Source of the DNA: Nitrososphaeria archaeon
GTDB taxonomy: Archaea; Thermoproteota; Nitrososphaeria; JACIWG01
Assembly (NCBI GenBank): GCA_050011875.1
Contig: JBEKIG010000004.1
Coordinates: 65,589-129,588, forward strand
Direction: 5' to 3'
Length of the DNA stretch: 64,000 bases
Shown here one piece after another: positions 1 through 64,000 of the stretch (its first letter is position 1; each line of letters opens with the position of its first letter). The notes under the pieces were generated by a model that worked only from the letters and a program-made list of their open reading frames with translations, did no database searches and had not been told where the DNA came from. The translations under genes and the position numbers were made by a program.

Positions 1-772
1 TGCTATCATGCTGTCAACAGCCGTTATACTCCATCTTGTCGGAACAAGTTTTCTATTGTTTTTTAATCCAAACATTCCAACGCTGAATGCTTTTTGGATC
101 TTGCTTACTTCAATCCCCGAATTATATAATTCAATTACAGCGTCATGAGATAAAAGGTCTGTGTCATAATATAACTTCTCAATCCTTCTATCGGCTGAAA
201 CATTCTGCAGCTTAAAGTTTTTGAAAGGAGCGCTCGGCCCAAAAGGCTGCGAATAATCATCAATGTAGATTGTGCCAGAGGGCTTCTTAGTGAATTCAAT
301 TTCAGATTCCACCGGCTTAGAGCTCATCGCTAGTTCATGCAGTTTTCCTATCAGACGGTCTCCTAATCTAACATCGGTAACTTTCATCTGAGTTTTTCCT
401 CTTAAAAGAGAATACCTGTAATCAATGATCTGCTCTAAAGATGTTCCCATCCATTCTTCAGGAAGATCCATTATAAGGGTGTCTCCTGTGATTGGAGGAA
501 CCATAGGCCCGATTGCAACCTTAGGGTAGCCGTATCTTCCTACAAAGACAGACGGCGGAGACGATCCAGCTACATAGTTAGAGTTTATTGGTTTGGACAC
601 TTTCACCATCGCCATCGCCTTTAGGGTTATAGGGCATACAGCTTTTCCGCAGAGATTTCTTCCTCCCCTACAGTAAATACAGATTGAGGAAAATTTTCCT
701 CTGACAGAGACTCCGCTACTGTCTAGATCTCTTTTCACATGTTCTGGAACTATCTGGTCAAGCCGGCTCATT
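1..772 (-). CDS. Conserved hypothetical protein with an N-terminal 4-Cys cluster (C-x2-C-x5-C-x4-C). Only the N-terminal ~257 aa are in the window; the start ATG is at ~770-772.
   Basis: My own reverse-strand translation is open from the window edge to an ATG at ~772 (MSRLDQIVPEHVKRDLDSSGVSVRGKFSSICIYCRGGRNLCGKAVCP...). It is not in the ORF track because it is truncated by the window edge. Possibly an NreA-like archaeal protein; I could not verify this. Confidence 0.4.
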
Positions 773-887
773 GATCACATCCAAGAGTCAAACGGTCAAT
801 TTTAAACTTTAGTCTTATTGGACTATTCTATGGCATTTTGCCTAAAGTTTAACTATATTTAGAGTCATCGCTAGATGTGAGCTGGGA

Positions 888-1586
888 ATGACGCTAAAGA
901 TGCCTTGGAGGGGTTGGAAGCATGTAACAAAGCTTGACCCCGATAAAGACAACAAGGAGGAAATAGTTAACACAGTTCTAGAAAATCGTACTGACGCTAT
1001 ACTAGTTGGCGGCACACAGGGTGTAACTTTAGAGAAAGTCAGAATGTTGAAGAAAGCGCTCCGAAATTGCGATGTCCCAGTATTGCTAGAACCGTCGAAA
1101 GTTGAAGCAGTTGATCTTTCTTACGACTACTTCTTTGTTCCACTTGTTTTAAACTCCCAAGAGAGGTGGTGGCTTGGTGGAGCTCACATAGAATGGATAA
1201 ACTCTCTTAAGAAGACCTTTGGAAGCTACGATAGCATTCCATGGGATAAAATTGTAATAGAAGCTTACATCGTTCTAAACCCTGAATCTGTGGTTGCTAA
1301 GGTTACAAAAAGCATCACTAGTTTAACGATAGACCAGATCGTATCCCATGCCGTATACGCTGACAGAATAATGAATGCCCCCATAGTATACATAGAATAC
1401 AGCGGAAAATTTGGAGACCCGAACATTGTGAAGACGGTTAGGGACAACCTGAGAAGTTCCCATCTTTTCTACGGAGGCGGAATTGACTCAAAAGATAGAG
1501 CCGCGATTATGGGAAAATACGCCACAGTAGTAGTTGGAAATATAATATACGATGATGTCAAAAAATATAAGCAGACAATAATTTAG
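888..1586 (+). CDS. Geranylgeranylglyceryl phosphate synthase (GGGPS/PcrB family)
   Basis: HVTKLDPDK motif, GGG motif and ~230 aa length are typical of archaeal GGGP synthase. Confidence 0.85.
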   Translation: MTLKMPWRGWKHVTKLDPDKDNKEEIVNTVLENRTDAILVGGTQGVTLEKVRMLKKALRNCDVPVLLEPSKVEAVDLSYDYFFVPLVLNSQERWWLGGAHIEWINSLKKTFGSYDSIPWDKIVIEAYIVLNPESVVAKVTKSITSLTIDQIVSHAVYADRIMNAPIVYIEYSGKFGDPNIVKTVRDNLRSSHLFYGGGIDSKDRAAIMGKYATVVVGNIIYDDVKKYKQTII

Positions 1587-1604
1587 TAATAATGGAGCGT
1601 CAGT

Positions 1605-2438
1605 CTATTTCTGGCGTATAGCTTTCGCAGCTCCTATTGCTGTAGCATAGAGGGCGTTAACTGGAATGGTAGCTTTCCCTCCAAGAATTCTAAGGGTTTC
1701 ATTTAGCTCTTGCGAGAAAAGTTCCTCCGCTGGAAGCCTGCCGACGTAGACGATCTCGTTTTCTAGGTTTTTCTGTTTTGCCGCAAAATAGGTTATCGTC
1801 GCAATGGTCTGCGCTATCATCACTATGAGGCCTAAAGCTATATCTTCTGACCTAGTATCATCGCCAACTTTGCCGAAATTAGATGCTGTAGCGTTTGCAG
1901 GTATTATCCCTATTGGACCTCCTCTAATATCTTGTACCAAAAGGTTTGTTCGCGATATTTCTCCCATCTTCGCCTTTTGAAAGATAGTTGAAGCTTTATC
2001 TTTATTGAGTAAGAGTTTTCCGAGACCGACCATAGTTCCCCCTCCCACACCTGTCCCCCCCAAGTGCTCTACATGATATTTTGTACCATCTTCCTTAGCA
2101 TAGACTATAGCTGTCCCCGTCCCTATACTTGCCACTATAGATTCTTTTTTACCTGACAGGTATAGACCTCCTATCCCTATCGCGTCGATTTCGCTTATTA
2201 TGCTGTATTTTAGTTCCGTCATGTCGAACTTGAATCCTCTTCCTATCGAACCTGTAAGCGCTACTTCAGATATGTCTCTCATCTTTATCTGCGCTTCAGA
2301 CAATAGCTTTCCCAAGCAGCCTAAGGCAGAAGCTAATGAATCTGAAGCTTGAACTTCCGATAATGCCCAAATCTTGCTTTCGTTGAGTAGTACACCCTTT
2401 GTTATACTTCCTCCAATATCTAACCCGGCCACTATCAT
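1605..2438 (-). CDS. ASKHA-superfamily ATPase (BadF/BadG/BcrA/BcrD or hydantoinase-like; possibly a pantothenate-kinase-like enzyme)
   Basis: N-terminal MIVAGLDIGGSITKG phosphate-1 motif and a later GTGTAIV motif, as in actin-fold sugar kinases and activases. Confidence 0.5.
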   Translation of the reverse strand: MIVAGLDIGGSITKGVLLNESKIWALSEVQASDSLASALGCLGKLLSEAQIKMRDISEVALTGSIGRGFKFDMTELKYSIISEIDAIGIGGLYLSGKKESIVASIGTGTAIVYAKEDGTKYHVEHLGGTGVGGGTMVGLGKLLLNKDKASTIFQKAKMGEISRTNLLVQDIRGGPIGIIPANATASNFGKVGDDTRSEDIALGLIVMIAQTIATITYFAAKQKNLENEIVYVGRLPAEELFSQELNETLRILGGKATIPVNALYATAIGAAKAIRQK

Positions 2439-2578
2439 CCGATTCGCTGTAGATATTCTTCCCTTTATTTCTTTTACTAATAAAGAAAAAGTAAGCCGGA
2501 GAGTTTAACTCAAACGCATTGGGTTCAAGAAACGGAAAAAGATAAGAACTGCATGATTCACCTGAAAGGTGCAGAATT

Positions 2579-3388
2579 ATGAATAAAGTCATCAACAAGC
2601 CGAATAGGGTCGTACTTGTGTCAAGGATCGCCATCTGCGCTGCCCTCTATGCTGTGATAAATGGCATTACAGCCGCAATTCCTACGCCATTTTCGATAGG
2701 ACAATTCAGACCTGGTGTGATAATACCGGCTTTATTTTCAATCATATTCGGAACTCTAGTGGGGTCGGTTGGCGCAGCTTTAGGGTCTTTTATAGGTGAC
2801 ATAATTTTTTTGACACCTTTAGGACGTACCAACCCCTTGTTGGCGTTGGTGGCTGGGGTTCCAGGTAATTTTGTCGGGTTTCTTGTTTTTGGCATTATAA
2901 TTAATAGATATAAATCGTGGAGCTGGTTTATGATCGATAGCCTTATAGCTCTATTTATAGGCAATTTTATTGCCGGTGCCGGAGTGGTCCTAATAATTTT
3001 CCAAATAAGTAGCACCCCACTGCCCTTTGGATTAGCATTAGGTGCGACACTAGGGTACGCCTTTTGGTGGTTATTCACAATGCTACCTTTTATGCTACTA
3101 GTTTTACCACTAATTTTGCGTATATTCCTTAGATATGAAAACGGAAAGGTTTTAGCGCGTGAATTTCTAACGTGGAAAGAGGAGTCGATAAAGCACGTTG
3201 CTTTGGTGTCTGTTCTTGTTTCTTTACCATTATTTCTTGTTTTCATGTTCAGTTACACACCTTACCTTTCTGGTGCATTTGCCGCTCTTGGAAGCCTATC
3301 TGATTTGATCCGTTATCTGATATTAGGGTCAGCCGTTGTACTGCTGTTAACCCCTTTTGCTCCAAAGATAGCGGGTGTTAGATCGTAG
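2579..3388 (+). CDS. Polytopic membrane protein, possibly an ECF-transporter S-component-like substrate-binding subunit
   Basis: Six or more hydrophobic helices, Gly-rich, no soluble domain. Family assignment is tentative. Confidence 0.4.
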   Translation: MNKVINKPNRVVLVSRIAICAALYAVINGITAAIPTPFSIGQFRPGVIIPALFSIIFGTLVGSVGAALGSFIGDIIFLTPLGRTNPLLALVAGVPGNFVGFLVFGIIINRYKSWSWFMIDSLIALFIGNFIAGAGVVLIIFQISSTPLPFGLALGATLGYAFWWLFTMLPFMLLVLPLILRIFLRYENGKVLAREFLTWKEESIKHVALVSVLVSLPLFLVFMFSYTPYLSGAFAALGSLSDLIRYLILGSAVVLLLTPFAPKIAGVRS

Positions 3389-3510
3389 TCGAGCAGGCCA
3401 TGTAATAAATATTCAGTAAATCAACACAACTCAGGCGCGGACATTTCACACGCGCGACATAACAAGTTCTTTTATCGTTCTTCCCTGATATTCATAAACA
3501 GGCGTAACGT

Positions 3511-4740
3511 TTAAACCTTATATGAAATCCCTGGCTGAAGATTTTTTATGACATTGAGCTTATCGACGACCTTCTCCCTGATTGTTTTGCTGTCCTCAAA
3601 CTTTTTTACAATCTTGCCGTCAATAATTAGATCGTTGAGCAAAGGGATCATCTTCTTTGAAGGTGGTCTCTCTTCCCTGAGTGCAACAAAATCTGCATAT
3701 GTATCTGGATCACGGTACACAGCCTTTGCACCGCCAATATCTCCCCTTTTAGCCATTGGCACCATCACTCCATCTCTCTCAACAGCTACAATTTTGGCGC
3801 TGAAATCAACAGGTTGTGCGCCGCTTACAGATGCTCCTATACCAAAACCATCTACAAGATCAGAAAGCTCTTGAATTGTTTTTTCATCTATCCCTCCGCT
3901 TATGAAAATCTTGACGTTTTTCATTCCTCTGGCATGAAGTTCCCATTTAACCTCCTCTATGATCTTCCGCCATTCTCCTCTCCTTGATTTAGGTGTATCA
4001 AGTCTGACGCCATCAAGTTTTGAGCCAAGTGTTTCTGCAGCCATTATCGCTTCTATTTTCTCGTCACAGAAGGTGTCTATCAGAGCTATTCTCGGAACAT
4101 CCTTGGGCATCGTTTCATCGAGTGCTAGCCAAGCTTTCCTTTGGTCTTCGAAGACTTGAACCATCGCATGTGGCATTGTGCCAACAGGTGTCAGACCCAG
4201 TAGTTTTCCTGCTAAAACATTAGATACTCCATTGAATCCTGCGATGTATGCCGCTCTCTCCGATGCGGGAGCTATAGCGGGATGAATTCTTCTTGAACCG
4301 AAACTGAACATCACCTTATCTAAAGCAAGAATTCTGAAGTGTGCTGCTTTAGACGCAATCCCTGTACTGCTGGATAGAAGGCCTAGAAGCGGGTTCTCGT
4401 ATAAGCAGAAGTCATCGTAATAACATTCTATCTGCATAACCGGTTCGTACACAATCGACTTGGAGTTGACCTCGAATATTTCCCCTTCGTCCATGCTTTT
4501 GACGTTTATTGGCAGACCTTCCAGAAGCTTTGCTACGTCGTGTACGCCAATCAGAATGCCCCAGTTTCCTTCGAATGGCAGGTTTCTAGCGTAGACTTCA
4601 ATTACAACCTTCTTATGCAAACCGAATTTTTCAAGAGCCTTTTTTGTGTAGACTAAATACACATCAGTAGTCTCTGCATTTTTAATCTCATGCTCTGTGG
4701 CAATCCAAAAAAGTCTATCCAAAACTGGATCATTCCCCAA
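3511..4740 (-). CDS. Nicotinate (or nicotinamide) phosphoribosyltransferase, type II PRTase
   Basis: VGTMPHAMVQ and GVRLDT motifs match NAPRTase-family conserved motifs; 409 aa. Confidence 0.7.
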   Translation of the reverse strand: MGNDPVLDRLFWIATEHEIKNAETTDVYLVYTKKALEKFGLHKKVVIEVYARNLPFEGNWGILIGVHDVAKLLEGLPINVKSMDEGEIFEVNSKSIVYEPVMQIECYYDDFCLYENPLLGLLSSSTGIASKAAHFRILALDKVMFSFGSRRIHPAIAPASERAAYIAGFNGVSNVLAGKLLGLTPVGTMPHAMVQVFEDQRKAWLALDETMPKDVPRIALIDTFCDEKIEAIMAAETLGSKLDGVRLDTPKSRRGEWRKIIEEVKWELHARGMKNVKIFISGGIDEKTIQELSDLVDGFGIGASVSGAQPVDFSAKIVAVERDGVMVPMAKRGDIGGAKAVYRDPDTYADFVALREERPPSKKMIPLLNDLIIDGKIVKKFEDSKTIREKVVDKLNVIKNLQPGISYKV

Positions 4741-4838
4741 TTATATCTGCTGCTATTGTAGATAACACAACATAGATAAAAGTTTAACGTATGCATCATA
4801 CGATAGATACCTGTCTCAGACAAGCTGCAGTTTCGAAC

Positions 4839-5252
4839 CTACGCTTTCTTATCTTTACTCTTTCGGCTTTCCCTTATCGCACGCAGATTTTCTCTTTTAG
4901 CTCGAGCGTACACCTCTGCCATAATATTCCTTGCAGATCTCAACTGTTCCAGTGCTTGAATCATTTTTCCTTCCCCCATAAATCGGAGCACGTTTACTAA
5001 TTGGTCTCCAGCTAAACTTATCGTTTGTTCCATGTGGTCGATATCGATCCGCGTACTTGTATTATCTGAGAATTCGACATCTGAAATTTCAAGCTTAACA
5101 AGGAACACCGCTGACTCGCAGTCCCTATAGACCGCCCATAACTCTTTTTCGAGATCCTTAACTGGGGTTCCAGCCATAACTTGTTCCTCTACCGATTTTA
5201 TTCCATTCGCGGCACTATCCACGAACTTTAAAATATCAGGTGAACGTCCCAT
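4839..5252 (-). CDS. Hypothetical small helical protein
   Basis: 137-aa ORF, divergent from the ORF at 5336; no recognisable motif. Confidence 0.35.
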   Translation of the reverse strand: MGRSPDILKFVDSAANGIKSVEEQVMAGTPVKDLEKELWAVYRDCESAVFLVKLEISDVEFSDNTSTRIDIDHMEQTISLAGDQLVNVLRFMGEGKMIQALEQLRSARNIMAEVYARAKRENLRAIRESRKSKDKKA

Positions 5253-5335
5253 GTTTCAGATTCTCTGCATTAAAATATAATGATTTAAAAAGTTTTTATC
5301 ACCTCTAAAACAGAAAATCTATCAGCGATTTAGGT

Positions 5336-5992
5336 ATGACGTTTGAGCTGGTTTCCATTAATGATCTCGGCAGACTAGCCTGTGCTTTTGAACGGACACC
5401 TCAGCCTATATTTGCTTTCAAAGGAAACAAGTCTTGGAATCTTATAATACAGTTTCAGATAGATGAAAAAAAGATAGACTTCTTCCATGTTCAATGCAAT
5501 AAAATCGGATCTTTTCTTGGTTACAAGAACGTCTACGGCAACGAAATAGTTGAATTCTTCTCGGTTGTTCAAAATGCTTCATATATCTACGCACCTATTA
5601 TTTTTCTTAAGAAGTCTCCGTTTAAACATGGTGAACATAATAAGTTTCCGGGAAATGTTCCTCTAATTGAATTGGAAGATATAGGGAGCCTGATAAGAAT
5701 TGTAACATACAAGATTCTCTATGAGGAATCGCCTCTACCTGTTTTTCTATACCCTCTTATCTCGGGCTCAGCCCTTTTTACCATGCTAAGCTATTCGGAG
5801 GAAGGACCCGCAAGAGTATATTATGTAAAAGTAAATGAAGTGCCTCAACAAAATTTCATAAAATATGCCTCTGACCGAGAAGAAACCGACTATACGGACA
5901 ATGTTGATGGATCAGGGTCCATTTATGTAAAGATTATTAAGTTAAGGAGTTTTCCATCAAATGTGGGAAAATGGCCTTCGCGCAAAGGATAA
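5336..5992 (+). CDS. Hypothetical protein
   Basis: 218-aa ORF with no recognisable motifs. It overlaps the pyrF start by 22 nt, so it may be co-transcribed. Confidence 0.4.
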   Translation: MTFELVSINDLGRLACAFERTPQPIFAFKGNKSWNLIIQFQIDEKKIDFFHVQCNKIGSFLGYKNVYGNEIVEFFSVVQNASYIYAPIIFLKKSPFKHGEHNKFPGNVPLIELEDIGSLIRIVTYKILYEESPLPVFLYPLISGSALFTMLSYSEEGPARVYYVKVNEVPQQNFIKYASDREETDYTDNVDGSGSIYVKIIKLRSFPSNVGKWPSRKG

Positions 5993-6711
5993 GGGAAGCT
6001 TCAGTCAGCAAGAAGAGCAGGGTCGTAGTAGGTCTGGACCTAACATCTGAAGATTTTAGTCAGTTGGCGCAAAAGGCTGAGCATATTATAGATCTTGTTC
6101 AAGGAGAAATATGTGCTGTCAAAATAAATTTTCATCTTATAATCCCCCTCGGAATATCTGAATTGAGCAGAATTGTGACAGAAGCGCACAAACATGGCCT
6201 GCAGGCGATTGCTGATATTAAACTCAACGATATATCTTCAACAAATCTAGCAGCCACAGAAATATTATGGAAAGTCGGCTTCGATGCCGTTATATCAAAT
6301 CCCTTTGTCGGTTTCGTTGAAGGTCTTGGGCCGTGTTTAGATGAAGCTCATAAAAGAGGGAAAGGCATGATCCTTCTAATATATATGAGTCACAGAGGTG
6401 CCGTCGAAAACTATGAACTAGATGTTCTTTATGAAGGACAGGTGCAGAAGATGTACGATCTCTTCGTACAAAGAGCGATAAGCTGGGCCGTTGACGGACT
6501 CGTAGTTGGTGCGACAAAGCCTGAAATAATAGCCCACGTAAAAGAAGAAGCCAGAGGCATACCAATTTTTTCTCCTGGCCTAATTGCGCAAGGGGGAGAC
6601 CCTAAAGAGGCTGTTAAAGCGGGCGCAGACTACCTTATAGTTGCGAGGGGAATAATAGCGGCTGCCGATCCTCTCTTAAAAGCAAGAGAAATACGAGCTG
6701 CAACATGGTAG
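5971..6711 (+). CDS. pyrF: Orotidine 5'-phosphate decarboxylase (OMPDC superfamily; 3-hexulose-6-phosphate synthase is an alternative)
   Basis: RVVVGLDL near the N-terminus and the D-x-K-x-x-D motif (IADIKLNDI); ~246 aa. Confidence 0.6.
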   Translation: MAFAQRIREASVSKKSRVVVGLDLTSEDFSQLAQKAEHIIDLVQGEICAVKINFHLIIPLGISELSRIVTEAHKHGLQAIADIKLNDISSTNLAATEILWKVGFDAVISNPFVGFVEGLGPCLDEAHKRGKGMILLIYMSHRGAVENYELDVLYEGQVQKMYDLFVQRAISWAVDGLVVGATKPEIIAHVKEEARGIPIFSPGLIAQGGDPKEAVKAGADYLIVARGIIAAADPLLKAREIRAATW

Positions 6712-6797
6712 CGATGATTTTTTACAGTTGTCCAAATAATTTCAAAAAATAAGCAAGCTTTTATAATAAGGCACATCCCTTTGAGGGACGAAGCGTA

Positions 6798-8261
6798 ATG
6801 GAACATTTAAAGTTTACAAGGAGCTTGTGCCCCATATGTTTTAACGTTGTTCCAGCTGAGCTGTTTGCTGAGAACAACGTCGTATACATGAAAAAGAAGT
6901 GTGAAGAACACGGGGAATTTGAAGATATTTACATGTCAGATTACAGATGGTATAAGAGAGCTCAGCGTTTCGAGCGACTAGGGGGAGGAATAAGTAATCC
7001 TAGAACAAGAAGGAAGATAGGTTGCCCGCGCGACTGTGGCATATGTAATGAACACAAATCCCAAACTCTCCTAGGCATAATTGATGTCACAAACGCATGT
7101 AACCTCAGATGTCCGATATGTTTTGCAAACGCTGCCGCGGTAGGATACCTCTATCAACCAACTTTGGAACAGATCAAAGGGATGCTTGATAATCTGTACC
7201 ATAACACGCCTGTTCCAACATTAGCTGTTCAACTTAGTGGCGGTGAACCAACTTTAAGGGATGACCTACCGGAAATAGTAAGTTATGCGGGGAAGATAGG
7301 CATACCCCATGTTGAGGTCAACACGAATGGTGTGAGGATAGCTAGGGACGTCGACTATCTTAAGAAGCTTATAGAAGGGGGAGTCAGCACTTTTTACCTT
7401 TCGTTTGACAGTTTGACAAAGGAAGCTTATTTGAAGATGAAAGGTGCCGATCTACTTGACTTAAAGCACAAGGCTTTACAGAATATTCGAGAAGTTGGTT
7501 TCCACAGCGTAGTGCTTGTGCCAACTATTGTAAAGGGGATAAACGACAATGAAATAGGTTCAATTATCGAATTCGGTATAAAAAACAGTGACATAGTTAG
7601 ATGTGTGAACTTCCAGCCTGTATCCTTTGCAGGCAGGATAGAGACTTCAAAGTTGAAAGAATTCAGAGTGACAACTTCAGATATAATAAACAACGCTGAA
7701 AAACAGACGGACGGTAAGATTAAAATGGATGACTGGTATCCAGTTCCCTTCATCGCACCAATATCGGATTTCATAGCTGGATTGAAAGGGAAACCTCAAC
7801 CAACTTTTACCGTTCACCAAAATTGTGGCGCAGCGACATTCTTAGTCGCAGAGGATAATGGCGACAGCTACGAGCCCATAACCAAATACGCGAACGTAGA
7901 AAGATTTGTGCAAGACCTATCAAAGGCAGCGGTCGCGCTGCAATCGGGTAAAAGGACGCAGGGGAAACTTAGAGCCGCTTCCGCACTTAGACACGTCAGT
8001 CTAGGGTTGTCTACTTCATTAGTAAAAGGCTTTCTTTCAAATGGGACCTACAATTCGCTTGGTAAGTTCATGAGAAAAATAGTAATGGTTGGCGACATGC
8101 ACTTTATGGACCCATACAACTTTGACCTTGAAAGGGTTGAGAGATGCGGAATTCATTACGCAACGCCTGATGGAAGAATAATACCCTTCTGCACAATGAA
8201 CACGCTCTACAGACCTGAAATTGAGAAGGCTTTTTCTATAGCGTACAATAAGAAAGAATAA
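6798..8261 (+). CDS. Radical SAM enzyme with an N-terminal zinc ribbon; possibly a tetraether lipid synthase (Tes/GDGT-MAS)-like enzyme
   Basis: CNLRCPICFA (CxxxCxxC) followed by the LSGGEPT motif, with an N-terminal CPICF...C...C ribbon; 487 aa. The Tes assignment is speculative. Confidence 0.75.
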   Translation: MEHLKFTRSLCPICFNVVPAELFAENNVVYMKKKCEEHGEFEDIYMSDYRWYKRAQRFERLGGGISNPRTRRKIGCPRDCGICNEHKSQTLLGIIDVTNACNLRCPICFANAAAVGYLYQPTLEQIKGMLDNLYHNTPVPTLAVQLSGGEPTLRDDLPEIVSYAGKIGIPHVEVNTNGVRIARDVDYLKKLIEGGVSTFYLSFDSLTKEAYLKMKGADLLDLKHKALQNIREVGFHSVVLVPTIVKGINDNEIGSIIEFGIKNSDIVRCVNFQPVSFAGRIETSKLKEFRVTTSDIINNAEKQTDGKIKMDDWYPVPFIAPISDFIAGLKGKPQPTFTVHQNCGAATFLVAEDNGDSYEPITKYANVERFVQDLSKAAVALQSGKRTQGKLRAASALRHVSLGLSTSLVKGFLSNGTYNSLGKFMRKIVMVGDMHFMDPYNFDLERVERCGIHYATPDGRIIPFCTMNTLYRPEIEKAFSIAYNKKE

Positions 8262-8266
8262 GATAG

Positions 8267-10888
8267 CTACCGTCTAATTCTGCCCAAGACTATCGCACAC
8301 CCAATCATGACAATGATACCGATAGCAATAGGGATCAAGTATCTCGCAGTCAAATTTTCTGAAACTGTTAAAGACTGCGACGTCGGAGGTGAACTCATGG
8401 TTTCACCTTTGAAGCTATAATATATCTTTGTCGTATTAATCTGATAGTCTCTAGGTGATGAAGAAGATATATATAGAGTACTTGATTCCTGCTTTTCTCC
8501 TTCAAGGGCTGAAATCTGAACCGTATCCGATCCATTGATTATTTTAAATTGCGAAGGCAACAGCACCTTGTACGAGATATTATTTACTGTAACATTTGCG
8601 ACGTTGTTTGTTGTTACCTCTATTTTAATAGACTTTCCTTCTTCAGTCGCACCAACCTGGTTTAATGTTACCTGCGGAGGTGGATAAGAGGTTACAAGAA
8701 TTGTCTGAGAGCTTACGTTCATGCTCCTTCCTGCGAAGAAGAACGTGGCGTTAGATGAAATATCGTTTGTACCGACACCGTTGAACTTAAGGTTAAAATC
8801 GATTTTTTCTTGTGAGCCTGCTCTCATAAGAGCAGTTGTAAAGTTAGAGGATGTTACCGTAAAATTGGAACCAGTGTTCAGTTGCGTTTCTAACCTGAAC
8901 ACATCTTGGTCTCCATTATTGTTAACTATATAATATCCTGTTGTATTGTACGTAGCGAAAGCGGCCCTATCTGCCAAGTTAAGTGAAATTGATAGAGCTA
9001 AAGGTACGCCGTCAGACGTGCTTACAGCCGTAAACGTTATTCCCCCAACCTGGTAAAAAGATGAGGCTGGCGGAAGGACATAGTTCCTGCCGAGGTTTTC
9101 GACTTCACATAAGTAGGTGTAATTCATTGTCTCAGAACTATTGATGCTTTTGACAAGCTTTGTAAGAACTCCATTTTTTTCTGAAAAACTACCGTTGATG
9201 AAGTTTAACCCAGAAGGTAGGCTGTCCGTTATCGTCACATTTGAAGCCTTCGCTACGCCCAAATTTTGGGCGCTAATGCTGAAGTTTAGAAAAATTTTTT
9301 CTCCTACAGTTAACTGGTCTACTTCCTTTGTGAGATTTATCAGTGGAATGTTCATGGTGTTGAACGAGTTTATGAGGGTTAAGTTATTTGACGTACTAGA
9401 TCTTTTCTGAGAGCCATCCGACCAAGAACAGATGTAAGAGTTTTCCGAATTGGGGGATGAAATGTTGCTTAGGGACGATTGGATTATCACCTGTGAGCTT
9501 TCACCTTCTGGTAGAAGGCTTAGAAACTGCCCGCCGTAAGTAAGGTTAAAGGCCGCAAACTTGCCTTCATTTGAAACTCTTACTGTGACCTGATTTGGGG
9601 TTCCGAAGCTGGTTAGAGCCGTCGAAGTCTGGGCTGTTACGTAGACAGATGGCCCGTTTTCGTTAAGGGTGAGGTATAGATCATTCGTTGAAGAGAGAAG
9701 CTGCATTGTTTCCCCTCCGACATTCCAATAATATATAACACTTGATGGAGGAACATAATATTCTTCGGCTGAGCTCGACGTCAATTTGATTCTATAAACT
9801 ATGGTGCGATTCCCTCCTGGCGCTAGGGAATCGATTTTACCTGACGAATTTCCTGCGGTAAGAGTGAATATTCCATCCTTTGACCACCAGTCATCGTTAT
9901 AGGAGATATTAGATGCTGTCGATGTACCTATGTTCGCTATATTGAGCTGAACCTCCATTTCTTCGTTCACGTTAAGTGTTCCTTGGGAAATCTCTCTGTA
10001 TGAGATAAGAGAAGGTGTGCCTGAGGAAAGTGTAACATTTGGAAATGAAAGGCTACCCTCTACTGGAACAGAAATAGAAAGTTCGGATGTCTTTAACTGA
10101 AAATTCCTATTTATGGTGCCCACGTCGCTTGAAATTATTATCTGACCGTATGTGATTAGTTTGAAGCTGCTTAGATCAGATTGATTAGAGGCATCGACCT
10201 TCTGCTGTCCAAAGAACGTGGCGCCGATGCTAACAGTATTGCCTATCGAGATTGGTGCGTCGATGAAATCGACGATGACGCTTCTTTCGAAGCCTCCACC
10301 GCTATTCCTTCCTATCAAGGAGAACTGAGAGATTGCCCTAGACTCTAGTTCAGAGAGAGTAACAAGGCTGCTAAATCCTCCATAGGATTGCGGATACATG
10401 GACCAGATGAAGCTATTTATTACTTCGTCAAAGTTTGACGGCGCCGCAAACACATATGTACCTCCAAAAGTGCCATATGGCGAGAAAGAGAGACCGGTGA
10501 AGTTTCCAAGGGCAGAAGCAAACTGGCTTGCAGAATTAAAGGAGTCCGCTTTGACATAGAGAAATGCGCTATCCGACGACACATATTCAGATAAAGTCAA
10601 ATTGTATCCCAAGTTTGAAAAGTAGATGTATTGGGTTGGCCAAGAATTGAATCTACCAATAAAAAGCTTATAGTATGAGACGTCGGGGAAAGAGGATTCG
10701 ACGGTTTTTATTCCGTTAAAACCTATTCCTGTTCCAGTAAAGTTGAATCGGGTAAGAGCACTGTTACCTATTAAATAAAGTGAAATATTTTCATTGTAAA
10801 CGTTCACCGATTGAGCGTAGCTTAATGGGACAATAAAGGCAGTAATCATAATTAATAAAATAATTATTGATATAACCTTTCTTTGCAT
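8267..10888 (-). CDS. Large secreted/surface glycoprotein (S-layer-like) with an N-terminal signal peptide and a C-terminal TM anchor
   Basis: 873 aa, Ser/Thr/Asn-rich, about 30 N-x-S/T sequons, a hydrophobic N-terminal signal (IIILLIMITAFIV) and a C-terminal hydrophobic helix followed by RIRR. Confidence 0.55.
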   Translation of the reverse strand: MQRKVISIIILLIMITAFIVPLSYAQSVNVYNENISLYLIGNSALTRFNFTGTGIGFNGIKTVESSFPDVSYYKLFIGRFNSWPTQYIYFSNLGYNLTLSEYVSSDSAFLYVKADSFNSASQFASALGNFTGLSFSPYGTFGGTYVFAAPSNFDEVINSFIWSMYPQSYGGFSSLVTLSELESRAISQFSLIGRNSGGGFERSVIVDFIDAPISIGNTVSIGATFFGQQKVDASNQSDLSSFKLITYGQIIISSDVGTINRNFQLKTSELSISVPVEGSLSFPNVTLSSGTPSLISYREISQGTLNVNEEMEVQLNIANIGTSTASNISYNDDWWSKDGIFTLTAGNSSGKIDSLAPGGNRTIVYRIKLTSSSAEEYYVPPSSVIYYWNVGGETMQLLSSTNDLYLTLNENGPSVYVTAQTSTALTSFGTPNQVTVRVSNEGKFAAFNLTYGGQFLSLLPEGESSQVIIQSSLSNISSPNSENSYICSWSDGSQKRSSTSNNLTLINSFNTMNIPLINLTKEVDQLTVGEKIFLNFSISAQNLGVAKASNVTITDSLPSGLNFINGSFSEKNGVLTKLVKSINSSETMNYTYLCEVENLGRNYVLPPASSFYQVGGITFTAVSTSDGVPLALSISLNLADRAAFATYNTTGYYIVNNNGDQDVFRLETQLNTGSNFTVTSSNFTTALMRAGSQEKIDFNLKFNGVGTNDISSNATFFFAGRSMNVSSQTILVTSYPPPQVTLNQVGATEEGKSIKIEVTTNNVANVTVNNISYKVLLPSQFKIINGSDTVQISALEGEKQESSTLYISSSSPRDYQINTTKIYYSFKGETMSSPPTSQSLTVSENLTARYLIPIAIGIIVMIGCAIVLGRIRR

Positions 10889-10946
10889 ACCTCGACCTAT
10901 TCAAACTTTCCTATATATATTATTATAAGAGGAACTACCTTGAACT

Positions 10947-11936
10947 TTACTTCTTTGACTCTTCTGGATCAGCGATGCCGCCTTCGGTTAACGTGAAGAT
11001 GGTGTCAGCTTCAGCATGATATGGACTATCGACGATACGAGCTATCCTGTTCTTACCCGATTTTCTCAAATAGATCCGATACGTGCTTGAATGCGCCATT
11101 ATGTGACCGCCCGTAGGCCGGGTTGGGTCTCCAAAGAAGCTGTCCGGTGCGGCTTGAACCTGGTTTGTTATAACAACCGCGATATGATATATTTCGGAAA
11201 GCCTTATCAGAGTGTGAAGATATCTGTTGAGCCTCTGCTGTCTGTCCGCTAAGGTTCCTCTTCCCAAAAACTCTGATCTGAAGTGTGTCATCGAAGAATC
11301 AACTATCACAAGCTTGCACTTTTCCTTTTCAATATAGTTTGGAATTTCTCTGGTCAAGAGTTCCTGATGGCTCGTATTATAGGCTTTCCCGACAAATATA
11401 CGTTTTAGAACTTCATCCGGATCAAGTCCCTTGTTTTCAGCTATGGAAACAATTCTTTCAGGTCTGAAGGTGTTCTCAGTGTCTATGTAAACGGCTCCAG
11501 AACTTAGTCCTTTTTTCTCCTTAGGCAGCTGGACAGTTACACATAGAGTGTGACAGATCTGGGTCTTGCCTGTTCCGAATTCACCATAAAATTCCGTTAG
11601 AGCTTCGACTTCTATTCCACCGCTTAAAAGATTGTCTACATTATTGGACCCTGTGGTTATCCTCTCAATCATTAATCTACGTTTAAGAACGTCACTCGCA
11701 AGGGAGAACTGGCTTTCCATTAATCCTAGTTCGGTCAACTTCTTTCTAGAACGATTTGACATTTCAACAGCTTTATCATAGTTTATACCAAGAGTTTCTG
11801 AAAGCTCAACTGGACCTAGGGTCATCAACTGCCTGATATCACATATTCCTGCAGCATAGAGCTTGTCCCTTGTGACGGGTCCAATTCCATCTATGCTCTC
11901 TACATCTAGTTCGTCTTCTTCTACCAACTTACTCAT
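10947..11936 (-). CDS. radA: DNA repair and recombination protein RadA
   Basis: N-terminal HhH region, Walker A GEFGTGKTQ, and the YIDTENTFRPERI motif. Confidence 0.9.
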   Translation of the reverse strand: MSKLVEEDELDVESIDGIGPVTRDKLYAAGICDIRQLMTLGPVELSETLGINYDKAVEMSNRSRKKLTELGLMESQFSLASDVLKRRLMIERITTGSNNVDNLLSGGIEVEALTEFYGEFGTGKTQICHTLCVTVQLPKEKKGLSSGAVYIDTENTFRPERIVSIAENKGLDPDEVLKRIFVGKAYNTSHQELLTREIPNYIEKEKCKLVIVDSSMTHFRSEFLGRGTLADRQQRLNRYLHTLIRLSEIYHIAVVITNQVQAAPDSFFGDPTRPTGGHIMAHSSTYRIYLRKSGKNRIARIVDSPYHAEADTIFTLTEGGIADPEESKK

Positions 11937-11972
11937 AAGGGTATAGAATGGGTTTGTTTTTAATCTATCTTT

Positions 11973-13286
11973 TTATGGGTTGAGACGCGTCGGTGTCCTT
12001 GGAAACAGTGAAGCAGCACGGATATGTTTGAGACCGCACAGCCATCTTGTTAATCTTTCAACACCAAGCCCAAATCCTGAATGCGGCGGCAACCCGTACT
12101 TTCTGAGTTCCAGATACCATTCAAAACTCTGTTTCGGAAGCTCTTGCTGCAAAACCCTTCTTTCAAGTTCTTGATAGTCGCTCAACCTTTGTCCTCCGGT
12201 TGTTATTTCGCCATAACCTTCAGGCGCGATGAGGTCAGAAGACAATGTGACCTTATCGTTATCCGGTTTCGTCATATGGTAGAAGCTTCTTGCAGAGAGT
12301 GGAAATTCTTTAACGAAGACAGGTTTGTCGAACTCGTTTGAAATTATTTTTTCACCTTCTGTCGGAATATCTTCCCCCCATTCGAAATTCACACCCTTTT
12401 TAATAAGAAGATTTCTTGCCTCATCATATGTTATCCTATAGAACGGCAGTTCTGGGGGGATAAACTTTCTTCCTAAAATCTTTAACTCGAACGAGCATTC
12501 TTGAGCTACTCTTTGCGCTATGCTACAGATTAGTTCTTCCTCTAAACGCATGATGTCCTCGTGCGTTGCGAAAGCTACTTCAGATTCTATCATCCAAAAT
12601 TCCGTAAGATGTTTTGATGTCTTCGATTTTTCTGCTCTAAAGCATGGCTCAACGGTCCAAACTCTTTCAAGCGCAAATATCGCCGCTTCCTCATATAGTT
12701 GAGCGCTCTGCGTCAGGTAGGCCTTTTGCCCAAAGTAGTCAACTTCAAAAAGTGTAGATCCCCCTTCACATGCAGACTGCACAATCGATGGAGCGCTAAT
12801 TAAGTAGAAGCTGTTCCTAAAGAAATAGTCCGCAGTTGCCTCGATGACTTTTGATCTGACCTTTATAACTGAAGAAGCTTTCTTCCCCCTTATCGAGAGG
12901 TGCCTCATGTCATACAGGTAAGAAGGAGACTTTACCGCACTTTTTGTAATGGGCCAGACATCTGATTTTGCGATAACTTCAAGACTGTCGGCGACTATTT
13001 CTAAACCATATGGCGCCCTTTTATCCACCTTAGTTTTTCCACTGATCTTTACAGCCGATTCGATAGTCAGATTCTTAACCTCTTCAAATACAGAGGGTGA
13101 TACATTTCCTTTCTTGACAGTTGTCTGGATAAATCCACTGCCATCCCTTATGGTGAGAAAGATCATCCCCCCTATCCAACTCTTATTCTGAACCCATCCT
13201 AAGATTGTTGCCTGTTGCGCTCTTTGATCAGAAATAAGTTCTCTTATTGTATGGGTTCTTCCACCGACCTTAAATTTTGTGCTCAA
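11973..13286 (-). CDS. Class IIb aminoacyl-tRNA synthetase: aspartyl-tRNA synthetase (archaeal type) or asparaginyl-tRNA synthetase
   Basis: N-terminal OB-fold anticodon domain, motif 2 FRAE, and a C-terminal GFGLGVERL motif 3. Asp and Asn cannot be separated by eye. Confidence 0.8.
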   Translation of the reverse strand: MSTKFKVGGRTHTIRELISDQRAQQATILGWVQNKSWIGGMIFLTIRDGSGFIQTTVKKGNVSPSVFEEVKNLTIESAVKISGKTKVDKRAPYGLEIVADSLEVIAKSDVWPITKSAVKSPSYLYDMRHLSIRGKKASSVIKVRSKVIEATADYFFRNSFYLISAPSIVQSACEGGSTLFEVDYFGQKAYLTQSAQLYEEAAIFALERVWTVEPCFRAEKSKTSKHLTEFWMIESEVAFATHEDIMRLEEELICSIAQRVAQECSFELKILGRKFIPPELPFYRITYDEARNLLIKKGVNFEWGEDIPTEGEKIISNEFDKPVFVKEFPLSARSFYHMTKPDNDKVTLSSDLIAPEGYGEITTGGQRLSDYQELERRVLQQELPKQSFEWYLELRKYGLPPHSGFGLGVERLTRWLCGLKHIRAASLFPRTPTRLNP

Positions 13287-13579
13287 TCGCAGTCTATGTA
13301 AAAGTTATAAATTTAAAATTTTAATGGTCCTTTAAGAATTTTTGTCGATGGGAATAGGTGCCTTAGATCACCCGATTAGAATCTGATTTGAAGCTCACCT
13401 TTCTCCACAGATCTTAAGCCCTACTATTGCTATTTCTTGCTTCCCTAGTTCGGTCCTCCTGATCCTTCAGCCATCGGTCTTTGGTGGAGTGGTCATGGAC
13501 TGTGTTGTTCCCATAGGCTTGCATGGCGCAATTTTTTTGGCGAATCTAGAAATTTCTAATGCCCATCTTTTAATCGGGT

Positions 13580-14752
13580 TTAGTTGAAATATTTTGTAAT
13601 TTGATCGACAGTATACTTTACCCCATCCATTTGATTAGCAATCTTTGATAGGGAAGAAATATTTGAAGCGAACGAGTAATCGGTTAAAAGCGTATCGATT
13701 CCGTCTGTTAGTCTTTGCCCATCTAAATTCTTGAGCTCGGCCATTCTTCCTATACCGAGTTTGTGCACTTTACGTGCGTTAGCGTACTGTTCTGTATGAT
13801 TTTCTATAGGGATGACAATCATCGGTTTACCGTAAATTATACCATTAGCTATTGAAGAATGCCCTCCTCTTATTACCGCAACATCTGCCAAAGAAAAGAA
13901 ACCTTGCACGTCTTCACACCAATTGTAAATGAATCCGCCTTCTATCTCCGAACGTTGTACTAGACCGGCGGGTTGTCCTAGTGCAATAACATAAACACGC
14001 CGGTTGGAAGTTTCTTTCGCTGCGATAACCAACTGATTTAGAACAGGCCTAATCGTCGTAACCGGACCGCTTAACGGAGCGAAGACAAGTGTTTTTCTCC
14101 TTTTTTCAGTCATTTTATTCACTAGCTCTTCAGTCTTCTTACTTGGGTGCGATCCATTGCGTGCCAGAAAGCCGATGAATTTTTCTTTCCCTTTAACAGC
14201 AGTTACATCGCAAAGATTCTCTTCAGATATGGTATATGGGGGAGGCAGATCTGGAAAAAGCAGTTCATCCGAAGTCCTCCACAACATGCCTAGAACGTTC
14301 GCTTCCAAGTTCTCTAGCCATTTAATCGATCTCTTTTTCCTCGCGCAAGTCGCTAAGATTCTGAGCTGATTCGTTATCGCTATAGTTTTTATACCAAACA
14401 TCTTTGCAGCTAAAAGAGCATCCAATCTAGAATCCGAAACTAAAACATCAGGACGCACTTTCCCGATAATGGAAAGCTCTTTCTCTAGATAGTGGTAGGT
14501 GACCGAGGACAAATTTTTTGACCGGGAAATCAGTTTATAAAAACTAAATGATCCTTCGACTGTCCACAGATACTTGAAGTCCTCTAAACACCAACCCTTT
14601 AAGCCTAGGGAAGTAAAATAGCTCGCGGGTACACCGCTCGAAGAGAAGGTCACCTCAAAACCTTTATCCTTAAGTGTCGCTGCAATATTTCTCATTCTCA
14701 TAGCGTGGCCGAAGCCTATGCCTAAGAAAGAGATATGCACCTTACGATGCAA
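13580..14752 (-). CDS. GT-B fold glycosyltransferase (GT1/MGT or GT28-like)
   Basis: N-terminal GIGFGHAMR and C-terminal IRGGHSSIANG motif are typical of UDP-glycosyltransferase or MurG-like enzymes. Confidence 0.65.
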   Translation of the reverse strand: MHRKVHISFLGIGFGHAMRMRNIAATLKDKGFEVTFSSSGVPASYFTSLGLKGWCLEDFKYLWTVEGSFSFYKLISRSKNLSSVTYHYLEKELSIIGKVRPDVLVSDSRLDALLAAKMFGIKTIAITNQLRILATCARKKRSIKWLENLEANVLGMLWRTSDELLFPDLPPPYTISEENLCDVTAVKGKEKFIGFLARNGSHPSKKTEELVNKMTEKRRKTLVFAPLSGPVTTIRPVLNQLVIAAKETSNRRVYVIALGQPAGLVQRSEIEGGFIYNWCEDVQGFFSLADVAVIRGGHSSIANGIIYGKPMIVIPIENHTEQYANARKVHKLGIGRMAELKNLDGQRLTDGIDTLLTDYSFASNISSLSKIANQMDGVKYTVDQITKYFN

Positions 14753-15361
14753 TTATGCTCTCTTCCTAGAGATGCTGCCATCCTTTTTTTCTTCAAAAAT
14801 TACTGCATTAAACTTGTAGACCTTAACTCCTTTTTTCAGCCAAGAATCTGGTGTAGCACCAGCCTTCATGCACACATTTTCAAGATATTCATTAGAATCC
14901 CACCCGTATTCCCCAGCCACCTGTGGCAGAAGAAGACCTGAACCCCATTCCCATTCAAATACTAGGCCATCTTCACCTACCTTAATTTGTTGAGGGTATT
15001 CGAGAGGAGATTTGACGTTCACCAATTCCAGTGGTGTTAAAACGCTTACTTCAATAAGAACTTTATCCAATTCATTCTTTCTCATTGGATTAAATCTCGG
15101 GTCTTCAGTTGCAGCTGCTATGGCTGCGTCAACCACTGCGTCGGCTAAAGGCAAAAGTGGGGTTGGGTAACCTATGCACCCCCTTAGTTCAGTTACTTTA
15201 CCTTTTACACGATTTATTGTAACGAATACGCCACATTTTTCAGAAAATTTTTCTCTCACATCTTCTGGAGCAACATATCTTACTTTGTCGCTCACATATT
15301 CTTCAATAGCCTTTCTAGCCTGCTGTACTAGGAGTTTTCCATCTTCATCTGAAAGTTCCAA
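14753..15361 (-). CDS. AMMECR1 domain protein
   Basis: CGVFVT...LRGCIG motif characteristic of AMMECR1. Confidence 0.85.
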   Translation of the reverse strand: MELSDEDGKLLVQQARKAIEEYVSDKVRYVAPEDVREKFSEKCGVFVTINRVKGKVTELRGCIGYPTPLLPLADAVVDAAIAAATEDPRFNPMRKNELDKVLIEVSVLTPLELVNVKSPLEYPQQIKVGEDGLVFEWEWGSGLLLPQVAGEYGWDSNEYLENVCMKAGATPDSWLKKGVKVYKFNAVIFEEKKDGSISRKRA

Positions 15362-15378
15362 AATTTGATTCCACCTAC

Positions 15379-15852
15379 TTACGAATCATTTAATCTTTTC
15401 TTAAGTGTTTCCTCAAAATTGCGTATCTTAGCCCAGTGGGAACCGTACCAATAGATTCTACCGCAATTCTCACATTTGTAGAAAATCCTCTTTCGCCTAA
15501 GAACCCCTTTCGGAACCCCCTCCGCTTGTGACTTGCTTATTTTTATCAGCATCGAGTTACAGTGTGGGCATCTAGAGTGTTTGGGATTCAGGTTTGGTTT
15601 CAGCCTGTAGGTTCTAAATATCTTCGTCATTCTCGAGACATCGCTGTCTAAAGGTGCTTCGACTACAGGAATCCTTTCGGAATATGCTCTCTCGATTAGG
15701 TTCTTGTCGGAGGTTATGATTACCCGTTCTTCTTTCTGTGCTGTGGCAAGAATGGTGTCATCATCCAAATTCGCTTCATAGAGAGTGTCGAAGCCGTATA
15801 TTCTCATCTTCCTCGCCAGTTTGCCGTGCATGCAGTCAACTATAAACCTCAT
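15379..15852 (-). CDS. Mut7-C RNase-domain protein (DUF82-like) with a C-terminal zinc ribbon
   Basis: PIN-like N-terminal region plus CPHCN...CENCG ribbon; ~157 aa. Confidence 0.6.
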   Translation of the reverse strand: MRFIVDCMHGKLARKMRIYGFDTLYEANLDDDTILATAQKEERVIITSDKNLIERAYSERIPVVEAPLDSDVSRMTKIFRTYRLKPNLNPKHSRCPHCNSMLIKISKSQAEGVPKGVLRRKRIFYKCENCGRIYWYGSHWAKIRNFEETLKKRLNDS

Positions 15853-17162
15853 TTAGGCTCGACTATCTTTCCATTTCCGACGGAGGTTAGCCCATCTTCT
15901 ATCGAGAAGGCCGTTTTACCTCTGACGATCGTCCTTTCAACCTGAGTTTCAGCCTTAAACCCTTCAAATGGTGAAAATTTTGCTTTCGAGAAGAACTTTG
16001 AAGGATCAACAGAATATTCTGGAACAAATCGTATGAAAGTAAGGTTCGCCATCATACCCTTATCTATTGACCCATGTTTTTTCAATCCAAAAAAGCTGGC
16101 GGGATTAGATGTCAGGCATCTAACCAAGCTGGAAAAAGGTAAAAATCCCTTCTTCGAGAGGGTGAAAAGGACGCAAACAGCCGTTTCTAGACCCGGGAAC
16201 CCTGGTATCGGATTTTCAGAAAGCTTTTCTGAAAGCGCGTGCGGAGCATGATCGGTGCCTATTATATCGATCTGATCTCTCCACATGGAGTTCCTTAAGG
16301 CAACCACATTTGAACGTTTTCTAAGAGGCGGTTCGAGCGTACATATTTTACTGCATTGCCCAAGAACAGAATCGTCTAAGGTAAGATGTGAAGGTGTGGC
16401 CTCAATTGAGAGATTCCTATTATATTCTTTTGCGCTTGATATTTCCCTGATACTATTTATGGTGGAGACATGGCAAAACCGTATTTTCAATGGAAAACCT
16501 TGACACAACCTCAAAATCCTATCTATCATTGAATGTTCAGCTTCCTCGGTATGAGCTTTTGCGTGGTCTTTTGCATCATACTTTTCATTAAGCTTGCCGA
16601 TCTTGTCTGGATCCTCAGCGTGTATAGATAATGGAAGATTCGTTGCTTTGATTTCTTCGAACAGCTCTATCAGATTTTCTTCCTTTGAGAAATCCATGTC
16701 TTCAAAGACCTTATGCGTATAGATCTTGAACCCTACACATCCAGCTTTAGCGAGTTCTCTGACATTTTTGGGGTCAGTTGGCATCGCGTAAAGTCCCACA
16801 TCACACATGATCTTCTTGTCGGCGAGGGTTTTTCTCATAACTATACGTTCCGGTGTTGAGACAGGTGGAACATTATTTGGCATGTCTAAAACAACCGTGA
16901 AGCCGCCTGCAACCGCTGAACTAGTGCCGCTTTCAAAGCTTTCTTTATAGGCTAAAGGTCCATCACGAAGGTGGACATGGCTGTCTATTAAGCCAGGTAG
17001 AACTATAGCTCCTTTTGCATCAATAACCTCGTCGACGTTTACTTCTGCCGTCTTCCTTACGACGCCTTTTATGGTATCATCTTCGATTACGATATCTTTC
17101 TCCACTATTCTCTCGTGTATCCAAGTTCTTCCATTTATAATACGAGACAGCAAGCCTACCAC
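15849..17162 (-). CDS. pyrC: Dihydroorotase or related cyclic amidohydrolase
   Basis: PGLIDSHVHLR metal-binding HxH motif and amidohydrolase length (437 aa). Confidence 0.65.
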   Translation of the reverse strand: MVGLLSRIINGRTWIHERIVEKDIVIEDDTIKGVVRKTAEVNVDEVIDAKGAIVLPGLIDSHVHLRDGPLAYKESFESGTSSAVAGGFTVVLDMPNNVPPVSTPERIVMRKTLADKKIMCDVGLYAMPTDPKNVRELAKAGCVGFKIYTHKVFEDMDFSKEENLIELFEEIKATNLPLSIHAEDPDKIGKLNEKYDAKDHAKAHTEEAEHSMIDRILRLCQGFPLKIRFCHVSTINSIREISSAKEYNRNLSIEATPSHLTLDDSVLGQCSKICTLEPPLRKRSNVVALRNSMWRDQIDIIGTDHAPHALSEKLSENPIPGFPGLETAVCVLFTLSKKGFLPFSSLVRCLTSNPASFFGLKKHGSIDKGMMANLTFIRFVPEYSVDPSKFFSKAKFSPFEGFKAETQVERTIVRGKTAFSIEDGLTSVGNGKIVEPK

Positions 17163-17169
17163 ATGTAAA

Positions 17170-17976
17170 TTACGTTAGAAGCTGGTTGAAAAGCTCTCTT
17201 CTTCTAATTACACCTGAGAAGACTCCTTCTTGTATTACAGGATATATGACTAAGTTGGTGCCGGCTATTAGACTCGATGCCTTCTGCACAGGATCTTGGG
17301 ATTTTAGCTGCTCTGTTACAAGCGTCATGATGTCGTTTGCCACATATTTTCGCAGTGCACTTTTCATGTGATGTATCTGATCATTTGAGAGGTAATTGAA
17401 CAGAAAGGTTGAGAGTTCTTTTTCGCCTACAACGCCTGAGGGAATACTGTTTTGAACGACAGCGAATTCTCTCATGTCCCTATCCTTAAGTATTTCATTG
17501 ATGAGTGAAGAAAGACTGGTTTCTGGAATTGTGCTGTACCCAGTTTTTATGACGTAGTTCTCAACTTTTCCTTTAAGTTCGCTTGCAAGAAGATAGATCA
17601 ACAGGTTCTTGGTTAGTAAGCCAAGCACTGTCCCTTCCCCATTAAAAACGGGAAGAGCGCTTATAGTTTCTCTAGCCATAATATTTACAGCTTCACCAAG
17701 AGTGCTTTTTGCATCGGTATATGTCAAGCGTTCGCTCGTAAATGCCGCTACGCTCAGGGAGGAGGGTGATATGTTACTGAACTTCTTCGAAGCTAGCTTC
17801 ATAAAGACGTCCCTTAATGTCACGACCCCTATCAGCTTGTCCTTATCCTTTACAAGAACTCTGTCAAGTTTTGTCTTTTTTATTTCGTAAAACATCATCG
17901 AAATCTTCTCAGATTTCGATAGAATGCTGACCTTCGGAAGATTAAGGGTAGTTAAACTATCTTTTCTTTGCGGCAA
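17170..17976 (-). CDS. CBS-domain protein
   Basis: Repeated CBS-like segments (LIGVVTLRDV...). Confidence 0.6.
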   Translation of the reverse strand: MPQRKDSLTTLNLPKVSILSKSEKISMMFYEIKKTKLDRVLVKDKDKLIGVVTLRDVFMKLASKKFSNISPSSLSVAAFTSERLTYTDAKSTLGEAVNIMARETISALPVFNGEGTVLGLLTKNLLIYLLASELKGKVENYVIKTGYSTIPETSLSSLINEILKDRDMREFAVVQNSIPSGVVGEKELSTFLFNYLSNDQIHHMKSALRKYVANDIMTLVTEQLKSQDPVQKASSLIAGTNLVIYPVIQEGVFSGVIRRRELFNQLLT

Positions 17977-18811
17977 TTTCGAGTACCTCCTTCTTTGAGA
18001 AGATTCCGCTAACGCGTCCTTCTGAATTTAGCACAGGAAGAGCGCCTATATCTTTTGCTACCATTATCGCAGCCGCATTTTGAACAGTTTCATTCTCGTG
18101 TACGATAATAACAGGACTTGACATAATGTCACCTGCAGTCGCTATAGCTATATAGCTTATTTTGTCATGCGTGGGAGCCCCACCTTTTTGAACAGAACGC
18201 ATAGAATGCACTTTCTTAATTTGAGAAAATTTAGCAAAGGCCAGGTTGGCTGGGGCAATGATTCCGACCGGCTTCCCCTCTTCATCCAGCACTATGACAC
18301 GATGAGGTGGGGTTTTAAACAGTAAATCTATTACGTGGTTTACACTATGGAAGGGGGTGGTAAATGCAACATCCCTGTACATGAAATTCTTCACTACCAT
18401 GCCTGATCGTGGAAACTGGGATACATATTTTGTCATATCGTGAGTTGTTATAATCCCCGCAAGTCTTCCGTCCCATGTCACTGGCACACCTCCAATATTC
18501 TTCTCCAACATCAGCCTTGCCGCCTCACTTATTCCTTCACTATATTCCACCGTCAGGACCTTCCGCTCCATAAAATGCCGAACCAGTAGCCGATCTATCG
18601 ATCTAACTTTAGACGAAGGCTTTGACATTCGAAATGCTCCCGCTAGATCCTCCCTTGTTATTATACCGACGATCTTATCCCCTTCCAGAACCACTAGTCT
18701 TCCTATTTTCTTTGAAAGCATCAAATTTTTTACTCTTGCCAAGGTATCATTAGGCCCTATGACAAAAACATCTTTAGTCATAAAATCGTTTACTGAAGTC
18801 AAACTTAACAC
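17957..18811 (-). CDS. CBS-domain protein (four CBS repeats)
   Basis: Repeated h-G-h-h-T-x-x-D-h segments. The true start is probably the internal Met, MTKDVFVIG. Confidence 0.65.
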   Translation of the reverse strand: MLSLTSVNDFMTKDVFVIGPNDTLARVKNLMLSKKIGRLVVLEGDKIVGIITREDLAGAFRMSKPSSKVRSIDRLLVRHFMERKVLTVEYSEGISEAARLMLEKNIGGVPVTWDGRLAGIITTHDMTKYVSQFPRSGMVVKNFMYRDVAFTTPFHSVNHVIDLLFKTPPHRVIVLDEEGKPVGIIAPANLAFAKFSQIKKVHSMRSVQKGGAPTHDKISYIAIATAGDIMSSPVIIVHENETVQNAAAIMVAKDIGALPVLNSEGRVSGIFSKKEVLEIAAKKR

Positions 18812-18908
18812 TTATAATTAAAATGATAGGTTGTTAAAAACTGTTTCTATCTTAGAATTTCTTGTAGCGGGTTAACCAAGGGTTTTTTAGCAAGGTTTTA
18901 CTATATAC

Positions 18909-19472
18909 TCATTCAGATCTACATTCATCGCAAAGATATTTATCGTCCACTTCAACCAGTGTGTCAGACCATCTTGAACAGATGTCGCAGTAACCCGCCA
19001 TGTAGATAGACCCTTTCTGGGATTCAGAAAATGAAGTTTCGATGTTTAGTCTCTCTGAGAATATTTCTACAAGCTCTGGCGTTATCGCTATAATGTCCCA
19101 GAGGGACAATATACCCTCAAGGTTTCCTCGATATGTAACTCCGACACGTTTCACCTTCTTCTTCCTCATGTACTTTACAGCATCAATGACCTTTGCCTCG
19201 CTCTCGACCGTGTAAATTGGTGTGCTCATTATTTCCCTTGCCTTTGTCTTGTCAGGATCTAGACCGCTTGAAACAACACGATAAATTATGTCGCCATCGG
19301 TCACCATACCTATAGGCAGCTTGTTCTCCACTATGACTATGCTACCAACGCTGCTTTCAGTCATCTTTTGAGCTATCTGTCTAACGGTTTCGTCAGGACC
19401 TCCGGTAATAACTGGGCTGTTCATCACTTCCCTAACAGTTATATTTGCAGGATTAGTCGCACTAGATTCCAT
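18909..19472 (-). CDS. CBS-pair protein with a C-terminal zinc ribbon
   Basis: Two CBS repeats followed by CDIC...CDEC. Confidence 0.65.
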   Translation of the reverse strand: MESSATNPANITVREVMNSPVITGGPDETVRQIAQKMTESSVGSIVIVENKLPIGMVTDGDIIYRVVSSGLDPDKTKAREIMSTPIYTVESEAKVIDAVKYMRKKKVKRVGVTYRGNLEGILSLWDIIAITPELVEIFSERLNIETSFSESQKGSIYMAGYCDICSRWSDTLVEVDDKYLCDECRSE

Positions 19473-19521
19473 GAATACCTTGTCAACGCTTGGTTAGGAA
19501 CAGGAGTAGAAAAATATTTCC

Positions 19522-21423
19522 TTACGATTTGATCTTACATCCTCCCGGAGGTAGAGATAGAGTGAAATCTTCTAATGGAATGTTTCTTACATCCTCTAAG
19601 GAGTTCATCTTTTCCAAGAGAACTGCTTTGATCTTCTTTGCAGTATAGTTCTTTTCCTCTCTCCCTGGCAGAATCTGAACATATGCTTCAGCGTATGCTT
19701 TTACGGCCCCCATTGGCCCGCTTACGACAGAATAGTGGTCCTTAACCTTTGTTATTGCAACGGCAAGTTCGAGGGGAATGTTCTTTACATAATTTCTCTT
19801 TCCCGAAATCATGAAAGCTCCTTTGCCTATATATTGCCCCGAAGGCGCTTGCTTTGAAATCTGATCTTTGAACACCCAGTACGCTTCCCCTGAAGCTATT
19901 CCAAGCTTCCAGATGTTACTGAAAGCTACCGCGGCTAGAGCGGTTTCCCTTACACTAGGTTCCGTTGCCCTTTTACCTTCTTTAATTATGAAGAAAGGTG
20001 CACCAGTGAACTCCGCGTGAAACACGATGTCTCCATCTCCCAAATATTTCTTTATTACTGCTTCATTTGAAGAAGCATCTCTTCCACCTATCGCTAAAAA
20101 ACCCTCTGATGTACGGAACCAGCGATATCTTTCATACCATTCTTTTTCAAAAATCTTTCGGCTTCCTTTTACCACGTTTCTTTCCTTTAATTCTACCTTC
20201 TTTTCTATCTGTTGCAGTTCCCTTTCCAATTTTTTTACTGAAGAATCGATGTCCAGCATTCCTTGTGACAGAACCTTGGTGGCGTTAAAGATTTCTGAGC
20301 GGGTCTTCATAGGGTTAAGCTGGTCTAATTCGAACTCGAAGTTCTTATAAGAAATTTTTAGTATATCATCACTTAAACTTACGATCCCAGATTTGAATAA
20401 CTTCAAAAACTGATCTTTGTCTTGATAGTACAGCGAGATACTTTCAATGATGCTGTTCGCGATTTCGGTTAAAACCTTCTTGTCTTCGGCTAGCACTTCC
20501 TTTTTCTTATTCAAGCCTTCCATCGTGTTCTTCAGTCCTTCTCTCTCCCTATACATTGGGTGAAGAAGTGCCTGTTCTCTTTTCTTCAGACAACTTCTTG
20601 TGTACAGCGTGTCTAATGCTTCATTAAGACTTCCAACTTCCTTGATCTCATGTTTGTTAAGGCCGGTGGGAAAAATTGAAAAGTCGACTGGTTCTTCCCC
20701 GTCAACAAAAAGTACCGGCCTAATTTTGAAGTCTTCTGAGAAAAAACCATGTATAGCTGTAATAAGCGACCTTAGTGTCTGTTCGCCGATCTCTTTCCCA
20801 GTCGAACCAGCTGGCAAGTTGAGGAGAGCTGGAAGAGTGTCGATGTATTTTTTGGGGAGGGAAAGGTTTTTCCCTAGCCATTTCCTAAAATCTTCTTGGT
20901 ATCCAAGAAGAGGTTTAAGAAATTCTTCATCGACCGCAAGTGGGTCGGCTCCTCTCTGTGGTGGGGGAATATACTTAGTTCCTAGGGCTATTCTCCTATG
21001 TTTTGTTTCACGATATTCTAACGCTGCAAGGATAGCATCTTTATCGTCTAAGAGAATCAAGTTTCCACTACTGAAGAATTCGGCAACAAGTTTAGTCGCT
21101 TCACAACCAATGAATTCTATTACTACTATTCTTTCAGTTCCAAGCTGGGATATCGACAAAATCTTTCCCCTAGAAAGTTTTTTTCTAAACAGATTCAGAA
21201 GGCTGTCAGTGCTTTCTCCTTCAAGCTTAGCTTCTGTAACCCAGATCGCACGCCCGCGGTTTAAAACAAGCCTTCTTTCTGAGTTTGAAGGATGGTGTAG
21301 CCTAATAAGTAATGTGCCTTCAACGACCCAGTAAACGTTGTTAACATAATAATCCTTAAGACTATCATTTAACCACCTGACTTGGTGAAAGAGTTCTATG
21401 TTGCTTAGCGCAGGGGTGCTCAT
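19522..21423 (-). CDS. NFACT-family protein (Rqc2/NEMF/FbpA homologue; ribosome quality-control-like)
   Basis: NFACT-N at the N-terminus, a central coiled coil, and a C-terminal NFACT-R/DUF814-like segment (DIVFHAEFTGAPFFIIKEG). Confidence 0.75.
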   Translation of the reverse strand: MSTPALSNIELFHQVRWLNDSLKDYYVNNVYWVVEGTLLIRLHHPSNSERRLVLNRGRAIWVTEAKLEGESTDSLLNLFRKKLSRGKILSISQLGTERIVVIEFIGCEATKLVAEFFSSGNLILLDDKDAILAALEYRETKHRRIALGTKYIPPPQRGADPLAVDEEFLKPLLGYQEDFRKWLGKNLSLPKKYIDTLPALLNLPAGSTGKEIGEQTLRSLITAIHGFFSEDFKIRPVLFVDGEEPVDFSIFPTGLNKHEIKEVGSLNEALDTLYTRSCLKKREQALLHPMYREREGLKNTMEGLNKKKEVLAEDKKVLTEIANSIIESISLYYQDKDQFLKLFKSGIVSLSDDILKISYKNFEFELDQLNPMKTRSEIFNATKVLSQGMLDIDSSVKKLERELQQIEKKVELKERNVVKGSRKIFEKEWYERYRWFRTSEGFLAIGGRDASSNEAVIKKYLGDGDIVFHAEFTGAPFFIIKEGKRATEPSVRETALAAVAFSNIWKLGIASGEAYWVFKDQISKQAPSGQYIGKGAFMISGKRNYVKNIPLELAVAITKVKDHYSVVSGPMGAVKAYAEAYVQILPGREEKNYTAKKIKAVLLEKMNSLEDVRNIPLEDFTLSLPPGGCKIKS

Positions 21424-21441
21424 CTTGGAGGCCGTGGGGAT

Positions 21442-21726
21442 ATGTTAACAGACAGCAATAAACTATTCTGGACTAGAGTCATCTTTGCAGCATTATCAGG
21501 GTTCGTTTCTGGAATAATGAAATTCAGCGGCAGCACCGCCTTTGATGGCGTGGGTACAATCATTTTCATGTACATCTTATCGTATTTTATAGGGGAAGCC
21601 TTTATATTCAAAGGTAAAAAGGTTAGCAGAAATACACTGATACTCACTGGAATAGGAACATTCATTATGATGTCTCTTTTTATGTGGATCCTCTTCTATA
21701 CTCTGAAGGTAAATGGATTTATTTAG
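21442..21726 (+). CDS. Small membrane protein (2-3 TM)
   Basis: 94-aa hydrophobic ORF. Confidence 0.35.
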   Translation: MLTDSNKLFWTRVIFAALSGFVSGIMKFSGSTAFDGVGTIIFMYILSYFIGEAFIFKGKKVSRNTLILTGIGTFIMMSLFMWILFYTLKVNGFI

Positions 21727-22000
21727 CTCCCTTTTCTATCAGATCAATATATGCGAATAACAGCGAAAAGTAATCGGAATCGTATTCTGAAATCCATCCA
21801 CTGGAGAGTAAGTTTGACATGCTAGCCTTCATGGACTTTAGTCTCTCAAGTTCTTCTTGGGTAATATCTCCATTCTTAAGAAGACTTTTTAAACCGTTTA
21901 TTGCCTGTGACGCACCGAGCGAATCTTTGGCAGCTTCCTTAGCTTCTTCCCATCTACCTGTCTGAATCAGCTTCACAATCTCTACCGTATTGTTTATCAA
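21719..22000 (-). CDS. Small hypothetical protein, start/stop-coupled (ATGA) to the upstream RadA-paralogue gene
   Basis: 93-aa ORF overlapping the upstream gene's stop by 4 nt. Confidence 0.4.
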   Translation of the reverse strand: MINNTVEIVKLIQTGRWEEAKEAAKDSLGASQAINGLKSLLKNGDITQEELERLKSMKASMSNLLSSGWISEYDSDYFSLLFAYIDLIEKGAK

Positions 22001-22908
22001 GAAATGTCCCCTGCACCATATTCTGTTAAACTAAACTCGGTGGTCTCTACACAGTCTCCTATTACAACCTTAGCTTCCCAAGTCATATCTTCTGACCTAC
22101 TTAGCAAAATTTTCGTTCGAATAAAAGGGCCTATTATATCATCATATTCTGGGACTAAAGCACTGTCTCGAAACCTCCTCATGCTATTGCTTAGAAGTAT
22201 AACGATCATGTTATCGCGTGCTGCTAAATAGTTTAGTCTCATAATAAAGTTCTCCAACGCTTTAAGCCTATAGAAGATTATGCTCTTCTTCTTGGCAACT
22301 AGTTTAAGTGATTCGCATAAACCGTCGATTACCAGAAGTTTGTGATTGAATTGTTTAAAAGAGTTTTCATATATTTTAAAGATTTCAAATTGTTGGGGTA
22401 AACTATAGGGTCTGAAGACCGAGATTTTATTTAATATTTCTTTGGAACCTAAACCGTGATATCGTCCAAGTTCGTTTAGCTTTTCTGGTCTAAACATTCC
22501 ATTGGAGTCGTTGTAGAGAACTACTCCTTCTTTTTGTTCGTGTAGAAAGTTGAGCACAATGTCGTAGCAGAGTTGGATACGAGGAAAATGTTGTTCACTG
22601 CATATTTCAGTTATCTGTCGGGAAGGTATGCCGCTTTTAAGCTTTGAATTAAGGGAAACCGATGATATTGCAATATTGTTTATTTCTCCACCTACATTTT
22701 TGTCTAAAACTCTGTATACGCCGCCTACCCTACATTGTAATGTCGAAATGATGTTAACAAGCTCGTCTTTTTCAAAATATTTCTCTAGGATGTTGTGGGG
22801 AGTTAAAAGGAACTGTAGAACTGTGCAAATGTTCCCTTGAGCAAGCTGTCCAACCTTTTCTTTGGATAGTATATTTAATTCGTTTATCAGTGGACTCTGC
22901 TCTATCAT
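21997..22908 (-). CDS. RadA/RecA-family paralogue with a degenerate Walker A motif (probable pseudo-ATPase)
   Basis: It aligns by eye to the RadA core (GVVLYNDSNGMFRPEKLNEL versus the bona fide RadA GAVYIDTENTFRPERI; LLVIDGL...NMIVILLSN after Walker B), but the P-loop position reads SEQHFPR instead of GxxGxGKT. Confidence 0.5.
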   Translation of the reverse strand: MIEQSPLINELNILSKEKVGQLAQGNICTVLQFLLTPHNILEKYFEKDELVNIISTLQCRVGGVYRVLDKNVGGEINNIAISSVSLNSKLKSGIPSRQITEICSEQHFPRIQLCYDIVLNFLHEQKEGVVLYNDSNGMFRPEKLNELGRYHGLGSKEILNKISVFRPYSLPQQFEIFKIYENSFKQFNHKLLVIDGLCESLKLVAKKKSIIFYRLKALENFIMRLNYLAARDNMIVILLSNSMRRFRDSALVPEYDDIIGPFIRTKILLSRSEDMTWEAKVVIGDCVETTEFSLTEYGAGDIS

Positions 22909-22968
22909 AAACGCATAGCCTTATACAAGAATAAGATAAAAATAATAATGTGTAGAAAATAGCATAAC

Positions 22969-23826
22969 GTGTCAAATATGGGAGAGTACGAACAAGTGCT
23001 CGAGAAGGCTGTTATGATGATGGTAACGGATATTCCACCCGATGTCTTTGCAGCCCTTAAAATTGCGGCAAGTAAAGAGAAGCTGAAAATCGCAAAGAAA
23101 CAATTTGAAACGATAATTAAAAGTATCAGCCTAAGCCACACCGGTAGTCTACCCCTATGCCAAGACACCGGCCTGTTAACCGTTTTTTTAAATGGGAAAT
23201 ATGTAGTCGATTACAATGTAATTAGGGAAGTTCTGGATAGAATCGTAATTAAGCTAACAAAGTCAGGGAAGATCAGGCCCAATCTTGTCAATGCAATAAG
23301 CAGGGTTCCAATCGAAGGAAATGTAGGTTTCGGTCAGCCTGAAATCTACCTCGGAATGGAAAAAGAGGATTCGATAAAGATGATGCTGAAGGGTGCGGGT
23401 TCTGAGAACTATTCTTCCTTAGAGATGTTTCTACCATCGGTAGACATACGTGAGATAAATAGATTCATCCTTAAGAAAACTCTCGATGCCGGAGGAAAGA
23501 TATGCCCACCTTCTATCGTAAGCGTGTCCATAGGCGGTTCACCTGCTGCCGCAGTAATAGAGTCTAGGAAAGCTCTGTTCGCCAAGATTGGTGTAAGGAA
23601 CAAGGATAAAGATATAGCTGTATGGGAAAAGAGGCTTATTAAAGCCTTGAATGCGTTGAACATAGGTCCAATGGGTTTAGGAGGAAAAACAAGTGTACTC
23701 GATGTGAAGATTAGCGTCTTAGGCACGCATATTGCAATGTTACCGGTAGCTTTAACATACAACTGTTGGGCACTTCGTCGGATACAGATCCGAAGGGTTC
23801 AAGGAAAAGAGGCGATTTTATGGTAA
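22969..23826 (+). CDS. Class I fumarate hydratase / L(+)-tartrate dehydratase, alpha subunit
   Basis: LCQDTG motif and ~285 aa Fe-S hydro-lyase alpha subunit. Confidence 0.8.
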   Translation: MSNMGEYEQVLEKAVMMMVTDIPPDVFAALKIAASKEKLKIAKKQFETIIKSISLSHTGSLPLCQDTGLLTVFLNGKYVVDYNVIREVLDRIVIKLTKSGKIRPNLVNAISRVPIEGNVGFGQPEIYLGMEKEDSIKMMLKGAGSENYSSLEMFLPSVDIREINRFILKKTLDAGGKICPPSIVSVSIGGSPAAAVIESRKALFAKIGVRNKDKDIAVWEKRLIKALNALNIGPMGLGGKTSVLDVKISVLGTHIAMLPVALTYNCWALRRIQIRRVQGKEAILW

Positions 23827-24413
23827 AAGAAAGTTCGAAAGTCAAAGTAATAGAATTGGTAGATAGATCGAAAGATTTTAGGGTAGGAAACGTAATTTAC
23901 TTAACAGGCGACATAGCTATTGCGAGAGACCAAGCCCATAAACGTCTCTGTGAGAACGATTTCATCTTAAAAGATGTAATAGACCTGCCTGTCTATCACT
24001 GTGGACCCATAGCAATCCAAGAACGAGGAGGATTCAGATTTTTGGGGGCAGGCCCCACAACGAGCAAAAGGATGGAGAAGTTTACAGAACAGATGATTTT
24101 GAGATATCATACACCTCTATTCATTGGAAAAGGGGGTTTCGGAGACGTTGGTAAAGCGACTATAGTAAAATATGGTTCTTTCTACTGCGAATTCACAGGT
24201 GGAGCTTCAGCCTATGCTGTATCAAAGATCGATAGCGTTCTTAAAATTTTCTTTGAGGATCTAGGAACATCTGAAGCCTTATGGATTGTATCAGTAAAGA
24301 ATTTCGGACCTTTACTTGTGACCCAAGACTCTGAAGGAAATGATCTCAGGTCTGACGTGTACAAAAATGCAGTCGAAAAAATGGACCGAATATTACGCGA
24401 ATACGGTCTGTAG
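23820..24413 (+). CDS. Class I fumarate hydratase, beta subunit
   Basis: The ATG at 23820 (MVKESS...) overlaps the alpha-subunit stop (ATGGTAA). Typical beta-subunit size. The track's 23766 start is probably too long. Confidence 0.7.
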   Translation: MVKESSKVKVIELVDRSKDFRVGNVIYLTGDIAIARDQAHKRLCENDFILKDVIDLPVYHCGPIAIQERGGFRFLGAGPTTSKRMEKFTEQMILRYHTPLFIGKGGFGDVGKATIVKYGSFYCEFTGGASAYAVSKIDSVLKIFFEDLGTSEALWIVSVKNFGPLLVTQDSEGNDLRSDVYKNAVEKMDRILREYGL

Positions 24414-24416
24414 TTT

Positions 24417-26315
24417 CTATATTCTTGTATGTGCTTCTATACCAAGAATGCTCATCAAAGTTTTGAGCGCATTCGCAAATGCGATTACTAGAATAAGCCT
24501 CTGCTCCTTCTTAGCTTCATTCTTTTCGTGTAATACTGGATACTTTTCGTAGAACGTGTTGAATAACAGACAGATCGAATGTGCATACTCCGCCAGTTTG
24601 TTTGTTTGGAGATTTTCTACGGAATCTTTTAGATTAGTATCCATTTTGGACAGCTCTTTAACAATCATGTATTCTTCTATTTCATCTAATTCGGTTATGG
24701 AGAAACTCTTTTTGATCGCTTTCCCGTACTTTTCAATGATTCTTGATGCTCTTGCGAACGTGTACTGTAGATATGGTCCTGTGTCACCTTCGATCTTCAG
24801 TGCTTCGTTTAAATCAAAGACCATTATTTTTTTGAAGTCCTGCTTTACCAGACTGTACCTAATTGCTGAAACTGCTAGGGAAGTCGAAATTGTTATCAGC
24901 CATTCTTCGTCAGCCTCAGGATTTCTCTGCTTACTCCCAATATACGCGAGTTTCTGCAGCTTTTCGAGAACATCGTCTGCATTTATGTAGATACCCGCCC
25001 TTCCTGACATGTGGACGAAATCTTTTTCTTCTACTTTAAGGCCCATTTCTTTAGCTGTATCTCTGCTGAGTGACACAATTTCGTAACCTAGATGAATATA
25101 GTTTTTCTCTTTTCCTTTTTCTCCCAATTTTTTAAGGATACTCGCTATTATCTTTTGAAGCCATGCTTGTCGAACATCAATCACGTTTATAGCGGCGTCC
25201 GCGTTGTTGAAAGACGGATGATCTTTAACACCGTCTGAGAGGGTTGTTCTCCAAAGAACACTTCCGTTTGGTTGTTTGAAAAATTCCACGTATTTAAAAA
25301 AGTCTTCTATCAGCCCAAGCTTCCAAGCCGCGTAAGGTATGTCTTTCGCAATATACGTTAAGGTGCCATCACTCCTGATCAAAATTTTGTCTTGGTCGCC
25401 TCCACCTTTTATAATCCAGCACCCAGCGTTCTCTCCCTCCCCTTCATAATTGACAAGGTTATTGTCTTTCATTTTTTGGAAAACCTCCTGCCACATACCT
25501 GAAGTAAAGATATGTGATTCGAAGTTCAGACAGTCATAATATGCTCCTACGGCGGAACACGTTTTTAGCTGTTCTAAAAGAACACGCTCTGTAATAGTCT
25601 TTGAATAGGCAAAAATTTCTGAATCATGATCTTCCATTTCCTTTAAAACAACCCTTCTGTATTGCTCTGTTTCCGGCTTTTCTAAATAGATCTGATTCAC
25701 TTTGACGTACACTTGATCTCCGCAATAGTGATCGAATTTCGTTTTTGGATCAGGTGGATTTTCTGGGAAACCGAGGAACCTGAAACCTACAATAATATCC
25801 GCCACCTGGAGCCCTGAGTCGTCAACGTAGTTTAGGACTGTGACATCATGGTTGGTGTACTTCAGAAGACGCTGAATCGTGTCTCCTATCACAACGTTCC
25901 GCATATGACCTATATGGAGCGCCTTATTGGGGTTGACACTGGTGTGCTCTACAATCACCTTTTTACCCTTTCCGACATCGATGTAACCCGGTTTTTCTTC
26001 CATCATATTACATAAGGTCATTGTGAGAAACTTCGGTTTGTCTACTCTAAAGTTCAAGTAGGCTGGATGGGATACAGATACTTCAGACACCAAATCATGC
26101 TTCACATCCCCCATCGCTGAATGCAATTCTTCCGCTATTTCGAATGGCTTTTTTCTTGCAGTCTTTGCAATATCAAAGGCGATCGTAGAAGAGAGGTCCC
26201 CAAATTGGGGCCTTGGAGGCTCCTCTAATGGAATGTGATTTACCCTGTATCCCAGCTTATCAGCTGCCAGAGTAATGCTCTTCTCCACCTCTCTCCTAAA
26301 AGCTTCAAAAGCCAT
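24417..26315 (-). CDS. argS: Arginyl-tRNA synthetase
   Basis: HIGH motif (PNKALHIGHMRN) and class I ArgRS architecture, 632 aa. Confidence 0.9.
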   Translation of the reverse strand: MAFEAFRREVEKSITLAADKLGYRVNHIPLEEPPRPQFGDLSSTIAFDIAKTARKKPFEIAEELHSAMGDVKHDLVSEVSVSHPAYLNFRVDKPKFLTMTLCNMMEEKPGYIDVGKGKKVIVEHTSVNPNKALHIGHMRNVVIGDTIQRLLKYTNHDVTVLNYVDDSGLQVADIIVGFRFLGFPENPPDPKTKFDHYCGDQVYVKVNQIYLEKPETEQYRRVVLKEMEDHDSEIFAYSKTITERVLLEQLKTCSAVGAYYDCLNFESHIFTSGMWQEVFQKMKDNNLVNYEGEGENAGCWIIKGGGDQDKILIRSDGTLTYIAKDIPYAAWKLGLIEDFFKYVEFFKQPNGSVLWRTTLSDGVKDHPSFNNADAAINVIDVRQAWLQKIIASILKKLGEKGKEKNYIHLGYEIVSLSRDTAKEMGLKVEEKDFVHMSGRAGIYINADDVLEKLQKLAYIGSKQRNPEADEEWLITISTSLAVSAIRYSLVKQDFKKIMVFDLNEALKIEGDTGPYLQYTFARASRIIEKYGKAIKKSFSITELDEIEEYMIVKELSKMDTNLKDSVENLQTNKLAEYAHSICLLFNTFYEKYPVLHEKNEAKKEQRLILVIAFANALKTLMSILGIEAHTRI

Positions 26316-26425
26316 CTCTTTTCCTCATCTATCAGCTTCAGTCCATCTAAAAAACTTATCTTGGAATCCTCCTTATCTAAGATATTTGACAGAACTTACT
26401 ATTTAGACAACGATTCCCGTAGATT

Positions 26426-26755
26426 TTAGCCTTCGGCTTCATAGAATTTTTTTTCCACTACTGAAAGCGTGCCGGATCTGATTATTGTACGGTAATCCCT
26501 ATCTAGGTCCTGTTTATGCAAATATTTCTTAATAAGCATCTTAAGTTCATCCGTTTTAGTCTCACTGAAATCAATAGAATCGCCGTCAACCTTTCCCTCA
26601 ACTTTTTTCCTCTCCCTGACAAATTCTTGGAAATCTGAAATCTTATCTTTCATCTTTTCAAATTTTACTATCGCCATACTGATCACTGCACCACCACGTC
26701 TACGGTCTACAGCCTTTATTAGCTTAAAGAGGGCTCCCTTCCTTTTTCTGCTCAA
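26426..26755 (-). CDS. Hypothetical basic protein
   Basis: 109-aa ORF, K/R-rich, no recognised motif. Confidence 0.35.
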   Translation of the reverse strand: MSRKRKGALFKLIKAVDRRRGGAVISMAIVKFEKMKDKISDFQEFVRERKKVEGKVDGDSIDFSETKTDELKMLIKKYLHKQDLDRDYRTIIRSGTLSVVEKKFYEAEG

Positions 26756-26820
26756 CTAGACTAGAACCATCTCTCTTAAGGACGGCATAGTTGTTTAAGA
26801 CACGCGCCTATCATAAAATA

Positions 26821-27840
26821 TTACTTTAACCCGAGTTCCTTCCTTCTATCAATCGTTGCTTCGGCGTCTGCGCCTGTGCTTATTATAGACACCGGCACTT
26901 TTACCTCTTTTTCAATATTTTCAACCATTTTCCTTGCATCTACGGGAAGCAATGAGAAATCTCTTAGATTCTTTGCGGCCGGAAACAGAATATCAAATTT
27001 CGTTACAGCCACCTGTGTCGCGGAATTCAACATCACCGCTCTTTTGGCAAGTTCAAAGTTGAAAGGCGCACTTCTTCTGGTTCTCCCTGTAACGGTCGCT
27101 CTCTCCAGCCATCCCCTCTTTTCAGCTTCCTGTTCTGACAGTTCTCCGGGAAGCTCCCCCGCACCCACACGTGTAACGTAAGCCTTGAAGACTATTAGAA
27201 CGCTGTCTACGGCCTTCGGTCCTATTCCGATGTCAGAACAGATTGCTGAAGCCGTAACGTCTTTGGTTGTCACAAATGGATATGTGCCATGGTAGAGGGA
27301 TATGTATGTACCCTGAGTTCCCTCAACATGAACGGTCTCTCCACTTGATATTGCTTCATTAACTAGAAAAGAGACATCACCCGTATATTTGGATAGAGAT
27401 GGCACATCTTTGGCAAGTCGAGCCACTCGCATTATCCTCTCCACATTCGCCGGCCCACATCCTGTACCCGTTGTCCCAATTTTTCCCTTCAAGTACGCGT
27501 CTGAGCGGTCTTTTTCGACATGCTTTTCCTCTATAACACCACATTGTCTGTCAATGGTCACCCTGTTATCGACGTTAAACTGTTCTATTTCCCTAGTCAA
27601 CACTTTAGGGTCGACGAGAACACCGGCGCCTATCATCAACTTCGTACTCTCATTTATCAGAGCACTTGGTAACATTCTCAACCTGCTTTCTATCCCCCTA
27701 TAGACGACTGTGTGCCCAGCATTTGGACCGACACCCCCCCGTACTGCAATCTTTGGTTTGTCTTTAATGGCTAAATAAGAGACTATCTTACCTTTTCCTT
27801 CATCCCCAAAGAAGCCTCCTACAATAACGGTGCAGGTCAT
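26821..27840 (-). CDS. purA: Adenylosuccinate synthetase (short archaeal form)
   Basis: GDEGKGK P-loop at the N-terminus plus GTTGTGCGP motif; 339 aa. Confidence 0.9.
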   Translation of the reverse strand: MTCTVIVGGFFGDEGKGKIVSYLAIKDKPKIAVRGGVGPNAGHTVVYRGIESRLRMLPSALINESTKLMIGAGVLVDPKVLTREIEQFNVDNRVTIDRQCGVIEEKHVEKDRSDAYLKGKIGTTGTGCGPANVERIMRVARLAKDVPSLSKYTGDVSFLVNEAISSGETVHVEGTQGTYISLYHGTYPFVTTKDVTASAICSDIGIGPKAVDSVLIVFKAYVTRVGAGELPGELSEQEAEKRGWLERATVTGRTRRSAPFNFELAKRAVMLNSATQVAVTKFDILFPAAKNLRDFSLLPVDARKMVENIEKEVKVPVSIISTGADAEATIDRRKELGLK

Positions 27841-27904
27841 ATTCTAACATTAAAAGGGAATAGTAATAGAGTATAATAAGATTTGACCCTATTTTAGTTC
27901 TAAT

Positions 27905-28330
27905 CCCTCTATCTTAGCCTTCTCTTCGACTTTAGCGTCCTTGTTTCTGTGAGCAGGCAGGCTTTAATAACGATACTTGAAATTCGTGCAGAGATACTGC
28001 TGGTTTGCGTCTTCCCTCATTCTATAGATAACTGGGCGATTCAATTCCCATAATGAATTGAAGGACGACGTGATAGGCTGTCAACCAGATCGATGTCTAC
28101 AGAACCAACAATTACAGCCTCGATGTGTGTATACTGGGATAACCTTCCTCCCTATAAGTGAACTGCCCCCTTCTTCTATGATTCCAGCCCATTCATAGTC
28201 CCAACCGAACGGGTAAGCCCAGCCTGGGTATCCCCTTGCATACTGTTTCACGGTCGTTCCAGACATCATACACAGTTTCACGTGGACGGGACTTCACATT
28301 GTTCAAGTGTGGGCTTCGGCTGATCGACTA
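27905..28330. ncRNA. Candidate structured non-coding RNA in a GC-enriched island within an otherwise AT-rich 780-bp intergenic region. Possibly RNase P RNA or SRP RNA; strand and identity are unresolved.
   Basis: No credible ORF; the track's 28081..28281 66-aa ORF looks spurious. There is a C(UUCG)G-type hairpin. On the minus strand GAAGUCCCGUCC ... CUGGGCUUACC resembles RNase P P4 strands, and GUGAAAC occurs twice, but the spacing does not fit a canonical type A fold. Confidence 0.25.
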
Positions 28331-28622
28331 CACGAACATCTATTGGACCAAAGTATAAAGAAACCTTTATTATATTAACTAAACCCTAGCGTTCCTCAAC
28401 CCATTTTATTAATATTACTGAGAAACTTTCAGCCACGGAAACAAGTTTACAAACAATATCTTTTATTCAATCTCTATAAACTGCTTCTTAAAACAACCTT
28501 ATCCTAAGTCCCGGATCTTGGTGACAGATTTAAATTAATACTTCATCGAATTTTACCGAGATAAGCATTTTAAAATGCCTAAAGATATAAAGTTTAATCC
28601 TAAATGTATGTAGTGGAAAAAA

Positions 28623-29615
28623 ATGAAGGCATTCGGTAAAATTAACGAAAAAGATTTGAGAAAATATGTATTACCAAATTTAGGTGTAAAAGATGAGAAT
28701 TTAGTAGAACCTGCGGATGTCGGTGTCGACTTTGCGGTGTTGCAGGGCACAAACCAATATATTATCGTCTCATCAGACCCGGTTACTGGCGTTAGAAAGA
28801 ACATAGGCTTATATGCGGTAAACGTAAACGCAAATGACGTTGCGACAAGTGGCAACAGACCAAGATTTATGGTGAACGTTATACTCCTAGCCAAGACTGA
28901 GAACGCTTCATCACTAGCTGAGATAACGAAAGAGATTGACAGGGCATGTAAGATTTTAGGCATTTCGGTTATAGGAGGCCATACTGAGACTACAAAAGGC
29001 ATTAAACAGACAATCCTTGTTATGACAGCCCTCACCTTTGCCAGCAGTTACGTTTCCTCAAAAAGAGCAAAGGAAGGGGACGTGATTTTGATGAGTAAAA
29101 CCGCTGGTCTAGAAGGCACCAGTATCTTAGCTCATGAATACAGGAAGAGCCTTAGTCGGTTAGGTGAAAAAACGATTGAAAACGCCTTGAAGATGGTTGG
29201 CCAAATAAGCATCGTAAACGAGGCTGAAGCAGCTTTCAAAACAGGTTACGTACACGCAATGCATGACCCCACAGAAGGCGGTGTCCTAGGAGGCGTGTAT
29301 GAAATGAGTGTAGCTTCGAAGCTGGGATTTATCATAGACAAAAATCTGATCCCAGTCGCACAAGAAACAAAGAAGATAAGTAAAGCCCTGCAGATCGATC
29401 CTTTAAAGCTGATCAGTTCAGGGGTCCTACTTCTAGCCGTCGATCCAAAGGGGAAGGAATATGTTATCGAAGCGTTGAAGGACAAGGGAGTAGAGGTCAA
29501 TGAAATAGGGAATTTCATGATAGGTGAAAGATCTCTTTTGTCAAATGGAAGGAGGTTGTTGGTTAAGGAGAGCCCCATCGACGAACTTTGGAGGATAAAG
29601 AGGAAGGATTTATAG
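28623..29615 (+). CDS. AIR synthase-related (PurM-like superfamily) protein, HypE/ThiL/COG2144-like
   Basis: PurM-like N-terminal domain with the NDVATSG motif and a C-terminal PurM-C-like domain; 330 aa. Confidence 0.55.
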   Translation: MKAFGKINEKDLRKYVLPNLGVKDENLVEPADVGVDFAVLQGTNQYIIVSSDPVTGVRKNIGLYAVNVNANDVATSGNRPRFMVNVILLAKTENASSLAEITKEIDRACKILGISVIGGHTETTKGIKQTILVMTALTFASSYVSSKRAKEGDVILMSKTAGLEGTSILAHEYRKSLSRLGEKTIENALKMVGQISIVNEAEAAFKTGYVHAMHDPTEGGVLGGVYEMSVASKLGFIIDKNLIPVAQETKKISKALQIDPLKLISSGVLLLAVDPKGKEYVIEALKDKGVEVNEIGNFMIGERSLLSNGRRLLVKESPIDELWRIKRKDL

Positions 29616-30392
29616 GCCCAAGCGTCTGCTTCTTTGCTGATAGATTCTAATCGCTCTCATTAGGTCTATCTTCCTAAAGTCAGGCCAGTAGGCGTCAAAG
29701 AATACAAGTTCACTGTATGCACTCTGCCACAAAAGGAAACCGCTGAGACGCTCCTCACCCGAAGTTCTTATGATAAGATCTGGTTCAGGGTTCGGTAGAT
29801 GTGAAGTATAGAGTGAGTTCCCCACTATTTCATTATCTATTTCTTCCACCTTCAGCTTCGAACTTGCAACATCTTCGGCAATATTCTTCACCATGTCAAT
29901 AATTTCTTGTCTTCCACCATAGGCTATAGCTATGTTAAAGAAGAAGCCGTCAAAATTGCTTGTTGAGTCTTCGATTTCTTTAATTAATTTCTGGAGAGTT
30001 TCAGGAAGAAGTGAGAGTTTTCCGATAAATTTAATTTTGACCTTTTTCTCTTGGAAATCCTTGATCTCTATCATCCTCTTGACATATTCTTCCATTAAAC
30101 TGAGTATATGCGAAACTTCCTCTGAAGACCGCTTCAGGTTTTCTGTAGATAAAACGTAAAGCGTTATAGTTTTTATCCCTAAAGCTGCAGCCCAATCAAG
30201 AGATTCCTCAGCCACTTTAGCTCCGAAATTGTGCCCCAAGTTTGTCGTTAAATGCTTTTGTTTAGCCCATCTCCTGTTGCCGTCCAAGATGATGCCGACG
30301 TGAGATGGAATAGGTTTCCCTCTGATCTGCCGACTAAGCCAATATTCATAGATTTTATAGGCCCCTAAAACCTCCAAGGTTTTTTTAAGCAT
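29610..30392 (-). CDS. uppS: cis-Prenyltransferase (undecaprenyl/dolichyl-type di-trans,poly-cis polyprenyl diphosphate synthase)
   Basis: HVGIILDGNRRWAK motif. Confidence 0.9.
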   Translation of the reverse strand: MLKKTLEVLGAYKIYEYWLSRQIRGKPIPSHVGIILDGNRRWAKQKHLTTNLGHNFGAKVAEESLDWAAALGIKTITLYVLSTENLKRSSEEVSHILSLMEEYVKRMIEIKDFQEKKVKIKFIGKLSLLPETLQKLIKEIEDSTSNFDGFFFNIAIAYGGRQEIIDMVKNIAEDVASSKLKVEEIDNEIVGNSLYTSHLPNPEPDLIIRTSGEERLSGFLLWQSAYSELVFFDAYWPDFRKIDLMRAIRIYQQRSRRLGL

Positions 30393-30404
30393 AACTCATG
30401 CACC

Positions 30405-31517
30405 CTATTTATCTTTCCTTCTCACTATTTTTAAGTAAGCGAACGATAACAATAAAAATAATAAGGAAAGACCTATTAGAAGTTGTGAAACTATCGAGAA
30501 TGGGTTCTTGTTAGGACCTATAAGGATTTGAGAAAGCTCGATTAACGGGAAGTATAATAGCACCAACATCACAATACCTACAGTGTATCTGAAGGCCCTG
30601 TAGAGACTTTCCCTAATGAAGGTGTAGAGAATGTTTCCGGCATAGTATATGCCAACTCCTATCCAAACGAATAGGAGAGAATTCTCTATCATTATGCCAG
30701 ACAAGAATGAGAGGTAATCAAGTAGCTTTGAAGGATCACCGGCAACGATCTTGAACTCTTCAGTAACACTGAGTCCTACGAAACCTCTATAAAAACCTAC
30801 TACACACAACAGAATCATACTAAGTACAGAAAAGACCCTGATGTAGCTTGATGGATTAAGCTTTCTAACGTTTCCGAGAAGCGTGTCAACTCCGAAGCCT
30901 CTGATTATTAGAAGGACGCCAAGAAAGAAAAGTGCACCTATCACCGCTTGGTTCACAAACCCCATTAGAACGAGGCCCGCAAACATCAGCAAGAAGAGCC
31001 CTGGGAAACCAAGAAAATACTTTGAATATCGGGGGTCAAACACAACCATCTTAAGATATTTGCCTAGTACCGCGTAAGATTCTTCGACTCTTCCACTGTG
31101 TTTTATAATTACTCTTCTGATAGAAAAAATCGGTATAATAGTTTGAAGTATAGGAATGAGGGTTTCATCCTCGAAACCATCACTTACGAAGATTATGCCT
31201 TCTGCCGGAAATCTTTCTCTTACCTGCATAAGCTCTTGTCGGATTTTTGTATCAGATTCAACTCCTCCTCCAAAGGTGCCGGTGATAACCGAAACCTCCA
31301 CATCATGACCTTGGAGCTTGAGCATATCATGTTCTTTTATCGCGGCGAAGATCGCGTTCGCGTCAGCTTCTTCGGGATCAGACAGCGCAAGTGCTTCAGC
31401 AGCATTGAGACATGCAGCCCTCCCGATGAGAGGGGAGGCGATCTGGGTTTTCTCGTACAGATCGTTGTCCCTATCAACGCATAATACAAGAAGCTTTGCT
31501 TGCGCTGCGCTAATCAT
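30405..31517 (-). CDS. Conserved archaeal membrane protein (DUF373-like): N-terminal soluble domain plus a multi-TM C-terminal region
   Basis: ~140-aa soluble N-terminus followed by 6 or more TM helices. Confidence 0.4.
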   Translation of the reverse strand: MISAAQAKLLVLCVDRDNDLYEKTQIASPLIGRAACLNAAEALALSDPEEADANAIFAAIKEHDMLKLQGHDVEVSVITGTFGGGVESDTKIRQELMQVRERFPAEGIIFVSDGFEDETLIPILQTIIPIFSIRRVIIKHSGRVEESYAVLGKYLKMVVFDPRYSKYFLGFPGLFLLMFAGLVLMGFVNQAVIGALFFLGVLLIIRGFGVDTLLGNVRKLNPSSYIRVFSVLSMILLCVVGFYRGFVGLSVTEEFKIVAGDPSKLLDYLSFLSGIMIENSLLFVWIGVGIYYAGNILYTFIRESLYRAFRYTVGIVMLVLLYFPLIELSQILIGPNKNPFSIVSQLLIGLSLLFLLLSFAYLKIVRRKDK

Positions 31518-31604
31518 CTAATACACATAGAATATGATAAATTAAAAACTTTGCATTTTCTATTAAAACATTATGTGCAGACCAACTGACTGCTTTTGGC
31601 TACA

Positions 31605-32150
31605 CTAATATTCGATACCCTTTCGGGATTTAACACCCTGGTAAAACGGATGTCGAATAGCGTTAATGAATACGACATATTCTGCAGCGTCATATAATTC
31701 CTTTGGCGCATTTCTTCCAGTCAAAACCAGTTCAATATTTTTTGGTTTTGATCCTACAAGTTCAAGGACCTCCTCTTTTTTTAATAATCCGAATTCGATC
31801 GCGACGTTGACTTCATCTAAAATTAAAAGATCAACATCTCCTGATGATATAACTTCCTTTGCGAACTTTAATCCCTTCTCTGCAACAAGTCTGTCCTTGG
31901 ACGAATACTTTCCCTTCTTAAGAAAGGGACCTGTACCAAATTGTTTAACCGTCACATTCTTGCACCTTTTAAGGAAGAACAATTCACCATATCTTTCTCC
32001 TGTTCGATCGCTTTTCATAAACTGTACTAGGCAAACTCTTAATCCGTTACCAAGAGCTCTAACTGCGAGACCTATCGCAGAAGTAGTTTTACCGGGCCCG
32101 TCTCCGGTTACTAGGTGAACATAGCCCTTTCTTAATCGGCGTCTCTTCAT
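31605..32150 (-). CDS. cobA: Cob(I)yrinic acid a,c-diamide adenosyltransferase (CobA/CobO/BtuR family)
   Basis: GDGPGKTTSAIGLAVRALGNG...VQFMK matches the CobO signature; 181 aa. Confidence 0.8.
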   Translation of the reverse strand: MKRRRLRKGYVHLVTGDGPGKTTSAIGLAVRALGNGLRVCLVQFMKSDRTGERYGELFFLKRCKNVTVKQFGTGPFLKKGKYSSKDRLVAEKGLKFAKEVISSGDVDLLILDEVNVAIEFGLLKKEEVLELVGSKPKNIELVLTGRNAPKELYDAAEYVVFINAIRHPFYQGVKSRKGIEY

Positions 32151-32208
32151 TGTATTAGGAGATGCTACAGATTAGAATATTAATCTTTGGCCGTTTAAGT
32201 AAAAACTA

Positions 32209-33108
32209 CTACTCCTCTTCGCCGTACAACAGTTGAAGCTCTTGAAAGGTTAGTCCTTCTCCCTTTTCAAATTTCTTTTTCAACTCCTCCCTAATTATAG
32301 CTTTTCTCCTTTCAAGACCCCTTTGATAATGATTACTCTCCTTTTCTCTTATCTTGCTAATCACAATCTTCTTTTGAGATAGCAGATTGTTTATTTCTGA
32401 TTGGGCACTTTCGATTTCGGTCTGGAGAGTTGTAATCTTCTCGAATGACGTGTTCTGCTCTTTTACCGAAGAGTTCAGTGTTTCTCTGGCTTGCTTAATT
32501 TCTTCCTTAAGATTTTCCAGCTTAGCCCTAGTCAAATCTAGTTCTTCGTTTATGTCATCTATCTGCTCACTCTTCTCCTCTATAGCCTTTTTCAGGTTCC
32601 TTATTCCTTCGTCTTTTTCAAAAACTTTCTTCTTGCCAGCAAGCTCCCTTCTCACTTTGTTTGCCTCATCCACGTACTTAAGCTCAAGACCCTTAGCTTT
32701 AGGCTCTGTCTGCAACTTCCATTCTATGCTTCCTAATTTTTTCTCCAATCCGTTTATCTCCTCAAGGCTAGGTCTTCTAGTTGTACCCTTTAGTGGTGTG
32801 AGTTTCTTGTTCAAGGATGAACGTCCTTCCGTGTTTTCTAAAATTAATTTCCGTTTCAATTCGATGAGCTCATTGAAGCGTTTGTCTAGGGTTTCTCTAG
32901 TTGAATAAAGGTCGTTTATTTTCTTCTTCTGCGCCCAAATCGTGCTTCTAAGAGACTCAACCTTATTTCTCATGGTATTAAACTCGTTAATAAGATCCCT
33001 TTTCTTATTGAAGAGGACTTGAATGTTCTCGCTTAATTCGACAATTTCTGTTGCAGGCTCCAATTTACTCGTTCGCCTAGACCAACCCAACATACATAAA
33101 TAAATCAT
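32209..33108 (-). CDS. Coiled-coil protein (K/E-rich)
   Basis: Long heptad-like K/E/L-rich sequence. The track start at 33270 overlaps the upstream GTPase, so an internal Met at ~33108 or 33093 is the more likely start. Confidence 0.45.
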   Translation of the reverse strand: MIYLCMLGWSRRTSKLEPATEIVELSENIQVLFNKKRDLINEFNTMRNKVESLRSTIWAQKKKINDLYSTRETLDKRFNELIELKRKLILENTEGRSSLNKKLTPLKGTTRRPSLEEINGLEKKLGSIEWKLQTEPKAKGLELKYVDEANKVRRELAGKKKVFEKDEGIRNLKKAIEEKSEQIDDINEELDLTRAKLENLKEEIKQARETLNSSVKEQNTSFEKITTLQTEIESAQSEINNLLSQKKIVISKIREKESNHYQRGLERRKAIIREELKKKFEKGEGLTFQELQLLYGEEE

Positions 33109-33197
33109 TTGTTTTTTAGGGACGTTCAGGTTGCAGATTGCTCTTGATATGAGCTGTTTTTGCAAAAAGGGTAAAACATACTTTCCTATGGTCAAAG

Positions 33198-33956
33198 TTA
33201 TTCGATAAACTCTTCTCCACCTCTCAAAATGTTGGATATAGCTGATGCAAGATTGAGCATCCCGTTCCATGTTACTGATGATATAGGGATTGGAGCAGGA
33301 ATAAGAGATAGTTTTGAAAAAGCCTTGAGTATTTCGTTCCCTATCAGATATCTTTCGCTGTTTTTTTCATTGGACATGTCTTCTTCTAGCAATTTACTGT
33401 TGGCGCACCAGCCCATTATTTTTCTTGTTAGAATCTTACTCAAATCCGTTTTTGTCAGAACAGAGAGTTGGGGGAGGTTAAGTCTAAGCTTCAACGAGTT
33501 ATACAAAAGAGCCGTGGAAAGAAAGTTAAACGGGGATGAAGCGATAGTAAAGTCGAATAGGAACAGCACAACCTTGTTTTCTCCACCTAAGTTGTTCACA
33601 ACGTACGGCCCACTTTCTCGGAAAGCGAAGAGTTCAAGTTGGCCAGGTGTGTCAACTACAATGTAGTCAGCTTTCTGCTCCTCCAGCTCTTCTTTTATAT
33701 TATTCAGACTTACAGCTATCATGTCTGAGGCTGCAACAAGGGCACCATTTGGCCCAAGCCCGTATTCTTCCATAACTTTCTGGACACTAATATAGTCTCT
33801 GATGTCGACATCCGGTTCATAAGGCAACTTTAATACGCCTGGATCTAGGTTTAAGGTTATGACGTCTGCTTCACGTTCCTGATACCATTTCTTTAACACC
33901 GAAGTCAAAGTAGATTTTCCAGAGCCAGCTGTCCCAGTCAAGAATATTAGGTACAT
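33198..33956 (-). CDS. GPN-loop GTPase (XAB1/Npa3/PAB0955 family)
   Basis: P-loop GTAGSGKST and the diagnostic GLGPNGA (GPN) motif. Confidence 0.85.
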   Translation of the reverse strand: MYLIFLTGTAGSGKSTLTSVLKKWYQEREADVITLNLDPGVLKLPYEPDVDIRDYISVQKVMEEYGLGPNGALVAASDMIAVSLNNIKEELEEQKADYIVVDTPGQLELFAFRESGPYVVNNLGGENKVVLFLFDFTIASSPFNFLSTALLYNSLKLRLNLPQLSVLTKTDLSKILTRKIMGWCANSKLLEEDMSNEKNSERYLIGNEILKAFSKLSLIPAPIPISSVTWNGMLNLASAISNILRGGEEFIE

Positions 33957-34025
33957 CTAACTATATGGTACAAATTGTTTGTTATTAATTCTTAGGGTCA
34001 TCGCCTTCTAAAATCTTAAGACAAC

Positions 34026-34793
34026 TTATGATCTAATATATTGTTGAAAGCGGTCAGATATTATCTTCGCTGCTTCTTTAACGTGGTCAACCGCCTTATC
34101 CGATAAAACGTCATAGACATAAATGTGTAGAATAATATAATATTTCCCCCCTCGCAGCCTAGGATGGGATTTTACGTAGATGTCCTTATACTTTGAAGCT
34201 ATTTCTTTGATGCTTTGCGCAAGTCCAGATTCCCCTATACCATCCATAATGATCTTCTTTTGATAATATCTTCCAAGATTTGGCAGAACTTTTGGGACGT
34301 AGTTTTTTATCATACCTTTCATTTCTATTGGTACACCCGGCATCACAAATATTCTCAAGCCGTCACTGATGATATCAGAACCCGGTGCCGCTCCTTTCTC
34401 GTTCGGTATTATAATGCAACCCTTAGGTAGAACCGCCATTTTCCTTGAAGCTTCATTGAATAAATGTCCCCTTGCCGCTGCCCTAGCTTTGAGTTTCAGA
34501 ACTATTTCTTCATCGACGTAGAGTTCGAGGTTCAGGGCTTTAGCTACGCTCTCAATAGTGATATCGTCGTATGTAGGTCCTAGGCCCCCGGTTGTAAACA
34601 AGTAGTTTACATTCTCCCTTTTAGCTTCTAAGATTACATCCGCGATTGCTTTACAATCATCCCTTACACATATTATCCGATCTACAAAATATCCTTTCCT
34701 TCTCAGGAACTTCGCTATGTACGACGCGTTAGTGTTCACGACGTCTCCAATTAACAGTTCATTTCCTATGCCGATTATTCTACAAACACTCAT
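34026..34793 (-). CDS. Molybdopterin-binding (MoCF_biosynth) domain protein, CinA N-terminal-like
   Basis: IIGIGNELLIGDVVNTNASYIA and GGLGPTYDD motifs. Confidence 0.7.
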   Translation of the reverse strand: MSVCRIIGIGNELLIGDVVNTNASYIAKFLRRKGYFVDRIICVRDDCKAIADVILEAKRENVNYLFTTGGLGPTYDDITIESVAKALNLELYVDEEIVLKLKARAAARGHLFNEASRKMAVLPKGCIIIPNEKGAAPGSDIISDGLRIFVMPGVPIEMKGMIKNYVPKVLPNLGRYYQKKIIMDGIGESGLAQSIKEIASKYKDIYVKSHPRLRGGKYYIILHIYVYDVLSDKAVDHVKEAAKIISDRFQQYIRS

Positions 34794-34817
34794 TTCTTTT
34801 ATCCCTTCTACACGAAA

Positions 34818-35045
34818 TTATTTCTTTGAGAGCCACCAACTCAAGACTTCATTTTGTCGTCTTTTCTTCTTATCTTTATCAGAATCTTCACGTGCTTTGT
34901 CCCGTAGATCTTGGAGTTGCTCCTTTGTGGCGTAAAGACCACACGATTTACAAAGATACTTCTTCGTCGAGACTTCATAAGTTAATATTGCCCCGCATTC
35001 AGGGCATCTTTCAACCAAATCCCACCTACACCAAATAAACCTCAA
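34818..35045 (-). CDS. Small zinc-ribbon protein with a basic C-terminal tail
   Basis: CPECG...CKSCG followed by a K/R/D-rich tail; 75 aa. Confidence 0.45.
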   Translation of the reverse strand: MRFIWCRWDLVERCPECGAILTYEVSTKKYLCKSCGLYATKEQLQDLRDKAREDSDKDKKKRRQNEVLSWWLSKK

Positions 35046-35111
35046 TCCAACCTGTTAAAAAAGGTTGATTATTTTTATATAACCTAAACATAAAAAATTT
35101 CAGAAGCATCT

Positions 35112-36227
35112 ATGGAAATCTTCAGGCCAGACTCGAAGACCGTCTGGAACGATAAGGATGTAGAGCATAGGCTTTCTTGGTACCGTAAAGTGATGACCGG
35201 AGAGTCGCCTCCAAAGTTCCTTTTATGTAAGATGATTTCCGCAGAAAATCCGGAAGGTCTCAAAGAAGAAGAACTCTGGGCCATTCATGAAAGGTTACAA
35301 AATGATTTCCAGAAAATATTTGAAGATGTTATCGACGGAAAGGAGAAGTTATCAAGTCTTAAGATTGTTAAACCTAACTATCTGGATGTTAAGGGTTCTC
35401 TAGCAGAAAAGATGACTGAAAAGTGCACTTTTTGTGAAAAGGCTTGCGGGGTCAACAGGAAAAAGGGTGAAAAAGGATCATGCAGAGTAGGATTTAGAAC
35501 CAAGGTTTCAACTTGGTTCAATCATTTTGGCGAAGAAGCGCCATTGATTGGCGAAGGCGGATCCGGCACTATATTCTTTTCTGGATGCAACTTTGGTCCA
35601 TGTGTTTACTGCCAGAACTGGGATATCTCCGTTGACCCTGAAAATGGAGTCGACGTTTCACACGAGACCCTAGCGCTGGTCTCTAGGAAGCTGGCAATGG
35701 ACGGCGCCGCAAATGTAAACTACGTCGGCGGTGAACCAACTCCCAACCTACACACCATCCTTCTCTCACTGCGATATTTGGATGTGAATATAGCGCAGCT
35801 ATGGAACAGCAACATGTACTGCTCCATCAGCACAATGAAGCTCCTATCCGACGTCATTGATATATGGCTTCCAGACTTTAAGTACGGCAACGACGCGTGT
35901 GCAGAGAAGCTTTCAAAGGTTAACCGATATTTTGAAGTTGTCTCAAGAAATCACAAAATCGCCCACGATAGCGGAAGCATCCTGATAAGACATCTTGTTC
36001 TACCAGGACATGTCGACTGCTGTACAAAACCAATTTTGGATTGGATATCTAGGAACCTTCCTAACGCATTAGTGAATATAATGGGACAATATCACCCAGA
36101 CTACCTCGTATCGGATAATCCGAACAAGTATAAGTCCATCTCTCTGAAAGTATCTGACGAAGAGATGGATCAGGCTTATGCCTATGCTGAAAATCTTAAT
36201 TTAGTTTATAAACCGGTTTCAGGGTAA
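35112..36227 (+). CDS. Radical SAM enzyme of the pyruvate formate-lyase activating enzyme-like clade (AmmeMemoRadiSam-like), with non-canonical Cx4Cx2C spacing
   Basis: N-terminal CTFCEKACGVNRKKGEKGSCRVG cluster; GCNFGPCVYCQN (one extra residue compared with CxxxCxxC); VGGEPT motif. Confidence 0.7.
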   Translation: MEIFRPDSKTVWNDKDVEHRLSWYRKVMTGESPPKFLLCKMISAENPEGLKEEELWAIHERLQNDFQKIFEDVIDGKEKLSSLKIVKPNYLDVKGSLAEKMTEKCTFCEKACGVNRKKGEKGSCRVGFRTKVSTWFNHFGEEAPLIGEGGSGTIFFSGCNFGPCVYCQNWDISVDPENGVDVSHETLALVSRKLAMDGAANVNYVGGEPTPNLHTILLSLRYLDVNIAQLWNSNMYCSISTMKLLSDVIDIWLPDFKYGNDACAEKLSKVNRYFEVVSRNHKIAHDSGSILIRHLVLPGHVDCCTKPILDWISRNLPNALVNIMGQYHPDYLVSDNPNKYKSISLKVSDEEMDQAYAYAENLNLVYKPVSG

Positions 36228-36356
36228 ATATTTTTTTATGACGGGTGATCATCCAGATTCAAAGAACATCAACATAATCAGATATCAATTTATTGGGATT
36301 ATGTTATAAACACAACCAAGGCATCTTAATAGATTTGATAAATAATTGTGTTCACA

Positions 36357-37934
36357 TTATTCTATTTTACATTCATTATTTGCCAGTAGCGCCCAGCTGA
36401 ACTTTTCTCTTAGACTTTTAGAGTAGATACGCTCTATAGGTACTTTATTTTTTTTAGCGTATTCGGTAACCAGTCTCGGATCTATATAGGATGTCAGAGA
36501 TGTGCTTAGATTCCATTCCGAAGCATCCTTATAGAGTTGATATTCCAACGAAGTTTTTCGTGCAGACTGCTTAATCTTCTCAATCTTCTTTTCCATCTTC
36601 TCTTTTTCTTTTCCGCCAGCTTTATCCAGTTTAGCTAAGAGACCTATGTATTCGGTCTTTTTTCTCTCCATCTTTTCTTCTTTCTTCTTAAGTTTCTCTT
36701 CGAACTTATCCGGTAGCTTCCTTTTATGGTTCAGTTTCTTGGCTACAGCTAAGTTAACATATCTAAAACGAATCGTACTTTCAAATTCACCTTTATTGAA
36801 ACTCTGCCGAGTTCCATCGATAGCATTTTTGAGAGTGATTCCTGCTATCATTGTCCTAAAAGTCTTAGCTGAGACATCTGGGACAACTTCTTGCAGAAAT
36901 TTCGCGACCTTTTGGGAGTTCATTCCGTCAAATATCAGACCCTTCCCAGCATTGTTTTTGAATCTTTGAATGTTTTTGACGATCATGTTTGGAAGTACAA
37001 GCTCTCTCTGCCAATGCACATAATCTTTTCCAACAAAGTCAAGTAAAACCCTGTTGCCATCGATCTTTAGGTTGTCAGCCTTTAGAGTTGTGCAGCCGAC
37101 CGTCCCCATTTCTCCCGCGATCTTTTCATCACCTACCCTCATACCCGATTCTTTTATCAGGTGAACTACCGTAGCTACTTTCTTCCTATTCTCATCTTTT
37201 TGGTTAAAACTATCTCTGATATTCCTCTCAACCTCTTTAATCTTAGACTTTAACTCAATAGCCTTATCCCATTTCTTTATCTCCCTTTTCTGTCTGATGC
37301 TGCTGCTGGGAGAGAACCAGACGTACTTCATCTTACTATTTAGAGGATTCCTCCAGCATGCGATCCACATGCAGCTGCTCCTCCAGACGATTTCTTTCCA
37401 TCCTTTATCTAGTCCCTCGGGTTTTTCGCTTAAATTCAATGTTATATCCTCTCGCTTTATCTCCTTCTTCCATCTTCCCCTCAAAGGATTTCTTCCCTTA
37501 GAAGTGAAGAGGCCTGGAGGTTCAACTATCCAATTCTGTAAAACAATTCTTTTACCATCCACTATCGCATAGCCAAACTTTTCTTTCAGCGCATCCCTAA
37601 TCTTTTTCCGTTCATCCGCTGTTCTTTTCTTTTCTTCCCTTGTCAAAATCTCCTTCCTCTTCTTCTCGCGTTCAAGATAACCTGTTATATCAGTCCAATC
37701 GAAATCTTCGACCTTACAGGAACCTGCTATTCCCAACTTTTTAGCGAAGTCTTCAAAGAAGTTGGACACAAATAGTTGGTCATTAGCGTAGCTTGTACCA
37801 AACTTCTTAGCGAAGGCAACCGCCATCTGTTCAGCCTCCGAATCCAGCATAATAACCTGCCCTTTGTGCTTTAGTTTCAGTCCGAGTGGGAAGTGCGTTG
37901 GGACATATACGCCATGATGGATTAATTGTTTCAC
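36357..37934 (-). CDS. DNA topoisomerase IB (eukaryote-like type IB)
   Basis: Topo IB core plus the C-terminal active-site Tyr motif STSLTSYIDPR (compare eukaryotic SKxNYxDPR); 525 aa. Confidence 0.8.
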   Translation of the reverse strand: MKQLIHHGVYVPTHFPLGLKLKHKGQVIMLDSEAEQMAVAFAKKFGTSYANDQLFVSNFFEDFAKKLGIAGSCKVEDFDWTDITGYLEREKKRKEILTREEKKRTADERKKIRDALKEKFGYAIVDGKRIVLQNWIVEPPGLFTSKGRNPLRGRWKKEIKREDITLNLSEKPEGLDKGWKEIVWRSSCMWIACWRNPLNSKMKYVWFSPSSSIRQKREIKKWDKAIELKSKIKEVERNIRDSFNQKDENRKKVATVVHLIKESGMRVGDEKIAGEMGTVGCTTLKADNLKIDGNRVLLDFVGKDYVHWQRELVLPNMIVKNIQRFKNNAGKGLIFDGMNSQKVAKFLQEVVPDVSAKTFRTMIAGITLKNAIDGTRQSFNKGEFESTIRFRYVNLAVAKKLNHKRKLPDKFEEKLKKKEEKMERKKTEYIGLLAKLDKAGGKEKEKMEKKIEKIKQSARKTSLEYQLYKDASEWNLSTSLTSYIDPRLVTEYAKKNKVPIERIYSKSLREKFSWALLANNECKIE

Positions 37935-38127
37935 GTCATCAAAGCCATCAGTGAGGACTTTAAAAATCTAACTGATTTTCCAAAAAAGGTAAGAGTAGGT
38001 TTCAGTGCTATTGGATAGTCATTTTTGGGAAATAATTATTTAACAACCACACCATATTTATAAGAAGTATTAGCTGATAGGCCGAAGCTTAGCTGTGCAG
38101 AACTTCATTTGCTCCGCTTTTTATATT

Positions 38128-39192
38128 CTAAAGCATCTTCATTCTTTTATATTCGCTCATACATGGGTTGCCTATTGTGTAGTGGCATTCAGATCTGCTG
38201 ATGTCGAATATAGTTGAAGCAAGTGTCTTGGATGCTCCCGAAACGCCTGGCTCTTCGCTTGCGTGTCTACAAATAGAAAAGGGCAGGTCGTAGTGGTCTC
38301 TAAAGATGCTTTTGACATCGTTTACGTCAACTTTATACCCTAATTTTTTGATCAGATAATTTGCTCGAAGCTGCCTAGTCCAAGAGCATGATGAAACATT
38401 TCTATTGAGATCCTTGAATCTGCTGCCTAGAAAATGATTCGTATGAACGATCAGCCCATGCTCATCTGGTTCAATGTATTCAGTGTCCGCAGGTGTAATT
38501 TCAACATCCAACAATAGGTCCTTTTTAGCCATTAGAAAGTTTATGGAAGACGACCTTTTAGCTTCCTGAATCAATTCAAATGCTTTCGTCAAGTTCTTCG
38601 AATTGAGTATGGACCAGGATAGAACGGACACCAATGGCACACCGAGTTTGTGACCGTCTTCCTTTGATTTTAAGGCGTTGATGCATAAAGCGACACCTTC
38701 CGAATTCAAGCCTCGGTGGGAGAGAGAACCGGCTTCCACCTGTGTCATAACCTTCGGATTATTGTCTATTTTGAACTCTAAATTGACGATCCCTTTTTCT
38801 ATCTCTCTGTTAAGATCCCAATTCTGTGCTATCATCGCTAAACCATCAGACTGTACTCCAATCGATGTGCAAGAGTCCTTCTTCGAAAAAAATAGCTCGT
38901 ATCTGTAATTAATTGTAAGAATGTCTTCAAAAGGCAGTTTAGCGCCATCCGCTATACCATTCATGACTTCGATCGTTTTATCGTTGAAAGACCTGATCTC
39001 ATCCAATCCCCTCTTTGACATCTCCCTTAGCTTACCCCAGCTTAGACCATTAACTTCTTGCAAGATTATCTTGAAAGATTCCAGGTTCATTGCAATTCTA
39101 TCTTTAGCTTTTTCCCCATATACTAAACCAACCTGATAGGGGCTACCATATGCTTTGATTGTTGGGACATCCTGCACCTTTTCATTTTTCAT
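38128..39192 (-). CDS. Peptidase C45 / acyl-CoA:6-aminopenicillanic acid acyltransferase-like Ntn-hydrolase
   Basis: Ntn-hydrolase-like, with an internal Cys nucleophile candidate (DSCTSIG) and QNWD motif. Confidence 0.5.
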   Translation of the reverse strand: MKNEKVQDVPTIKAYGSPYQVGLVYGEKAKDRIAMNLESFKIILQEVNGLSWGKLREMSKRGLDEIRSFNDKTIEVMNGIADGAKLPFEDILTINYRYELFFSKKDSCTSIGVQSDGLAMIAQNWDLNREIEKGIVNLEFKIDNNPKVMTQVEAGSLSHRGLNSEGVALCINALKSKEDGHKLGVPLVSVLSWSILNSKNLTKAFELIQEAKRSSSINFLMAKKDLLLDVEITPADTEYIEPDEHGLIVHTNHFLGSRFKDLNRNVSSCSWTRQLRANYLIKKLGYKVDVNDVKSIFRDHYDLPFSICRHASEEPGVSGASKTLASTIFDISRSECHYTIGNPCMSEYKRMKML

Positions 39193-39444
39193 TTACATCT
39201 GCAACAATCAACAACTCTATTAGCGTATATTAGCTTTTTACTCTTTTATTACGTTTAAAAATGCATGTTACTGGTTTAGGTCTAAAATGTTAGGTTCAAC
39301 TCGATATTCAATTTGAGTAATTTGGTTGATCGCGGCCCTAAATCGTGTTCCAAGAAGTTAATCAAGATCTGATCTAACTTTCTTTCATCTTTAAAAGTTT
39401 GAGAAAAGCCGCCAGCAATAAAAAAGCTTTAGATTTTTTAAATG

Positions 39445-40224
39445 CTATATCTCGAACTTATTAATTATCCTGCTCTCTAGCTCCCCAGTTACCTCAGCGA
39501 CAACGTGTATGTACTCTTGGATTCCAGAGTTAACAATCCTAGGCTTTAACAGCTCGTCTATCTGGAACACACCAGCAGAATTGGACATCGTTATTCTTAT
39601 GGTAACCAGTTTTTCCTTTCCTTCCTCTATGTTCACCTTCTCGATAGAGAGAGCTGAAACAGAATGTATATCTATGTTTCCCGCTTGAAATGGAATCCTA
39701 GCCCTTCCTTTCTCCATATCCAAGGCATCAGCGATGCACACGATACCCGCCTCGATCGTCAAAGGCTTGTGTGGCTCTTCATGTGATACAATTACATGAA
39801 GCACTTCAGAGAGAATGATCGTGCGCTCTTCTTCTGAGTATATGCTACCCAAGTATTTCTCAACGATTTGAGAAGCTAAAAGCGCACCGTACATCTCATG
39901 CAGCTCCCTTGTCACCGTCATACCTAAGTCATGACAAATCGAACCGAGGACCACTATAACTTCAGAGTCTTCGTTTTTCATACCATAATTTTTAACGGCG
40001 CTCGGAATAATCCCTTTCTTAATCAAGATTCTTAAAATTTTCAAAGCAGAGTTAGCCACAATTTTGACATGTGTGGGACCATGATCAGTGTAACCCATTC
40101 TATCTATGGCCATTACATTTGAACATTTCCATAAAGTTCTCAAAGTTACATCTTTCCTAACCTCTCTAATTACATGCTCAAGCTTTGAATTTCCCTTGAA
40201 GGGTATGTTGAAGACGTATGACAT
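39445..40224 (-). CDS. HD-domain phosphohydrolase
   Basis: HGPTHV ... ICHDLG (H...HD) metal-binding motif. Confidence 0.6.
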   Translation of the reverse strand: MSYVFNIPFKGNSKLEHVIREVRKDVTLRTLWKCSNVMAIDRMGYTDHGPTHVKIVANSALKILRILIKKGIIPSAVKNYGMKNEDSEVIVVLGSICHDLGMTVTRELHEMYGALLASQIVEKYLGSIYSEEERTIILSEVLHVIVSHEEPHKPLTIEAGIVCIADALDMEKGRARIPFQAGNIDIHSVSALSIEKVNIEEGKEKLVTIRITMSNSAGVFQIDELLKPRIVNSGIQEYIHVVAEVTGELESRIINKFEI

Positions 40225-40440
40225 CTAGCATTACTCTCTGATATAGATCATTTTTGTTCAGACGTCGATATTTAAACAATTTCTTTTTAAAATCCATTTG
40301 ATTTATCAATTTTCAAGATTTAAAGCTACAGTAAGCATATTTGTTGCCTTCAGCCAAAAGAGTTGATATTGTTATATCCGCTTTGATGCTTCAACTGTTC
40401 TTCAAAGCGGTTTTTCTGCCCTTATGAAACATAAAGCAGA

Positions 40441-40782
40441 TTACATATTGCTTTTTAGCCCACCACTAAGATCCATAACTTCAACATAGACGTCTTTGGC
40501 TTCTTCCTTACTTTTGACTCCATAAACAACCATACTGCGTGTCTTCGTAAGACTTTTGCGTTTCCCTGCAGGCAGTTCGATTGGAACGATTTCAGAATTA
40601 GACACTCGAATAGAGTAGTGAGCGGAGAGTTCGCCCACTACTTGATTCATATTCAATAGCATAGGAGCATTCCTGTACATACTGAACTCGCATCTACATA
40701 GCTCCTGGATTTGAATTTCTTTATCATTAGATTTTTCTCGGCTGGCGAACACCAAATCTAGCACCCCATCATAATCGAGCAT
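40441..40782 (-). CDS. Candidate ThiS/MoaD-like beta-grasp sulfur-carrier protein with a C-terminal extension (ends ...DVYVEVMDLSGG-LKSNM)
   Basis: The C-terminal pattern D-x-hhhh-x-x-S-G-G is as in MoaD/SAMP/CysO (DEVAFFPPVTGG), but it is followed by 5 extra residues. It lies last in the E1-TusA-DsrE gene string. The true start may be the internal Met (MLLNMNQ...). Confidence 0.4.
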   Translation of the reverse strand: MLDYDGVLDLVFASREKSNDKEIQIQELCRCEFSMYRNAPMLLNMNQVVGELSAHYSIRVSNSEIVPIELPAGKRKSLTKTRSMVVYGVKSKEEAKDVYVEVMDLSGGLKSNM

Positions 40783-40863
40783 AGAGAGCTCTATTTACTA
40801 AACATATTGACATAAAAGAGCACGCAGCCATTTTACAACCTATGTTTCTTACAATTCTATTCT

Positions 40864-41232
40864 TTAAAAACAGATGACAGCATCTGCTTCAAGCGCTAAA
40901 TCGTTCAAGGTAGCAGCACCTACGATTCCAGCTTCAGAAATGAAGTCTCCACGTGGAATAGTCAGCAGTTGGCAGCTCTGTTCACACACCGTAAGCTTTA
41001 CTCCCGCCTTTATCGCCTGGTCCATTACTTCTTTGAGCGATGGGAAACCGCCTATTTTTATCTTTTCAGCTTCTCCCTTCTTGACTATCGTTACACCCTT
41101 TATTACGAAATAGATTGTCGCCTCTACGTTCATCATTTCTGCAGTGGCCGCTAGAATAAATGGCGCATATGTGCGTTCTGGTGTGTCAACACCGCTTGTT
41201 TGAACATACAGTATCTTTTTTTTCTCAGACAT
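40864..41232 (-). CDS. DsrE/DsrF (YchN)-like sulfur-relay protein
   Basis: DsrE-fold size (122 aa) and conserved-Cys region (CEQSC). Confidence 0.6.
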   Translation of the reverse strand: MSEKKKILYVQTSGVDTPERTYAPFILAATAEMMNVEATIYFVIKGVTIVKKGEAEKIKIGGFPSLKEVMDQAIKAGVKLTVCEQSCQLLTIPRGDFISEAGIVGAATLNDLALEADAVICF

Positions 41233-41256
41233 TTTCTCACCTCCAATTAATACTGT

Positions 41257-41493
41257 TTACTTCACCTTCCTGATTAAAAGCTGAACCCCTTTTCCTGCGG
41301 AATTCACGCCTAACAGCTCCTGTCCTAAATTCTTAACAAGACTTCTTATATCCGATTCCGCCGCCGGGTCATCAGCGAGCACTTCCAATACTTCGCCAAC
41401 CTCCATCTTGTCAAGTTCAATTCGAGTCCTAAACACAGGTTCCGGACAGTAGAAACCTATGCAATCCAATGTTCGGTCTACTTTTTTATTCAA
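41257..41493 (-). CDS. tusA: TusA-like sulfurtransferase
   Basis: LDCIGFYCPEP (CPxP motif); 78 aa. Confidence 0.85.
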   Translation of the reverse strand: MNKKVDRTLDCIGFYCPEPVFRTRIELDKMEVGEVLEVLADDPAAESDIRSLVKNLGQELLGVNSAGKGVQLLIRKVK

Positions 41494-41630
41494 AAAAGAC
41501 TCGACTCATCGATGATCAATTACAGTGTTATATTTATAACTTTTTATTTGAGTGTAATTATATATATGTAAGCATCCGCTCTCTGAAATAATCTAAAGTT
41601 CTAGGTCAAAATGCATTTAGTAGATTTCTT

Positions 41631-42647
41631 CTATTTAATATTCGAAAGTGGAACATTTAGTCCTTCGATTACTATTCTACTGTAAAGGTCATATGCTTTC
41701 TCTTCATTTTCTAATCCTTCAACGATCATTACCCCGCTCTTTAGGATACTTGCTTTAAGATCTGATCCTTTATCGAACGTTATACCTAAATCGGTTTTGA
41801 CTTTGATCTTAAACTTGCTCTTTTCCAAAAGTGAAAGAAGATCATTTATTTTCAAGGTTAGGTTTTTTCTTGGTGTTATCATGAAAACCCGTTTTCTTTT
41901 TCTACCACAGATTTCCGTAACCAGTTGTACTTGAAGAGGTTTCGGCGGGCGTAATGGTCTTGAGCCACATACGGGACAATCCTCTGCCTTTGATATATCG
42001 ATCGCCTGGAATGTCAAAGATCCAACGTCGCAGTAAAATAGTTTGTTCATAAGGTTAGGCGTCTGTCCGAGAATAATCCTTGCAGCCTCTGACACTTCAA
42101 TACTAGCTATAATGTTTATGATCGAAGGTTGGACTCCAACTACGGCACAGGTCGGTAGCATTTGATCCTCTAAGTTTCCTTGAAAACATTCTAGGCAGGC
42201 GGTTTTACCGGGTATTATCGTTGACACGCTTCCGTAGGTTGTAATTGCAGCACCAAAAATGTATGGTACATTATATGCCTGACAAGCCCTGTTTAATGCG
42301 TAGCGTGGAGCTATATGATCCAGGCCATCGACAACAACATCCATATCGCAGACAATGTCTCCAGCGTTTTCTGAGTTCAAGGATAAGGGGAGAGGTTCCA
42401 CCTCTATGTTGGGGTTATACTCGTGCAGCCTTTTCGCTGCGATCTCAACCTTAGGGTAGCCTATGAAGTCTACACCGTAGAGGGGTTGTCTCTGGAGATT
42501 AGAGAGCTCGATAATATCTTGATCGACCAAACGCAGGTGACCTACTCCCATTCCAGCTAGCAGCAGTGCAGCTTGAGAACCAAGTCCTCCAATTCCGACT
42601 ATGCAGACTCTAGCGTTTCTAAGTTTCAATTGCCCATTATAACCCAT
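41631..42647 (-). CDS. E1-like adenylyltransferase (MoeB/ThiF/UbaA family) with a C-terminal ~110-aa extra domain
   Basis: IVGIGGLGS nucleotide-binding motif; CLEC...CPVC zinc site; non-rhodanese C-terminal extension. Confidence 0.8.
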   Translation of the reverse strand: MGYNGQLKLRNARVCIVGIGGLGSQAALLLAGMGVGHLRLVDQDIIELSNLQRQPLYGVDFIGYPKVEIAAKRLHEYNPNIEVEPLPLSLNSENAGDIVCDMDVVVDGLDHIAPRYALNRACQAYNVPYIFGAAITTYGSVSTIIPGKTACLECFQGNLEDQMLPTCAVVGVQPSIINIIASIEVSEAARIILGQTPNLMNKLFYCDVGSLTFQAIDISKAEDCPVCGSRPLRPPKPLQVQLVTEICGRKRKRVFMITPRKNLTLKINDLLSLLEKSKFKIKVKTDLGITFDKGSDLKASILKSGVMIVEGLENEEKAYDLYSRIVIEGLNVPLSNIK

Positions 42648-42847
42648 ATCAGGTAGAACAATTTGACGGGAGTAGAATTCAAGTTCATTTTCTGAAAGCT
42701 TCTTTGCTTTAACCTTAGGCGTTTTCGTTCACCCCTCTAAAACTGTAACTTAGATGACCTTTTTCAAGAAAACCGATGTAAAACCGGTTTAATCGAGGAT
42801 TTCGGTACAGCATTCAAACTTCTTCCTATGCATTAAGGTCATCAACA

Positions 42848-44002
42848 TCAGGCTTTTATTGGCGAAATCTTCCTTAATTTTTTTACAGTTTTGGGCAAAG
42901 CTTCCAGGATGTAGTCCACATCTTCATCTGTCGTGTACCTTCCCAAAGATATTCTTAAGCTTCCGTGGATTTCTTCTGGTTTTAATCCAAGGGCTAGTAG
43001 CACGTGACTCGGTTCCCCTGAGCCTGATGAGCACGCGGAACCTGTGGACGCAGCTATCCCCTCATCGCTAAGAAGCATGATTAGGGATTCACCTTCGATA
43101 AAAGAAAATCTAAAATTGTTTATGTTTGGTAATCTCTTAGTAGGGTGTCCGTTCAGGTAGGTCCTTTCAATTTCTAACACGCCCTTGGTTAGACGATTGC
43201 TCAAAGCTGTCAGCCTCTGCGCTTCTGACACCATCTCCTCCTTTCTAATCTCTACAGCTTTAGCGAACCCCATTATACCCGGGACGTTCTCAGTGCTGGA
43301 CCTTAGACCGAATTCGTGGCCTCCTCCGTGCAGCAAGGGCTCAATTTTTACTCCTTTCTTTATGTAAAGTGCGCCAACCCCCTTCGGCCCATAAATCTTG
43401 TGGGCGTTAACCGTCATAAGGTCTATGTTCATTTCTTTAACGTCTATGGGAATTTTACCGAAGCTTTGAGCTGCGTCGGTGTGGAAGAAGGCGCCATATC
43501 CGTGACATAGCTTTCCAATTTCCTTCAACGGCTGTATGGTACCAATTTCGTTATTGCCATGTATAATGGAAACCAAGGAAACACCATTCTTCAAAGCTTT
43601 TTCAAGTTCCTCCAGATTTAATAGACCGTACTTGTCGACAGGTAGATAAGTTATTTTAAAGCCCTCTTTTTCCAGCCAAATAGCCGTATTTAGAACACTG
43701 TCATGCTCTATGGTAGATATGGCGATGTGCGTTTTACCATTTTCTTTATTGAGAGCAAAGCCTTTTAGGGTCAGGTTATTCGCTTCAGTAGCGCTTCCAG
43801 TAAAGATCAATTCTTCAGGCTCAGCTTTAACCATTCCAGCAACTGTCTTCCTCGCTTCATCAATGGATTTCCTCGCCTCTAACCCGAAGCTGTGAATAGA
43901 TGAAGCATTGCCGTAAATTTCGGTAAAATAAGGTCGCATGGTTTCAAGTACTCTGGGGTCTAAAGGCGTTGTCGCAGCATAGTCGACGTAGATTCTTCTC
44001 AT
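42848..44002 (-). CDS. iscS: Cysteine desulfurase (IscS/NifS class V aminotransferase)
   Basis: YVDYAATTP start, the PLP-Lys region (NAHKIYGPKG) and active-site SSGSACSS. Confidence 0.85.
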   Translation of the reverse strand: MRRIYVDYAATTPLDPRVLETMRPYFTEIYGNASSIHSFGLEARKSIDEARKTVAGMVKAEPEELIFTGSATEANNLTLKGFALNKENGKTHIAISTIEHDSVLNTAIWLEKEGFKITYLPVDKYGLLNLEELEKALKNGVSLVSIIHGNNEIGTIQPLKEIGKLCHGYGAFFHTDAAQSFGKIPIDVKEMNIDLMTVNAHKIYGPKGVGALYIKKGVKIEPLLHGGGHEFGLRSSTENVPGIMGFAKAVEIRKEEMVSEAQRLTALSNRLTKGVLEIERTYLNGHPTKRLPNINNFRFSFIEGESLIMLLSDEGIAASTGSACSSGSGEPSHVLLALGLKPEEIHGSLRISLGRYTTDEDVDYILEALPKTVKKLRKISPIKA

Positions 44003-44051
44003 GACTTATCCTCTTTTTTAGTATGTGGTCGATCCATTATTCAAGATTTAA

Positions 44052-45101
44052 TCACTCTTTCTTTAACCTAGATCGTGTAATATAACCGTTCACTTTGGCG
44101 CCAGCTGGAATCGAGGAAGTTATCCAGGAGTTTCCTCCTATGACAGCATTATCCCCTATGATTGTTTCGCCTCCGAGAATAGTTGCATCGGAATAAATAA
44201 CTACGTTGTTTCCAACTGTAGGATGTCTCTTACGCCCCCTTATGATCTGCCCTTTCTCGTCTTTGGGAAAACTTAGGGCACCTAAGGTTACACCTTGGTA
44301 GATTTTCACATTATCTCCGATCTCCGTAGTTTCTCCTATGACAACGCCTGTTCCATGGTCGATAAAGAAGTTTCTTCCGATCTTTGCTCCGGGGTGAATA
44401 TCGATACCTGTTTGAGAGTGGATATATTCGCTCATTATTCTAGGAATCATCGGAACGCCTCTTATGTAAAGCTCGTGAGTTATCCTGTAGGTTGCGATGG
44501 CAAGAACGCATGGATAACTTAGAATGATCTCGTCGGTGCTCTTAGCAGCAGGATCTCCATCGTAGGCTGCTTGAATGTCTCCACTTAGAAGGGTTCTTAT
44601 TTCAGGAATCTTCTCTAGAAGCTCCTTTACAACAACTTGTGCCCTTCTGTAGCAGACATCTTCAGGGCATTTTTTAATCCTTCGGCAAACGTACTTGAGA
44701 CTTTTCCCTACTTCATTAACGAGACGAAAATAGATCGAGTTTAAAGTGTTGCCTAGAAAGTACCTAACATTGGATTTTGTTACTTTCTTTTTACCCATGT
44801 AGCCAGGGAAAATTGTTGCTAAAAGGTCTTCTAGTACCTCGATGACTACCTGTTTCGATGGAAGATCTTTTCCTTCTAGGCTTTTCATTTCCCCATGGCT
44901 TTTGTAGCTTTCCATAATCTCTTCGACGAGCTTTGGTAAACCTTCCTCGACCCAATTTTCTTCCACTATCTTTTGTTCTTTAATAATCATCTCCAGCATT
45001 TGCTCTGGACTCCATGCGTAAGGCATCTCCTCGTTTCGCTCTTCTTCTTTAAAGCGAGATCGATCTGATGTAGACTTCATTTGCTTTCTCATCTTTATCA
45101 T
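44052..45101 (-). CDS. cysE: Serine O-acetyltransferase (hexapeptide-repeat LbH) with an N-terminal extension
   Basis: Left-handed beta-helix hexapeptide repeats ([14 protein letters not shown]...) plus the SAT N-terminal helical domain. Confidence 0.75.
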
Positions 45102-45249
45102 GAATACAATAGTACAACACTAAGATAGGGGTCTCCTATATCTTGATTATTTTTTGATTTAAGGGGATTAAAGACGTACTTCAAAACATTTACTGCACCT
45201 AAAGTTAAAACTTTTCTCATGACTTTCCTACTCATATTACGGCTGTGTG

Positions 45250-45268
45250 TTTATAACGCCGTTATAAA
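45250..45268. promoter_or_regulatory. Perfect palindrome TTTATAAC-GCC-GTTATAAA, ~150 bp upstream of the cysE start
   Basis: Seen directly in sequence. It shares the ATAAC-N3-GTTAT core with the sites at 46411 and 46804. Confidence 0.45.
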
Positions 45269-45449
45269 TCTTTTGTTTTTAAAACTTCATATAATTCAAA
45301 TAAGTAGTTATTTTTCACTATCTAATTCTCGTCTCTGCCATCTCATCTTTGGAAATTGCATTTTTTTTGCTCGTGATCGATTTAAGTTTTAGCTCAACTT
45401 TAAAAATCTTGGAATAGGGAGTGTGGCGGGATATCTTTCAACAGCGTCC

Positions 45450-46394
45450 TTAGGGTTCGTTCACTTCGGGTTCCTTAAACAGGGTGGTACTCAAATATCG
45501 TTCGCCAGTGTCTGGAAACACAACTATAATGAGCTTACCATCGTTTTCACGTCTCTTCGCTACTTCAAGGGCAGCGTAGCATGCTGCTCCAGATGAGATT
45601 CCAACGAGCAAACCCTCTTCCTTTGCGAGGCGTCTAGCAATGTTGAAGGCGTCATCGTCTCTGACCTGAAAGATTTCATCCACAATATCCCTACGGAAAA
45701 CGTCCGGTACAAAACCCGCTCCTATTCCCTGTATCTTATGGCGACCAGGCTGTCCACCTGAGAGAACAGGTGAGTTTAAGGGTTCAACTGCTATGATTTT
45801 TAGGCTGGGCTTTAACGGTTTGATATATTCGCCTATTCCTGTAACAGTGCCCCCTGTCCCAACTCCGCCAACTACTATGTCTACCTGCCCGTCTGTGTCA
45901 TCCCATATTTCTACTGCAGTTGTTTCCCGATGTATCTTTGGATTAGCGGGGTTCTTGAACTGCTGTGGTATGAATGAGTTTGGTGTGCTTGCTGCGACCT
46001 CTTCAGCCCTTTTGATCGCACCCTTCATCCCCTCAGCCCCAGGCGTGAGAATAAGTTCTGCACCATATGCTTTAAGGAGAGATCTTCGCTCAGCGCTCAT
46101 CGTATCAGGCATTGTCAATATGAGCTTGTAGCCTCTTACAGCCGCAACCATAGCGAGCCCAATACCAGTATTACCGCTGGTAGGTTCGATTATGATCGTA
46201 TCCTTATGGATCAATCCTTGTTTCTCAGCCTCTTGAATCATACTCAAGCATATCCTATCCTTCACACTTCCCCCAGGGTTTCTTGACTCGAGTTTCGCGA
46301 CAATTGTAGCTTTCAAGCCCTCTGTAATTCGGTTCAGTTTGATTAAGGGAGTCATACCGATGGTCTTTAACACATCATCGTAAATTTTTAGCAT
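45450..46394 (-). CDS. cysK: Cysteine synthase / O-acetylserine (or O-phosphoserine) sulfhydrylase, PLP-dependent
   Basis: [24 protein letters not shown]-terminus, PLP-Lys region (SVKDR) and GTGGT loop. I placed the start at the internal ATG (46394), because the track's GTG at 46416-18 lies inside the upstream palindrome. Confidence 0.85.
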
Positions 46395-46410
46395 ACACCT
46401 TAAGTTATGG

Positions 46411-46428
46411 TATAACACTGTTATAAAT
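46411..46428. promoter_or_regulatory. Palindrome TATAAC-ACT-GTTATAAAT, 17-34 bp upstream of the cysK ATG (promoter position)
   Basis: Seen directly in sequence. It overlaps a TATA-like element. Confidence 0.5.
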
Positions 46429-46470
46429 CTTTGTAGATTGTCTTGTTTTTAACCAGTAAATGGGAACTCA

Positions 46471-46791
46471 CTATTTTATTAAGGTAAACACAAGGGTGCA
46501 AATACCACATAGGTCTACTTCTACTTTCTTTGACTTTTTTGCATCAGCTATTTTTCCTGCTTCTGAACCAATAATTTTTATTATTTCCTTATTAGCTAAC
46601 AGTTTTTTAGTCAATTTTCCACCCCTCTTTGAACTAATATATTGACTAACAGCAGCCTGCGTTATTCCAAGTACCTTAGCTGCATGCGATTGGGAGAAAC
46701 CGTGTTCTTCAACAAGTTCCTTTGCGATAAGTCCTCTTATGGTTGGAAGGATGTATTTTGTCGCTCTCTCACATTTCGGCCTGACAACCAT
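46471..46791 (-). CDS. Small HTH DNA-binding transcriptional regulator
   Basis: Predicted helix-turn-helix FSQSHAAKVLGITQAAVSQYIS; 106 aa; lies immediately upstream of cysK. Confidence 0.6.
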   Translation of the reverse strand: MVVRPKCERATKYILPTIRGLIAKELVEEHGFSQSHAAKVLGITQAAVSQYISSKRGGKLTKKLLANKEIIKIIGSEAGKIADAKKSKKVEVDLCGICTLVFTLIK

Positions 46792-46803
46792 TATTTTGAA
46801 TTA

Positions 46804-46820
46804 ACTTAACACTGTTATTA
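46804..46820. promoter_or_regulatory. Palindrome CTTAAC-ACT-GTTATTAA, 13-29 bp upstream of the HTH regulator start
   Basis: Seen directly in sequence. A third copy of the ATAAC-N3-GTTAT-like site. Confidence 0.45.
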
Positions 46821-46954
46821 AAAGTTTGCTTTAAATTCAACACTCAGGTATAATAAAACTTTTGTATAATTTCCATTTCCTCTTTTAAAAGTTGTAAACA
46901 CAAGGCTTTGAATGTTTTTATAGTGAAGTTGCTAGAAAAGTTTAGAAGGTTAAT

Positions 46955-47767
46955 ATGTCTCGGAAAAAAAATGATAAAACAAATTTTATATCTTTAGCAG
47001 AGCTAGTTTCTTTAAGGGGAAAAAGAGCGTTAATTACAGGTTCAGGAATTGGCAAGGCAATGGCCTATAGGTTTGCTGAAGCAGGTGCTAGTCTACAGTT
47101 AGTTGATATTAAAGAAGAGAGCTTAGTTGTAATGAAAGAAGAACTCGAGCAGTTTAGTACGGATATAAGTGTTCATAAGGTTAATCTGTCCAAGAAAGAG
47201 GAAATCGACTCTTTATGGAAAGAGTTAGAAGGAAAAGAGCCCGACATTTTGGTTAACAATGCTGGAATATATCCAACTAAGTCATTTTTGGACGTAGATG
47301 AAGCTTTCCTGGAGAAAGTGATGGATATTAACCTGAACACTGTTTTCTGGATGTGCCAACACATGATAAAAAGCAGGCTGAAAATGGGTGGTGTAATCAT
47401 AAACATGGGCTCAATTGAAGCTATAATGCCTTTTAAAGAGGATATGTGCCATTATGATATCAGTAAGGCAGGAATTATGGTTCTCTCAAGAGCTCTTGCT
47501 AGCGAATACGGTAAGCATGGCTTTAGAATAAATGTCCTAGTTCCAGGTGGAATATGGACACAAGGGACTAAGAACCTGGCAAAAGAGGCAATAAAATTCA
47601 AACCGAATATCATCAAGTCTGGCATAGAATACAACATGAAGACTCCTTTCGGCAGATTGGGAAAGCCGGATGAGATAGCACGTATGGCCTTGGTTCTCGC
47701 AACCGACTTGTCCAGCTACGTTAATGGAACACTTATTGCCGTTGACGGGGGCTTTCTATCAGCTTAA
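46955..47767 (+). CDS. Short-chain dehydrogenase/reductase (SDR) family oxidoreductase
   Basis: TGSGIGKAMA Rossmann motif and catalytic YxxxK (YDISK). Confidence 0.85.
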   Translation: MSRKKNDKTNFISLAELVSLRGKRALITGSGIGKAMAYRFAEAGASLQLVDIKEESLVVMKEELEQFSTDISVHKVNLSKKEEIDSLWKELEGKEPDILVNNAGIYPTKSFLDVDEAFLEKVMDINLNTVFWMCQHMIKSRLKMGGVIINMGSIEAIMPFKEDMCHYDISKAGIMVLSRALASEYGKHGFRINVLVPGGIWTQGTKNLAKEAIKFKPNIIKSGIEYNMKTPFGRLGKPDEIARMALVLATDLSSYVNGTLIAVDGGFLSA

Positions 47768-47951
47768 GATGGCTCACTAAAAACAGAATAAGATAAATTT
47801 TGACCTTTAGGAGATTTAGCAACTGGAAACGGAATTCATTTAGTTTCTATAGAAATAATATCAATGTTTTTTTCATTATCAGTTTATTTAATTTGTAGTA
47901 AAATTTTTTAAATCAACTGATATTCTATGACCTAAGTAGTGTAAATATATA

Positions 47952-48043
47952 TGGGGCCAGTGGGATTCGAACCCACGCTCACCAGCGATCTGGGCTACAT
48001 GCTCCCCAGGCTGGCATCTTTGACCAAGCTGGACGATGACCCC
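47952..48043 (-). tRNA. tRNA gene (~92 nt) with a probable ~16-nt intron in the anticodon loop; anticodon possibly GGG (Pro), uncertain
   Basis: The reverse complement gives a 7-bp acceptor stem GGGGUCA/UGGCCCC, T-arm GUGGG-UUCGAAU-CCCAC, a 5-nt variable loop, and CCAGC...GCUGG flanking a 23-nt segment that is too long for a plain anticodon loop. No CCA is encoded. Confidence 0.7.
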
Positions 48044-48101
48044 GTCAAACGGTGATTGCATTATGTGGTTTATTTGTGTATTGCTTAACCTCTTTTGTGC
48101 A

Positions 48102-48881
48102 TTATTTAACATCTAACCTAAGATTTCTGAGAACTTTTTCAAAGGTTTCCTGTTTCGGATTCTGTTTGTATTCTCTAAGGCTTTCTATAATAGGTTTAAT
48201 TTCCTTTATCCCGAGCGTTCTCCTTACCTTTGGAGAAAGCTTCCCGCCTACAAAGAGACTCTGTGCAAGAGAAGTCACGTTCGAGTATTTCTTATTCGAG
48301 TTCGCTGATTCGAAGTCAAGAATCACAGGTTTATAATTTGGCTTTATAATAATGTGTTTAACTGGGTTACTGAGTTCACAGTGCGCCACTTTATTTTTAT
48401 CTAAAACAAAACATTGGGAAAGCATGTCTTTCAAAACCCTTCGAAGCCTTCCGGCTTTTCCTCTGCCTTTAAGACCTTCTATAAAGTCTCCGATCCTTTT
48501 TCCTTTAATATACTCCAACACTAGGAACTCGTCTGTTACATAATACAGTTTTGGCCCCACTCCTAAGGCATTTACCTTGCTGAGAAATGCTCCTTCACCT
48601 TTCAGCGTTTTCCTATCCGAGTCTGTTCTAAGCAATTTGACAGCTGTAAGGCCATATCTTGTTTTGGCAGATATGACTACAGCTGTACATCCTTTGCCGA
48701 GCACCTGCAAGCCGTCAATCTGTGTCTTCCCTTGGATGAAAACTTCCTTTAAACCAACACCCTTCAACTTCCTTATTATTTTATGAACTCTTAAATCATC
48801 AACCTTCGGATAAGAAAGTAAAAGGTTGTATGGTGCAACTGTAAGACTGTTAATCGAAATAGTTTTTTTCTTTAAGCTCAA
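48102..48881 (-). CDS. RIO/Bud32-type atypical serine protein kinase
   Basis: LGKGCTAVV glycine loop, AVKL Lys, catalytic-loop-like AHCELSNPVKHIII and metal-binding ILDFESA. Confidence 0.55.
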   Translation of the reverse strand: MSLKKKTISINSLTVAPYNLLLSYPKVDDLRVHKIIRKLKGVGLKEVFIQGKTQIDGLQVLGKGCTAVVISAKTRYGLTAVKLLRTDSDRKTLKGEGAFLSKVNALGVGPKLYYVTDEFLVLEYIKGKRIGDFIEGLKGRGKAGRLRRVLKDMLSQCFVLDKNKVAHCELSNPVKHIIIKPNYKPVILDFESANSNKKYSNVTSLAQSLFVGGKLSPKVRRTLGIKEIKPIIESLREYKQNPKQETFEKVLRNLRLDVK

Positions 48882-50235
48882 AGACCTCGCATACTCCTTC
48901 GAGAAGCCACCTTCTCTTATCTGAAAGTACTGTTTTCCCGACGTAAACCTTGTTCTCTTCCTTTAAATATCGTGTTATCTTCTTGGATACACCAAACTTT
49001 GTCGGTTCTCTGATGATTTTCTTCAAAAGCGAAGTTGTTGAATCTAAATGTCGGCCAACCAATGCACAAGCTTTGCCTTCTCCATCCACCCAAATAAGTA
49101 GCGCATCTTTGCGGTTTTTTGAGAGAAAACTCTGCATGTTGTCCGTGTCAAAGACGAAAGGACCTTTTTTGATCTGGTATTTAGAAATAGCCATCATCTG
49201 AAAAAGAAATATAAACGCGCTAGTCTTTTGGTCGTCGCTTACAGCGACAGACCTTATCACCTTGAAGTCGAATTTCTCAAAATGTTTGGTAAGGCTGCTG
49301 AGCGTGTGATTCAACATTCCCCATAGGATGTCAACGCTCATTTTTTCATGCTCGAACACTATCGTCAAGAGATTTCCTGCGAGTGGCGAGGTCAGCTGTT
49401 TTTTGGTTACTTTCTTTTTCTCTTCACTGAAAAAATCCACTGAGGGATGCTTTAGGAAACTTCTTGATTCCAGTATAAATCTGGATAGAGTCGTTATATA
49501 AAGTGCTCTTCCCAAGTTTCTGTTTATGTCAATTGGATCTGTTACTATGATTTTATCGTCATGAAATCTATCCTTAACATATTCTAATTTATCTGTTTCA
49601 GAAATTATTAGTGGCAAACGCCACCTTTGAGCATTTTTTATAAGATTTTCAAAAGTACTGTAACGATATATTAAGACTTCACACATGTATCCGCTGAACC
49701 CTCCGATCTTTATTTCTGCACCGTACGTTTCCGATGCTTTCATAAACTTCTTAAGCATTCTGACTTCACTTTTTTGTTTTTGGCTCAGATTGTCGCGCAT
49801 AAATTCAAGATGGTAGGGTGAACGATCAGCAGCGGTCAACCAGTTTCCTCGTTCAACACTATAGCATGGCACGATGTTGATGCGTGCGGCGTTGACATAT
49901 GTCTCCACATAAGGGTGCTCCGCGTATCTGATGATCAAGTTGTCTTTCCCAAATGCTTCGCAAGAGATTTTGTAGCTAACATCTTCAAGATCCGATTTTG
50001 TGGCTTGCAGGGGATACCTTAAGAATATGTCTATGTCAGCTTTTTCAGGAAGCCATGTGTCACGAGCGTACGACCCTCCCGTTATCACTTCAGGGTTGAG
50101 TGGGCTCTGCTCCGCATACTTTCTCACGTTGTTTACCACTCGTTCAGCGATATCTCCAACTTCCTTATATCGCTCTGGGGAAGGCGTCGTTAACCTTCGA
50201 GCTCCCTCAATAATTTTGGAGAGCAAAGGTATCAC
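48850..50235 (-). CDS. cca: CCA-adding tRNA nucleotidyltransferase (archaeal class I)
   Basis: GGSYARDTWLPEKADIDIF nucleotidyltransferase motif; 461 aa. Confidence 0.85.
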   Translation of the reverse strand: MIPLLSKIIEGARRLTTPSPERYKEVGDIAERVVNNVRKYAEQSPLNPEVITGGSYARDTWLPEKADIDIFLRYPLQATKSDLEDVSYKISCEAFGKDNLIIRYAEHPYVETYVNAARINIVPCYSVERGNWLTAADRSPYHLEFMRDNLSQKQKSEVRMLKKFMKASETYGAEIKIGGFSGYMCEVLIYRYSTFENLIKNAQRWRLPLIISETDKLEYVKDRFHDDKIIVTDPIDINRNLGRALYITTLSRFILESRSFLKHPSVDFFSEEKKKVTKKQLTSPLAGNLLTIVFEHEKMSVDILWGMLNHTLSSLTKHFEKFDFKVIRSVAVSDDQKTSAFIFLFQMMAISKYQIKKGPFVFDTDNMQSFLSKNRKDALLIWVDGEGKACALVGRHLDSTTSLLKKIIREPTKFGVSKKITRYLKEENKVYVGKTVLSDKRRWLLEGVCEVFELKEKNYFD

Positions 50236-50237
50236 TC

Positions 50238-50795
50238 CTATCCGACTATATGTAGGTCCGTATAAATCGGCCCCTTAGGTGTGAGGACGCTTTTCTTAAT
50301 CTTGATCTTAGATGTGGAATCTTCACCAAAATTGGTGTCTTGAGATTTTCTGATGTATTCACCGAGTTCTAGCCTGTGAAGTCCGCTTTTCATCCTAAGT
50401 ATTGTAAGATGTGGATCGAACCTGTTTTCGGCTGGAAATCCGGCATCGCTCAACGTGGACTCTGTTTTTTTCCATAGAGAAACCATCGACTTCGATGATT
50501 CGTCATCGACGCCTATCCATACAACGTTTATGTGGGAAAGTGAAGGGAAAGCGCCCATCCCCCTATATGTTACTTTGAATGGATCAAACTTGATGTGTGA
50601 TAAAGCATCAACCACCCTACTAACCTTTGATTCTTCAATTTCTCCAAGAAACTTTATCGTAAAGTGCAGGTTCTCCGCTTCTACGGGCTTTGCATCTATT
50701 CCCAATGACAAAATCTGCCTCTGAGCTTCCATAATGTTTGCCTTAACCTTCTCATCTTCAAGATCTAATGCGATAAAGGTGCGTACTAAACTCAT
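50238..50795 (-). CDS. thpR: RNA 2',3'-cyclic phosphodiesterase / 2'-5' RNA ligase (ThpR/LigT, 2H phosphoesterase)
   Basis: Two H-x-T-x motifs (HFTIKF and HLTILR). The likely start is the internal MSLVRTF. Confidence 0.8.
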   Translation of the reverse strand: MSLVRTFIALDLEDEKVKANIMEAQRQILSLGIDAKPVEAENLHFTIKFLGEIEESKVSRVVDALSHIKFDPFKVTYRGMGAFPSLSHINVVWIGVDDESSKSMVSLWKKTESTLSDAGFPAENRFDPHLTILRMKSGLHRLELGEYIRKSQDTNFGEDSTSKIKIKKSVLTPKGPIYTDLHIVG

Positions 50796-50880
50796 TCGAC
50801 AAAGCAATATTATGCCATGTTGATAAGTATTATCAAAAGATATAATTTAGCTGTGTAGAAAGGTGGATGCGTGTGATTGA

Positions 50881-51435
50881 TTGAAGTTCATAATCTGTTT
50901 AACCGGGCTGCCTGGCTCAGGCAAAACAACTGTCGCCCAGGAAATTGCTCAAATGGGCTTTTATTACATAAGTCTGGGCGATGTTGTTAGAGAGCAGACC
51001 AAGATAAGAGGGTTAGCGCTTAACAGTGTAAACCTCGGTTTTGTTATGGTTGCCTTAAGGAAAGAAAACGGTCCGCAGGCAGTAGCCCAACTTTCTCTGA
51101 AGGTCTTTCCAAAGGACGGAGAATTGATCGTAGTTGACGGAATAAGGAGCAATTATGAGGTAGATACCTACAGGTCTATCTGTAAAGTTAGACTGTTAGC
51201 GATACATGCGTCTCCGCAAAGAAGATTTGAGTTCTCGGAGTCTAGGGATAGGAGTGATGCTCCGAAATCGAGAACAGACTTCGATCTACGGGATAAGAGG
51301 GAGCTCGAGATAGGTGTAGGAAACGCCATCGCTCTAGCCGATGAGATAATATCAAACAATTGCTCTATAAGCGACTTGATTAAGAAAGCGAAGAGAATTG
51401 TTAAATTTTGGCTTGAAGAGGATGATTCTCGATGA
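50881..51435 (+). CDS. P-loop nucleotide kinase of the archaeal UPF0200 family (dephospho-CoA kinase / adenylate kinase-like)
   Basis: ICLTGLPGSGKTTVA Walker A; GDVVRE motif; 184 aa. Confidence 0.6.
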   Translation: MKFIICLTGLPGSGKTTVAQEIAQMGFYYISLGDVVREQTKIRGLALNSVNLGFVMVALRKENGPQAVAQLSLKVFPKDGELIVVDGIRSNYEVDTYRSICKVRLLAIHASPQRRFEFSESRDRSDAPKSRTDFDLRDKRELEIGVGNAIALADEIISNNCSISDLIKKAKRIVKFWLEEDDSR

Positions 51436-51881
51436 TTCCTAAACTTGAAATAAAGATCAAAGTCCAGATCAGCGCGGTTTTGAACGCCTCTGAGGATGTG
51501 GGCAAGTTGAGTGCTGCGATAAAGAGCGTGGCCGGAAACGTTGAACCAAGCAATAGGGAGGAGAGCGACAATCTCCTCGTATGGGAATTTGATGGCATAA
51601 ACGCTCTCTACAACTTCTATAGCAAGATTAGGGAAAGAAAAATAACTGCAGCAGCAAGAAGATTAATACTTAAAAACATGAGAAATGATTCCACTTGGGT
51701 TTATTTGAATAGGCAGGCAGCGTCTGTGGGCAACATCGTTTTGTGCGATGATCCAGAAGAATCTCCGTTAGGTCCCTTAGTTTTAAAGTTCGAGAGCCCA
51801 CTGTTGATGGAGGTAGTCGATTGGCTCACAGGGGAAAAGGAAATGAATGATGTGACAAAGGATTTGAGGAGACGTTTATGA
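51432..51881 (+). CDS. Conserved archaeal protein (UPF0201-like), translationally coupled to the upstream kinase
   Basis: ATGA overlap with the kinase stop; 149 aa. The family call is from memory. Confidence 0.4.
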   Translation: MIPKLEIKIKVQISAVLNASEDVGKLSAAIKSVAGNVEPSNREESDNLLVWEFDGINALYNFYSKIRERKITAAARRLILKNMRNDSTWVYLNRQAASVGNIVLCDDPEESPLGPLVLKFESPLLMEVVDWLTGEKEMNDVTKDLRRRL

Positions 51882-52669
51882 ACATAATTTCCCTTTCAAC
51901 TCTTTTTATGTGGCCTCAACCTCTAAAGTTTGTTCTCAGCGAACTTTCCAAGAAGATGGAGGGCGACGAGAGGCCAGACGCATGGGACCTCGTAGACGAC
52001 GGGGATTATCGTTTCACAAAATATAATTTATCTAGGTATAGACAATTATGGGAGTCGGGTCTGAAGTTCACAGTACACGGACCTCTTTCCATAACAAAGT
52101 ACATCGACCGCGATAAAAGGGTTAGAGCCAAGTCCTTAAACACGTTAAAGTATTCTATGCTCAATTCAGTTGAGCTATCTCCCCTAGTATATGTTTTCCA
52201 TCCGGCTGCGATACCTAAAGGATTCACAAAGGAAGAAGTTAAGGTTGCGCATTACGAATTTCTAGAGCAGGTTAACGACTATTCAAAATCCATAGGCTTA
52301 AAAATCTTCATAGAAAACCACATCACTAACCTAAACCAAATGTTTACAACGCCGGAAGAATTCCTAGAATTCTACGATAGAACCGGAACCGATCTGATGA
52401 TGACGTTTGACGCGGGGCACGCTAACATAGACGGGGCGGCAAAGGCATTTATAGACAAGCTCTGTGAGAAGATCGGTGTCGTACATGTTCACGACAACAA
52501 CGGTACTTCGGACCAGCATCTAGGCATAGGCAGAGGAAACATAAACTGGAATTATATCATTGGGAAACTTAAGGACTGCCGTTTTACTGGACCATATATC
52601 ATAGAAAGCGTGCATGAGCCCTTTGAAACCGTTCGCAATCTGAGACTTCTCATAAATGGTAGATCTTAA
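51878..52669 (+). CDS. Sugar phosphate isomerase/epimerase (xylose isomerase-like TIM barrel)
   Basis: FIENH and HVHDNNGTSDQHLGIGRGNINW motifs. Confidence 0.7.
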   Translation: MNIISLSTLFMWPQPLKFVLSELSKKMEGDERPDAWDLVDDGDYRFTKYNLSRYRQLWESGLKFTVHGPLSITKYIDRDKRVRAKSLNTLKYSMLNSVELSPLVYVFHPAAIPKGFTKEEVKVAHYEFLEQVNDYSKSIGLKIFIENHITNLNQMFTTPEEFLEFYDRTGTDLMMTFDAGHANIDGAAKAFIDKLCEKIGVVHVHDNNGTSDQHLGIGRGNINWNYIIGKLKDCRFTGPYIIESVHEPFETVRNLRLLINGRS

Positions 52670-53594
52670 GTGGTTCTTTCGAGTCCGGATAGGGCACTTC
52701 AATCACATCCAAATCCTCTGGTATGATGACGTTCTTGTAGTGTTTCAAAGCTTCACTTAGTAGAGATGAAGAGTCTTCGTATCTGGCACTCAAATGTACG
52801 AGCGCAAGCATCTTAACGTTGGCTCCAAAAGCGATTTTAGCCGCGTCCGAGGAAGTTGAATGCATATTCTGTGCTGCTTTGTCAGCATCTCTATCCGAGT
52901 ATGTGGATTCAAAAACAAGTAAGTCGGCATTCTTAAAAAATTTGGACAATGATGAATGAGGACGCGTGTCTCCAGAGAACCCTAAAACCCTTCCCGGTCT
53001 GGAAGGTCCAAGGATAGCCTCTGGCCTAATGATTTTCTCGTCTAGAGCGACCTTCTCACCAGATTGAATCCTATGCCATAGAGGTCCCTCCGGTATCCCT
53101 AAGCTCTTGGCTTTCTGTACATTAAATCTCCCGGGTCTTGGCAACTCCTTGAAAAGGTAGCAGTATTCGTTAATGGGGTGCAATCCTTTTTTTGCGTAAA
53201 TCTCGTATTCTTTTTCTTTGACGATCAACCCTTCTTTAACCTCCAAAATATTCACCGGATACTGAAGTTTAACTTTCAAATATTTTATCGTCGAGTTTAT
53301 GAAGCCCTTAACCCCCTTAGGTCCATAAATATCCAAGGCCCTCGAGCGTTTCAGCATACTCATTGTCTGCATTAGACCGGTTAACCCTCCTATGTGATCT
53401 CCGTGAAGGTGAGTTATCAAAATCTTCATTCTTCTGCAGAATCCTATGCCCGCGATAACCATCTGTCTTTGTGCACCTTCACCGCAGTCTACGATTATGA
53501 CCTCATCCTTTCTAAGAACCGCTATCGATGGAAAACTTCTGTTGGCTACAGGTACGGCCGACGACGTACCCAGAAAGACCACTTTAAGGCTCAA
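52650..53594 (-). CDS. rnz: Ribonuclease Z (tRNA 3' endonuclease, metallo-beta-lactamase fold)
   Basis: ITHLHGDH motif and ~314 aa. Confidence 0.85.
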   Translation of the reverse strand: MSLKVVFLGTSSAVPVANRSFPSIAVLRKDEVIIVDCGEGAQRQMVIAGIGFCRRMKILITHLHGDHIGGLTGLMQTMSMLKRSRALDIYGPKGVKGFINSTIKYLKVKLQYPVNILEVKEGLIVKEKEYEIYAKKGLHPINEYCYLFKELPRPGRFNVQKAKSLGIPEGPLWHRIQSGEKVALDEKIIRPEAILGPSRPGRVLGFSGDTRPHSSLSKFFKNADLLVFESTYSDRDADKAAQNMHSTSSDAAKIAFGANVKMLALVHLSARYEDSSSLLSEALKHYKNVIIPEDLDVIEVPYPDSKEPLKIYHL

Positions 53595-53600
53595 AGTCTT

Positions 53601-54512
53601 TCATCCTAACATTTTCAGGTGGTCAACAATTGCCTTAGAAGCGTCAACTCTGCTATACTCTGTCTGGATGGTATTTGTGGCAATAAGTTTTGTAACACCC
53701 GCCTGCGTCATCTTCTCCATAGCGCCAGCGACAAGAACCGGATGAACACACACCGCAGTGATATCTTTAACACCAAAATCACTTAGGACGTTTGCAGCCT
53801 TGGCGATGGTGCCCCCTGAGGATATCATGTCGTCAACGATGTATGCAGTTTTCCCTTCAAGACGCACCGACGGTGACCTAACTTTGACTACGCCGGTTAC
53901 GCGGTCCCGTTCCTTTTCTAAGACGCAATAGGGTCTGTTGATAAACTTAGCAAAAGTCTCAACCCTTACAGAGCTACCAAAATCTGGGGAAACTATGAAG
54001 GCATCGGAAATTTTCTCATTCTTACTTACATATTCCGCTAACAAAGAAATTGCTGAAGAACTAAAGGCAGGGAATGGGAACAGACCCAATCCTTCGACAT
54101 TGTGAATGTCGATCGTAAGCAGCCTTTTGATGTTTACGCTTGACATCAGATGACCTACAACCCTCAAGCTCATGATTTCTCCTGAAATAAATTCTCGGTG
54201 CTGTCTGGAGTAACCTAAATACGGGGAAACGGCGTAAACGATCGCACCTGACTCTGATAGCTTTTTTGCGAGAAATAGCATTTGCATAAGATGGTGGTCT
54301 ACCGGAGGACTAAGAGATTGTACGAGGATCACTCTAAGGTCTTTTACCTCTGATATAAGCCTAAAATAGTTCTCACCATCAGCGAACTCCTTGAACTCTA
54401 CGTCGATAACATCGCAGTTCATCTGCTTGGCCATAGATCTCGCAAACTGTATCGACGACGGACCAGGTAATATTGCGAAATTTCCTAGGCTCATAGATAG
54501 CTCTATAAGCAA
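53601..54512 (-). CDS. prs: Ribose-phosphate pyrophosphokinase (PRPP synthetase)
   Basis: PRPP-binding loop VDDMISSGGT and an N-terminal Prs domain. Confidence 0.8.
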   Translation of the reverse strand: MLIELSMSLGNFAILPGPSSIQFARSMAKQMNCDVIDVEFKEFADGENYFRLISEVKDLRVILVQSLSPPVDHHLMQMLFLAKKLSESGAIVYAVSPYLGYSRQHREFISGEIMSLRVVGHLMSSVNIKRLLTIDIHNVEGLGLFPFPAFSSSAISLLAEYVSKNEKISDAFIVSPDFGSSVRVETFAKFINRPYCVLEKERDRVTGVVKVRSPSVRLEGKTAYIVDDMISSGGTIAKAANVLSDFGVKDITAVCVHPVLVAGAMEKMTQAGVTKLIATNTIQTEYSRVDASKAIVDHLKMLG

Positions 54513-54538
54513 CTTGTGAACTAATTAAGCATTAGGGT

Positions 54539-55579
54539 ATGATAAGGGAAGCCGAGTGTTTCGAAAGAATAGATGAAGATAAAGTAAAATGCTTTCTTTG
54601 CCCTCGAAGATGTACGATAAAGCCTGAAAATACAGGCTTCTGCAGGGCGAGAGAGAACAGGAATGGAAAACTTTACACCCTAACATACGGTGAGACATCC
54701 TCTCAAAATGTTGAACCTGTAGAGAAGGCCCTATTTCACTTTTATCCAGGAACTCAAACCCTATCCCTATCGACCTTTGGATGCAACTTTACGTGTCCAT
54801 GGTGCCAGAACTATAAAATCTCACAGACTTCAGCCAAAAATCTTGTCACCTTCAAAATTAAACCTGAAGACGTTGTTGGCATGGCAAAGGAGTACGGAGC
54901 ACAATCTGTAACGTACACATATAATGAGCCGGTAATCTGGTACGAATTCATAAAAGATACCTCTAAGTTGAGTAAAAGCGAGAACGTAAAGAACATACTG
55001 GCAACAAACGGATATATAACAACAGACGCGCTTAAAGACTTCGTAGACTATATAGACGCAGTGAATGTCGATGTAAAGAGTTTCTCTGAAGAGTTCTATA
55101 GAAATTACTGCAGCAGTGAACTTTCCCCTATTCTTGAGGCGGCAGAATATCTGTTCCAAAAAGATGTACACATAGAATTAACCTATCTAATAATTCCATT
55201 ACTTAACGACTCACAGGAAGAGATAGGGAAATTCACAGACTGGGTGCTGAACCAACTTAAACCCAGCGTTCCGGTTCACTTTGCTAGATTCTTTCCCTCC
55301 TACAAAATGACTGATAGACCTCCAACACCTGCTGATACACTTATGTCAGCCGCAAACCTCGCCTACGAAAAGGGTCTTGAGTACGTATACGTCAAAAACG
55401 TTTTCTTTGAGGGATTAGAAGACACCCATTGTCCAAGATGCCATACCGTCCTAATCACTAGATACGGATCAAATGTTTTGGAAGTAAATCTAACCGAGAA
55501 AAACGAGTGCCCTAGTTGCGGCCTGAAAATACCGATTATAGGTAAACCAAGGATCCCCCTGTTTAAGGCTACTGATTAA
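54539..55579 (+). CDS. Radical SAM enzyme, pyruvate formate-lyase activating enzyme-like (AmmeMemoRadiSam-like), canonical CxxxCxxC
   Basis: N-terminal CFLCPRRCTIKPENTGFCRARE cluster; GCNFTCPWCQN; YNEP motif. Confidence 0.75.
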   Translation: MIREAECFERIDEDKVKCFLCPRRCTIKPENTGFCRARENRNGKLYTLTYGETSSQNVEPVEKALFHFYPGTQTLSLSTFGCNFTCPWCQNYKISQTSAKNLVTFKIKPEDVVGMAKEYGAQSVTYTYNEPVIWYEFIKDTSKLSKSENVKNILATNGYITTDALKDFVDYIDAVNVDVKSFSEEFYRNYCSSELSPILEAAEYLFQKDVHIELTYLIIPLLNDSQEEIGKFTDWVLNQLKPSVPVHFARFFPSYKMTDRPPTPADTLMSAANLAYEKGLEYVYVKNVFFEGLEDTHCPRCHTVLITRYGSNVLEVNLTEKNECPSCGLKIPIIGKPRIPLFKATD

Positions 55580-56062
55580 AGAGATTGTTACCTAAATTGG
55601 CATCGCAGGTTGACCCTCGTCCATCACAAGCCTGCCATTGATGTGGAGACTTCCCTCGTCCATAAACTTTATCATATCAAGATGGGAAGACACCCTATTC
55701 TTTCCATAATACGCTCCGATGTTGTTTCCAACTGCAATATGTAACCTACCTTAATTAGTCTAAACTAAAGCTTTGCTGAGAGGATTTATCTTCTTCCTCC
55801 ACCAGCGTCGTCATCTTAAAACAGATAAGATCGGTAGGATTATAGAGTTATCGACTCAAAGGTGCCATCTGGCCTTTTGCCGACTTTAAGGCTTTTGTTA
55901 ACAATTTTTAGACTAAGGTCCTCAGTTCGGAATTTGAGATAGCATTCATAATAGGTTTTCAAAGCCGACTTGTTTAAAAGTATTTTCGAAAAAGTGCTTT
56001 CACATTATATTAGGATAAACGTTATATAACTTCACATCGCATGTGTTCTGGACAAGATTATA

Positions 56063-56398
56063 ATGGCCGAAGAAATCGTTAACTTTGACCCTTCAAACTT
56101 CAAAGAAGGGGTAAACGGTAAAGGCCATGTTTTAGTATATTTTTGGGCTCAGTGGTGCAACCCCTGCAAGCAAATGGCCCCAATCGTAGAGAAGCTAGCT
56201 CAGAAGTACAACGGCAAACTTACTGTGGGAAAATTGGATGCCGGAAAGTATTCAGAAATATCCTCTAAATATTCGATATCGACGGTCCCAACTTTTATGC
56301 TCTTCGAAAACGGTATAATAATAGACTGCCTGATCGGAGCTGTCGGAGAAAGAGGATTAGAAAATATGCTTAGAGAGCATTCCATTAGAGCCGTTTAA
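56063..56398 (+). CDS. trxA: Thioredoxin
   Basis: WCNPCK active site; 111 aa. Confidence 0.85.
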   Translation: MAEEIVNFDPSNFKEGVNGKGHVLVYFWAQWCNPCKQMAPIVEKLAQKYNGKLTVGKLDAGKYSEISSKYSISTVPTFMLFENGIIIDCLIGAVGERGLENMLREHSIRAV

Positions 56399-56405
56399 AC
56401 TCGAC

Positions 56406-56858
56406 TCAAAGATCCAAAAGGAACCTGATAACGAACTTCCCTTTAGCATCGTATATCTCCATTAAATGGTATGTCACCGCCTTGACTTCGAGTTTGGCCT
56501 TATGCTTACCTTCCAAGAACATTTCACCCACACCTCTTGCGGTAAGAACGTACCCACTGTCAACCTCCACAATCTTTACCTCCAAAGAGTTAGGTAGGAA
56601 TTCCATTGAGGTAACTTTGACGAGAACCTGCTCCAAGAAGTTGTACAAAAGTGACTTTAAATCGAATCCTTCGACTTCAAAGTTCTGCTCTGACACCCTA
56701 CTTATCGAACTTAAGTCCACCATCAAGTCGACAACCGCCAGCCCAGCTCTGCTAAAGCACTCCTCCAAGCTTGCCCCAGTAACCTCAACAAATGCATCTG
56801 AAACATGGTCAAGCATTTTATAAAATCGGGGCATCGGATACCAAGATGGTGGAGACAA
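56406..56858 (-). CDS. Archease (RtcB tRNA-ligase cofactor family)
   Basis: LDHVSDAFVEVTGASLEECF N-terminal motif and C-terminal KAVTYH. The real start is probably the internal MLDHV. Confidence 0.8.
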   Translation of the reverse strand: MSPPSWYPMPRFYKMLDHVSDAFVEVTGASLEECFSRAGLAVVDLMVDLSSISRVSEQNFEVEGFDLKSLLYNFLEQVLVKVTSMEFLPNSLEVKIVEVDSGYVLTARGVGEMFLEGKHKAKLEVKAVTYHLMEIYDAKGKFVIRFLLDL

Positions 56859-56905
56859 TATTTATACTTAAATACTAAAGCGATGGAGACAGAAAAAGGT
56901 ACTGA

Positions 56906-56992
56906 GCCGGGATGGCAGAGTGGACCAATGCGCAGGCCTTGAGAGCCTGTCACTCCTTGTGGGTGGCGTGGGTTCAAATCCCACCCCCGGCG
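56906..56992 (+). tRNA. tRNA-Ser (anticodon UGA), class II with a long variable arm
   Basis: Acceptor GCCGGG(A)/CCCCGGC, anticodon stem CAGGC/GCCUG with loop CUUGAGA, variable stem-loop CACUC-CUUGU-GGGUG, and T-arm GUGGG-UUCAAAU-CCCAC. Confidence 0.8.
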
Positions 56993-57078
56993 CTATTTCA
57001 CGTCTTAGTACATCAGAATTGAAACTTAAAATGGGCGAGAAAGCTTAAATCTTTCTACCCATATCTAATACGGTTTAA

Positions 57079-57552
57079 TTGAACAATCAAACATTAAGGA
57101 GTGCCAGAACTTATGCTTTCATCGGGTTCATATTTTACCTGCTAGCTACCACAGCTGGTTTCATAGGCTTATTCATCATTAGCCCGTTTATCTATGTATC
57201 TAACATAGGTTTCGCCTTGCCCTACATCTTGATAGCTATAGTCTTCTTGCTGCTGTTCATCCCAGGAATAATACTGACGATTTTTGCATGGATGACGGTG
57301 AAAAATATTGAGATGGGAAAATATGCCCAGGCGCGCACCTACAGCCTAATACTCGGAATAATAGGTCTATTCTTCGGCGCCATAATCGGCGGCATCTTCT
57401 TCCTTCTCGCCTACGCAAACCTAGGTGAATCGATGACACCTCCGATGGCAGTCCAACCTTTACCTCAGAGATTCTGCGTAAACTGCGGCAGAGCCGTAGT
57501 AGCCCCTAACACAAAATATTGCGCCTACTGTGGAAAAGAGCTACCTCCATAG
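57079..57552 (+). CDS. Membrane protein (4 TM) with a C-terminal zinc ribbon
   Basis: Hydrophobic helices, then CVNCG...CAYCG; TTG start. Confidence 0.5.
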   Translation: MNNQTLRSARTYAFIGFIFYLLATTAGFIGLFIISPFIYVSNIGFALPYILIAIVFLLLFIPGIILTIFAWMTVKNIEMGKYAQARTYSLILGIIGLFFGAIIGGIFFLLAYANLGESMTPPMAVQPLPQRFCVNCGRAVVAPNTKYCAYCGKELPP

Positions 57553-57797
57553 AGAAGACTGCAATTTAAATTCATATTGAGGGAAGGTCTGTACGTTCTA
57601 ATATCGGATTTCATGGGCCTTGAACTACTGTATTTGTTTAACTTTTTCGGCATTCTTTGGTCTTTTCGATCTTCTGTAAGATTTCAGCTAATCCTACATG
57701 GAAAACACTGGTAATTTAAGTTCATCAACTTGCACAATTTTCGGTTTTTCCAGCCTATCCGATAGCCCCCCATCTGTCGCTTTCTCTTTCTCTGTAG

Positions 57798-58217
57798 TCG
57801 CCCATTACTTCCACCTTCACACTTTCTATTTCAAAGACTCCAAAGAAAGAAGGTGCATTCTCTGCCTCCGAATATTCGACCTTCTTTATTTCATATCCAT
57901 TTAGAATACAACAACGCCCAACGTTGGCTTCCGTAGAACGCCAACTGCTATCACTTAAGCTGGCCTTACATCAGGCGTCAGGGTTTAACACACCTATCGT
58001 GATGGACGCGCCTCTAGCAAGAATGAGCGATGAAATGAGAGAAAATCTTGCAAAGATTCTACTGGAAATCAACAAGGACAGACAGATGATCTTACTACTC
58101 ACGACCACGGAATATTCCCCTGAGGTCAGAAAGCATTTAGATAGAAGTTGCAGCAACAAGTTTACTCTTAAATCATCAGCAAACGGCTATGGAACAGATG
58201 TGGAGGACCTTGAATGA
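57798..58217 (+). pseudogene. Remnant C-terminal fragment of an ABC/SMC-like ATPase (RecF/Rad50/OLD-type): signature-like region plus D-loop only
   Basis: SVERQLLSLKLAL (LSGGE...-like) followed by the Walker B/D-loop-like IVMDAPLARMSDE and a helical tail. The upstream in-frame sequence to the stop at ~57795 has no P-loop. There is a 370-bp ORF-free gap upstream. Confidence 0.45.
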
Positions 58218-58393
58218 CAATAACTCCTGACAGACTCTATATGTATACAACTATCCTAATTAAATCAGCAGGCCCTATCAACGAGATTGTTCAACTCATC
58301 TCGAGTAACCTTCTTCGGAAAAAGAGTGCTTTGAGCCATCATCTTATAAGTTCATGCTATTTTATATAAGTTTAATAGAGAAGGCAAGATAAC

Positions 58394-59239
58394 TTGCAGA
58401 AGCTTGAGCTCACTGAAGTCAGTGCTGGATATGGAGGAAACGAAGTCATCCATAAGATTAGTTTTAAAATAACTGAACCATCGATCTACGTTGTCCTTGG
58501 ACCAAATGGGGCGGGAAAGACCACTCTTTTCAGGACAATAGGCGGAATCCTGAAACCTTCTTCAGGTCAAGTACAGTTTGATGATGTGAACCTCTTCTAT
58601 TCAAAAGAAACCAGAAGAAGGATTACCTATCTTTCACATTTGAATGCCCTTCCGGAGGAAATGACTGTTTTCAATGCCTTGAAGTATTACGCTGACATAG
58701 AAGTTGGAGATGTTGAACGTGTCCTTGATCTCCTAAACTTGATGGATCTTAAGGATAGAAGATTTTCCATGTTATCCCAAGGACAGAAGAAGAGGGTTTC
58801 AGTAGGTAAAATTTTTCTCAGAGAAAGAGACCTGTACCTCCTTGATGAACCGACCTCGAATGTGGATCCAAAGATCTCCAAGGAGATAAGAGACATACTG
58901 ATCAAGCTGAGTAAGGACAAGTTCGTCCTCTATTCCTCACATAATCTTTACGAAGCAAGGGAAATCGGTACATATTTGATTCTTATAAAGAATGGTGAAC
59001 TGGGGTTCTTCGATAAGATAGAGAATGTCAAAACGAAGCAATACCGTGTTGGTATCAAGTCTTTGAACGATATATCAGAGCTACTGCCAGAATCAAAGTT
59101 TGACAACGGCTACTATGTGATGACAGTGGACAGTCCGAAGATGGTTGCAAAGGTCGTTAATGATCTGGTGCAAGGCGGCGCTGAACTGGTGGAGGTTCGT
59201 GAGCTGGATAATCCGTTGCAGGAATTCTTTGAGGAGTGA
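58394..59239 (+). CDS. ABC transporter ATP-binding protein
   Basis: GPNGAGKTT, LSQGQKKRVSV and LLDEPTSNVD motifs; TTG start. Confidence 0.9.
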   Translation: MQKLELTEVSAGYGGNEVIHKISFKITEPSIYVVLGPNGAGKTTLFRTIGGILKPSSGQVQFDDVNLFYSKETRRRITYLSHLNALPEEMTVFNALKYYADIEVGDVERVLDLLNLMDLKDRRFSMLSQGQKKRVSVGKIFLRERDLYLLDEPTSNVDPKISKEIRDILIKLSKDKFVLYSSHNLYEAREIGTYLILIKNGELGFFDKIENVKTKQYRVGIKSLNDISELLPESKFDNGYYVMTVDSPKMVAKVVNDLVQGGAELVEVRELDNPLQEFFEE

Positions 59240-59949
59240 TTGAAATGAGCTTTTGGCGAATTACCTTGAAAAGGAGTGTCCGTCTTAGCAGAACCTACAT
59301 CATTCTTGGCGTTGTAATGTCTATCTTCGGGACGATTCTATCAAACATACTGACTCTGATCCCAGTCAATTCTGCTTATCCTGTCAGCGCGCCAAGTGAG
59401 TTGACTAACAATTTTCCTTTTCTCTCAGTTGCTTTTCTTTCGCTTTCAGCACTGCTTTTTTCTCTACCTGTGGTAATGCTCTTCGTATATGATAAGAATA
59501 ATGGAATCTTTGAGTATCTTCTCTCAACCGGCCTTGACCAGCTTGACATCTTTAAGGCTTATGTTAAAGCTTCACTGTTGCTAGCGGCCTGTCTCCTAGC
59601 CTTTTCAAGCGTCCTCAACACTTCTATAGGAATCTATTTGGGAACCAGCTTAGGATTGCTGACCAGTATCACTGTTCTAACGTTTGCTATTGGTTTCTCA
59701 GTTGTTTTTCTCGTTACCGTCTCTATGATGGCTTTCAGTTCCATGCAGAAAACGCCTACTGGGGCTAATCAGCCTCTAGGAGTCATCATTGGAATCATTC
59801 CTGTGTTTCCAGCTTTAATCTTGCCACTGGTCTTTCCTTCATATGCCTTAGTCATTGACATCTCAATTGCTGCTGTAACCCTGCTCGGGTCGATTGTATT
59901 ACTTCTTTCCATTGATAGGTTTATCCTTAGGGAGAAGCTACTGCCCTGA
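59236..59949 (+). CDS. ABC-2-type transporter permease
   Basis: Six hydrophobic helices; translationally coupled to the upstream ATPase; GTG start. Confidence 0.7.
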   Translation: MIEMSFWRITLKRSVRLSRTYIILGVVMSIFGTILSNILTLIPVNSAYPVSAPSELTNNFPFLSVAFLSLSALLFSLPVVMLFVYDKNNGIFEYLLSTGLDQLDIFKAYVKASLLLAACLLAFSSVLNTSIGIYLGTSLGLLTSITVLTFAIGFSVVFLVTVSMMAFSSMQKTPTGANQPLGVIIGIIPVFPALILPLVFPSYALVIDISIAAVTLLGSIVLLLSIDRFILREKLLP

Positions 59950-60114
59950 AGGAGCCTATTCTCTTGGAGACTTTACAAAAAAAATAGATTTCAGTAATTG
60001 GCTTAGTAGATGTAGAAGATAGTTAACACGGCTTACCATGGTTCACTTGATTCACTTGGTAAACCGCTTTGAAACTTTTAAAAACTTATAAGAAAATCCA
60101 GCAAGTGAATATTT

Positions 60115-60885
60115 ATGGAAGACATAGAAGAAGATAATGGATCTCAAATTAGCAAATCTGAAAGAGTAGCGCTGGTCTCAGGGTCGACGAATAATGTTGG
60201 AAAGGGTGTAGCTGAAATACTGTCTAAAGACGGATTCCTTGTTGTTGTCACTTCCCGACATGAGGATGAAGCTAAAGAGGTAGCTGATCATCTTTCCAAG
60301 AAAGGTGATTATTACCAAGTCGATTTTTCTAATGCGGAACAGATAACTAGTCTCTTCTCATTTCTTAAGAAAAAATACGGAAGACTAGATGTTCTCGTGA
60401 ATAATGTTGCTTACACGAAAAACGAATCGATTATGGATTGTACCCTTGAAACTTGGGAATACACGATCAACACAAATCTCAGAAGTTACTATCTATGTAC
60501 GCGATATGCAGCGGAAATAATGAAAGAGCATGGCGGAGGAAATATAATTAACATTACCATATCAAGGAATCGAGGAATCAAAAATAAGTTCTCTTACTCG
60601 GTAAGCAAAGGCGGGGTCAACTCTCTGACCATGAGTGCTGCAGTAGATCTTGCCCCCTTCAATATTAGGGTTAATGCGATAAGCATTGGTCCCACCGGTA
60701 CGCCAGTAGGACAAAAAGACTATCCTGAGAGAACTAGAAGATATGAAAGTCCCGAGATTCCAGCAGGACATATAGGCGATCCTTCAGATATCGCCAATAT
60801 AGTGTCATTTCTGGTATCCGAGAAAGCTCGATACATATATGGAGCTATTCTAGCCGTCGATGGTGGGTCAAGCATTTCACATTAG
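60115..60885 (+). CDS. SDR family oxidoreductase
   Basis: VSGSTNNVGKG Rossmann motif, NNVA, and YSVSK catalytic motif. Confidence 0.8.
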   Translation: MEDIEEDNGSQISKSERVALVSGSTNNVGKGVAEILSKDGFLVVVTSRHEDEAKEVADHLSKKGDYYQVDFSNAEQITSLFSFLKKKYGRLDVLVNNVAYTKNESIMDCTLETWEYTINTNLRSYYLCTRYAAEIMKEHGGGNIINITISRNRGIKNKFSYSVSKGGVNSLTMSAAVDLAPFNIRVNAISIGPTGTPVGQKDYPERTRRYESPEIPAGHIGDPSDIANIVSFLVSEKARYIYGAILAVDGGSSISH

Positions 60886-61329
60886 CGGGAAGAATCAATA
60901 ACATAAGCTAGCGCGTTAATAAATGGCTTCTGAAATCCAGTCTTTTGATCTAGCCGGATAAGCCTTAGAAAGACTGGCCACTCAATAATTGTGTCTGATA
61001 CGAAGTCTTAACCTCTAAACTTGACAATTAAGATTCAGCCATGTCTACAGAATCTTGCTGCTTTAGGGGAAACAATAATGGTCTTTCGTGAAATTTCGTG
61101 AACTTCCCTCAGATAGTAACGGTCTCTCAACGATTGAGGCGGAAAAGTGTCTCCAGAGCTTTGCCTCTAACGAAATCCCGGAGAAGAAGACCAACCTTTC
61201 ATAAAGTTTGTCTGGGGGATATCGTTCCGCTGACATCAAGCTTCTACAAGATCCTTTTTTAAAAGACACCTGAAAGAAAGTCCACGTTCTATTGCTCTCC
61301 TAAAAGTATGAAATTGCAAAATCTCATAG

Positions 61330-62094
61330 TCATGATGACATTTTCTCGAGCGACCTCAATCCCCACAGGAATAGGAGGATTGCAAGTACGATGATGATGG
61401 TGAACCCCTCTACGATTTCTACGTTTTGAAAATTCCCAGCAAATAATGCGCGGGCCGCATTAACTGCGTATGAGAATGGGTTAGCCTTCGCAAGATCTTG
61501 AAGCCAGATAGGGGCAAGCGCTAGAGGAAGGATAATACCCGCCAGCAGAGAAACAGGAAGTGTTATTGTGTTCAACGTAGGAGCGAGAGGGTCCTCAATT
61601 TTGTATATAAGAGCAAAACCGTATGACATAGATGCCATAGTAACTCCAGTCAAAGCGTATAACAATAACGAGAGCAAAAATCCGCCTACATTTACACTCA
61701 GCCCAAAGGGGATAGCAACTAATGTAATCAAAACACATTGAATGATAAGTACTACCGCATCCCTCAAAACCCTACCTAAAAGAATTGCCGGGCGTTTCAC
61801 GGGAGTTACTAAAAACCGTTCTATTACTCCTGTTCTAATATCATCGATAAGTGAGAATCCCACGAACGCTGAGCCGAAGAGCGCTTGCATGACTAAAAGC
61901 CCGGGGATGAAAACCTCAACTGTCTTACCCGCTGGTATACCTGGAACACTACCGAGACCATTCAGGAGCGGCATAAACAAGAACAAGTACAGAAGGGGCT
62001 GGAACATACTCACGAAGATGAAAACGGGACTCCTAAGCGTGTGCTGCATGTTGCGGATGAACATTAATCTTGTGTCCCGTAACATTTTCATCAT
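61330..62094 (-). CDS. ABC-2-type transporter permease
   Basis: Six TM helices; start/stop-overlapped with the upstream ATPase. Confidence 0.75.
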   Translation of the reverse strand: MMKMLRDTRLMFIRNMQHTLRSPVFIFVSMFQPLLYLFLFMPLLNGLGSVPGIPAGKTVEVFIPGLLVMQALFGSAFVGFSLIDDIRTGVIERFLVTPVKRPAILLGRVLRDAVVLIIQCVLITLVAIPFGLSVNVGGFLLSLLLYALTGVTMASMSYGFALIYKIEDPLAPTLNTITLPVSLLAGIILPLALAPIWLQDLAKANPFSYAVNAARALFAGNFQNVEIVEGFTIIIVLAILLFLWGLRSLEKMSS

Positions 62095-63074
62095 TTTCTC
62101 TCATCCTCCCTCAGTGAACGGCCAGTGTACTTTAAGAAGACATCATCTAGACTTGGCCTGGACAACATTATGCCCTGCACCTCTAGGCTTTTTGTATCGA
62201 ATGATCGCAGGAGGTCAGGCAACATTCTCTCTCCATCTTTAATGTATAGATAGACTGAATTGTTGTTGGTTTGAATTTTCTCCACCTGAATCTTCTCGGT
62301 TAACAAAGTTTCAGCATTGCGAGCGGTCTCCTCTGATGGAAAACTAAAAACTATCGTATCGCCGCCAACGTTGCTTTTCAACTCCCCTGGCGTTCCAGTC
62401 ACAATAATTTTTCCGTTATCTATGATCGATATTGTGTCGCAGAGCTTGTCAGCTTCATCCATATATTGGGTGGTTAAAAATATGGTAACTCCTTCAGCTT
62501 TCAGTTTTTTTATTTCTTCCCACAGATACGCTCTACTTTGTGGATCAAGACCTGATGTCGGCTCATCGAGAAGAAGTAGTTGTGGATGGTGAATCATCCC
62601 AAGCGCTACATCTAGGCGACGCTTTTGGCCCCCAGAATAGGATGAGGCCGGCCTCCCTATGAATGAACTCATCTGGAAACGCTCCACGAATTCGGCCGCG
62701 TATTTCTTTGCAGTCAAAGTATCTGAGCCATACAGGAGAGCTTGGAGTACTAGGTTCTCAAGACCTGTAGCACCTAAATCAGCTCCGCCGGCTTGGCTCA
62801 CACATCCAACGTTCTGTCTAATCTGTTCCTGCTGTTCTGCTAAGTCATATCCAAGGACCTTAGCTTCTCCCCCAGTCGGACACAGCAATGTAGAAAGCAT
62901 TTTCTGTGTGGTAGACTTACCAGCACCATTGGGACCAAGAAAACCGAAGATTTCCCCTTTCCTAACAGTGAGATCTATACCCTTAACTGCTTCTACCTCT
63001 TTTTTCCCGCCCCTCTCTTTAGAAATGAAAGTCTTTCGGAGCCCTTTTGTTTCAATTACCAAATCTCCAACCAT
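62091..63074 (-). CDS. ABC transporter ATP-binding protein (with a C-terminal extra domain)
   Basis: GPNGAGKST, SGGQKRRLDVAL and LLLDEPTSGLD motifs. Confidence 0.9.
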   Translation of the reverse strand: MVGDLVIETKGLRKTFISKERGGKKEVEAVKGIDLTVRKGEIFGFLGPNGAGKSTTQKMLSTLLCPTGGEAKVLGYDLAEQQEQIRQNVGCVSQAGGADLGATGLENLVLQALLYGSDTLTAKKYAAEFVERFQMSSFIGRPASSYSGGQKRRLDVALGMIHHPQLLLLDEPTSGLDPQSRAYLWEEIKKLKAEGVTIFLTTQYMDEADKLCDTISIIDNGKIIVTGTPGELKSNVGGDTIVFSFPSEETARNAETLLTEKIQVEKIQTNNNSVYLYIKDGERMLPDLLRSFDTKSLEVQGIMLSRPSLDDVFLKYTGRSLREDERK

Positions 63075-63296
63075 GTTGAGTCACCTATGAACTATGCATC
63101 CAATTCCATCGCGTATATATGCACTTCTTAGCAAATCGTAGAGATTATGATAAATAATCCCCATCAACAAGGATTTCTTTCTCGTACTACCGTATTTCTC
63201 CCAGATTTCTGGAACCTCCCGTCACTCTGCTTCAACATTGGTCTCAAAATATTCGTAAGGCATAGTGATTAGGTATTGATCGAAGAGATGCTAGTC

Positions 63297-63341
63297 AATC
63301 GGTAAGCTGTAGGTCGTGGGTTCAAATCCCACCGGGCCCGC
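63297..63341 (+). other. tRNA 3'-half-like element: variable loop, T-arm and 3' acceptor strand, with no matching 5' half within 250 bp upstream
   Basis: AGGUC-GUGGG-UUCAAAU-CCCAC-CGGGCCC-G is seen directly. The complementary GGGCCCG 5' acceptor strand is absent from 63075-63300. Confidence 0.4.
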
Positions 63342-63624
63342 CTATATGAGCTTATCTAAAAAATCTATATGTTATGATTAAAGACACTTTAACTTAGATA
63401 AACGAGTTAACGATTTCAAAGCTGCAAATCGTTTTGATTGTGCTAAATTTAATAATGGAGTACCTCGAGCAGACTGCTGTGGAATCTATGGTTCATAATG
63501 TTTGGCAGGGGGAAGATCCTGATGCCATAGATGAGAAGGTCAAGCAGCTGAAAGAAAGCGACATCGTTCTTACATTGGCGTCAACTAGACTTTTTGAAGG
63601 CGTGGATATACAAGTGTAGCAGAG

Positions 63625-64000
63625 ATGGAGCAGCAAAGGCAGTCCTATCCCTATTCATGGATCGTTCTGAGCGCAATATTCCTAGACTTTTTCCTTTACT
63701 GGTTCCAGCGTTCTGACATATCCACCGTCATACCGGCTCTGATTACTACCTATCATTGGGACCCGGCGACCGTAGGATGGTTAAATTCAGCTTTGATTTG
63801 GTCATATGCTGTGATGCAGATTCCATTTGGTTACGTGAGCGAGCGATGGCTGGGGGCAAAGACAACGATTTTATTTGGCACGCTTCTCATGGTCGTGGGG
63901 GCTGTGCTCTTCGGTATATTTCTACCCAGCATAGAGTTGAGTATTATTCTAAGGGTTCTGATAGGTGCGGGTGCAGCAGCTATCCTTGTCCCCGCAAATT
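63625..64000 (+). CDS. MFS transporter (N-terminal part; truncated by the window end)
   Basis: TM helices plus MFS motif-A-like YVSERWLGAKTT. The open reading frame continues to the window edge. Confidence 0.6.
   Translation, partial: MEQQRQSYPYSWIVLSAIFLDFFLYWFQRSDISTVIPALITTYHWDPATVGWLNSALIWSYAVMQIPFGYVSERWLGAKTTILFGTLLMVVGAVLFGIFLPSIELSIILRVLIGAGAAAILVPAN

Follow-up and report, generated by a model that had tools for sequence, protein, structure and literature searches.

The HcyS/HcyF/HcyD/Sir/MetY system of Wolinella synthesizes homocysteine in a thiocarboxylate-dependent manner. Haloferax has a single rhodanese-less E1 of the MoeB/ThiF type, UbaA, which serves several ubiquitin-like SAMP carriers in Moco synthesis, tRNA thiolation, and conjugation. 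The MetM/MetO/Mec/MoeZ system of Streptomyces also makes homocysteine with the help of a thiocarboxylate (bioRxiv 10.1101/2024.10.14.618325). The IscS-TusA relays of E. coli lead either to TusBCD-TusE-MnmA or to MoeB/MoaD, and the persulfide goes to an adenylated acceptor (PMC5372717). M. tuberculosis possesses the CysO-CysM-Mec+-MoeZ system, in which the substrate of CysM is O-phosphoserine (PMC11361707). Finally, MoeB proteins with a TBP domain have already been noted by Brindefalk et al. 2013, with neither a function nor a free-standing, sulfur-linked form reported (PMC3597702).

The sulfur gene cluster described here is a variant of these known relays and as such is new. It lies in the window, the whole 64-kb stretch of DNA that was analysed. 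The name of the NCBI record, 'Nitrososphaeria archaeon', shows that the host is archaeal. The closest relatives of the E1 enzyme are found in Bathyarchaeia, and the contig is a Bathyarchaeia-like MAG. Eight named genes, whose domains were assigned by Pfam and NCBIfam, are all on the minus strand (Table 1). The initial annotation spoke of nine genes; the strand and coordinates are correct, but only eight genes were named, and the ninth called gene is a mere ORF of 40-45 aa in the gap between cysK and cysE. Its description of a sulfur-related neighbourhood with an adjoining regulator is borne out, and all eight domain assignments hold. The genes for cysteine synthesis and sulfur relay are real and appear to have a control sequence in common, and together they make up a real, probably co-regulated sulfur-mobilisation cluster.

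Table 1. Genes and palindromic sites of the sulfur gene cluster (positions in the window)
Feature	Coordinates	Strand	Remarks
Palindrome, degenerate copy (3 mismatches)	46805..46819		14 nt upstream of regulator ATG
HTH regulator	46471..46791	-	106 aa; weak HTH_3/DUF134/Cro matches
Perfect palindrome TATAAC-N3-GTTATA, candidate operator	46411..46425		17 nt upstream of cysK ATG
CysK, O-acetylserine sulfhydrylase A	45450..46394	-	314 aa from ATG; ORF reaches GTG at 46418
Second perfect palindrome	45252..45266		Upstream of cysE; 17 nt upstream of an ATG
Short ORF	45098..45235	-	45 aa (called as 40 aa); between promoter/operator and cysE; stop overlaps cysE start
Serine O-acetyltransferase	44052..45101	-	349 aa; long N-terminal extension; without C-terminal Ile
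IscS/NifS-type cysteine desulfurase	42848..44002	-	384 aa; Aminotran_5 E 1e-89
Long MoeB/ThiF-type E1	41631..42722 (41631-42647 as listed)	-	ThiF E 6e-66
Palindrome copy, 2 mismatches	41518..41532		25 nt upstream of tusA TTG
TusA	41257..41493	-	78 aa; TTG start; CPEP motif; PF01206 77 bits
DsrE-like protein	40864..41232	-	122 aa; Cys83 and Cys87; PF02635 67 bits
Small ORF, free-standing TBP-like domain	40441..40782	-	113 aa; invariant LCxxEF cysteine

By its sequence matches CysK is a canonical sulfide-type O-acetylserine sulfhydrylase (OASS-A) and not a CysM-like enzyme. It scores 476.6 bits against TIGR01139 (cut-off 351) and stays under the cut-off of the CysM model. Its best PDB matches are canonical OASS enzymes, including M. 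tuberculosis CysK1 (2q3b, E 5e-132), and the 60 best-ranked of its solved relatives do not include CysM. Together with the paired serine acetyltransferase, these matches speak against the earlier suggestion that CysK accepts thiocarboxylate sulfur in the manner of CysM. Delivery of IscS-derived sulfur to CysK by a carrier is also disfavoured because it would be a futile cycle, returning cysteine sulfur to cysteine. The serine acetyltransferase has hexapeptide repeats (Hexapep) and scores 158 bits against the EpsC-type model (cut-off 150) and 171 bits against the cysE model, under its cut-off of 211. The desulfurase shows the HK and GSACSS motifs and reaches 516 bits with the NifS model, slightly short of the cut-off of 531. 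The CysK-serine acetyltransferase-IscS triad is also found in two related loci, L004 and L008, where the genes adjoin and are 70-80% identical; since cysK and cysE abut there, these loci have no room for the short ORF.

The E1 enzyme consists of an adenylation domain followed by a TBP-like domain that bears a cysteine. NCBIfam PRK12475 ('MoeB/ThiF family') covers the full length of the protein, and the profile of the C-terminal part matches TBPs first. In MoeZ, Uba4, and MOCS3 a rhodanese domain occupies this place. The cysteine is kept in 69 of 76 E1s, and the other seven have His, Thr, or Tyr instead, which argues against an obligatory persulfide role. Homologues of the E1 have 363 aa, and the listed ORF is 25 N-terminal family residues short because ACG (42720-42722) has replaced the ancestral ATG. 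ACG is also found at this position in L084/L085, a Shine-Dalgarno sequence (GAGGGGTGA) lies upstream of it at 42729-42737, and the 25 codons upstream of the listed start have a dN/dS of 0.23. The missing canonical start codon counts against the explanation preferred below.

Profile comparisons indicate that the small ORF is a free-standing paralogue of the C-terminal domain of the neighbouring E1. Its family aligns with that domain in hhalign (96.4%, E 1.2e-9) with the cysteines matched, and a plain HMM of the family matches only E1 C-termini (best E 2e-16). AlphaFold2 predicts a TBP-like fold, with one confident model, the best of five. The cysteine is invariant across the free-standing family. 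The TusA-DsrE-small ORF triad is kept down to 56% identity with a dN/dS of 0.20, and TusA is 91-92% identical over its full length in L084-L086. In the window, the small ORF has a truncated tail and is less constrained, with a dN/dS of 0.6-0.76 in comparison with close relatives. The window E1 has the same architecture as the published MoeB-TBP proteins (PMC3597702); what goes beyond that report is the conserved cysteine, a detached paralogue that is always downstream of TusA-DsrE, and a fusion of the TBP-like domain to a PAPS-reductase-like protein.

The initial annotation had taken the small ORF for a ubiquitin-like beta-grasp carrier, trimmed of LKSNM after the GG, thiocarboxylated by the E1, and feeding CysK as CysO feeds CysM. 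The C-terminus does read ...VMDLSGGLKSNM as reported, with a GG dipeptide near the end and two genes away from the E1, and elsewhere the E1 family is paired with GG carriers, some of which have tails after the GG and an adjoining JAB protease. However, the GG is not C-terminal, and it is missing from all four homologues, which have GE, GE, TS, and TG instead. Of the HMM searches proposed at that time, those for TusA, DsrE, and ThiF found their domains, but the small ORF matches no ThiS, MoaD, or Urm1 model from Pfam or NCBIfam, nor an HMM made from the real carriers of the E1 family. The structure prediction that was to reveal a beta-grasp fold gave the TBP-like one. This proposal is therefore already contradicted by homology, predicted fold, the unconserved GG, and the type of CysK, and it is highly improbable.

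In related genomes the E1 family is found near GG carriers and other sulfur genes. The comparison set was the best 80 matching E1 loci in a scan with one genome per species. ThiS-family GG proteins are near the E1 in about 27 of these, JAB proteins in 16, sulfite reductase in 13, and TusA in 12. ThrC-like PLP enzymes are encoded directly upstream of ThiS, and L013, L017, L021, L023, L033, and L068 have the order ThrC-like, ThiS, homoserine-dehydrogenase-like, E1, sulfite reductase, TusA. IscU-IscS-TusA-DsrE-like genes adjoin the E1 in L013, L017, L023, L037, and L042, IscS adjoins it in L012, L084, and L085, and the order in L020 is TusA-DsrE-IscS-...-E1. Only four loci have cysK/cysE linked to the E1, and the complete eight-gene unit is absent from each of the 80. 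Since ThiS-family GG carriers, JAB, TusA, DsrE-like, IscS, sulfite reductase, and PLP beta-replacement enzymes are repeated neighbours, a relay from IscS through TusA/DsrE to an E1-activated carrier is a reasonable model for the E1 family. The relay drawn in the initial annotation survives to that extent, but not with the small ORF as carrier. The 64-kb window encodes no ThiS/MoaD-type carrier (also when searched with the HMM of real carriers), no JAMM/JAB protein such as the JAMM/MPN protease expected to trim the tail, no sulfite reductase or ThrC-like enzyme, and no MoaE or thiolation enzyme.

The cluster resembles several described systems in part. Like the E. coli relays it has a desulfurase, TusA, a DsrE/TusD-family protein, and a rhodanese-less MoeB/ThiF-type E1. 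Unlike them, it is clustered with cysK and cysE under a common candidate operator, has one DsrE-like gene instead of TusBCD, lacks TusE/DsrC and MnmA, has no MoaD or ThiS gene nearby, and combines a TBP-like extension of the E1 with a free-standing paralogue beside TusA-DsrE. With the CysO-CysM system it shares an E1-type enzyme and a PLP beta-replacement enzyme of the CysK/CysM superfamily, and the pairing with GG carriers and JAB proteases is seen in related genomes. On the other hand, the window lacks a CysO-like carrier and a Mec+/JAB gene, its enzyme is of the CysK type and nearer to M. tuberculosis CysK1 than to CysM, the serine acetyltransferase points to O-acetylserine instead of O-phosphoserine, and the C-terminal domain of its E1 is TBP-like, not rhodanese as in MoeZ. 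UbaA is similar as a rhodanese-less MoeB/ThiF-type E1, but it has no TBP-like domain, the window has no SAMP gene, and its E1 scores 170 bits with the NCBIfam UbaA model, far under the cut-off of 450. The ThrC-like/ThiS/E1/sulfite reductase/TusA loci of the E1 family match the MetM/MetO logic (bioRxiv 10.1101/2024.10.14.618325), while the window, without ThrC-like enzyme, carrier, or sulfite reductase, shares with them no more than the E1 family, TusA, and the operator.

To judge from the position and distribution of a palindrome that overlaps the TATA boxes of the units, the HTH protein is their probable repressor and would bind at this motif. The palindrome at cysK overlaps a BRE/TATA-like sequence (AAAGATTTATAA), the second perfect copy has the same left flank (AAAGATTTATAAC), and the tusA copy has only one mismatch in the relative L084. 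The 64 kb contain two perfect palindromes, both in the cluster, and not one turned up in 100 shuffles. Related loci with a total of 1.15 Mb contain 30, compared with 0.15 expected. The motif is enriched about 200-fold at sulfur genes in the 80 related loci, and 51 of 61 sites are outside ORFs. It precedes ThrC-like, DsrE-like, sulfite reductase, CysK, E1, ThiS, and HTH genes, whereas among 685 other genes just 11 have a site in front of them. The regulator has three conserved cysteines, in PxCE (C7) and a C-terminal CxxC (C95, C98). Its homologues in L004, L020, L023, and L100 have the same cysteine pattern and adjoin sulfur genes, and a copy of the palindrome is directly upstream of all five HTH homologues found.

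The best explanation, with a probability of about 0.55, is a Bathyarchaeia-like sulfur-mobilisation cluster of short units under one operator, with the carrier encoded outside the window and possibly a TBP-like relay module. Several short transcription units would be controlled by the Cys-containing HTH protein as repressor. According to family assignments, CysE and CysK would convert serine, acetyl-CoA, and sulfide to cysteine, and the IscS/NifS desulfurase would turn cysteine sulfur into a protein persulfide. By analogy with the IscS-TusA-TusD and IscS-TusA-MoaD relays of E. coli, TusA and the DsrE-like protein would carry this persulfide. The neighbours of the E1 family elsewhere suggest that the E1 adenylates a GG carrier of the ThiS/MoaD/Urm1 type and that the persulfide converts the adenylate to a thiocarboxylate to be used in cofactor, tRNA, or homocysteine synthesis. 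More speculatively, the TBP-like domain of the E1 may accept persulfide or serve for docking in the place of rhodanese, and the small ORF may be an additional relay or adaptor component acting with TusA and DsrE. Points against this explanation are the absence of carrier, JAB, MoaE, and thiolation genes from the 64-kb window, the absence of the full unit from the 80 loci, the rarity of cysK/cysE linkage to the E1, and the relaxed constraint and truncated tail of the small ORF. Precedents are the transfer from IscS through TusA to MoaD-AMP on MoeB and the rhodanese domain on MOCS3 (PMC5372717).

Alternatively, the genes could be a co-regulated sulfur island with no fixed sulfur chain, having regulator and operator in common and a small ORF that is a decaying domain duplicate. 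CysK and CysE would then make cysteine, IscS would supply Fe-S clusters and thio-cofactors, and E1, TusA, and DsrE would act independently in Moco synthesis or tRNA thiolation. The gene order is shuffled among relatives, most E1 loci are without cysK, cysE, or iscS, and separate units are suggested by several gaps of 125-348 nt between genes, every one of which has a promoter-like element of its own; the relaxed selection on the small ORF and its lost tail fit as well. Against this, IscS, TusA, DsrE-like, and E1 genes recur jointly despite rearrangement, the TusA-DsrE-small ORF triad is conserved, and direct IscS-TusA-MoeB/MoaD transfer occurs in E. coli (PMC5372717). An island of this kind is possible, with perhaps one chance in a few.

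It is unlikely that TusA, the DsrE-like protein, and the small protein work on inorganic sulfane sulfur, in the form of thiosulfate or polysulfide, and pass environmental instead of cysteine sulfur to the E1 or CysK. Such sulfur is handled by TusA and DsrE3 in sulfur-oxidising Sulfolobales. The closest solved relative of the DsrE-like protein is 3mc3 (E 1e-18), a structural-genomics entry annotated only as DsrE/DsrF-like family. In relatives the E1 is often beside sulfite reductase and a YeiH-type putative sulfate exporter, and the PAPS-reductase-like fusion points in the same direction. However, no Hdr-like, Sox, sulfite reductase, or transporter gene is found in the 64-kb window, and IscS is inside the cluster and adjoins TusA-DsrE in relatives. 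Somewhat less probable still is a TBP-like domain that, whether free or fused to the E1 or the PAPS-reductase-like protein, carries no sulfur but binds nucleic acids and directs these adenylate-forming enzymes to the tRNA or DNA that is to be thiolated. TBP and the N-domain of RNase HIII bind nucleic acids, but many domains of the TBP fold serve as platforms for protein interactions (PMC3597702). A ThiI/MnmA-like PP-loop gene adjoins the E1 in L004, L012, and L031, and the seven E1s with a replaced cysteine would fit a role in nucleic acid binding, whereas the invariance of this residue in the free-standing family and its presence in most E1s would not. The genes most strongly conserved next to the E1 encode protein carriers and PLP enzymes rather than tRNA enzymes.

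The sulfur cluster is a variant of known sulfur relays, and its new elements are a detached paralogue of the C-terminal domain of the E1 (MoeB/ThiF-type adenylyltransferase) and a conserved putative operator. The eight ORFs are in the order given in the initial annotation, and Pfam and NCBIfam agree with its assignments (table). That annotation counted nine genes but named eight, and the ninth is only a called ORF of 40-45 amino acids. Its gene content is real and its sulfur theme is right, while the mechanism it proposed, a small GG-containing beta-grasp carrier feeding a CysM-like CysK, is wrong.

Features of the sulfur cluster and its surroundings, in the direction of transcription of the cluster
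Feature	Position	Strand	Remarks
tRNA-Ser(TGA)	56906-56993		
tRNA-Pro(GGG)	47952-48043	minus	92 nt
Sulfur cluster, eight ORFs	40441-46820	minus	
Weaker palindrome	46805-46819		3 mismatches; precedes HTH regulator gene
HTH protein	46471-46791	minus	Weak XRE/DUF134-like match
Perfect palindrome	46411-46425		17 nt upstream of cysK ATG
CysK		minus	TIGR01139 476.6 bits (cut-off 351)
Perfect palindrome (second)	45252-45266		17 nt upstream of ATG of short ORF before cysE
Short ORF, 45 aa (40 aa as called)	45098-45235	minus	Begins 17 nt past second palindrome; stop overlaps cysE ATG
Serine acetyltransferase (CysE)		minus	Hexapeptide; EpsC-type model over its cut-off
IscS/NifS desulfurase		minus	PF00266 E 1e-89; HK and GSACSS motifs
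E1 Shine-Dalgarno and start region	42711-42737	minus	
E1 probable ACG start	42720-42722	minus	
E1	41631-42722	minus	PF00899 E 6e-66
Weaker palindrome	41518-41532		2 mismatches (1 in the related locus L084); precedes tusA
TusA		minus	PF01206 77 bits (cut-off 28.6); CPEP motif
DsrE-family protein		minus	PF02635 67 bits (cut-off 22.7)
Small ORF, 113 aa	40441-40782	minus	No family match in Pfam or NCBIfam
Methyltransferase remnant	40321-40387		3' end only, about 67 nt
Topoisomerase IB, eukaryote-type	36357-37934	minus	Topoisom_I_N, Topoisom_I, Topo_C_assoc; about 2.5 kb downstream of cluster

The CysK protein is predicted to be O-acetylserine sulfhydrylase A. It exceeds the cut-off of the CysK equivalog model and falls below those of the CysM models, and its translation contains the PLP-lysine motif SVKDR and TSGNTG. 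Canonical O-acetylserine sulfhydrylases are its nearest solved structures, M. tuberculosis CysK1 (E 5e-132) among them, and CysM is absent among the top 60 PDB matches. The substrates of CysM are O-phosphoserine and CysO (PMC11361707). A system of the CysO-CysM type also has a Mec+/JAB protease. HMM searches of the 64-kb window in six frames found no ThiS-type carrier or JAB protease below E=1, and the window has no gene for the JAMM/MPN protease suggested for trimming the tail of the small ORF. The window instead has an adjacent serine acetyltransferase, which argues for O-acetylserine as the substrate. These results speak against a carrier-fed, CysM-like enzyme. A route in which IscS takes sulfur from cysteine only for CysK to put it back would, moreover, be futile.

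The remaining sulfur-handling proteins are assigned from their family models and catalytic motifs. Fold, PLP lysine and catalytic Cys loop place the desulfurase in class I (IscS/NifS); in NCBIfam the NifS model narrowly misses its cut-off (516 bits vs 531), while the IscS models give 454 bits. PF01206 and an N-terminal CPxP cysteine assign TusA to the sulfur-carrier family. Its YCPEP segment is included with a TTG start, and relatives show 91-92% conservation at the N-terminus. In the DsrE/TusD family the active-site cysteine is DsrE Cys78 or TusD Cys78. The DsrE-like protein has Cys83 and Cys87, which are candidates for the equivalent residue. None of the NCBIfam DsrE subfamily models reaches its cut-off (DsrE2 48 bits vs 210).

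By sequence the E1 is a MoeB/ThiF-type adenylyltransferase with the GxGxxG loop and two CxxC zinc motifs. It matches the E. coli ThiF and MoeB structures (E 1e-42 and 1e-40), and all 76 of 76 family members have the crossover-loop Cys as well as the four cysteines of the zinc motifs. The homologues are about 363 residues long. As a single-sequence query, the extra 100 C-terminal residues found no solved relative. A profile of the domain placed TBPs first in the PDB (1mp9, E 8e-4), a weak sequence signal. Brindefalk et al. (2013, PMC3597702) had described MoeB homologues ending in a TBP domain, to which they gave no role. A cysteine in this TBP-like domain, C272 in the 363-aa E1, is kept in 69 of the 76 E1s. 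The seven exceptions (loci L007, L014, L015, L019, L029, L036 and L040) have His in five cases and Thr and Tyr in one each.

Translation of the E1 probably begins at a non-canonical start. The window has ACG where relatives have ATG, including P0003, a 94%-identical E1 homologue. A Shine-Dalgarno sequence, GAGGGGTGA, lies 6 nt upstream of the ACG, and an in-frame TGA precedes it. The same ACG is found in two related loci, L084 (about 320-335) and L085, whose E1 proteins are 91% identical to that of the window. The 25 codons from the ACG to the first ATG encode the conserved segment ELEFYSRQIVL, so that the N-terminal YSRQ, although in the same frame, precedes the first canonical start codon. 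These codons are under purifying selection (dN/dS 0.23), and are therefore probably translated. Given this selection and the sharing of ACG across a 91%-identical lineage, the missing ATG is unlikely to mean that the E1 has become a pseudogene.

The small ORF is a real gene by its selection pattern and its conserved place after TusA-DsrE, and it is a paralogue of the TBP-like domain at the E1 C-terminus that stands detached from the enzyme. Among 5.8 billion proteins a word-indexed search gave one relative only, and the family was recovered by exhaustive phmmer and profile searches. Its members are the matches P0002 (75% identical), P0126 (70%), P0123 (54%) and the C-terminal 90 residues of P0124; P0125, an ankyrin match from phmmer, was rejected as a repeat artefact. 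The invariant part is a core that opens with an LCxxEF motif, and the start ATG of the window copy is not conserved. Profile-profile comparison with the E1 C-domain family aligned 80 columns (probability 96.4%, E 1.2e-9) and placed the invariant Cys of the small ORF, C29, opposite the Cys of the E[IV]CGR motif in the E1. In six-frame translations of 1.5 Mb of fetched loci, the small-ORF HMM matched only its own homologues and E1 C-termini (L082 E 2e-16, L057 E 1e-12, window E1 E 4e-5). The paralogue assignment draws on this restriction and on the profile-profile match.

The small ORF is not a ubiquitin-like carrier. No ThiS, MoaD or Urm1 model in Pfam or NCBIfam matches the small ORF, and an HMM built from 27 genuine carriers adjoining the E1 family does not match it even at E<10. 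The GG is found in the window copy only: the four homologues have GE, GE, TS and TG at this position, followed by unrelated tails. An AlphaFold2 (AF2) run on a two-sequence alignment was set aside (pLDDT 33); with five aligned sequences, one model was usable. This single confident model has one TBP-repeat fold and no beta-grasp. A family profile against the PDB also put TBPs on top (1mp9, E 0.005), again a weak sequence signal. With the homology to the E1 C-domain, these results leave no basis for the GG-containing carrier of the initial annotation.

Over the deepest comparison the small ORF has dN/dS 0.20. The window copy has 0.6-0.76 against close relatives and its tail is deleted, and it looks to be under relaxed constraint. 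In relatives, a UbiE-type methyltransferase gene in the opposite orientation separates the small ORF from an HD-domain gene (L003 509-949; L084 2701-3327). The remnant of its 3' end in the window indicates a recent deletion. P0124 (L146 853-2481), an archaeal PAPS-reductase-like protein of the PRK13795 type with 542 aa, is a third sulfur/adenylate context of the TBP-like domain. Its C-terminal domain is 39% identical to the small ORF and is followed by a CVGCG motif.

The palindrome TATAAC-N3-GTTATA in the intergenic regions of the cluster is well supported, from its distribution in sequence, as the mark of a conserved sulfur regulon across Bathyarchaeia and relatives. The 64-kb window has two perfect copies, both inside the cluster and both within an identical BRE/TATA-like element, AAAGATTTATAAC; 0/100 shuffles gave any. 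The 80 related loci, 1.15 Mb in total, contain 30 perfect copies where 0.15 would be expected; when up to one mismatch is allowed, 74 copies are found and 5.1 expected. Near the E1, 51/61 sites are outside ORFs. The palindrome precedes genes for ThrC-like (14/23), DsrE-like (8/8), SiR (8/14) and CysK-like proteins (7/13), and also E1, ThiS, HTH and YeiH-type transporter genes (loci L004-L145). Only 11 of 685 other genes have it upstream. A generic archaeal TATA box was rejected on this count and on the confinement of the two perfect copies to the cluster. A literature search on the motif returned nothing relevant.

The HTH protein may bind this palindrome. All five of the homologues found (in the window and in loci L004, L020, L023 and L100) have it immediately upstream, and a PxCE cysteine and a C-terminal CxxC, which are C7, C95 and C98 in the window protein, are common to the aligned proteins of the window, L004, L020 and L023. 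An Rfam scan of the 348-nt cysK-cysE spacer found no riboswitch or leader RNA; the only matches elsewhere were two tRNAs. This spacer contains the 45-aa ORF, which could encode a leader peptide but could also be spurious. The spacer is absent in L004 and L008, where cysK and cysE abut.

The neighbourhoods of related E1 genes suggest that a persulfide relay to an E1-activated carrier, as first proposed, is sound at the family level, sometimes serving a PLP sulfhydrylase, while the specific carrier and the CysM-like model are wrong. A scan of one genome per species gave 80 best-matching loci, mostly in Bathyarchaeia, with others in Brockarchaeota, Nitrososphaerales, Chloroflexi and elsewhere, and neighbours were clustered within 5 kb. 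The window belongs to a 492-kb metagenomic contig under the NCBI name 'Nitrososphaeria archaeon', and the closest relatives of its E1 are from Bathyarchaeia MAGs. ThiS-family proteins ending in GG are near the E1 in about 27 of the 80 loci, and the 64-kb window has no such cognate carrier. A JAB protease gene is directly downstream in 16/80, sulfite reductase is nearby in 13/80 and TusA in 12/80; DsrE-like, IscS, IscU, FdhD, MobA-like and NadA proteins also recur. One type of carrier is encoded on the same strand after a ThrC-like PLP enzyme of about 420 aa, and the other is Urm1-like and divergent from the E1. When metagenomes were scanned with the Urm1-like carrier that the closest relatives encode, 59 loci came back, and the contig of the window is not among them. 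Some carriers have tails after the GG where a JAB gene adjoins. The Urm1-like ThiS proteins of L010 (1622-1984) and L053 (7151-7504, minus) run 19-26 residues beyond GGG next to a JAB gene, consistent with proteolytic maturation of the carrier.

Two layouts recur among these loci. In the first, IscU, IscS, TusA and DsrE-like genes face ThrC-like, ThiS, homoserine-dehydrogenase-like, E1, SiR and TusA genes. It parallels the MetM/MetO thiocarboxylate route to homocysteine (bioRxiv 10.1101/2024.10.14.618325) and looks like a route of this type in archaea. This layout is present in Bathyarchaeia loci L013, L017, L021, L023, L033 and L068 (E1 at about 10 kb), together with a small Cys-rich, zinc-ribbon-like ORF. 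The second layout has IscS, NadA, divergent ThiS, E1, JAB, SiR and TusA.

The most likely mechanism can be assembled from these assignments and neighbourhoods. CysE and CysK would make cysteine, and IscS would generate a persulfide, as their families imply. TusA and the DsrE-like protein would carry the persulfide, by analogy with E. coli relays (PMC5372717). From the E1-family neighbourhoods, the E1 would adenylate an unlinked ThiS/MoaD/Urm1-type carrier on the way to a thiocarboxylate. The HTH protein would repress all of the units through the shared operator. A rhodanese domain is present in MoeZ, Uba4 and MOCS3, and the sulfur source of rhodanese-less E1 enzymes for protein thiocarboxylates is only partly understood. 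More speculatively, the TBP-like domain with its Cys could replace rhodanese as a sulfur acceptor or docking platform, on the E1 as well as in the free protein. The detached paralogue ties the domain to TusA and DsrE, and with the conserved Cys this makes it a testable candidate for the missing acceptor step. An acceptor role is weakened by the seven E1 variants without the Cys.

The full reading is that the domain is an unrecognised persulfide-accepting module replacing rhodanese in a widespread class of MoeB/ThiF-type E1, that it also serves as a free relay protein with TusA and DsrE and is fused to PAPS-reductase-like enzymes, and that in Bathyarchaeia and relatives all of this is controlled through TATAAC-N3-GTTATA by an HTH repressor with cysteines, which possibly senses sulfide or has an Fe-S cluster. 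Taken jointly this is unlikely, with a probability of roughly one in five. The genes may form only a co-regulated sulfur island with no fixed relay. The complete eight-gene arrangement is found in 0/80 of the best-matching E1 loci, and the partial ones vary: CysK-SAT-IscS-NadA-(ThiS)-E1 in L008, an E1 with divergent IscS-SAT-CysK and an HTH gene in L004, and TusA-DsrE-IscS-IscU-...-E1 in L020. The order IscS-E1-TusA-DsrE-small ORF is kept in L084 and L085, and the small ORF follows TusA-DsrE in L086. Less likely alternatives are that TusA and DsrE handle inorganic sulfane sulfur, or that the TBP-like domain targets nucleic acid.

If the regulon is correct, the palindrome and the Cys-containing regulator would be the first defined sulfur regulon of uncultured Bathyarchaeia; we know of no earlier one. 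With it, genes of sulfur assimilation could be predicted in MAGs, among them those of MetM/MetO-like homocysteine pathways. The analysis also shows that annotating the GG-containing ORF as a ubiquitin-like carrier, though attractive, is wrong. The rest of the 64-kb window is annotated as housekeeping genes. The table includes a eukaryote-type topoisomerase IB and two tRNA genes, of which tRNA-Pro(GGG) is unusually long and may contain an intron.

Follow-up and report, generated by a model that had tools for sequence, protein, structure and literature searches.

What controls the sulfur-metabolism genes that lie together in a 64 kb stretch of DNA (the window, meaning the whole stretch analyzed) from a Nitrososphaeria archaeon? 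To our knowledge, little has been established on how archaea outside the Thermococcales regulate the assimilation of sulfur, the synthesis of cysteine and the relay of sulfur to thiamine, tRNA and Fe–S clusters. A sequence-only reading of the window had pointed to three palindromes of the form ATAAC-N3-GTTAT as the operator of a cysteine/sulfur regulon, placed under the control of an adjacent helix-turn-helix (HTH) protein of 106 residues. We take up here the reality of these sites, their distribution among other archaea, and the nature of the protein that might read them.

Palindromic sites in the sulfur-gene cluster

The three palindromes are real (Table 1), with the small correction that the third one, formerly placed at 46804, begins 2 nt further on. 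The accompanying claim that the window holds no further copies did not survive: a fourth copy lies upstream of tusA. All four sites fall in the only sulfur-gene cluster that we found in the window, and their consensus, of 15 bp, is T-ATAAC-R-N-Y-GTTAT-A.

Table 1. Genes and palindromic sites of the sulfur cluster, in window coordinates; matrix scores are given with the site centre.
Feature	Position	Strand	Remarks
DsrE-family sulfur-carrier-like protein	40864..41232	-	DsrE 67 bits; directly downstream of tusA
TusA-type sulfurtransferase	41256..41493	-	CPxP motif; TusA 77 bits
Candidate operator 4, upstream of tusA-dsrE	41519..41531	.	ATAAC-ACT-GTAAT read on the minus strand, within ATAACACTGTAAT; 15.1 bits at 41525
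ThiF/MoeB-type E1-like adenylyltransferase	41631..42647	-	conserved N-terminal residues upstream of the first start codon
NifS/IscS-type cysteine desulfurase	42848..44002	-	TIGR03402 515.7 bits; Aminotran_5 301 bits
CysE-like serine O-acetyltransferase	44052..45101	-	long N-terminal extension; Hexapep; TIGR01172; NF041874
Possible 45-codon small ORF	45098..45235	-	stop overlaps the cysE ATG (ATGA); uncertain
Candidate operator 1, upstream of the (small ORF)-cysE-nifS unit	45250..45268	.	TTTATAACGCCGTTATAAA, perfect 9-1-9 palindrome, arms TTTATAACG-C-CGTTATAAA; 21.4 bits at 45259
CysK (O-acetylserine sulfhydrylase / cysteine synthase A)	45450..46394	-	TIGR01139 476.7 bits, cut-off 350.95; PALP
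Candidate operator 2, upstream of cysK	46411..46425	.	TATAACA-C-TGTTATA, perfect 7-1-7 palindrome within TATAACACTGTTATAAAT (46411-46428); 21.2 bits at 46418
XRE-type HTH regulator, 106 aa	46471..46791	-	proposed binder of the palindromes; C7, E8, C95, C98 invariant
Candidate operator 3, upstream of the HTH regulator gene	46806..46818	.	TTAAC-ACT-GTTAT, mismatch in one half-site, within TTAACACTGTTATTAA (46806-46821); 15.9 bits at 46812

The exact pattern ATAACNNNGTTAT occurs twice in the window against an expectation of 0.06, and none of 100 shuffles reached two copies. With one mismatch allowed, there are 5 matches against 2.58 expected, a count equalled in 10 of 100 shuffles, and the loose pattern is not significant by itself; we therefore relied on the exact count and on a weight matrix built solely from the sites of other species. 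This matrix places the four sites at the top of the window, with the next score at 9.7 bits, such that only four places in 64 kb exceed 10 bits. In shuffled windows the top score averaged 13.6 bits and reached at most 17.5. Taken alone, the first two sites exceed chance by a wide margin; since the third and fourth score within the range of the shuffled windows, they become convincing only when their position and cross-species conservation are added. A one-mismatch match at 44197, inside cysE, looks like a chance occurrence.

The sites had been described as lying upstream of cysE, cysK and the HTH gene. The site centre is 24 nt from the cysK ATG (46394) and 21 nt from that of the HTH gene (46791). 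Between the centre of the supposed cysE site and the cysE ATG (45101) there are 158 nt. This centre is only 24 nt from the ATG (45235) of a possible small ORF, and with this start the four operators lie 21-32 nt from their start codons. The stretch from 45235 to 45098 may be such an ORF or, alternatively, a 5′ leader: it has no Pfam match, and its counterpart in a related locus (L001) carries a 1-nt insertion past the first ATG, although the reading frame that opens at the second one (45220) is intact.

The cysE product scores 171 bits with TIGR01172, under the cut-off of that model, and 158 bits with the EpsC-type model NF041874, over its cut-off; the desulfurase is slightly under the TIGR03402 cut-off of 530.75 bits. 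The nifS gene starts just 49 nt downstream of cysE, and the two are probably co-transcribed. Upstream of the ThiF/MoeB-type gene no operator of its own was recognisable.

The copy of operator 1 in L001 is identical, the cysK operator and the ATAACACTGT part of operator 4 are likewise kept there, and the position before the HTH gene is occupied in L001-L003. The motif also precedes cysK homologues in two loci (L043, L066) and TusA genes in two others (L012, L021).

The palindrome in other archaea

We then examined 79 loci (744 kb) around homologues of the 106-residue protein, drawn from Bathyarchaeia, Hadarchaeota, Aenigmatarchaeota, Nanoarchaeota, Odinarchaeia and Desulfurococcales. They contain 72 copies of ATAAC-N3-GTTAT where about one is expected (0-3 in Markov simulations). 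The next commonest palindrome of the same 5-3-5 design, with those made of A and T only counted as well, has 18 copies, a quarter as many. A site with at most two mismatches lies within 90 nt upstream of the regulator's own gene in 51 of 76 homologues from other species and many phyla, compared to 6.7% of 85-nt windows drawn at random from these loci, and an exact site does so in 25 homologues, compared to 1% of random windows. These figures support the autoregulation that had been suspected from the window. For the other 25 of the 76 homologues, which include those of the Methanobacteriaceae, Halobacteriota and Archaeoglobales loci, no upstream site could be recognised.

Could the palindromes be nothing but generic archaeal promoter elements, AT-rich and TATA-box-like, serving no gene-specific regulator? 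Their upstream half (TTTATAAC) does overlap a TATA-like stretch, placed where one would expect it relative to the start codons, and the one-mismatch count in the window agrees with such a view. We nevertheless hold this to be extremely improbable: the matrix marks only four places in a window with dozens of promoters, a C at −2 and a G at +2 are invariant and are not TATA features, and the motif follows one protein family and sulfur genes. The sequence-only reading had named a generic TATA-box palindrome as the outcome that would undo it; the four-fold excess in the homologue loci, together with the marking of just four promoters in the window, all but excludes this.

An action of the palindromes in RNA, as 5′-leader hairpins or terminators, would be suggested by the capacity of perfect inverted repeats to fold and by the location of operator 1 between two genes of the same strand, 180 nt downstream of cysK. 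Yet the stems would have just 5-9 AU-rich pairs around a loop of 1-3 nt, and across species the sites stand anywhere between 0 and 70 nt from the start codon. It is the sequence rather than the pairing that is kept across phyla—nearly all variation sits in the central three bases and does not take the form of paired changes in the arms. Moreover, no Rfam model matched the cysE leader (only two far sub-threshold matches were found elsewhere), and its predicted fold is no better than that of shuffles (z = 0.44), with no stable structure. We accordingly give this explanation hardly any credence.

Beyond the regulator, the motif precedes genes for cysteine desulfurases, ThiF, ThiI, TusA, Thi4, CysK, PAPS reductase, sulfite reductase and SepCysS-like proteins. 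Targets confirmed by Pfam comprise Aminotran_5 desulfurases, a SepSecS/SepCysS-like protein, ThiF, ThiI, THUMP-ThiI, PAPS_reduct, Thi4, Cys_Met_Meta_PP, NIR_SIR, NifU_N, TusA and ThiS. The motif is enriched upstream of sulfur genes: a site precedes 32 of 110 genes of sulfur families and 22 of 622 others (odds ratio 11, p = 4e-15), a comparison with some circularity, since these families were themselves chosen from the neighbours of the motif. The proposal of an operator for sulfur genes is supported, with the correction that the predicted regulon extends beyond cysteine synthesis and beyond one genome to many phyla. A pattern-first scan of metagenomes with TATAACANTGTTATA is supportive but weak: it returned mostly chance matches in AT-rich DNA, and a regulator or sulfur gene adjoined the site in only 4 of 120 loci, namely L082 (regulator), L163 (NifS), L178 (PAPS reductase, with the regulator in the locus) and, weakly, L173.

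The same data bear on whether the motif might be a true operator read by some other, unlinked transcription factor, with the HTH gene a mere member of the regulon. Such a factor would account for the homologues that have no upstream site and for the many genes besides the regulator that the motif adjoins. We consider it very unlikely, first, because no other gene adjoins the motif nearly as often as that of the regulator (40 of 117 distinct targets), and second, because recognition helix and operator are both unusually conserved across phyla. Third, they change together: in homologues where the helix ITQ[AP]AVSQY is replaced by LTPAA[IV]TQY (L016, L057, L069, L073, L040), the flank of the own-gene operator shifts from ATAAC to TTAAC, giving TTAAC-N3-GTTAA, a qualitative result from one clade. 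This covariation lends comparative support to the earlier assignment of control to the adjacent HTH protein.

The candidate regulator family and known regulators

The protein matches the HTH_3 model (PF01381) over residues 24-56 with 23.6 bits (gathering cut-off 23); of its 86 relatives, 84 do so at E <= 0.01. Invariant or nearly so in these relatives are residues of the recognition helix (T44, Q45, A47, S49, Y51) and a second set, C7, E8 and C95-x2-C98, which lies wholly outside the HTH, with C7 at the N-terminus and the CxxC where the last helix begins. Many members carry an additional C-x2-H...C-x2-C tail. AF2 modelling gave a structure of six helices (pLDDT 82, pTM 0.78). A Foldseek search of the PDB with this model found no match at E <= 0.001 (best E 0.27), only partial, HTH-sized ones such as that to the DeoR DNA-binding domain, 43 columns long, and that to 2a6c (probability 0.54); a sequence profile search of the PDB gave generic HTH matches, 52 at E <= 1.

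The family, which numbers at least 1268 clusters at 50% identity, has no dedicated model in Pfam or NCBIfam, and no Pfam model covers its cysteine-bearing N- and C-terminal helices. One candidate identity, DUF134 / UPF0251, was rejected: the protein scores 22.8 bits with PF02001 against a cut-off of 27, only 6 of 86 relatives match at E <= 0.01, and the corresponding NCBIfam model, PRK04217, gives 20.2 bits against 115. Our search of the literature on the family, its motif and archaeal regulators of sulfur and Fe–S metabolism found no paper on the family or the motif; the sole match to AACNNNGTT was a Desulfovibrio Zur site.

The closest archaeal parallel is SurR, the sulfur-response regulator of the Thermococcales, which is autoregulated, has a CxxC and recognizes a palindrome, GTTn3AAC, in full GTTn3AAC (n5GTT), with DNA binding switched by cysteine chemistry (PMC12162507). 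The two resemble each other in being archaeal, linked to sulfur, and equipped with a CxxC, apparent autoregulation and a palindrome with a 3-nt spacer, traits that for the present protein are read from sequence. SurR has ~219-230 residues and two ArsR-type winged HTH domains, in contrast to a 106-residue XRE-type protein whose Pfam architecture is HTH_3, and no SurR chain is among the 52 PDB sequence matches at E <= 1. The CxxC of SurR lies inside its N-terminal DNA-binding domain, whereas C95 and C98 begin the C-terminal helix. The half-sites are everted (AAC-n3-GTT here, GTT-n3-AAC for SurR), and while SurR controls genes for hydrogenase and energy-yielding S0 reduction, the motif here precedes those for assimilation and sulfur relay.

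Among bacterial regulators, the parallels are IscR, CymR (Rrf2) and SufR, autoregulated repressors whose palindromic operators stand before genes for desulfurases, Fe–S assembly or CysK. IscR and SufR sense through an Fe–S cluster held by three cysteines and one other ligand, a set to which the three invariant cysteines and invariant glutamate of the present family may correspond, with a putative cluster. Unlike these regulators, the 106-residue protein has no Rrf2 or DeoR-type domain, and its operator sequence is unrelated to theirs. Rrf2 is absent from the protein's own Pfam matches and from the best 25 of the 46 families matched by the 86 relatives, and the Rrf2-type NsrR (5n08) appeared in the fold search with an E of just 1.4.

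In HTH_3, small helical build, palindromic half-sites one turn apart and a predictedly autoregulated gene, the protein recalls the Cro/C1 (XRE) repressors of phages, but it differs in the conserved cysteine-bearing terminal helices and in being a chromosomal protein of archaea whose links are with sulfur metabolism and not with mobile elements. Finally, ThiR, the archaeal repressor of the thiamine regulon recognized by comparative genomics, carries a ligand domain derived from ThiN and is thiamine-specific. Its regulon too was rebuilt from a conserved palindrome, and the targets overlap in Thi4 and thiamine-related sulfur steps; however, the present family has no ThiN-derived domain and its targets extend well beyond thiamine.

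A proposed mechanism and the predicted regulon

We infer that the 106-residue protein binds operator DNA carrying TATAACAGTGTTATA, most likely as a dimer, to which the symmetry of the sites points; the half-site centres are ~10 bp apart, i.e., one helical turn. Each operator appears to overlap or directly follow a TATA-like element, and in most autoregulatory sites an AT-rich element of this kind precedes the site centre by 16-20 nt. Bound at or just past this element, the protein would block TBP/TFB or RNA polymerase and so repress transcription. In the window it would act on its own gene, on cysK and on the cysE-nifS and tusA-dsrE units. The conservation of C7, C95-x2-C98 and Glu8 points to a cysteine-based sensor, probably an Fe–S or metal site or else a thiol/persulfide switch; the repressor would leave the DNA upon a drop in sulfur or Fe–S status, or upon attack on its thiols.

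The protein might instead bind the same sites chiefly as an activator, or as a SurR-like dual regulator switched by the state of its cysteines. In about a quarter of the autoregulatory sites the palindrome stands 32-56 nt ahead of the start codon, either on the BRE/TATA position or upstream of it, and this placement upstream of the TATA-like element in some species would allow for activation as well. The usual place of archaeal repressors is on the TATA element or between it and the start codon, and it is there that the site lies in the window and in most species. Although SurR offers the example of one archaeal factor that does both (PMC12162507), we regard a mainly activating role as unlikely, if less so than the other alternatives considered above. 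On balance, we think it likely that the four palindromes are the operators of the adjacent XRE-type protein and that it acts on them as a repressor.

Comparisons across genomes suggest that, in archaea of many phyla, genes for the handling of sulfur are under the control of a small cysteine-bearing protein. A bolder reading, which we find plausible and questionable in equal measure, is that these sites belong to a previously undescribed and nearly pan-archaeal master regulon for the assimilation and trafficking of sulfur, governed by a minimal XRE-type protein that would read sulfur, Fe–S or thiol status by means of a Cys3(Glu) site. This regulon would cover cysteine synthesis, desulfurases, the ThiI/ThiF/TusA/ThiS relay, Thi4 and the reduction of sulfite and PAPS, and in some lineages copper export too. 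If this is true, the family would be the functional counterpart of the bacterial IscR, SufR and CymR, with another fold and an operator shared across phyla.

The analysis supplies, for direct testing, a candidate regulator family, a sharply defined operator of 15 bp and a predicted regulon whose repeated occurrence extends from Bathyarchaeia and Hadarchaeota to lineages of DPANN and Asgard archaea. Used as a tag, the motif also gives a handle on the annotation of sulfur genes in uncultured archaea. The protein itself would be a small subject for the biochemistry of a possibly new cysteine-based sensor, and its sites present a case of operator conservation over a very large evolutionary distance.

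Proposed operators in the sulfur gene cluster

A sequence-only reading had proposed three palindromes, upstream of cysE, cysK and the gene for a 106-aa HTH protein, as the operator of a cysteine/sulfur regulon. All three are present in the window, with the coordinate first given for the one before the HTH gene being 2 nt too low. That reading found no more copies in the window; yet a fourth lies 5' of tusA. Exact copies of ATAACNNNGTTAT occur twice in the window against 0.06 expected, a count reached in none of 100 shuffles. With one mismatch permitted, the five matches are not significant against 2.6 expected, and the one at 44197, within cysE, looks like a chance occurrence. A weight matrix built solely from sites located 5' of regulator homologs from other species was then run over the window. 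Its top four matches in the 64 kb are precisely the four sites (21.4, 21.2, 15.9 and 15.1 bits), the fifth-best scoring 9.7 bits. The best scores in shuffled windows have a mean of 13.6 and a maximum of 17.5 bits; hence, two of the sites stand on their scores, while the remaining two gain credibility from their location and their conservation in a close relative (locus L001). The operators in the window are single copies, with a lone additional GTTAT half-site beside that of tusA.

Palindromes and genes of the sulfur cluster and its surroundings, in window coordinates
Feature	Position	Strand	Details
Palindrome upstream of regulator gene	46806-46818		TTAACACTGTTAT; one mismatch in half-site
Palindrome upstream of cysK	46411-46425		TATAACACTGTTATA; perfect 7-1-7
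Palindrome upstream of small ORF and cysE	45250-45268		TTTATAACGCCGTTATAAA; perfect 9-1-9
Palindrome upstream of tusA	41519-41531		ATAACACTGTAAT in transcription direction
Lone GTTAT half-site	41536-41540
tRNA-Pro(GGG)	47952-48043	-	92 nt
HTH protein (regulator)	46791-46471	-	106 aa
cysK	46394-45450	-	TIGR01139, 477 bits
Possible small ORF	45235-45098	-	45 codons
cysE-like acetyltransferase	45101-44052	-
NifS/IscS-type cysteine desulfurase	44002-42848	-
ThiF/MoeB-type E1	42647-41631	-
tusA	41493-41256	-
dsrE-family gene	41232-40864	-

All relevant genes of the cluster lie on the minus strand. The nifS gene follows cysE after a gap of 49 nt and the two are probably co-transcribed; thiF has no recognizable palindrome of its own. 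The 'cysE' palindrome is centered 158 nt from the cysE ATG, so that either transcription begins there and runs through the small ORF/leader, or cysE uses a different promoter. Lying between operator and cysE, the small ORF overlaps the cysE start through a terminal ATGA. Its frame from the first ATG is broken in L001 by a 1-nt insertion; the second ATG (45220) still opens an intact frame of 40 codons, in which two of three substitutions are synonymous. The ORF has no match in Pfam; the leader has none in Rfam and its fold is not unusual.

N-terminal residues conserved among ThiF homologs (…SENELEFYSRQIVLPD) are coded in frame 5' of the first ATG/GTG/TTG (42648-42720, minus strand), and the stretch separating them from the preceding TGA has no canonical start; the gene may be truncated, may use a non-canonical start or may contain a sequencing error. 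The nifS–thiF interval is rearranged in L001. The length of the nearby tRNA-Pro(GGG) gene suggests an intron, and this gene explains a partial, sub-threshold Rfam 'tmRNA' match at 47949-48000.

Recurrence of the palindrome across archaea

Homologs of the regulator form 1302 clusters at 90% identity (E ≤ 1e-5) and at least 1268 at 50% identity (E ≤ 1e-10), and are present in many archaeal lineages. We fetched 80 genome loci around such homologs, from Bathyarchaeia, Hadarchaeota, Aenigmatarchaeota, Nanoarchaeota, Odinarchaeia, Desulfurococcales, Methanobacteriaceae and others. Read locus by locus, ATAAC-N3-GTTAT recurs repeatedly in the 70 nt 5' of the homologs. A pattern-first scan of metagenomes returned mostly noise. 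The 79 loci outside the window's own species (744 kb) contain 72 copies of this palindrome against 0–3 in first-order Markov simulations, the runner-up among 5-3-5 palindromes being A5-N3-T5 with 18 copies. A site with up to two mismatches lies within 90 nt upstream of 51 of 76 homologs, compared to 6.7% of random 85-nt windows from these loci, and an exact site upstream of 25 of 76, compared to 1%. These cross-species counts exclude a generic TATA-box palindrome, the alternative named in the sequence-only reading. The consensus is T-ATAAC-R-N-Y-GTTAT-A, with C at -2 and G at +2 in 90% of the sites; for the A/T positions, the figure is 84–96%.

No upstream site was recognized in the remaining 25 of the 76 homologs; some of these, e.g., in Methanobacteriaceae, retain the same recognition helix, and autoregulation is thus not universal. 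One bathyarchaeial locus codes for two paralogs (L046:1448 and L046:6025), only one of which is preceded by an exact palindrome. A homolog of this otherwise archaeal regulator, without an upstream palindrome, is found on a contig labelled Candidatus Bipolaricaulota bacterium (L063, JAGXKX010000038.1) and could reflect horizontal transfer or a binning error.

The regulator and its predicted DNA recognition

By domain, the regulator belongs to the XRE/Cro-type HTH class: residues 24–56 just pass the gathering score of Pfam HTH_3, and no Pfam or NCBIfam model spans the protein outside the HTH. An AlphaFold2 model (pLDDT 82, pTM 0.78) has six helices; outside the HTH, it has no counterpart among solved structures. 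C7, E8, C95 and C98 are invariant both in 17 and in 86 relatives; in the model, C7 begins the first helix and C95-x2-C98 the last. About half of the homologs (L004–L008, L014, L017, L019, L022, L039, L055, L060, L068 and others) display a longer C-terminal tail with an extra C-x2-H-x9-13-C-x2-C motif and 5–6 cysteines after position 95, the window's regulator being a short form with C95 and C98 only.

Three lines of comparative evidence point to this protein as the binder of the palindromes. First, its own gene is their commonest target, accounting for 40 of 117 distinct motif-adjacent proteins (gene start 8–75 nt from a site; families checked against Pfam). Second, the predicted recognition helix (T44, Q45, A47, S49, Y51) shows little or no variation among 86 relatives, in keeping with how unusually conserved the DNA motif is. 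Third, a subgroup (L016, L057, L069, L073, L040) with the helix LTPAA[IV]TQY in place of ITQ[AP]AVSQY has TTAAC-N3-GTTAA rather than ATAAC-N3-GTTAT at its own genes. This covariation, qualitative and confined to a single clade, is not readily accounted for by an unlinked factor binding the sites.

Target genes and the proposed repressor

The other targets come from recurring families: genes for sulfur mobilization (class-V aminotransferase cysteine desulfurases, SufS, NifU_N/IscU), sulfur relay (ThiF-type E1, TusA, ThiS-like, and ThiI either with THUMP or lacking it), the synthesis of cysteine and methionine (CysK, O-acetylhomoserine sulfhydrylase, a SepSecS/SepCysS-like protein), thiamine (Thi4) and sulfate reduction (PAPS reductase, and sulfite reductases of two kinds), joined in a few lineages by NadA, a copper-type P-type ATPase and HMA or YHS metal-binding proteins. 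Among genes crudely called in the fetched loci, 32 of 110 from sulfur families have a site near the start compared to 22 of 622 others (odds ratio 11, p = 4 × 10−15), a test that is partly circular as the family list was drawn from motif neighbors; the listed families are, however, sulfur enzymes by any independent standard.

Palindromes before the copper-type ATPase and small HMA/YHS genes (L002:9685-9720, L003:8849, L015:2605, L036:6887) suggest that the sulfur regulon is tied to copper or thiol stress. A candidate unannotated member is a 150–174-aa protein with a ParB/sulfiredoxin-like DGHHR motif that matches nothing in Pfam at E ≤ 1e-5; exact palindromes lie ahead of its gene in two distant genomes (L002:6787-7236 and the L062:7646 region). 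Multiple promoters carry two or three palindromes spaced 13–36 bp apart, suggesting cooperative binding; copies are paired at L008:2299/2321, L010:5824/5845, L031:5537/5573, L043:6584/6618 and L054:1151/1169, and tripled at L066:4468/4485/4523.

In the window, the site center lies 21 nt from the ATG of the regulator gene, 24 nt from those of cysK and the small ORF, and 32 nt from the TTG start of tusA, with the upstream half-site fused to TTTATAAC or TTTTAATAAC, which are TATA-like. Autoregulatory sites across species are mostly 5–26 nt from the start codon with a TATA-like AT-rich element 16–20 nt 5' of the center; a minority lie at 32–56 nt with this element on the downstream side. A dimer bound at such a position would mask the start site or the TATA element, as archaeal repressors usually do. 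Hence, we favor a repressor that controls its own gene and binds DNA under the control of a cysteine site, with binding, stoichiometry, sign of regulation and signal all inferred. The signal might be metal binding, an Fe-S cluster, or a switch of the persulfide or disulfide type; copper-export targets in some lineages would fit a sensor with thiols or a cluster attacked by Cu(I).

The nearest system in theme is SurR, an archaeal, sulfur-linked, autoregulated CxxC protein with a 3-nt-spaced palindrome (PMC12162507), but fold, size, cysteine location, half-site order and target genes all differ, and the window's regulator displays none of the features tested for SurR membership. Nearest in logic are the bacterial IscR, SufR and CymR; the window's regulator lacks an Rrf2 domain. 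A literature search, with most subscription journals outside its scope, returned no description of the regulator family or motif. The upstream sites, sulfur-gene targets and covariation together support the proposed sulfur-regulon operator and autoregulation by the adjacent HTH protein, and on this comparative evidence the predicted regulon extends far beyond a single locus. As an operator–repressor regulon, it is not categorically new in kind; the regulator family, its operator and the phylum-spanning sulfur regulon appear to be previously undescribed.
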